Of a stretch of 20,000 nt of DNA, positions 1 through 20,000 are shown in pieces. Position numbers and translations under genes: made by a program. The stretch's first letter is position 1; every line of letters starts with the position of its first letter. Location of the stretch: the IMG/VR virus record IMGVR_UViG_3300009502_000043, one strand, 5' to 3'. The DNA comes from an uncultured virus (IMG/VR IMGVR_UViG_3300009502_000043) (Duplodnaviria; Heunggongvirae; Uroviricota; Caudoviricetes). Below the pieces are notes generated by a model. It saw only the letters and a list, made by a program, of their open reading frames with translations. It did not search any database and was not told the origin of the DNA.

Positions 1-405
1 GTTATTGCTAAAAAAATCGCATTGTTATTGTTGAAAAAATCACATGATACAAGCAATATTTCAGGTGATGTAATGTCAAATGTTTGTTCTGGTGAAGGTT
101 TTAAAAGAATCAATGAATCAATACAATTTTTAAAAGTTCATGGTATTAATATTGTTGCACCAAGTGAAATCTCTGATGAAACAATCACTTTTGAAATGAC
201 TGGTGATCCTCCAGGAATGTCAAAAGCTCAATTTATTTTAAAATTTAAGGAAATGTATCCAAATTCAGAACATATTGGATTAACAAAAACAACAAAATTT
301 TTGTTTTGTGAAGATATTAATGGACAAGGTGGAAAATGTAACAAAGCAAGAAAATATAATATCAAAAGAGTTTCATACAAAGATGCATTGAATAATAATT
401 TATAA
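1..405 (+). CDS. ligA: C-terminal part (BRCT domain) of NAD-dependent DNA ligase, 5'-truncated by window edge
   Basis: Frame is open from base 1 (VIAKKIALLLLKK...). The C-terminus has the BRCT pattern TFEMTG...SKAQF...LTKTTKFLFC...GGKCNKARKYNIKRVSY typical of LigA. The catalytic domain is not in the window. Confidence 0.7.
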   Translation, partial: VIAKKIALLLLKKSHDTSNISGDVMSNVCSGEGFKRINESIQFLKVHGINIVAPSEISDETITFEMTGDPPGMSKAQFILKFKEMYPNSEHIGLTKTTKFLFCEDINGQGGKCNKARKYNIKRVSYKDALNNNL

Positions 406-411
406 AAAACC

Positions 412-783
412 ATGGAAGAACTTATTAAAAAATTTATATTTGAACCAAATGTTTGGATTAAATTCGAATCAAATGGTATAACTTGTGTTGGAAGAACAAT
501 TGCGTTTGAAGATAAACAAATTGTTTCATTTACTTCAAGTATTGGTGTATCATCTATAATTGATTTTCATGAAATTCAAAATCCTACCAAATTAACATTT
601 GTTAAAGATACTGATATGGATGTAAAAATTTGGGGCAAAGTTAAAGGAAATTTACGTTTTTATAAACATGAAATCCCAGTAAACCAGGAAAATTTATTTC
701 CAATTGAAGAAATTTTCGATGAAAAAATAGATAAATTTTCAGCTAATCCATTATTTATAATTAAACCAAAAGCGGAATGTTAA
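412..783 (+). CDS. hypothetical protein (123 aa)
   Basis: ATG ORF 6 nt after the ligase stop, followed by a terminator. Confidence 0.8.
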   Translation: MEELIKKFIFEPNVWIKFESNGITCVGRTIAFEDKQIVSFTSSIGVSSIIDFHEIQNPTKLTFVKDTDMDVKIWGKVKGNLRFYKHEIPVNQENLFPIEEIFDEKIDKFSANPLFIIKPKAEC

Positions 784-792
784 TAAAATTCC

Positions 793-833
793 ATAAAAAA
801 TGGCCGAAATTAAGTTTTCAGGCCATTTTTTAT
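793..833 (+). terminator. intrinsic terminator (possibly bidirectional)
   Basis: ATAAAAAATGGCC...GGCCATTTTTTAT inverted repeat with a T-tract. Confidence 0.8.
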
Positions 834-866
834 TTATTTTATTTTGTCGAATTACACACGTTTGTC

Positions 867-899
867 TATATTATTTAATATAAATGGATAAATATATTA
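867..899 (+). promoter_or_regulatory. putative phage promoter, copy 1
   Basis: TATATT-N13-GGATAAATATATTA upstream of the ORF at 970. Confidence 0.6.
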
Positions 900-969
900 A
901 TTCAAATTTTAACCTTTTTTGAATTAAGTATAAAAAATACCTTAATCTACTTAAAAATTTTAAACCATT

Positions 970-1920
970 ATGCAAATAGAAAATTTTTCTTCAATCGAAA
1001 GTCAGTTGTTGTCAGCATTTAATCAGGGTAATAAAACTTTCGATGGCTTATTGGGTACAGTTCCTTTTGGTGAAAAAACATTAACAATCACTTTGGAAGG
1101 ACTTTTATCCAAAAACGTACTTAAATTTGATAAGAAAACATCAAAATATGAGTATGATTCGCCTATTTCTGATGAAATGATAATACTTGATGGAAACATC
1201 TTATTACCAACAACAGTAATCAGAATACCCAACAAGGGAATTATGTATGTTTCTCGTGGTTCATGGTATCAATTTCCAATTGATTTTGATATTAGAAGAA
1301 TTATTTGGAATGTCAAATTGCAATCTAAAACAAATTCTACTCTCGTTGAATTGATTAAAACATCAATTCTTAAAGAACGTAAATCCAAAATTATCCAGTT
1401 ACCTGAATATGAAAGTTTACGAAATAAAATTGTTCCTTATTCGCCAACAATTGGTTTAATGATCAATACAGTTGGAGAAGAATTTACAGATATTTCGATC
1501 CAATTCAAAATTAAACTGGTTAATGAAGATATTTCTCCAGAACATCGTGGATTTTCTGTTCGTACTGAAATTTCAACAACAGAACTGTTACAACAATTAA
1601 AAACACCTGTTGCACAAAGAAATTATATTGAATGTATTAAAATAAATCAAATCTTTAATTTTAGTGATTTCATATTTTCAAAAAATGAAATTCCTGTAAG
1701 TATTAAAAATTCAGAATTAACTTATGTTAAAATCACTGGTGTTAAAAAACAGTTTGAATTGACATATTTTAAACTTGGATTAAATGGAATGTCAACAAAA
1801 TTAGATGTTGAAAATTATGATGATTCAAATGAAGCAATTGAAAAACTTCGTGATATTTTCAGAGGAATGCCAAATTTGATTTTATCAGAAAATAATTTTA
1901 TGTGCGAACTTACAGAGTAA
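970..1920 (+). CDS. hypothetical protein (316 aa), possible N-terminal winged-helix domain
   Basis: Long ORF. Residues ~8-63 (TFDGLLGTVPFGEKTLTITLEGLLSKNVLKFDKKTSKYEY) resemble a wHTH helix-helix-wing pattern. Confidence 0.8.
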   Translation: MQIENFSSIESQLLSAFNQGNKTFDGLLGTVPFGEKTLTITLEGLLSKNVLKFDKKTSKYEYDSPISDEMIILDGNILLPTTVIRIPNKGIMYVSRGSWYQFPIDFDIRRIIWNVKLQSKTNSTLVELIKTSILKERKSKIIQLPEYESLRNKIVPYSPTIGLMINTVGEEFTDISIQFKIKLVNEDISPEHRGFSVRTEISTTELLQQLKTPVAQRNYIECIKINQIFNFSDFIFSKNEIPVSIKNSELTYVKITGVKKQFELTYFKLGLNGMSTKLDVENYDDSNEAIEKLRDIFRGMPNLILSENNFMCELTE

Positions 1921-1939
1921 TAATCATTAAACTAAAGAA

Positions 1940-2677
1940 ATGACAGCTGGAGGATTAACAACAATCTTAAAATTAGATGTTGATATTAATGATCAAAACA
2001 TAAGAGCATGTTCACCATTATCTGCATTTAACAATTTTATTCAGGAAATATCACGAATGTGTGATGAAGTTTTTTATCCTGATTACAGAGGTAATGTGAA
2101 TCAAATGTTAATGCGAAATGAAATATTTTTCGAAGATTATTCAATTTTATTTTTCAACTTTATAAAGTTATCATATGTTGATCATGGAATAAAAATAAAT
2201 TTCATTGGAGACATTGATATGGATAAATTATCATATGTTGAAAAATTTATTGTCGAAAAAGAAAAAATTATCTTTTTGTTTCAAAAGTATTTGTATATAA
2301 TTTCAGAAGTATCTGAAAATTATGATCATACAATTGCTCAGAAATATGTTGATGATATTTTCAAAAAAGTAAAATCTACCAAAACTGAAACAGAAATGTT
2401 TCTCGTACCTCACAAAAATAAAATTAATCATTTATTTGATAATAATGATCATACATTAGAAAAGTTATACAACAAATTTTCATATGTTATTACTTTCATC
2501 AATAATAAGCATACCTTTACTTATAAATTAATGAGAGTATTATCATCTGATTTAGATGAATCAAAATCATTGGAAAATATCAGATTTTTAGAAAAAGAAA
2601 CTATCAAATTTGATACAATTAATATTTTTGAGTTAAGTAACTTTTTATGCAAATTGTATTATTACGGAGAAATTTAA
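1940..2677 (+). CDS. hypothetical protein (245 aa)
   Basis: Long ORF in an operon with the helicase. Confidence 0.8.
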   Translation: MTAGGLTTILKLDVDINDQNIRACSPLSAFNNFIQEISRMCDEVFYPDYRGNVNQMLMRNEIFFEDYSILFFNFIKLSYVDHGIKINFIGDIDMDKLSYVEKFIVEKEKIIFLFQKYLYIISEVSENYDHTIAQKYVDDIFKKVKSTKTETEMFLVPHKNKINHLFDNNDHTLEKLYNKFSYVITFINNKHTFTYKLMRVLSSDLDESKSLENIRFLEKETIKFDTINIFELSNFLCKLYYYGEI

Positions 2678-2691
2678 AAAATTATTATCAA

Positions 2692-4620
2692 ATGATAGAC
2701 GAAAGTGTTTTAGATCAAGATATGCTCGATACGGGAATACTTGATTATGTTGAACCTGAAAAAGATTTACATTATAACATCAGAAATGTTGAACAAAAAG
2801 ATATTATTGAAGCAGTAAAAGCATGTTTGAAAGTATCAGATTTAATACAACCAAATAAGTCTTTAGTAAATTCAGTTTTTGCAATTTTGACAACATTATA
2901 TCTTGAAGACAAAAAATATGCAATAATTGAAGCACCTACAGGTAGTGGAAAAACAATCATTGGATTTATGGTATATTTTTGTACACAATATCTTCATTAT
3001 AGATGTGAACAAAAAGATCAATTAAATTCAATTGCAAAACCTGGTGAACCATTGAAAAATGTTGCATATTTTTTAACATCAGCAAAAATGTTACAAGAGC
3101 AAATTGATAAAGATTTAGATCGATTTACTTTTCGCGATTATATTTCAATGGTTAAAGGTGTTGATAATTATGAATGTATTGATGCAACTAAAAAAGCCAA
3201 ACATATGTTGGCTCCAGGTGAAAAAATAAAATATTCAGAAAGAAGTTGTATTGGAATGGTTAAGAAAGATAGACAAATAATATATTCACATTGTGATAAT
3301 ATTTGTTCATATCAACTCGCAAGACTTGAAGCTTCTGAAAAATCATGTACAGTATTAAATTACGCTTATTTCTTAAATGTCCTGAAAGGTGAATTTAATC
3401 CATTTTTCGCAAAACGTTTTTTAACAATTGCTGATGAAGCTCATTTAATTCCCGATATTGTTTGTAATATCTTCAATTATGAATTTACTCAGTATATTAT
3501 TAACAGAGCTTTCAAAATATTGAATGAAATCGAATTTACATATGGTGATAAAGATATGCTTGATATGAAATCTTCGTTAATGATTTGTTTTAAAGTATTC
3601 AATGAACCATTGAACAGATTATCTGAAGTAATGGATTATTTGAATAATTTGAAAATATTTTACGATAAATTCATTGAACTTGAAAAAGTAAAACCAGAAG
3701 TATTAAATACACATAAAATTACCATTTATAAGTTGATTGAATCTTTAAAATCAATACTTGAAAGTATTGAATCTATAAATGATTTAATAATAAATCGTCC
3801 AGAAGATATTTATTTTGAATCTGAAGAAGTTGCATTTGAAAAAATAACAGGTGCTAAAGTTTACAAGCATATTGTTAAAGATTTATCTGAAGCTGAAATG
3901 GTTCGTAAATATTTCCTAACCAAAGTAAATAAGTGTGTTTTTATGTCTGCAACTCTTGGAGATGTTGATGAATATGCAAAAATGATGGGAATGGCTGAAA
4001 ATGAATATGGTGGATTAAGATTACCATCATCATTCAATTTTGAAACTTCACCAGTTTATCTTTGTAGATCAGGATGGTTAAATTATGCTAATTTTGAAAA
4101 TAATATTGACAAAATTCTTATGGATACTTTGAAAATTTGTGAAAGTTATCATCCAAATGAAAAAGGTATTGTACATACTTCAACATTCAAAATTTGCCAA
4201 TTATTACAAACAAAAGTCAATAATAAATTGGTTAAAAGTCCAGATCGTTATCTTTTTTACAAAACTGCTGAAGAAAAGGAAAATTGCGTAAAGTTAATGA
4301 TGAATAGTCAAATTCCTTATGTAATTATTGGTCCTTCACTTTATGAAGGATTAGATTTGAAAGATGATGCTGGAAGATTCAATATTCTTATGAAAGTACC
4401 ATATTCTGGCTTAAGTGATTATGTCAAGAAAAAAATGGAAAGATTTCCTTTTTGGTACAGACGTAATGTGTTGGAAAAAATTACACAAGCTGTTGGACGT
4501 ACAAATCGTCATGTTAACGATTATTCAACAACATATTTGCTTGATTCATCATTTGATAAAATCATTTATGATACAAATCAAATAATAGTTGATAGATTAC
4601 AATTCAAAACAATAAGGTGA
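2692..4620 (+). CDS. dinG: DinG/XPD(Rad3)-family SF2 DNA helicase with putative Fe-S cluster
   Basis: Walker A EAPTGSGKT, motif II DEAH, motif III SATLG, motif V YEGLDLK, motif VI QAVGRTNRHVNDY, and four Cys between motifs I and II (NYEC, RSC, HCDNIC). ATG 2692 is preferred over 2647 because it avoids overlap with the upstream gene. Confidence 0.9.
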   Translation: MIDESVLDQDMLDTGILDYVEPEKDLHYNIRNVEQKDIIEAVKACLKVSDLIQPNKSLVNSVFAILTTLYLEDKKYAIIEAPTGSGKTIIGFMVYFCTQYLHYRCEQKDQLNSIAKPGEPLKNVAYFLTSAKMLQEQIDKDLDRFTFRDYISMVKGVDNYECIDATKKAKHMLAPGEKIKYSERSCIGMVKKDRQIIYSHCDNICSYQLARLEASEKSCTVLNYAYFLNVLKGEFNPFFAKRFLTIADEAHLIPDIVCNIFNYEFTQYIINRAFKILNEIEFTYGDKDMLDMKSSLMICFKVFNEPLNRLSEVMDYLNNLKIFYDKFIELEKVKPEVLNTHKITIYKLIESLKSILESIESINDLIINRPEDIYFESEEVAFEKITGAKVYKHIVKDLSEAEMVRKYFLTKVNKCVFMSATLGDVDEYAKMMGMAENEYGGLRLPSSFNFETSPVYLCRSGWLNYANFENNIDKILMDTLKICESYHPNEKGIVHTSTFKICQLLQTKVNNKLVKSPDRYLFYKTAEEKENCVKLMMNSQIPYVIIGPSLYEGLDLKDDAGRFNILMKVPYSGLSDYVKKKMERFPFWYRRNVLEKITQAVGRTNRHVNDYSTTYLLDSSFDKIIYDTNQIIVDRLQFKTIR

Positions 4621-4630
4621 TTAATAACTT

Positions 4631-4661
4631 AAGGGGGTCTGATTAAATTCAGAGCCCCTTT
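4631..4661 (+). terminator. intrinsic terminator
   Basis: AAGGGGGTCTGA-ttaaat-TCAGAGCCCCTTT hairpin just after the helicase stop. Confidence 0.75.
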
Positions 4662-4693
4662 CGTTGATAAAAAACGTTTATAGTTAAACGTCC

Positions 4694-4726
4694 CATAATA
4701 AAAAAAATACATGGATATATGATTTA
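4694..4726 (+). promoter_or_regulatory. putative phage promoter, copy 2
   Basis: CATAAT-N13-GGATATATGATTTA. Confidence 0.6.
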
Positions 4727-4761
4727 TAATCAAGAAATAATGTAAAATAATTCAAACGAAA

Positions 4762-5361
4762 ATGAAAAACAAGAACACTCGTAATTTCCTTGAAGTTATG
4801 ATGAAATTACGTCGCATTTCGATGAATTTGGAAATTGAAAAAGTAACTAAAAGCTTAGAAATTATTCTTGGTCCACAAGACACAATTAGCTTTGATGTTA
4901 CAAAGAAATGTTTCATTATTAATTCGATAACTTGCGGATTACATTTTCCAAATTGGCACCCTAAACCATCTGATATTGATTTCATATTGGGCAATTTTTC
5001 AGATGATCAAATATTTTTAGCAACTGAAAAAATAAATATCGAAATATTCAATATTTATAAAGACATGGATGCTATATTGTTATATGGTAGTTTATATTCC
5101 ATATTAATGTTGATGAAACTTCCTGAAAATCAATTGACACCAAGAATTACATTAAATTTTGGAAAATATTCAATCATTTATAATGATTTTGTAAATAAAT
5201 TTATGATTGCCGATATTGAACAAGATTCGGAATTTTTTCATGAATTTAATCCAAATATATTATTTCCAGAATTGTTGAAACATCAAAAATATTCTGATGT
5301 TTTTAAAGCTTTGGATGAAACTTTTAATAAATTGGTATTTAAATCTAATTTACTACGTTAA
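4762..5361 (+). CDS. hypothetical protein (199 aa)
   Basis: ORF after the promoter motif, with a TAATG overlap with the next gene. Confidence 0.8.
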   Translation: MKNKNTRNFLEVMMKLRRISMNLEIEKVTKSLEIILGPQDTISFDVTKKCFIINSITCGLHFPNWHPKPSDIDFILGNFSDDQIFLATEKINIEIFNIYKDMDAILLYGSLYSILMLMKLPENQLTPRITLNFGKYSIIYNDFVNKFMIADIEQDSEFFHEFNPNILFPELLKHQKYSDVFKALDETFNKLVFKSNLLR

Positions 5362-6158
5362 TGTCTGAAATTATTGATGCGAAAATAATAACACCGAAAC
5401 CAGTTGTATCTTGGTGGAAAAGTGGTGACCCATGCTTGTATATATCTAAATGGAGAAATAAATTGACAGAAATAAATGTTATCGAAACAAAACATTTATC
5501 TGATGAATTTATTCAAATTTGTATTGAAGAAAAACATTCCATATTTCTCCATGTAAATATTACAGGTATGGGTAAAACTATTTTTGAACCAAAAATTCCA
5601 ACCGTAAAGGAAACGTTTTTCCAAATAAAAAAATTAATTGATTTAGGATTTCCACAAAAACAAATACTTGTTTGTGTTGATCCAATATTACCAAATGATA
5701 ATGGATTGAATGCTCTTAAACTTTTACTCAAAGTATTTACAGAATATAGAGTATTAAGATTAAGAAATGTTAGATTTAATGTTCTCCATTATAAAGAAAT
5801 CGAAAGTACATCAAATAAAAAATATACAATTGCAAATCAGAACATAACTTCCAGACAATCAACAAAAGGAATTATGCAATATTTAACATCTTCACCAACT
5901 TTTTTTAAAGATTATTATAAATTGATTGATCAGTATAAAACAATTATTTCTGTTGATCATTCAATTGAAGCAAAAGTTGGAATACGTGAACTTATTGTAT
6001 TTGGTTATAAAAATGAATGGATTAATACTGATGGAAGTCGAGAAAAAATTATCGAATATGAAAAAGGTAATAAATTCAAACCTTTATTAAATGTTATATC
6101 TGATAAAAATCCAATTCGTTGTCAAAATCGATGTTTGCTTTGTGCACATAAATATTGA
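5361..6158 (+). CDS. DUF1848-like protein with C-terminal CxxxCxxC (radical-SAM-like Fe-S motif)
   Basis: HVNITGMGKTIFEPKIP...QILVCVDPIL and terminal CQNRCLLC match the remembered DUF1848 pattern (T.TgY...lEP.vP...WRyDPI...CxxxCxYC). Confidence 0.6.
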   Translation: MSEIIDAKIITPKPVVSWWKSGDPCLYISKWRNKLTEINVIETKHLSDEFIQICIEEKHSIFLHVNITGMGKTIFEPKIPTVKETFFQIKKLIDLGFPQKQILVCVDPILPNDNGLNALKLLLKVFTEYRVLRLRNVRFNVLHYKEIESTSNKKYTIANQNITSRQSTKGIMQYLTSSPTFFKDYYKLIDQYKTIISVDHSIEAKVGIRELIVFGYKNEWINTDGSREKIIEYEKGNKFKPLLNVISDKNPIRCQNRCLLCAHKY

Positions 6159-6215
6159 AAGTTATTCAGAATTAATCCAAAAATAAATTATTTTTAAAAT
6201 TTTCATATTTTTGTC

Positions 6216-6248
6216 CATATTCAGAAATTAAATAGGATATATAAATTA
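6216..6248 (+). promoter_or_regulatory. putative phage promoter, copy 3
   Basis: CATATT-N13-GGATATATAAATTA. Confidence 0.7.
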
Positions 6249-6287
6249 ATAAAGAAACACATACTTATAATTTATTAATAAACTGAT

Positions 6288-6593
6288 ATGGACAACGATA
6301 AAAACAATAATATTTCTGAAATAGATTTGACGAAGATAGATTGGAATAAATTGTCTGTAGAAGAATTTAATCAATTAGAATTAGAATTAAATCAAAAAGA
6401 AAGAAAAGCAAGAATTGCTGCTCAAGTTGGTGCCAAAAGAATAACAGGGAATACAACGATTGTAATCAAAGGTGCCATGTATAATATTAAAACAGTAGAT
6501 TACAATCGTTTAAAAGCTATGAAATCTCCAAAAGCAAAAGAAAAATTAATCAAAGAGATATTAGCAACAAATCAGAAAATTGAGAGTATTTAA
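6288..6593 (+). CDS. hypothetical protein (101 aa)
   Basis: ORF after the promoter motif. Its C-terminal region resembles that of the next gene. Confidence 0.8.
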   Translation: MDNDKNNNISEIDLTKIDWNKLSVEEFNQLELELNQKERKARIAAQVGAKRITGNTTIVIKGAMYNIKTVDYNRLKAMKSPKAKEKLIKEILATNQKIESI

Positions 6594-6631
6594 ACATACA
6601 TTTATTAATAATTATTAAAAATCATTTCAAG

Positions 6632-7195
6632 ATGACACAAGAAAATCAGAATGCTGACGTTTTGTCAGAAGGTTTGGAAGTTGGTGAAGTTGTAGCACCA
6701 GAAACAGGCGAAAAAGCTCCTAAAGTAAAAAAAGATCAAACACCGGAAGAAGCCGCACAAATTGAAGCAGGTATTGCAAAAATCAAACAATTTGGTGTAG
6801 GTACAAAGTTTGCCTTGGTTATGGACAACCTGGCAGTTGCCTGGAACAGTGGTGACAAAGATGTTTTGACTGCTAACAAAGAAGCTCTTATGAAAGAGTT
6901 TGGTGGTTCTGAAAACCTTAAAGATTATATCGATGGTGATTTCCAGGCTGAACTTACCGAAATTCAGGGAACTGCAAAAGTTTGTTCTATCCTGAATAAC
7001 GTAAAATCATTTTACGCTCGCCGGGCAACAACAACCAAAGCAAAAACTGTTCAGGTTAATATCGGTGGTACATTGTACAATGTTGATGCAGCTTACTATG
7101 CTGAAATTGCAAACGAAACTCGCGAAACAAAACGTGAACTTTTACTTGCACATGCCGGTACCCAGGTTGCTACATCAGTACCAGAAGTACTGTAG
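6632..7195 (+). CDS. hypothetical protein (187 aa), probably highly expressed
   Basis: Ala/Glu/Lys-rich ORF with noticeably more C-ending codons (AAC, ATC, TTC, GCC) than its neighbours, followed by a strong terminator. Confidence 0.88.
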   Translation: MTQENQNADVLSEGLEVGEVVAPETGEKAPKVKKDQTPEEAAQIEAGIAKIKQFGVGTKFALVMDNLAVAWNSGDKDVLTANKEALMKEFGGSENLKDYIDGDFQAELTEIQGTAKVCSILNNVKSFYARRATTTKAKTVQVNIGGTLYNVDAAYYAEIANETRETKRELLLAHAGTQVATSVPEVL

Positions 7196-7226
7196 TCAGT
7201 AAAAAAGCTCAATACAGATTAGATTT

Positions 7227-7270
7227 AAAACCCTGGGGACTAACAATAACAATACCCAGGGTTTTTTTTT
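7227..7270 (+). terminator. intrinsic terminator
   Basis: AAAACCCTGGG...CCCAGGG followed by T9. Confidence 0.8.
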
Positions 7271-7296
7271 CCTAAAGTTATTAAAAACATCAAAAC

Positions 7297-7706
7297 GGGG
7301 AATCTTGGTTTTGACAGCATAGAGACAGGTAATCATTCAACACGAATATGATAAAATTTCGGTAAAAAGTTATCAAAAACAATAACAGGCAAAGGAAAAA
7401 TCGTGAATTTCTTAGACAAGGTCTTTGGAAATTCAAACGAAGAAGTATCAATGCAAATTGCTGCTTAATTTCATAACTTATTATTTTTTAATGAAAAGAG
7501 TTTGGGATTTACAGAGTTAATGAAAATTCCTGGTGGAAACTGGTGGAGTGTATCAAAACCAGTCAGCCCAAATTTTGGTTGTTTTATTAAAAGGTTTTGT
7601 CCTGAAAAACAACATACTGATGTGATTGTGAAAGAATCACAAGAAGTTGTAGCAAGATGATTATTGGTCCTTTGTTTGGACACCGGTTCGAGTCCGGTAT
7701 TCTCCA
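7297..7706 (+). ncRNA. ssrA: tmRNA (transfer-messenger RNA)
   Basis: 5' GGGGAATcttGGtttTGAC. 3' T-arm ACCGG-TTCGAGT-CCGGT plus ATTCTCC-A. The acceptor stem has the G3-U alanine identity pair. Internal tag frame 7388-7468 follows ATAACA and ends ...QIAA-TAA. CCA is not encoded (CTA). Confidence 0.95.
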
Positions 7707-7713
7707 CTAATAA

Positions 7714-8520
7714 TGATTTGAATAAAAATCAGATCAAACAATATTTAAAACATTCCGCCAATGTAGGCACCGAAATGACGGTTATATGCCATCTCCGTCA
7801 TAGCCTTCCGGAATCCGCCGGGAAATTTGGATAAAGAAGTTTGGATTAAATTCCGATATGTAACTTCATCCTACTCCCATCATGAAGTGTTTGAAAAAAG
7901 TAGAATATCAAACACAAAACGATATGGTTCTGCTCATAATATGAATGAAGATCATATTCGCCTCGCTAAGGTACCCAGGAAGTATTTGAATAATCGAATA
8001 TTACTGTAAAGTGCAAAAAAATGTTGGAATGATTCTTATGTGCACGTATTGCTTGAATTTCAACAGTAAACCAATTAGATTTTTCGGTTATATTCCGCCA
8101 GTAGAATATCGGTTAGTCGTGAATTGCTTCCGATATATCTTATATCGCGGTCAAAGATTGTCCGGTCAAGATTCGCGTATTCGCTTACAGTACCGACCGA
8201 TCAAGTTTCGGAAATCATTTGGTTGAAAATTTTGAGTATCTTTAATATTTGAAAGTCTTACGACAGTAGAATATGCTCAAAATTTTTTATTTGGTAATTT
8301 ATTAAAAGTTAGTGTGACGTTTGTTAAGTAATTTCGAGTTGCCGAATATTTTTGATTTAGTCAAGAATTTCGTTCAAACAAACATTAGTTTTTGATTCTT
8401 TATAGGTGAGAGTCGAAAATGTGGACTGGTTCCGAGCCTCTCAGGAAAAAATCGGAAAATAATAAAATGTTTTCTGTTTCCATGGAAAAGAATACCAGCA
8501 ATCAAGAAATTTCTTTTCCA
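7714..8520 (+). ncRNA. candidate large structured non-coding RNA(s) of unknown family
   Basis: GC-enriched ~800 nt with no credible ORF, tiled by stems (e.g. 7775-7801, 7863-7888, 7887-7915, 8106-8136, 8226-8286, 8306-8391) that contain G-U pairs in the + orientation. Lies between tmRNA and tRNA. Boundaries are uncertain. Confidence 0.6.
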
Positions 8521-8524
8521 AAAC

Positions 8525-8597
8525 TGTCTTGTGGTGTAATTGGCAACACGTCTGGTTTTGGTCCAGAAGAGTTCAGGTTCGAGACCTGATGAGACAA
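8525..8597 (+). tRNA. tRNA-Gln (anticodon TTG)
   Basis: Cloverleaf: acceptor TGTCTTG/TGAGACA, D-arm GTGT-AATTGGCA-ACAC, anticodon arm TCTGG-TTTTGGT-CCAGA (TTG at 8558-8560), T-arm TCAGG-TTCGAGA-CCTGA. No encoded CCA. Confidence 0.95.
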
Positions 8598-8666
8598 CGA
8601 TTTTAGTGAATATAAGGTTAAAGGTTTAAAGGTTTAGTGATTATTTGGCTCATAAGAGCTTTGATT

Positions 8667-8700
8667 AAGAGGGAAGCAAAGCAATTTGTTTCCCTTTTTT
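8667..8700 (+). terminator. intrinsic terminator ending the RNA cluster
   Basis: AGGGAAGCAAA-gcaa-TTTGTTTCCCT plus T-tract. Confidence 0.85.
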
Positions 8701-8716
8701 ATTTTATTCGTCAATC

Positions 8717-8749
8717 CATATTGCCATAAAATACTGGATAAATATATTA
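8717..8749 (+). promoter_or_regulatory. putative phage promoter, copy 4
   Basis: CATATT-gccataaaatact-GGATAAATATATTA. Confidence 0.7.
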
Positions 8750-8776
8750 GTAACAAATCACTAAAATCATATATAA

Positions 8777-9202
8777 ATGGAAGATAACGATTATATAATT
8801 CAAACACCAAAAGATTTCATTCTTGGTGGGAAAGCAAATTTCACTGTTGAAAATTCAATTACAAAAAACAGATTTACATATACAATCAATCAAAATAAGA
8901 AAGATAATAAAATGTATTTTGTTAAAGTAAGTTATGCTTATGGTGAATATATGTACATTGGAGCATTAATTAATACTTCTTATGGATTTAAATTTAAAAT
9001 ATCTGCGAAACTTATTGAAAGTGAAACACCACCATCTGTAAAAGTAATTGAATATATTATCAAATGGTATCTGAACTTAGATCATCCTCATCAAAATATG
9101 ATATTTTATCATCATGGACATTGTTGTAGATGTGGTAGAGTACTTACTACTCCAGAAAGTGTTATTAAAGGAATTGGACCATTTTGTGAAGGATTAGACT
9201 AA
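8777..9202 (+). CDS. DUF6011-domain (zinc-finger-like) phage protein
   Basis: C-terminal CCRCGRVLTTPESVIKGIGPFC matches CxxCGRxLTxPxSxxxGIGPxC. Confidence 0.8.
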   Translation: MEDNDYIIQTPKDFILGGKANFTVENSITKNRFTYTINQNKKDNKMYFVKVSYAYGEYMYIGALINTSYGFKFKISAKLIESETPPSVKVIEYIIKWYLNLDHPHQNMIFYHHGHCCRCGRVLTTPESVIKGIGPFCEGLD

Positions 9203-9214
9203 AAACATAAAATC

Positions 9215-9442
9215 ATGACAAATATAGAATTATACAAGATTCTTCTGAAAAGAATGATTAAGAAATTATTTTTCGAAACATTATTAATTTTTAAAACATT
9301 ATTTGTTGTTTTTTGGTTATATCTAACAGCTTATGCAATAATGCAATCAATTGAAACACAAAAATCAAACTTATTGGGAATCATAATTTTAATTGATTTA
9401 ATTGTTGCAATTTATTTTTTATTTATTAAAAAATCAAAATAA
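9215..9442 (+). CDS. small membrane protein (2 predicted TM helices)
   Basis: Two hydrophobic stretches with basic ends. Confidence 0.7.
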   Translation: MTNIELYKILLKRMIKKLFFETLLIFKTLFVVFWLYLTAYAIMQSIETQKSNLLGIIILIDLIVAIYFLFIKKSK

Positions 9443-9636
9443 TGATGACAAAAACACAATTGAAAAAATTTCTTAATGAAGTTGCAGAAGAAATCAGAGT
9501 ATTTGAAAGACCACATGCTGATAATAGTCAAATGATGTTTGATTTACTTTTAGATCTTCTTTTGAATAATAAAATTGAACTTGATCCTGAACCAGAAACA
9601 AATAATATTATAAATAATGGAAAACCTTTGCATTGA
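9442..9636 (+). CDS. hypothetical protein (64 aa)
   Basis: TAATG-coupled ORF. Confidence 0.7.
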   Translation: MMTKTQLKKFLNEVAEEIRVFERPHADNSQMMFDLLLDLLLNNKIELDPEPETNNIINNGKPLH

Positions 9637-10222
9637 AGATCAATCAGCAAATTTATGTGTTGAAGATCAATCACAAAATGAAGATATTTATATCAGTTGG
9701 AAAGATAAAAATAATATACAACAATTTGGAATTATTAAAGTTCCTGTTGATTGTGATCATAATTTATTAGCACAACAAGTACGTCAATCTATAAATGATG
9801 AAAAATTTACTGAAAGAGGTATTACAATAATAAATTCGGCAGATATTGGTGAAAATACTTTGGAACATTTTCAAAGACAAATTGAACAACATAAATTAGG
9901 TAAAGTTGGAATAATTGGTGGTGGTTTAGGTCATTTAGGTATTGGTCATAGATATGCGGCAGAATCGCAACAAAATATTGATACTGTTGAATTAGTTCAT
10001 GCTCCAGATGCTGCAAATGATTTAAAATCAACTTACATGCGAAATCCAGCATTTGAAAATCCACCAATATTAATAAGAAATTATCGTGAAGATTGGGGTG
10101 AAGATAATATTTTAGCTCAACCTTGGGCTGAAAAAATATTAGTTTCAAAACATATGTGTGATAGAAAACAAAAACCAAGATCACCAAAGAAAAAATACGC
10201 TAAAAATAAAAAACGCAAATAA
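9617..10222 (+). CDS. hypothetical protein (201 aa) with Lys-rich C-tail
   Basis: ORF in operon context. Confidence 0.8.
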   Translation: MENLCIEDQSANLCVEDQSQNEDIYISWKDKNNIQQFGIIKVPVDCDHNLLAQQVRQSINDEKFTERGITIINSADIGENTLEHFQRQIEQHKLGKVGIIGGGLGHLGIGHRYAAESQQNIDTVELVHAPDAANDLKSTYMRNPAFENPPILIRNYREDWGEDNILAQPWAEKILVSKHMCDRKQKPRSPKKKYAKNKKRK

Positions 10223-10223
10223 A

Positions 10224-10514
10224 ATGGAAGAAGCCAAATTATTATTCGAAAATCCAACCAGTATGTCTGAATTAACATTAATGGTTGAAAAATTGTTATC
10301 ATTTTATAGTTACAAAATATTATCAATAGAAGATATTCATTGTATTGGAAATGAAATTCTTTTCAATATTCAGGTAGATTATAGCTTTCCACCAATTGAT
10401 GTAATATTTGATGTATCTACCGGAATAATCAAAATACAAATGTATAATGATACTATCAGTAGTGTAAACGATAATCAATTGTGTAGTGATTTCCTAAATG
10501 CTTATAACAAATAA
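10224..10514 (+). CDS. hypothetical protein (96 aa)
   Basis: ATG at 10224, immediately after the upstream stop, is the likely start of the 10158-10514 ORF. Confidence 0.72.
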   Translation: MEEAKLLFENPTSMSELTLMVEKLLSFYSYKILSIEDIHCIGNEILFNIQVDYSFPPIDVIFDVSTGIIKIQMYNDTISSVNDNQLCSDFLNAYNK

Positions 10515-10515
10515 T

Positions 10516-10710
10516 ATGTTGTCACAAGATAAATACATTGATTTTGAAGAATATGAAATTCCAAAAGACAATTATTTCGACAGACATCGTTTGCCATTTG
10601 TAAATCATAATAAAATCAGACGAAATGTCTTATGTTCTTGTGGATCAGGATTAAAGTGGAAAAAATGTTGTTTTCTAAAACAAAATAATAATGGAAAAAT
10701 TACTTCTTAA
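10516..10710 (+). CDS. small SEC-C motif protein
   Basis: KIRRNVLCSCGSGLKWKKCC matches SEC-C (RNxxCxCGSGxKxKxCC). Start at 10516 follows the upstream stop. Confidence 0.8.
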   Translation: MLSQDKYIDFEEYEIPKDNYFDRHRLPFVNHNKIRRNVLCSCGSGLKWKKCCFLKQNNNGKITS

Positions 10711-11173
10711 TAATGAAGAATATCTTTGTATTGAAATACCTGAAAATGCTTATGATTTCGAATCAAGAAGAAATAATGAAATCATATATGGATTGAAAGA
10801 TTGTATTAATCCTTTAACTGGTAGTGAAAAGTCAGTTATTGTTAATTTACCAGATATGAAATGGGGATTAATTATCAGAGAACATGAGATAATTGGAACT
10901 GTTAAAAATATTCTTATTAATCCTGAATTACAAAAGAAACTTAAAATCAATTCTTCAAATGAATTGATTAAAGCTTTGAATCTTCAAAAAATCATTTGTA
11001 AAACAATATATAGTAAACCAATAGTAAAAGATATTGGTCAAATGATTGGAAAATACGCTCCAAGAAAAAAATTATTTTTTCAAAAATTTAATTTTTGGGT
11101 TGATCAACAAAGAAAATATCAACAAGCACCATACGATTTGTTTTTAGTTCGAATTAATAAAATGAGATCATAA
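10691..11173 (+). CDS. hypothetical protein (160 aa)
   Basis: ORF in operon context. Confidence 0.78.
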   Translation: MEKLLLNNEEYLCIEIPENAYDFESRRNNEIIYGLKDCINPLTGSEKSVIVNLPDMKWGLIIREHEIIGTVKNILINPELQKKLKINSSNELIKALNLQKIICKTIYSKPIVKDIGQMIGKYAPRKKLFFQKFNFWVDQQRKYQQAPYDLFLVRINKMRS

Positions 11174-11394
11174 TGTCAAAAAATAGTGGTAAATATGTCG
11201 AATATGAATTTGAAGGAAAAATTCAAAAAGGTTTAGTTGTTAATTCTGATCAAAGAGAAGAACAATTATCAAAAGGTAAAGTTTTCGTAACATTATTGAA
11301 TGATGATTTTACCAATAAACTTGATATTAACGAGAAAAAAATAGTCATAATAAAATCAGCTATTAATCTTAAAGTAATAGGATTCAGCGATTAA
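11173..11394 (+). CDS. hypothetical protein (73 aa)
   Basis: TAATG-coupled ORF, beta-rich pattern. Confidence 0.78.
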   Translation: MSKNSGKYVEYEFEGKIQKGLVVNSDQREEQLSKGKVFVTLLNDDFTNKLDINEKKIVIIKSAINLKVIGFSD

Positions 11395-11407
11395 TATTTA
11401 CATACTT

Positions 11408-11974
11408 ATGAAAAAGAAAAACGATTTTGTATTTATTTGGAAAAAGTTCTTTTGGGAAAGACTTGTATGGAAAAAACAATTTGAAAAAGTTTCATGTCAA
11501 ATTAATAGTGGTAGATGTTTAAATTGTGATGGTGGAGAATTTCCAAAAGTTGAATGTGTTGTTTATGGTTGTCCATGTACTGAAGAACAATATCTGAAAC
11601 GTATTAGTACGTCAAAATTAAAATTTAAGAAATTTGATGATCCAGAAATATTAAAATCATCTGTAAAAAAATCAAAATACATTCGTTGTACTGTTTGTGA
11701 TACTTTAATTAAAGAACATTTACCTTGTCAGAAATGTGAAAATTTATTAAATATTGCTATTGATAATATTATGATTGAAGCAGATTTACCACACAAAAAG
11801 AAATATATCAAAACAAAAAATATTGCTTTGATTTTGCTATTGATATGTTTTTTATCAACATCATCATGTAACAGAAAAATTTATGCAACTTCTGGAAAAC
11901 ATTCTTTTAAAGCATTAACAAACGATTCAGTAAATTATCAGTTAAGAAATAGAAATAATTATTGGGGAAAATGA
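11408..11974 (+). CDS. Cys-rich hypothetical protein with C-terminal hydrophobic/lipobox-like segment
   Basis: CxxC pairs (CLNC, CTVC, CQKC), plus KNIALILLLICFLSTSSC near the C-terminus. Confidence 0.72.
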   Translation: MKKKNDFVFIWKKFFWERLVWKKQFEKVSCQINSGRCLNCDGGEFPKVECVVYGCPCTEEQYLKRISTSKLKFKKFDDPEILKSSVKKSKYIRCTVCDTLIKEHLPCQKCENLLNIAIDNIMIEADLPHKKKYIKTKNIALILLLICFLSTSSCNRKIYATSGKHSFKALTNDSVNYQLRNRNNYWGK

Positions 11975-12126
11975 AAACAAACTTTAAACAAATAAAATTT
12001 CGCAATTATAGTGCTGGAACTTATTTAATTTTTTTACTATCAATATTGTTTGGTTATTATTTAATAGTCAAATTTCAGATCAATGTTTCAGAAGTAGTTG
12101 AAAAGTTTTTTGACGCATTTAATTAG
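11971..12126 (+). CDS. small membrane protein (51 aa), not in ORF track
   Basis: ATGA overlap with the upstream stop. MKTNFKQIKFRNYSAGTYLIFLLSILFGYYLIVKFQINVSEVVEKFFDAFN fills the gap up to the next promoter. Confidence 0.6.
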   Translation: MKTNFKQIKFRNYSAGTYLIFLLSILFGYYLIVKFQINVSEVVEKFFDAFN

Positions 12127-12132
12127 TTTACC

Positions 12133-12165
12133 CATATTATTATATTTCCAAGGATATATGTATTA
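12133..12165 (+). promoter_or_regulatory. putative phage promoter, copy 5
   Basis: CATATT-N13-GGATATATGTATTA. Confidence 0.65.
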
Positions 12166-12203
12166 TAATCATTGTTTAAACATTATACCTTAAAATATTT
12201 GAT

Positions 12204-12863
12204 ATGAGAAACAGAGTTATTTCGGTTGATGAAATGAATCAACATGTATTTAGTTTTAAATTATTAATTGAAACTTTATGCAAAGATGCTTCGAAAGGAT
12301 TTCAATCTGTAAAGGAAAAATCATTAGCATCTTACTTTGAAACTGCGAAAGTTAATCTTAATTATCGTGGACCTTTGATGGATTTTCTTAAAACTCAAAA
12401 TTTTTTGATCACACAAAACGAAAAAGTTAATTTACGATATAAATTCGTTGAACCTGATGTTAAAATTGATTCAGAAGTAATAGCAAAACGTGCTTGGAAT
12501 ATAATTTATCAAACAGTCAATCCAAGAGTACAAAGACAAAAAACAGTTAAACTTCATAAAGAAGAAGAGTTCAAAGGAATTACTGAACAAGCAATTGCTA
12601 AAAATTATTACTTATCTGATGAAGTTTTCTTTTTGTATGAATCTGAAATTGCTTCAGGTCAGATTTTTGGAATGAGTTTTGCTTCAAATGGAGTTGAAAT
12701 TAATACAGAAATAATGACATTTCAAATTGCAATTCCATCTATTGTTAAAGTTGATGAAATCAAAACAGTCTGGAAAAATCAAATTTTTCCTTCTCCAGAA
12801 TTACTTCTTAAATCACTTGAAGTAAAATTTTACAAATCAAATCAATCAAAATTATTAAAATGA
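12204..12863 (+). CDS. hypothetical protein (219 aa)
   Basis: ORF after the promoter motif. Confidence 0.82.
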   Translation: MRNRVISVDEMNQHVFSFKLLIETLCKDASKGFQSVKEKSLASYFETAKVNLNYRGPLMDFLKTQNFLITQNEKVNLRYKFVEPDVKIDSEVIAKRAWNIIYQTVNPRVQRQKTVKLHKEEEFKGITEQAIAKNYYLSDEVFFLYESEIASGQIFGMSFASNGVEINTEIMTFQIAIPSIVKVDEIKTVWKNQIFPSPELLLKSLEVKFYKSNQSKLLK

Positions 12864-13276
12864 AAGTACCTTTTGATGATATTATCGATATTTTCAAGAA
12901 AAAATATTCATCTGAACAATCTGATATTGATCTTTTTTATTTGGGTTGGAATGAATGTGTTCTTGGTTGGAAACCTACAATAATTGATAAATCATATTCA
13001 CGATTCTCCGATATAGTAAATATAAATGAATTTCATTTTTTCTTATTTGGTTGGAATTGTTGTGAAGCTTTTTTCTACAATGTTAATGATATGTGGCAAC
13101 TTTTCGAAAGAAATGATAAAATTTATAATCATCATATTATTGAAGAAATAATGAAAACCTTTATGGAAAGAATTATTCGAGATAAAATAAAACTCAGTTC
13201 TGAAATGAAAAATCTTATTTCAGTTTTCAATAAAATTTCTGATGCTGTTATATCTTCTAAAAAACCTAAAACCTAA
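12860..13276 (+). CDS. hypothetical protein with duplicated FxxGWNxC motif
   Basis: ATGA overlap. Contains FYLGWNEC and FLFGWNCC. Confidence 0.78.
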   Translation: MKVPFDDIIDIFKKKYSSEQSDIDLFYLGWNECVLGWKPTIIDKSYSRFSDIVNINEFHFFLFGWNCCEAFFYNVNDMWQLFERNDKIYNHHIIEEIMKTFMERIIRDKIKLSSEMKNLISVFNKISDAVISSKKPKT

Positions 13277-13281
13277 GAATA

Positions 13282-13791
13282 ATGAATGTAGCTAATCAAT
13301 TAAAAAAGATTGAACTTGCATCAGCAATTAATGATATTGTTGAAACGTTCCTTCCAAGATTTACAAAAGATAAAGTTCTTATTGTAAATATTCGTTTTCA
13401 TATTGATAATTTCAAAACCAATGAAACAGTAAACAGAAATCTTTCAATTTTATATTACAGACCACAAAATTATATGTTTGTTGGTACTTATTTGGAAAAC
13501 AAAGATTTAACAATAATTGGTAATTTGAAAACAATGTTTTTTCCAAACAAAGTTCAACAAGAATTGGCAAAACATTCTTATCATGATAGTTGTTGGAGAT
13601 CTGGAACTGAAACTATAATAAATAAGGTTGCTCAATCTATTTACGATAAGTTAAAAGATGCTGATGATGAATATCATGTTTACACAGCATTTGCAATAAA
13701 TCCATTTGAAATTGTTTCAGCAAAAATCGATATTCGTGAGAAAACTGCCACTTATATTCCAATTGAAGTTGAAATACCTTTGAAAAAATAA
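13282..13791 (+). CDS. hypothetical protein (169 aa)
   Basis: ORF ending just before a terminator. Confidence 0.8.
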   Translation: MNVANQLKKIELASAINDIVETFLPRFTKDKVLIVNIRFHIDNFKTNETVNRNLSILYYRPQNYMFVGTYLENKDLTIIGNLKTMFFPNKVQQELAKHSYHDSCWRSGTETIINKVAQSIYDKLKDADDEYHVYTAFAINPFEIVSAKIDIREKTATYIPIEVEIPLKK

Positions 13792-13811
13792 AAGTATTCA
13801 CATTTATATCG

Positions 13812-13844
13812 AAAGTCAATCAGATAACTTCTGATTGACTTTTT
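13812..13844 (+). terminator. intrinsic terminator
   Basis: AAAGTCAATCAGA-taact-TCTGATTGACTTT plus TT. Confidence 0.8.
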
Positions 13845-13861
13845 ATTTTAATCTGATAACT

Positions 13862-13894
13862 CATATTGTCATAAAATATAGGATATATAAATTA
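13862..13894 (+). promoter_or_regulatory. putative phage promoter, copy 6
   Basis: CATATT-gtcataaaatata-GGATATATAAATTA. Confidence 0.75.
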
Positions 13895-13921
13895 TATCAA
13901 AATCCTAAAAATTACAATATA

Positions 13922-14257
13922 ATGAAAAATAAAAAATTCGAAACTGAAAGATTAAAATGGATTGCAGATAATCCAGGATTTGAAGAAAATGAATTGAGAG
14001 CTTTTTTTGCTGGTTATGATGCAGCAAGTAAAACAACAATTGCATATTCTGATCAATATGAAGAAAAAGATCGTATTTTTCCAAAACATAAATTAGTTGA
14101 ACATTGTGTGTTTGACGTAAATGATCAGGAAGAAGCTGAATTGTATTGTTGTATTGCTGAAGTTGCTGAAAAAAATAATGTGCAACAAAATGATCTTGGA
14201 CATTTATTTCCAGCAATATTGCGAATGTTAAAATCAACAATTAATTGGTCAAAATAA
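13922..14257 (+). CDS. hypothetical protein (111 aa)
   Basis: ATG at 13922 lies downstream of the promoter motif. The track start at 13835 falls inside the terminator. Confidence 0.78.
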   Translation: MKNKKFETERLKWIADNPGFEENELRAFFAGYDAASKTTIAYSDQYEEKDRIFPKHKLVEHCVFDVNDQEEAELYCCIAEVAEKNNVQQNDLGHLFPAILRMLKSTINWSK

Positions 14258-14259
14258 CT

Positions 14260-14445
14260 ATGACAACAAATGTAGATAAACTCAAAGAATTAGGCATATT
14301 GAAAGATTTGCTTGAAAATCACACCGAAGCATCATTAAATAAAATGGATGCTGAAGAATTACTTTGTGCTTGGCTTGATTGGGAAGGTATTATTGGTTAT
14401 GGACATAGAATTGTCAATATATTCAAAACATTATCAACAAAATAA
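14260..14445 (+). CDS. small hypothetical phage protein (WLDWEGIIGY motif)
   Basis: ATG 2 nt after the upstream stop. Confidence 0.75.
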   Translation: MTTNVDKLKELGILKDLLENHTEASLNKMDAEELLCAWLDWEGIIGYGHRIVNIFKTLSTK

Positions 14446-14447
14446 TC

Positions 14448-14753
14448 ATGGACGTAAAAACATTAAAAGAAGCGAATTTGCTTCAATCTAGAATTGAAAA
14501 ATTAGATTTGTGTAACAATTTATTCTATTGGGGTACAGATTCTAATTTTCCTGAAATACCAACAGTTTCTCGTAAACCAAAATTAATTTTGGAATATGAT
14601 GATGAAGAAGATGGTAGAAGTCAAGAACCTGTTCCTATGGAGCTCAATGAAGAAATGATTCAAGTGTTAAAAACTTGGATTGAAATTGAATCTGATCGTC
14701 TTATGACTGAATTTGAACAACTAAAACCTGAAGAAAATGATAATGTCTTTTGA
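14448..14753 (+). CDS. hypothetical acidic protein (101 aa)
   Basis: ORF in a tight operon. Confidence 0.78.
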   Translation: MDVKTLKEANLLQSRIEKLDLCNNLFYWGTDSNFPEIPTVSRKPKLILEYDDEEDGRSQEPVPMELNEEMIQVLKTWIEIESDRLMTEFEQLKPEENDNVF

Positions 14754-15372
14754 AGGTATTGATGTAGATTTGGAGATTTCTTTGTTTGAATACAAAGTTA
14801 TTGCTTCAAAAGAACTTCATGAAGATGGAAGTGGAACACATTTTTGCATTTACAAAATTACAGATGATGCATTTGGTTGTGGACATATTTCCGACAGAGA
14901 TTTGGATGAATTAATTGTAGGTGAAAGTTGGATGAATGAATCCGATATTAAATCTTTCCTTGAATCTAATGGTTGTACTAAAGATGAATTTCTTACATTT
15001 CCATTTATTCAAAAATTACATGCACTTTTAAATAAATATGGATATTTGAATATTTTCGGTCAAGATTATGATCCAATGTCAAAAGGGTATGTTATTCAAA
15101 ATTATTTGACACCTGAAAAGAAAACTTATTATTACAATACTGGTGTGAAAAAATCTTCATTTAATTCAACATTTTTAGGTGACAAATTTATTAATGATGA
15201 ATTGCATATTTCATTTGATTGTGAAGAAGTTCCAGAAGGTGCAAAATTAGATTTTCTTGCATCAAAAGATACTATTTATCTTGGACAATTAAAATACATT
15301 GTTCGTGAAATTTATAATACCAGACTTGTAGTTAAATATGCGTATTTTAAACCTGCAATTCATGAGAAATAA
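14743..15372 (+). CDS. hypothetical protein (~209 aa)
   Basis: Long ORF, start at 14737 or 14743. Confidence 0.8.
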   Translation: MSFEGIDVDLEISLFEYKVIASKELHEDGSGTHFCIYKITDDAFGCGHISDRDLDELIVGESWMNESDIKSFLESNGCTKDEFLTFPFIQKLHALLNKYGYLNIFGQDYDPMSKGYVIQNYLTPEKKTYYYNTGVKKSSFNSTFLGDKFINDELHISFDCEEVPEGAKLDFLASKDTIYLGQLKYIVREIYNTRLVVKYAYFKPAIHEK

Positions 15373-15571
15373 AATTTATTATTTCTTTTTCAAAAAAGGA
15401 AAGCAATACTCTTTGACATTGCCATATATAACTTATTGGGGTTGTGATGAATATCATTGGTTGAGATTTCATTCAAAATCCTGGATTAGTATGCTTGGTA
15501 ATAGAGTTAACGGAAATACTATGTTTACAATACTTTACGATAGTGGTAAAATATCAGTAAATAAAAATTAA
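15362..15571 (+). CDS. hypothetical protein (69 aa)
   Basis: ATG at 15362 overlaps the upstream stop, and the ORF ends before a terminator. Confidence 0.6.
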   Translation: MRNKIYYFFFKKGKQYSLTLPYITYWGCDEYHWLRFHSKSWISMLGNRVNGNTMFTILYDSGKISVNKN

Positions 15572-15588
15572 GGTGGATTAGGTTTGTT

Positions 15589-15625
15589 AAAGCCTGGGTT
15601 GAATTTATTTCAGCCTGGGTTTTTT
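15589..15625 (+). terminator. intrinsic terminator
   Basis: AAGCCTGGGTTGAA/TTCAGCCTGGGTTT stem with G-U pairs plus a T-tract. Confidence 0.75.
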
Positions 15626-15644
15626 CATTATTAATATGATGCCT

Positions 15645-15677
15645 CATATTGTCATAAAATTTTGGATATATAAATTA
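15645..15677 (+). promoter_or_regulatory. putative phage promoter, copy 7
   Basis: CATATT-gtcataaaatttt-GGATATATAAATTA. Confidence 0.75.
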
Positions 15678-15705
15678 ATAATAATAACCTTAAAATTATA
15701 TCCAT

Positions 15706-16116
15706 ATGTCATTTAAAATTTTAAACAAAGAAGGTCAAGCAATTATAATTAATATGCTTGACAAAGAAGCTGCTGAATTTTGGAATCAAAAAGTAGGTGA
15801 TGATTATGCTGTTCCACTTCCAATGTCACATTTTGGTGAAGGAAGAGAAGCACTTGTTGATTTCATAAAACAATCAAATTGGTTTGATATGATTGGATAT
15901 AATATTTCTCAACAACCAATAAAATACACAAGTGGTTGGGACAATGTTAAATGCAATATGTTCTCAGTTCATGCTTGTTCAATAATTCTTCAAAAAACTA
16001 AAGAAGAAAAAATTGGATATTTCGAATATATTATTGAAACACATTTGAAACCATATTTCGATTTAATCGATTTCTGGGCTTCTAAAGAATATACACCTGT
16101 ACAAATAACTGATTAA
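15706..16116 (+). CDS. hypothetical protein (136 aa)
   Basis: ORF after the promoter motif. Confidence 0.82.
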   Translation: MSFKILNKEGQAIIINMLDKEAAEFWNQKVGDDYAVPLPMSHFGEGREALVDFIKQSNWFDMIGYNISQQPIKYTSGWDNVKCNMFSVHACSIILQKTKEEKIGYFEYIIETHLKPYFDLIDFWASKEYTPVQITD

Positions 16117-16118
16117 TT

Positions 16119-16337
16119 ATGAAAAAAATTATTAAATGCACGATTGGACCATATCCCAAACAAATTTTTGATAAAATGCCTGAAGTCAATGTGGAATTTG
16201 ATGATGGCAGTAAAAGAATGATATTTGATTTTTATCCTGATGAACTTTCCTTTTCAGAGTCTGAATTTATTGGACTTACCGAAGAAGAAGCGATCACATT
16301 GAAATTCAAAAAAGATAAGGAATATTTGCAATCTTAA
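16119..16337 (+). CDS. conserved hypothetical phage protein (FYPDELSF...EFIGLT motif)
   Basis: Motif recalled from many phage hypothetical proteins. Function unknown. Confidence 0.8.
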   Translation: MKKIIKCTIGPYPKQIFDKMPEVNVEFDDGSKRMIFDFYPDELSFSESEFIGLTEEEAITLKFKKDKEYLQS

Positions 16338-16347
16338 ATTCACAACA

Positions 16348-16602
16348 ATGGCAAAGAAAAAACAACCTGTAGCTGAAATTCTTTGTTGGGTATTTTTTGT
16401 ATCAAAATTTAACCTGACAAATATGCAAATGACCTTAGCATTGAATTTATGCAAGATATTTGAAAGTCTTGGTTCATTAAATACAACTCCAACACTTGAA
16501 GAAATCAAAATAACTCCAGAATTTCGTGAAGCTTATCAACATTTGAATAAAGCTTCATTATCAGATGAGAATATTCAAAGAATAATTGATTTTAAATCAT
16601 AA
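16348..16602 (+). CDS. hypothetical protein (84 aa)
   Basis: ORF in operon. Confidence 0.62.
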   Translation: MAKKKQPVAEILCWVFFVSKFNLTNMQMTLALNLCKIFESLGSLNTTPTLEEIKITPEFREAYQHLNKASLSDENIQRIIDFKS

Positions 16603-16609
16603 TAAACTC

Positions 16610-16861
16610 ATGGAAATAGATTTTGTAATTAAATCGGATTATGGAAATTTTTTCGAAAGACTTACGAAAGAATTTTTCAAGAAAGTTGAAAATCCCCGTA
16701 TATCTAAAGTTATTGTAAGTGCTGGACCATATCGAACTTATGATTTGGATATTAAACGATTGAATGATACAACAATAATGATCGATTATTATTCAGCAAT
16801 AAGAGTATTTGAACACACTTATAAAGAACAAGATGTTATTGATTTTTTAAACAAAATCTAA
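16610..16861 (+). CDS. hypothetical protein (83 aa)
   Basis: ATG at 16610 after the upstream stop. Confidence 0.72.
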   Translation: MEIDFVIKSDYGNFFERLTKEFFKKVENPRISKVIVSAGPYRTYDLDIKRLNDTTIMIDYYSAIRVFEHTYKEQDVIDFLNKI

Positions 16862-16877
16862 TTTTTGTAACACATAT

Positions 16878-16913
16878 GAAAAACCAATCAGATAGCTTTT
16901 GATTGGTTTTTTC
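16878..16913 (+). terminator. intrinsic terminator
   Basis: GAAAAACCAATCAGA-tagct-TTTGATTGGTTTTTTC. Confidence 0.8.
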
Positions 16914-16931
16914 ATTTGTATTAAGACAACT

Positions 16932-16964
16932 CATATTGTCATAAAATACTGGATATATATATTA
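16932..16964 (+). promoter_or_regulatory. putative phage promoter, copy 8
   Basis: CATATT-gtcataaaatact-GGATATATATATTA. Confidence 0.75.
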
Positions 16965-16991
16965 TAATTGAAACCTTTAAAATTATATTAT

Positions 16992-17450
16992 ATGACACAA
17001 TTAATTACTGTATTTAATCAAGACACATTAGACATAGTTCGTGGTGTTTTAAAAATTAAACTTGATGAAATTTTCAAAGAAACTGGAGTAAAATTTAACA
17101 TTGGTGGTATGAGATTTGATAGAAACGAATTTACATGCAAATTAACTGCACTTACAGTTAATCCTGATAGTAAATTCGCAAATATCTCAGTAATGGACAT
17201 CAAAGTTGCCAAGGATTTTTGTGAAAAGGCATATTTGCTTGGATTAAATCCACAAGAATTGAACACATCAAAAATGTTAAATGGCGAAAAATATACTCTG
17301 ATCGGTTATCTTACGAAAAGCAAAAGATATCCACTTCTGATGAGAAAAGGTTCTAAACGTATGAAAATAACTGTTGACTTCTGGAAAAAAGGTACTGTAC
17401 CACCACCAGTTAAACCTGCAGAAAGTCTTGATGCTTTTTTAGGATTTTAA
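16992..17450 (+). CDS. hypothetical phage protein (152 aa)
   Basis: ATG at 16992. Pro-rich linker followed by the C-terminal tail SLDAFLGF. Confidence 0.8.
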   Translation: MTQLITVFNQDTLDIVRGVLKIKLDEIFKETGVKFNIGGMRFDRNEFTCKLTALTVNPDSKFANISVMDIKVAKDFCEKAYLLGLNPQELNTSKMLNGEKYTLIGYLTKSKRYPLLMRKGSKRMKITVDFWKKGTVPPPVKPAESLDAFLGF

Positions 17451-17462
17451 ATCACATAAATC

Positions 17463-17705
17463 ATGGAAAGACCTTTATATGAAATTGCGAAAGATATTCG
17501 CGAGAATTGGAAAAATATTGATCCTTTTGCAAAAGAATATGTTGATGCTTTAGCAAAAATGAAAACAATCAATGAAAAATATGGTTGTGAAGATGCTGAT
17601 ACAATTGTAATTCGTTTTCTTTGCAATGTACAAACATGGCGAGGTGAACATGCAAGAAGAATCAAACTTGAATTGAATACAATGTTAAAAAATATGAAAA
17701 AATGA
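17463..17705 (+). CDS. conserved hypothetical phage protein (RPLYEIA...WRGEHARRIK)
   Basis: Pattern recalled from a widespread small phage protein family. Function unknown. Confidence 0.82.
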   Translation: MERPLYEIAKDIRENWKNIDPFAKEYVDALAKMKTINEKYGCEDADTIVIRFLCNVQTWRGEHARRIKLELNTMLKNMKK

Positions 17706-17812
17706 ATAACAGACAATTGTTTAAAAAAATTATTGTTGCAATTATTCTATTGATCGCATTTTATTTGATATATAGAGAAGATAAAAATAAAGATAAAGAA
17801 GATTCAGATTAA
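17702..17812 (+). CDS. small single-TM membrane peptide (36 aa), not in ORF track
   Basis: ATGA overlap. MNNRQLFKKIIVAIILLIAFYLIYREDKNKDKEDSD, with the stop inside the terminator hairpin. Confidence 0.55.
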   Translation: MNNRQLFKKIIVAIILLIAFYLIYREDKNKDKEDSD

Positions 17813-17829
17813 TTCTGAGTTCTCTTTTC
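17796..17829 (+). terminator. intrinsic terminator
   Basis: AGAAGATTCAGA-ttaat-TCTGAGTTCTCTTTT (imperfect stem). Confidence 0.6.
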
Positions 17830-17847
17830 ATTTATATTAAGTTAACT

Positions 17848-17880
17848 CATATTGTCACAAAAAACTGGATATATAAATTA
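17848..17880 (+). promoter_or_regulatory. putative phage promoter, copy 9
   Basis: CATATT-gtcacaaaaaact-GGATATATAAATTA. Confidence 0.75.
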
Positions 17881-17906
17881 TAAATAATTACTAAAAATCA
17901 CTACTT

Positions 17907-18434
17907 ATGAAACTTATTACGTTAGAACCAAATTTCGCAAAGTTAACAGATCAACAAAAATTCGATATTCTTTTCGAATTGTATCTGATTAACAATCCTG
18001 TTGATATTATTACTACAATTGTTGATCAAGATTTCGACATTTATGTAGACATGGTTGAATCAGAATTAGAATCAAAAATTAAACCAAAAAATTATGCAAT
18101 ATCACCTTTTGCCTGGGTTGCTATTCAAGTTATTATTGTTGATTTTGGCGGATGGTGTTATATTGATGTTTTTGATGCAATGGATTCACTGACATCTGAA
18201 GATGAAATGGAAGCATTATTTCCAGATGCACCTCATGTAAGAGATGTTGATTGTGGCATTGATTTTATGCCTTGGACAATGCCAAATGCTCGCAAATATG
18301 CTGCCGATAAAATTGCCGCAAAATTTCTGATGCCATTTCTTCAGAATGAAAAAATCAAACAGTATTTGGTTGAAGAACACAGTTTATTGCCTGAACTTGT
18401 TCCGTTGGATATTACTGGTTGGTTTGAAGATTAA
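17907..18434 (+). CDS. hypothetical acidic protein (175 aa)
   Basis: ORF after the promoter motif. Last + strand gene. Confidence 0.82.
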   Translation: MKLITLEPNFAKLTDQQKFDILFELYLINNPVDIITTIVDQDFDIYVDMVESELESKIKPKNYAISPFAWVAIQVIIVDFGGWCYIDVFDAMDSLTSEDEMEALFPDAPHVRDVDCGIDFMPWTMPNARKYAADKIAAKFLMPFLQNEKIKQYLVEEHSLLPELVPLDITGWFED

Positions 18435-18448
18435 GTTCAACAATATAT

Positions 18449-18492
18449 TGAAAAAAATATCCAAATCTTGATTGATTTGGATATTTTTTTCA
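18449..18492 (+). terminator. intrinsic terminator for + strand block (likely bidirectional)
   Basis: TGAAAAAAATATCCAAATC...GATTTGGATATTTTTTTCA perfect 19-bp inverted repeat. Confidence 0.8.
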
Positions 18493-18506
18493 CTTTTTCA
18501 ATTCCA

Positions 18507-18596
18507 CGCACCGGGAAAAGTCTCTAAAAGTGATTTTTTTGAATTTTGAGTACACCTGTCTTCACTTCTCTCAAATTTTGAGTATTTCCCGGTGCG
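18507..18596. repeat. GC-rich 12-bp inverted repeat element at the strand-switch point
   Basis: CGCACCGGGAAA (18507-18518) / TTTCCCGGTGCG (18585-18596), with internal direct repeat AATTTTGAGTA (18542, 18574). Confidence 0.8.
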
Positions 18597-18605
18597 CCAA
18601 ATTGA

Positions 18606-18659
18606 AATTTGCAAAAAATAATCCGAATCAATTAAAATTCGGATATTTTTTTGCAAATT
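18606..18659 (-). terminator. intrinsic terminator for - strand block
   Basis: AATTTGCAAAAAATAATCCGAAT...ATTCGGATATTTTTTTGCAAATT. Confidence 0.75.
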
Positions 18660-18667
18660 CCTTTTGA

Positions 18668-19204
18668 TTAAAATCCGTTGAATGCTCCAGGATTAACTTT
18701 TGGAACAATAACTTCATCTTCAACTTTCACAGCTTTCATGTAATTGTATGAACCAAGTCCTCTTTGACCTGAATCAGTTATTACAAATTTGTATGTACCA
18801 TCAAGTGGAACATCATAAATTGTTGGAAATCTTTCAGTTCCTCTCCACAAATTTCTCAATAAACATCTGGAAGTCATATTGTTTCCTTCACCTTGATGAT
18901 TCCAGATATATTCATCATAAGCTTGCCAATTGTTAGTTATTTTCAAATTTGTGATTTGACCCATAACTTCATTAGTCATAATATCAACTGTTGAATGATG
19001 ATAAAATTTAACATCATTTTTCAACATAAAATTCAATACTTCCAATTCGCGCTTAATGTTTTCTTTTTTCAATTTTGCAGCAATACGATTTTCTTTATCA
19101 TATTCACGTTGCAATTTAGCATATTCGCGATCAGATTTTCTCTGTTCAATTTCTTCCTTTGAATATTTGATTCTCATCAAAGGCTTTCCGTTTTTTCCAT
19201 TCAT
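18668..19204 (-). CDS. hypothetical protein (178 aa)
   Basis: ATG ORF preceded by the repeat hairpin. N-terminal coiled-coil-like region. Confidence 0.82.
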   Translation of the reverse strand: MNGKNGKPLMRIKYSKEEIEQRKSDREYAKLQREYDKENRIAAKLKKENIKRELEVLNFMLKNDVKFYHHSTVDIMTNEVMGQITNLKITNNWQAYDEYIWNHQGEGNNMTSRCLLRNLWRGTERFPTIYDVPLDGTYKFVITDSGQRGLGSYNYMKAVKVEDEVIVPKVNPGAFNGF

Positions 19205-19217
19205 AATATTAAAGTTA

Positions 19218-19265
19218 TTAGTGATTTCTACCTACTTAAGCTCGAATGTTTCCATCCGAGCTTAA
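19218..19265 (-). repeat. 48-bp intergenic repeat copy A with 13-bp GAAA-tetraloop hairpin
   Basis: Minus strand: TTAAGCTCGGATG-GAAA-CATTCGAGCTTAA-GTAGGTAGAAATCACTAA. Confidence 0.85.
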
Positions 19266-19276
19266 ATTGATTGTAG

Positions 19277-19627
19277 TTATTCCGATAATTTGGCAAAATC
19301 CAAATAACTATCAAAATTTGGTAAAATTTTATTCAAAGCGTAACGATCAACAATCAATTCCATACCTCTTTCCAAAACTGTTCGAAAGTCTTTTGGAAGT
19401 TGTTCAACACCATTATCGCTAAAAACTGAAGGTAATCCAACTAATCTGCAAATTCTAATCAATTCATCTTGAGCATCAAGAATTTTATCACCACTCATGA
19501 ACTTTTCAGCTTTTTGATAATTCATAATAAACTCAGCTAATAAAGACATATTGCGTCTAATTACGGCAATTTCTACTCTTTGCATATGTTCAAAAAGTTC
19601 TTCTGAAGTTTCTGCTTTTGCTTCCAT
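19277..19627 (-). CDS. hypothetical protein (116 aa)
   Basis: ATG ORF lying between the two repeat copies. Confidence 0.8.
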   Translation of the reverse strand: MEAKAETSEELFEHMQRVEIAVIRRNMSLLAEFIMNYQKAEKFMSGDKILDAQDELIRICRLVGLPSVFSDNGVEQLPKDFRTVLERGMELIVDRYALNKILPNFDSYLDFAKLSE

Positions 19628-19639
19628 AATATTTTTATT

Positions 19640-19687
19640 TTAGTGATTTCTACCTATTTAAGCCCGAATGTCTCCATTCGGACTTAA
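19640..19687 (-). repeat. 48-bp intergenic repeat copy B with 13-bp GAGA-tetraloop hairpin
   Basis: Minus strand: TTAAGTCCGAATG-GAGA-CATTCGGGCTTAA-ATAGGTAGAAATCACTAA, 42/48 identical to copy A. Confidence 0.85.
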
Positions 19688-19706
19688 TTTATCATATTTT
19701 TGCTTA

Positions 19707-20000
19707 TTAAAAGTGCATTGAAATTGAATATGTATAGTCTTGATTCCCAGGCACTTGTATACCTACTTTATGCTCTTCTGCGAGTTTAATTAACTCAGGT
19801 TTAACAAAATAACAGGTAAAAGACTGATAAAAATAGAAAACAACCCTATTGTTATATTTGTCTTGATCAATCCAAATTCCATGGATTCCATACTCAACAC
19901 TTGCACTGCAAAAGTCTTCCAATATCAATTTGATAAATGGAAATTGCTCAGCCAACTCTTTGTAAACTAATTCGTTGACTCTTTGATTGCCCTTTTCAGG
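19707..20000 (-). CDS. hypothetical protein, 5'-truncated by window edge
   Basis: Frame stays open from 19955 to 20000 (PEKGNQRVNELVYKELAEQFPF...). Confidence 0.72.
   Translation of the reverse strand, partial: PEKGNQRVNELVYKELAEQFPFIKLILEDFCSASVEYGIHGIWIDQDKYNNRVVFYFYQSFTCYFVKPELIKLAEEHKVGIQVPGNQDYTYSISMHF

Follow-up and report, generated by a model that had tools for sequence, protein, structure and literature searches.

The gap between a tmRNA gene (7297..7709, + strand) and a tRNA-Gln(UUG) gene (8525..8598, + strand) of an uncultured phage very probably holds a real structured RNA. Judged by comparison with related phages, this RNA appears to belong to a new family of structured RNAs in phages, similar in kind to GOLLD and ROOL, with solid support for a double pseudoknot at its 3' end and moderate support for its body. 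The DNA analysed here, referred to as the window, is a stretch of 20,000 nt, and the tmRNA to tRNA-Gln gap within it measures 815 nt. The structured RNA is recognised because of this comparison with relatives, and not because of folding energy or stem counts. Its knotted tail is kept in relatives and no catalogued RNA family matches it, so that it is a candidate for a new class among the large structural RNAs. Descriptions of large structured RNAs from phages cover few classes so far, and the family would represent an independent case of the same layout as the known ones.

The window is AT-rich phage DNA, found in freshwater metagenome runs. Its helicase (2647-4620) has its nearest counterparts in Sphingomonas phage PAU and the Tenacibaculum phages PTm1 and PTm5, at about 29% identity, and the host of the phage may accordingly be sought among the Bacteroidota. 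The RNA is best explained as belonging to a family of phages of roughly 160-210 kb. The RNA slot always comes after a conserved phage gene of 187 aa (6632..7195, + strand), of unassigned function, which has 49 homologues and is also present in phages without the RNA. The protein has no Pfam or PHROG match, and a fold search gave no clear match (best Z 5.0; none at E<=0.001). The upstream gene order is kept in relatives, comprising the helicase, the ORFs at 5361 and 6288, and the 187-aa gene. The first of these ORFs (5361-6158) encodes a protein of 265 aa, with 47-75% identity among members and a C-terminal C-x3-C-x2-C; three of 19 members show weak DUF1848 matches (best E 0.0096), and the role may be radical-SAM-like. 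The motif GGATATATAAAT is repeated ahead of gene starts at 6235, 13881, 15664 and 17867, is also present in relatives, and may be a phage promoter. Between the 187-aa gene and the tmRNA, a hairpin with a U-tract (7228..7270, + strand) can be seen directly in the sequence, only about 27 nt from the tmRNA; it is terminator-like or a processing site, and a terminator scan gave no call on it. Downstream of the tRNA, an intrinsic terminator-like hairpin of 14 pairs with a U-tract (8667..8698, + strand) closes the RNA operon.

Relatives were collected by alignment of the 187-aa gene, which gave 33 loci, and of the 265-aa gene, which gave two more phages. Once duplicates were merged there were 30 distinct loci, three of which stop at the gene, leaving 27 informative ones. 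The slot 3' of the 187-aa gene is filled in these relatives with tmRNA, tRNAs and non-coding gaps, and four of them (L010, L003, L011 and L017) repeat the order of gene, tmRNA, a gap of 640-885 nt, and tRNA. The RNA is shorter in relatives than in the window, where it spans about 700-810 nt. When the region was compared by blastn with 50,697 phage records, the best 30 of 65 matches were to tRNAs, and the 3' domain, used as query in two further searches, matched only short stretches by chance. Locus searches by single protein gave no match, and four scans of viral contigs for DNA patterns returned only three loci that were already in the set (L034, L060 and L063) and nine chance loci.

The best-supported part of the RNA is a conserved double-pseudoknot domain at its 3' end (8405..8520, + strand), which was absent from the stem list of the initial annotation. 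It was spotted by eye, then parsed with a descriptor, and then aligned; a covariance model and covariation add to the evidence. On the + strand, the pseudoknot pk1 (8405-8407/8494-8496) is followed by the helix P1 (8408-8412/8438-8442), which encloses one hairpin. Within P1 lie the joiner UCGAAAA (8413-8419; UCNAAAA across members), the second pseudoknot pk2 (8420-8421/8503-8504) and the helix P2 (8422-8425/8431-8434). An optional hairpin (8443-8482) is followed by P3 (8483-8492/8511-8520), whose loop contains both pseudoknot partners, and the tRNA-Gln starts 4 nt past P3. The distance from pk1' to pk2' is 6 nt in 13 of 14 members. The pairs of P1 vary freely in sequence and the helix closes locally, and the unpaired positions of the alignment include invariant U and A residues and no invariant G or C.

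All 18 pairs of the domain changed on both sides in the model-fitted alignment, where 87% of cells pair, versus 62% when shuffled and at most 61% in slid registers. The structure-blind alignment gave the same kind of change at 17 of 18 pairs. The outer pair of pk2, which lies outside the model, is paired in 14/14 members (GC 5, CG 4, UA 4, UG 1), and its inner pair in 10/14 cells, with two unpaired and two gapped where the alignment slips. The pk1 helix is likewise paired in 14/14, as GGU/ACC in 12, GGA/UCC once and CGU/GCG once. These counts are inflated by kinship, L003/L011 and L022/L023 being close, and the changes fall on separate branches. The covariation in homologues that the initial annotation proposed to look for was found here as compensatory changes, and the comparative pattern demonstrates selection for pairing in a predicted compact double pseudoknot.

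The covariance model of the domain, R1, was built without the pseudoknots and searched over the related loci and 13 whole records. It gave 17 matches at 38.6-80 bits in 37 sources, with the next best at 17.5; 14 of them belong to the training set, two duplicate other members, and one (L013) is a held-out truncated member. The domain is present in 14 of the 27 informative relatives, once per locus and always behind the 187-aa gene, and it is single-copy in 3/3 whole records carrying it. It is missing from the other 13 of 27 and is therefore dispensable. No credible R1 match was found in Cellulophaga phi4:1, PAU, PTm1 and two huge uncultured phages, nor in G003, G004, G008, L053 and L055. Of 11 tabulated loci, nine have a tRNA 2-6 nt past the end of P3 and two have it 29-34 nt away; four different tRNAs are involved. 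There is no tRNA directly after the domain in L007 and L020, and in L007 the domain lies about 130 nt past the gene, without a body. The domain is followed in L001 (about 6945-7000) and L007 (about 6890-6915) by tRNA-like remnants with a T arm and an acceptor-like stem and no evident anticodon arm, which may be processing sites.

The body of the RNA (7710-8404) gave no global alignment, even to the closest relative, L010. Its variable 5' region (7710..7919, + strand) forms local hairpins, whose stems are present, and aligned locally with none of 20 related segments at a significant level; its variable middle region (8027..8225, + strand) had no alignable counterpart among 20 such segments, and a U-rich linker (8287..8404, + strand) leads to the 3' domain. 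The comparison of the body with the 20 segments yielded one outlier, 7926-8021 with L002 (z 4.3), and the same part also aligns with L003, L011 and L017. This mid domain (7920..8026, + strand) is supported by the alignment with L002, profiles, a descriptor and pair checks. It consists of a closing helix (7920-7925/8021-8026), the hairpin Pb (7939-7957, loop UGAAGA at 7946-7951), a short helix Pd (7965-7966/8013-8014) and a variable hairpin Pc (7976-8006), all on the + strand. With leave-out profiles the held-out window was the top match (E 0.012), the syntenic top new matches were L003 (E 0.27), L011 (0.19) and L017 (0.35), and the held-out L002 was missed. The mid domain was later found in L014 and L004, of which the model R2 missed the first and gave the second E 0.63. 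The descriptor, which was tuned on the same RNAs it scored, gave 5 matches in 7.9 kb of slots versus 2 in 453 kb elsewhere.

The mid domain thus recurs in six relatives (L002, L003, L011, L017, L014 and L004) and was unrecognised in 8 of 15 module-bearing RNAs, L010 among them. It occurs only ever together with the 3' domain (7/7) and is found on both sides of well-supported tree nodes. Between L003 and L011, the core shows 86-98% identity in four of five 50-nt bins and 70% at the variable hairpin. Because this core identity exceeds that of the four-fold sites (69-70%), the body is under selection, at least in these two. The comparison lends moderate support to the mid domain as a conserved RNA element. 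As a further observation, AGTAGAATA occurs three times within the RNA region (7899-7909, 8100-8110 and 8265-8275); it is not a common feature of relatives, and the copies could be loop-E or bulged-G strands.

A docking helix of 13-14 bp (8226..8286, + strand) follows the middle region and carries a 5' bulge, UCUUUA (8239-8244). In the window, this bulge is complementary to the Pb loop UGAAGA, which lies 290 nt upstream. Candidate sites for such a kiss were set by folding alone, with 16 possible loops per RNA. The kiss is perfect (6/6), with the RNA's own loop the best of 16, in four of six independent RNAs, L002, L011, L017 and L014, the pairs being UGGAGA/UCUCCA, UGAAAC/GUUUCA twice, and UGAAGA/UCUUCA. 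The window scores 5.5/6 and L003 scores 5, and L004 fails at 4.5. In a permutation test 4/720 arrangements reach the observed sum, for a hypothesis drawn from the very sequences tested and 6-mers that singly often pair by chance (P 0.04-0.54). An automated prediction left the kiss unconfirmed in L010, L022 and L023, and the same test missed the known partners in the window, L002 and L014. The order of mid domain, docking helix and 3' domain is constant. The docking bulge lies 165 nt from the 3' domain in the window, 144-167 nt across the window, L003, L011 and L014, and 277 nt in L017; in L002, a tRNA-Asn sits between the docking helix and the 3' domain, and the distance minus this tRNA is about 148 nt. 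No pairing was found between the body and the 3' domain. Changes of the Pb loop and the downstream bulge in step with one another give moderate support to a predicted kiss.

Several observations of the initial annotation, made from the window alone, can be re-examined with these data. The region is indeed the longest gene-free stretch, since 7708-8776 has no ORF of at least 75 aa (1069 nt including the tRNA; the runner-up has 275 nt), and tmRNA and tRNA-Gln(UUG) do flank it on the + strand. All eight of the named stem or pseudoknot pairings are present, as is the 14-bp stem 8226-8286, which is the docking helix. Enrichment in GC holds against 13 of 14 controls (0.34 versus 0.24-0.31) and fails against the upstream-gene control (0.36). 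The supposed folding excess did not survive its controls: the + strand of the region has z -4.43 against its own shuffles, and in the comparison with 14 windows of the same length (815 nt) it stands at -4.57 versus -6.18 to -1.07, with two of the 14 better. Control windows of 347 nt gave z -3.97 to +1.63. The density of stems was no more distinctive, with 16 stems of at least 7 bp versus 6-24 across 22 control windows. Folding energy is no evidence for an RNA here because coding DNA of the same phage folds as well, and both the z-score and the stem density were dropped as evidence, the coding controls being equal to the region. Strong folding excess was also seen in the coding stretches 1000-1814 (z -4.1), 4800-5614 (-6.2) and 13200-14014 (-4.8).

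The + strand had been argued from G-U pairs. The strand is right, and it is assigned because of genomic context and covariation; the G-U argument itself is weak. The energy difference between plus and minus strands, -27 kcal/mol in the region versus -44 to +7 in 13 + strand gene controls, arises because of G skew in the window. The letters of the proposed pseudoknot GTGCA 8011/TGCAC 8041 do pair, but the pairing competes with helix 7965-7966/8013-8014, which is kept in relatives. The pairing 7763/7870 and the closure 8069/8224 have no alignable homologue. The description of about 800 nt as densely structured is supported over part of that length only: comparative support is strong for about 115 nt (the 3' domain), moderate for about 170 nt (the mid domain and docking helix) and nil for the remainder. 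The proposal of a novel non-coding RNA on the + strand beside tmRNA and tRNA is borne out by covariation in relatives and no Rfam match: nothing reaches the gathering score between tmRNA and tRNA, and only chance-level matches appear at E<=10. A spacer without function, an element acting at the DNA level, or small protein genes would be a very improbable account of the region. Folding no better than coding DNA and a body that is mostly unalignable would fit such an account, as would the short ORFs 7827-8009 and 8011-8226 (60 and 71 aa). Against it stand the pseudoknot covariation, including G-U pairs, which contradicts it for 8405-8520, and the ORFs themselves, neither of which has a tblastn match in 49 loci of relatives or a protein family match.

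The initial annotation had named GOLLD and ROOL as possible identities, and neither covariance model matches. The GOLLD model (RF02032) had no match in 7150-8800 at E<=10 and matched 0/5 related records at E<=1, a cut-off that no control genome passed either. The ROOL model (RF03087) had no match on the region at E<=10 and matched 0/5 records; this five-record search is weak alone because the control genomes gave no match. According to PMC12286853, GOLLD is a phage RNA near tRNAs with a conserved 3' region, a variable 5' region and at times linker tRNAs, and its covarying contacts turned out to be intermolecular, as did some covarying loop contacts of ROOL. The RNA of the window resembles GOLLD, as described there, in its size of about 800 nt, its place in a phage tRNA cluster, its variable 5' and conserved 3' regions, its linker tRNA (here in L002) and a last hairpin loop with two pseudoknot contacts. 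With ROOL it has in common its large size, its location in phages close to tRNAs and loop contacts that covary over a long range; the 5' and 3' parts of ROOL are intertwined, whereas the 3' domain here is self-contained.

It could be asked whether the RNA is a very divergent GOLLD, which we consider quite unlikely. Organisation and context are alike, and the last hairpin loop of GOLLD also pairs twice, upstream and with a linker within the stem before it; by eye, the UCNAAAA joiner looks like a GOLLD loop near 761-766. The silence of RF02032 on the region and on five related records argues against it. So does the published architecture of GOLLD P23-P27, where 750-754/805-809 encloses 758-761/766-770 and 779-784/794-799, so that GOLLD has an extra hairpin within the stem where P1 encloses one; the upstream partner is a hairpin in GOLLD and a single strand here. 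The conserved core is also far smaller, about 80 positions versus 416 model positions. An RNase P RNA was considered as well: P1 with the U and C that follow it resembles the P4 of that RNA, and the mid domain its P11-P12. The P4 of RNase P RNA is invariant, whereas the pairs of P1 vary and close locally, and the bacterial type A model (RF00010) matched 0/5 records with 11/14 controls positive. In the literature no description of the 3' motif was found; motif searches over part of the supplements of PMC10690425 and PMC8040213 gave no match, and a prior listing there is possible.

Whether the 3' domain acts on its own bears on two further readings. It could be a new small self-cleaving ribozyme, or an element that acts in cis to release the tRNA behind it from the polycistronic precursor, as a 5'-side counterpart of theta ribozymes, which seems unlikely. 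It does resemble small ribozymes in size, in having two pseudoknots, in the fixed length of its joiners and in its invariant unpaired U and A residues. It is usually found 2-6 nt ahead of a tRNA, and theta (minimal HDV-like) ribozymes are, as described in PMC10879173, small double-pseudoknot RNAs abutting phage tRNA genes. Those ribozymes sit at tRNA 3' ends in that account and have a nested HDV fold, whereas the domain here precedes the tRNA and orders its strands differently. There is one copy despite several tRNAs, the spacing varies, two members have no tRNA, no Rfam ribozyme family matches, and no unpaired G or C is invariant. The strand order is also unlike that of the HDV, twister and pistol folds. 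Alternatively, the slot could be a cassette of at least two independent medium RNAs, a double-pseudoknot RNA of 70-115 nt and a body comprising mid domain and docking helix (about 370 nt), processed apart; we regard this as a genuine, minor possibility. The 3' domain of L007 without a body, the tRNA that parts body from 3' domain in L002, the unrelated structured sequence filling the slot in L025, L027 and L055, and the lack of a detected pairing between body and 3' domain all speak for it. The mid domain is, however, never found without the 3' domain, and the spacing from bulge to 3' domain is steady in four RNAs and in L002 once its tRNA is subtracted, L017 being the exception. One RNA rather than several is favoured.

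Our main reading, held at a probability of about 0.5, is one large, stable, non-catalytic structural RNA (about 700-810 nt here) with a GOLLD-like layout, released when the flanking tmRNA and tRNA are processed and shielded at its 3' end by the knot. Transcription would read through from the upstream genes via tmRNA and tRNA to the terminator at 8667-8698, and GGATATATAAAT, present at 6235 among other gene starts, may serve as the phage promoter. Trimming of the tmRNA 3' end would define where the new RNA begins. RNase P cleavage at tRNAs is established tRNA maturation, and a cut at the 5' end of tRNA-Gln would set the 3' end. The 3' knot, with an A-rich loop that may pack against P1, would then block exonucleases, so that the RNA accumulates. 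The kiss could form within one chain or between chains. Its most likely role would be that of a stable scaffold or decoy, present in abundance among the translation-support RNAs of the phage (tmRNA and tRNAs), as is thought for GOLLD and ROOL; oligomerisation and the decoy role are suggested by analogy only. A more specific version can be offered tentatively, namely a further class of large ornate phage RNA, with no sequence relationship to GOLLD or ROOL, in which an interchain kiss would lead to an RNA-only oligomer and the 3' double pseudoknot would be a new fold, serving as an exonuclease-proof cap that remains once RNase P has cut at the following tRNA or tRNA-like remnant. In the RNA run X6, available as contigs only, the tmRNA and the upstream gene are covered and 7760-8520 has no contig, which carries no weight.

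The 3' domain, at 70-115 nt and backed by covariation, represents a convenient target for synthesis, probing and structure determination. Natural variants, with or without the body, with an inserted tRNA or with the RNA absent, allow tests of cages, decay resistance and cleavage.

Other RNAs occur in or near the slot of the relatives. One of them, roughly 100 nt long, has an acceptor stem, a T arm and two hairpins. It lies at 8083-8185 in L017, about 8140-8225 in L003 and about 8083-8172 in L011, and was missed by ARAGORN and Rfam gathering; in L017 its acceptor end resembles the tRNA-like domain of tmRNA (G3-U70), without the mRNA-like part. A motif is common to L003 (8409-8480), L011 (8269-8340), L017 (8346-8420) and L020 (7917-7990), where it precedes a tRNA or, in L020, the 3' domain; it is not in the window, and as a third module proposed for the linker 8287-8404 it gave no match there. 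Structured-looking non-coding sequence is seen in relatives without the 3' domain, at 6760-7110 in L025, 6800-7110 in L027, 11830-12400 in L055, 880-1140 in L018 and 6540-6800 in L019, with no Rfam gathering match to these five slot sequences. The tmRNA of L015 (2942-3350) is a permuted two-piece form downstream of tRNA-Gln, the other relatives having one-piece tmRNAs. Non-coding tandem repeats are found downstream of the slot in L026 (6680-6833) and L055 (12950-13450).

Follow-up and report, generated by a model that had tools for sequence, protein, structure and literature searches.

A short hairpin module that recurs between small minus-strand genes of an uncultured phage is a real, conserved and uncatalogued intergenic RNA element, known so far from two phages. 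The module consists of (i) a 9–11-bp stem closed by a G-C pair, (ii) a spacer of exactly 7 nt, (iii) an invariant GGU, and (iv) an A-rich leader. On balance, its sequence features point to an intercistronic mRNA signal that would direct both cutting and protection.

The window (the whole 20,000-nt stretch of DNA that was analysed) is AT-rich, with a GC content of 27.6%, and comes from a phage that is present in freshwater metagenomes of two studies. It encodes the end of an NAD ligase, a DinG-type helicase, a tmRNA, a tRNA-Gln and many small ORFans. By its helicase, the nearest named phages (26–32% identity) are PAU, PTm1/PTm5, pT24, MA9V-2 and Lak. We infer a Bacteroidota host, because of the hosts of these phages and because the leaders lack a Shine-Dalgarno sequence. 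Three minus-strand genes and the two copies of the module occupy the end of the window, as follows:

18668–19204, minus strand: 178-aa ORF, downstream of copy 1, from an uncharacterised family (42 other relatives, 37–66% identity)
19205–19229, minus strand: A-rich leader of copy 1 (GGT to ATG, 25 nt)
19230–19239, minus strand: copy 1 7-nt spacer (19239–19233) and invariant GGT (19232–19230)
19236–19265, minus strand: copy 1 hairpin, 13 bp with GAAA loop; conserved core is a 9-bp stem (19240–19261) closed by G-C
19273–19276, minus strand: possible lower-stem partner of copy 1, predicted to pair with 19231–19228; T7-like internal loop
19277–19627, minus strand: 116-aa ORFan between the copies; found only itself among proteins of 63–203 aa
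19628–19651, minus strand: A-rich leader of copy 2 (GGT to ATG, 24 nt)
19652–19661, minus strand: copy 2 7-nt spacer (19661–19655) and invariant GGT (19654–19652)
19658–19687, minus strand: copy 2 hairpin, 13 bp with GAGA loop; core stem 19662–19683
19707–20000, minus strand: ORF truncated at its 5' end, upstream of copy 2; no family assigned and no relative in a search of longer proteins

Recomputation of the repeat reported in the preliminary description gave the same result: the two copies (19218–19265 and 19640–19687) are identical at 42 of 48 positions. They lie 422 nt apart, and a search of the 20,000-nt window for a third copy found none. The further structural claims also held. On the minus strand each copy forms a 13-bp stem, with the loop changing from GAAA to GAGA within the GNRA pattern, and the four stem differences, which fall in three pairs (C-G/T-G, T-A/C-G and G-T/A-T), leave pairing intact in every case. 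On the plus strand there is one C-A mismatch per copy, and folding is weaker (–12.5 and –11.9 versus –18.0 and –17.9 kcal/mol). From the upstream stop to the hairpin there are 11 and 19 nt, and from the hairpin to the ATG 31 and 30 nt, as described; both downstream starts read AATATTATG. Each gap folds far more stably than its shuffled versions (z = –6.75 and –5.4). Two reported absences were likewise confirmed: both gaps lack the CATATT/GGATA promoter, and neither hairpin is followed by the U-tract of a normal terminator (3 U in 8 nt in both copies). Of the tail that had been called conserved, the GGU and the A-richness are kept, while the 18-nt tail as a whole is not; part of it (AAATCACTAA) recurs in a promoter-driven leader at window position 8755.

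The four pair-preserving changes between the two copies are weak evidence of selection (simulated p of 0.02–0.03 if two-thirds of changes are transitions, and 0.08–0.15 if all are); the strong evidence comes from a related phage. Five relatives were found through core proteins and read whole, of which G009 is the complete one: its genome of 208.5 kb has 52.9% GC and carries the window's core genes in the same order at 31–54% identity. On its minus strand, an array of ~20 small accessory genes, nearly all without a Pfam family, runs from 207.6 kb to 5.7 kb (spanning the record ends). One phage-type promoter lies upstream, at 5702, and a search inside the array found no further promoter match. 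Two of the array genes are HTH_73 paralogues.

The hairpin module is present in nine of nine G009 array gaps of 55–86 nt; the remaining four junctions overlap or abut (2 nt). Six of the nine came from a hairpin survey that was blind to GGT, two from reading the gaps, and one from the rule itself. A spacer of 6 occurs at one more G009 site, and GTT or GAG replaces GGT in two nearby gaps. The spacer was also scanned at lengths of 4 to 11 across 614 kb (the window plus the five relatives), requiring at least 7 pairs, –10 kcal/mol or lower, and 8 A in 16 nt. Thirteen sites were obtained at 7 nt (two in the window, nine in the G009 array and two elsewhere in G009). Other lengths gave none at 4, 5, 9 or 11, one at 10, three at 6 and one at 8, and the four sites at 6 or 8 are other registers of 7-nt sites. 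Distances from GGT to ATG range from 11 to 25 nt, and the GGT is therefore tied to the stem, rather than being a Shine-Dalgarno sequence.

The stems of 12 modules contain, on the sense strand, 15 G-U pairs and no A-C pair. This bias, together with GNRA loops in 7 of 12 modules, indicates at the level of sequence that the signal acts as RNA. Among nine modules of equal length every cell pairs, with two-sided changes in eight of nine pairs (0 of 500 shuffles), although these counts are partly circular because the copies had been selected for forming hairpins. Loop sequences differ (GAAA, GAGA, GCAA, GUGA, UUAA, UCUC, UUCAAC and AUU), those outside the GNRA pattern being unrelated; the parts that are kept are the stem base, the 7-nt spacing and the GGU. 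The two window copies share 34 of 39 bases, as do the G009 modules at 2730 and 2151, while most G009 pairs share only 15–29 of 39. Five U in 8 nt are found in only three of the nine array modules. The earlier suggestion of a repeated RNA element is supported, and the nine-copy array places it in a larger family, which so far extends to two phages.

The genes that the modules separate are not shared. The window's three minus-strand proteins have matches in none of the five relatives, and the module is kept while its cargo differs between the window and G009. The 178-aa protein gave no Pfam or PHROG match and no PDB fold match (Foldseek), its predicted model being confident (pLDDT 88.6); Atlas searches with the 178-aa and 116-aa ORFs returned no usable match. 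Invariant HH, VPLD and DxGxRGxG-like positions characterise the 178-aa family, a homologue (40%) of which occurs in an unrelated viral contig. No module lies upstream of the homologous gene in G004.

Searches beyond G009 returned no further copy of the module. Rfam covariance models gave no match at the element with E up to 5, and a word search of the open-access literature gave no description of a stem, 7 nt and GGU. The module was not found in G001, G002, G003 and G008 (closer to the window by core proteins, 25–69% complete), even under a relaxed rule, or in six named phage genomes. With an RNA model, R1, the hits in PAU, pT24 and MA9V-2 were all ordinary U-tract terminators or folds unlike the module, and PTm1, Lak-A1 and LR756500 gave none. 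In G002 the model detected one terminator behind tRNA-Gln, then GGT at 7 nt; in five Bacteroidota genomes, with 150 candidates scored per genome, most hits were terminators, and one of these had 7 nt and GGT. Viral contigs contained no stretch with the exact tail, named phages gave no blastn match, and of the nine stretches found by a module-consensus scan, three are G009 and six lack the module. Candidates from a DNA scan were set aside: 28 metagenome stretches without a hairpin that look like chance matches, four viral stretches that are one single-copy hairpin of an unrelated phage, and one stretch that is an ordinary terminator in a Mu-like phage. Contigs from four lake runs, compared with window positions 12000–20000, contained no joint that skips the middle gene, no variant of the element and no contig that fits two places; these contigs show presence only, 36 loose ends were left out, and copies that differ as much as the G009 modules do would escape, so the comparison says little about excision or further copies.

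The hairpin by itself resembles bacterial terminators. A pattern search of GTDB yielded 83 stretches, of which 80 were examined together with one viral locus. Among these 81 matches, 68 show pairing at no fewer than 10 of 11 positions, and 63 of the 68 are followed by a U-tract (at least 5 U in the next 8 nt), against 3 U in each window copy. The matching hairpins stand behind unrelated genes in many phyla; two Bacteroidota matches are mosaics of both window hairpins, and loci in Algibacter and Bacteroidales carry terminators nearly identical to the window hairpin. The window hairpin is a common bacterial terminator-type hairpin minus its U-tract. Intrinsic terminators of the form RATG-GARA-CATY, found in many phyla including Bacteroidota, share this near-identical hairpin, but in the module the U-tract is replaced (3 of 8 U) and a GGU stands at a fixed distance. 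GG occupies that place in only 2 of the 68 bacterial control hairpins, and the fixed-distance GGU is lacking in the other 66. Like an intrinsic terminator, the module has a GC-rich hairpin just 3' of a stop codon; its U content, 3 of 8 in both window copies and 2–5 in G009 modules, compares with the at least 4–5 U in 8 nt of terminators (the threshold of 4 being taken from a section of preprint 10.1101/2025.11.10.687660). That section also states, as a general point, that GC-rich hairpins without U often mark processed, protected 3' ends. REP-type 3' protection offers a similar likeness, its stabiliser hairpins also being U-less.

Two further sets of U-less hairpins were noted. Firstly, Oscillospiraceae loci L067 and L087 carry, at ~1500, the same hairpin in a form without the U-tract, 19 nt ahead of the following ATG, which suggests a host-side analogue of an intercistronic stabiliser. 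Secondly, U-less hairpins of unrelated sequence lie at G001 86694, G002 10818 (record coordinates) and G003 66746, in each case 19–29 nt before the same 418–425-aa gene; here the position is kept and the sequence is not. The G009 homologue of this gene has a weak DNA polymerase B match, and the gene is probably a split DNA polymerase subunit.

By analogy, the module most likely works in the manner of the processing and stabilising hairpins of the T7 early region. Transcription from the one upstream phage promoter would give a long polycistronic message of accessory genes, in which a GC-rich hairpin would fold in each gap, right behind the stop codon. A putative endonuclease would then cut, presumably within the 7-nt spacer or at the GGU, leaving a hairpin that would protect the 3' end of the upstream message and a downstream message that would keep a short A-rich leader like that of primary transcripts. 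As a side effect, the repeats would provide homology for gene gain, loss and duplication. The processing or stabilisation proposed in the preliminary description is favoured by geometry, conservation, strand and placement; these are directly seen, as are the module in every gap and the lack of internal promoters, whereas we infer the cutting itself, its position and the enzyme responsible.

The enzyme could, tentatively, be host RNase III, acting much as in the T7 early region. Part of a review (PMC3867540) describes five signals of the T7 polycistronic precursor as targets of E. coli RNase III. The likeness to these T7 sites extends to intergenic hairpins of ~9–12 bp, often with GNRA loops and an outer G-C followed by A-U pairs, which lie some tens of bases ahead of the ATG, among small genes lined up behind upstream promoters. 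At the fourth position, three T7 hairpins share a C-U mismatch with two G009 modules, and the site before gene 1 reads C, 7 nt and GGTA, like the module; this match, at one of five T7 sites, may be chance. The rules for proximal and distal boxes set out in the relevant section of PMC1540722 give a divided picture. The modules agree with the proximal box (G-C, A-U/U-A, A-U, A-U/U-A): position 1 is G-C in 12 of 12, position 2 A-U in 10 of 12 and position 3 A-U in 9 of 12, and both window copies read G-C, A-U, A-U, U-A. They depart from the distal box of the E. coli enzyme (U-A/U-G, five and six pairs inward): at its position 2, 9 of 12 modules, both window copies among them, carry G-U or A-U, the mirror image of the U-G or C-G found in five of five T7 sites. 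Such changes are given in the same section as lowering E. coli RNase III reactivity 50-fold and more than 30-fold, while the review says, in the part concerned, that the distal box is not conserved across species (PMC3867540).

The remaining comparisons with RNase III sites are similarly mixed. RNase III sites call for a helix of no fewer than 11 bp above the cut together with a lower stem or extension; helix lengths are 13–15 bp in the window and 10–13 bp in G009. Lower stems are predicted for some copies only, reaching significance in 3 of 14 modules at p <0.01 (overall Wilcoxon p 0.27) and, under a stricter test, in 2 of 14 at p <0.05. The module at G009 5221 has a perfect 10-bp lower stem, another two modules form no more than a single pair below the stem and are mismatched at the second proximal-box position, and of the window copies only copy 1 has a predicted lower stem, not significant under the stricter control. 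Lower stems are therefore not general. In addition, the GGU is invariant in the modules and present at one of five T7 sites, and the phage is unrelated to T7 with a host that is probably of the Bacteroidota. The module was not filed as an RNase III site because one E. coli-defined membership feature fails. The AAG/CUU flanks are also typical of terminators.

The invariant GGU is not explained by RNase III and would be by a G-directed nuclease. Such a nuclease, either host RNase Y or an unrecognised phage enzyme, is a possible if somewhat doubtful agent of cutting and protection. RNase Y is present in three of three Bacteroidota genomes tested and in no phage tested; it cuts preferentially after G, as reported in part of PMC7101322, and for the B. 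subtilis enzyme the portion of PMC11780869 concerned describes a weak motif and a helpful hairpin that lies downstream, not upstream. No RNase, NusG-like, CsrA-like or integrase family was recognised among 188 of 199 listed G009 ORFs (the list covers ORFs of 55–600 aa that lie within single sequence segments), and a direct search gave none either.

A leaky intrinsic terminator, or a hairpin-plus-pause attenuator in which the U-tract has been partly replaced, is a doubtful but serious alternative; it would impose stepwise polarity along the array or act as a checkpoint for a phage antiterminator. A stem followed by 7 nt is terminator geometry, so both the spacing and the common hairpin type (near-identical in Algibacter and Bacteroidales) fit. 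If the first G of GGT is taken as +1, G stands at –10 in 11 and a pyrimidine at –1 in 8 of 13 sites, in keeping with the pause consensus G-10 Y-1 G+1 (given in part of PMC6062546), which B. fragilis RNAP also obeys (by an excerpt of PMC11213015). However, this consensus leaves the invariant second G and T unexplained, and in the window each copy carries A at –1, with just 3 U in 8 nt. PeSL stem-loops did terminate in a reporter (from sections of PMC2839356 and PMC4122927), yet ordinary U-tract terminators exist in the same window, and no NusG-like family was found among the 188 G009 ORFs. Nine modules stand serially behind one G009 promoter; the cut-and-protect signal is favoured because nine efficient terminators in such a series would silence the array and because only three of the nine have 5 U in 8 nt.

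A new RNA processing code is an unlikely alternative. Here a sequence-specific nuclease or RNA-binding protein—either a phage protein outside the known families or a factor of a Bacteroidota host—would measure 7 nt from the hairpin base and read the GGU, converting the polycistronic accessory array to single-gene messages. If so, a foreign gene arriving behind a module would be expressed at once, and modules would be the insertion points of an open-ended cassette array.

It is distinctly less probable that the module is a translational element without cutting, in which the hairpin would insulate the upstream stop and, together with GGU, bind a host or phage protein controlling initiation at the following gene, as a ribosome standby site or operator. 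The module occurs only where genes do not abut, its A-rich tail is common to promoter-driven leaders (window 8755, and TAAGAAA after G009 promoters), and the G009 array encodes two HTH_73 proteins; however, the 11–25 nt between GGT and ATG are not a fixed distance, the loops are variable, and the searches turned up no known RNA-binding family. The related idea of boxB-like antitermination, raised in the preliminary description, is unlikely. In boxB/nut sites, a conserved GNRA-like loop is read by an N-type protein; in the modules only 7 of 12 loops are GNRA, and loops vary while stem base, 7-nt spacing and GGU are kept. Three other candidates were dropped: a CsrA site (the GGA is half paired), group II intron domain V (no bulge), and an N4-type template hairpin promoter (pairing favours the sense strand).

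That the module is primarily a DNA recombination site delimiting single-gene cassettes, whether attC-like or PeSL-like, is very unlikely. The repeats do flank an ORFan, the window cargo genes are without match in the relatives, and adjacent modules can be the most alike (34 of 39 bases in the window pair and in G009 2730/2151). As in integrons, moreover, imperfect palindromes lie between single genes. The integron logic of the preliminary description is nevertheless not supported. The cores of attC sites are RYYYAAC and GTTRRRY, and neither was found on either strand in any of 12 modules. Tyrosine recombinase PF00589 was found in none of the five relatives, including the complete, module-bearing G009, and in none of the 26 window ORFs. 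Finally, the sense-strand G-U bias is pairing of the RNA type, and most G009 modules share only 15–29 of 39 bases.

The closer comparison is with the PeSL cassettes of the T4-like phages RB49, phi1, nt-1 and KVP40, which are covered in sections of PMC2839356 and PMC4122927; G009 itself is a distant T4-like phage by its portal protein (PF07230). PeSLs are also repeated intergenic stem-loop modules that run from stop to ATG among ORFans and are likely shuffling substrates, recombining over short homology (part of PMC2839356). They include a sigma-70 promoter and a Shine-Dalgarno sequence, by the same sections of both papers, and the modules have neither: the only sigma-70-like candidate is a 9/12 match that overlaps the leader, from a scan with 58 hits versus 43.6 expected, and at the 3' end the leader is A/U only, with GGT 11–25 nt from the ATG. 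Local duplication is visible in the 34/39 pairs and the HTH_73 paralogues, and the repeats therefore probably assist shuffling; this would probably occur by ordinary homologous recombination between copies, as a by-product and not the function.

Better PeSL analogues are the plus-strand terminator-plus-promoter repeats of the window at 13811, 15592, 16879 and 17795. A promoter-like phage motif has nine plus-strand sites in the window and is present in all five relatives:

867, 4694, 6216, 8717, 12133, 13862, 15645, 16932 and 17848, plus strand: YATAWT-N12-14-GGAWA motif

Several of these sites directly follow a U-tract terminator, forming PeSL-like cassettes of terminator and promoter.

It is scarcely credible that the module is a second class of promoter or a neutral relic left by a single duplication: the sequence past GGT resembles the leaders behind phage promoters and the two-copy null reaches only p 0.02–0.15, but no phage promoter match, no convincing sigma-70 site and no –7 motif of Bacteroidota promoters lies upstream on the minus strand, and a relic is excluded because the module is conserved across phages of 28% and 53% GC.

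Other features of the window deserve mention. A phage tmRNA (7297–7707) has an unusually long tag of 26 residues, and tRNA-Gln(TTG) lies at 8525–8598; a long-tag tmRNA also occurs in G003, and tRNA-Gln(TTG) was called in four of five relatives. The interval of ~800 nt between the two (7710–8520) has no convincing ORF and no Rfam match, and may hold further RNA genes. At 18500–18604, where two gene arms converge, an inverted pair of CGYACCRG motifs (18507, plus strand; 18596, minus strand) lies 82 nt apart, flanked by two terminator-like hairpins. Pairs spaced by 82–87 nt occur 5–8 times within one 3–5-kb region in each of the five relatives, often with a CAAG...CTTG palindrome in the centre, and are kept across phages from 23% to 53% GC. 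The pair is a candidate replication origin or protein-binding unit, and is possibly of more interest than the hairpin-GGU module.

The maturation of mRNA in Bacteroidota and their giant phages is poorly described. Should the module turn out to be a T7-like RNase III site or a leaky terminator, it would be a convergent or divergent case of known phage biology, and of modest interest. As a short, strictly spaced motif common to two phages of very different base composition, it is a ready reporter substrate, with which one could ask whether RNase III, RNase Y, a phage enzyme or a polymerase event acts at the module. It could also serve as a compact part for multi-gene expression in Bacteroidota hosts.
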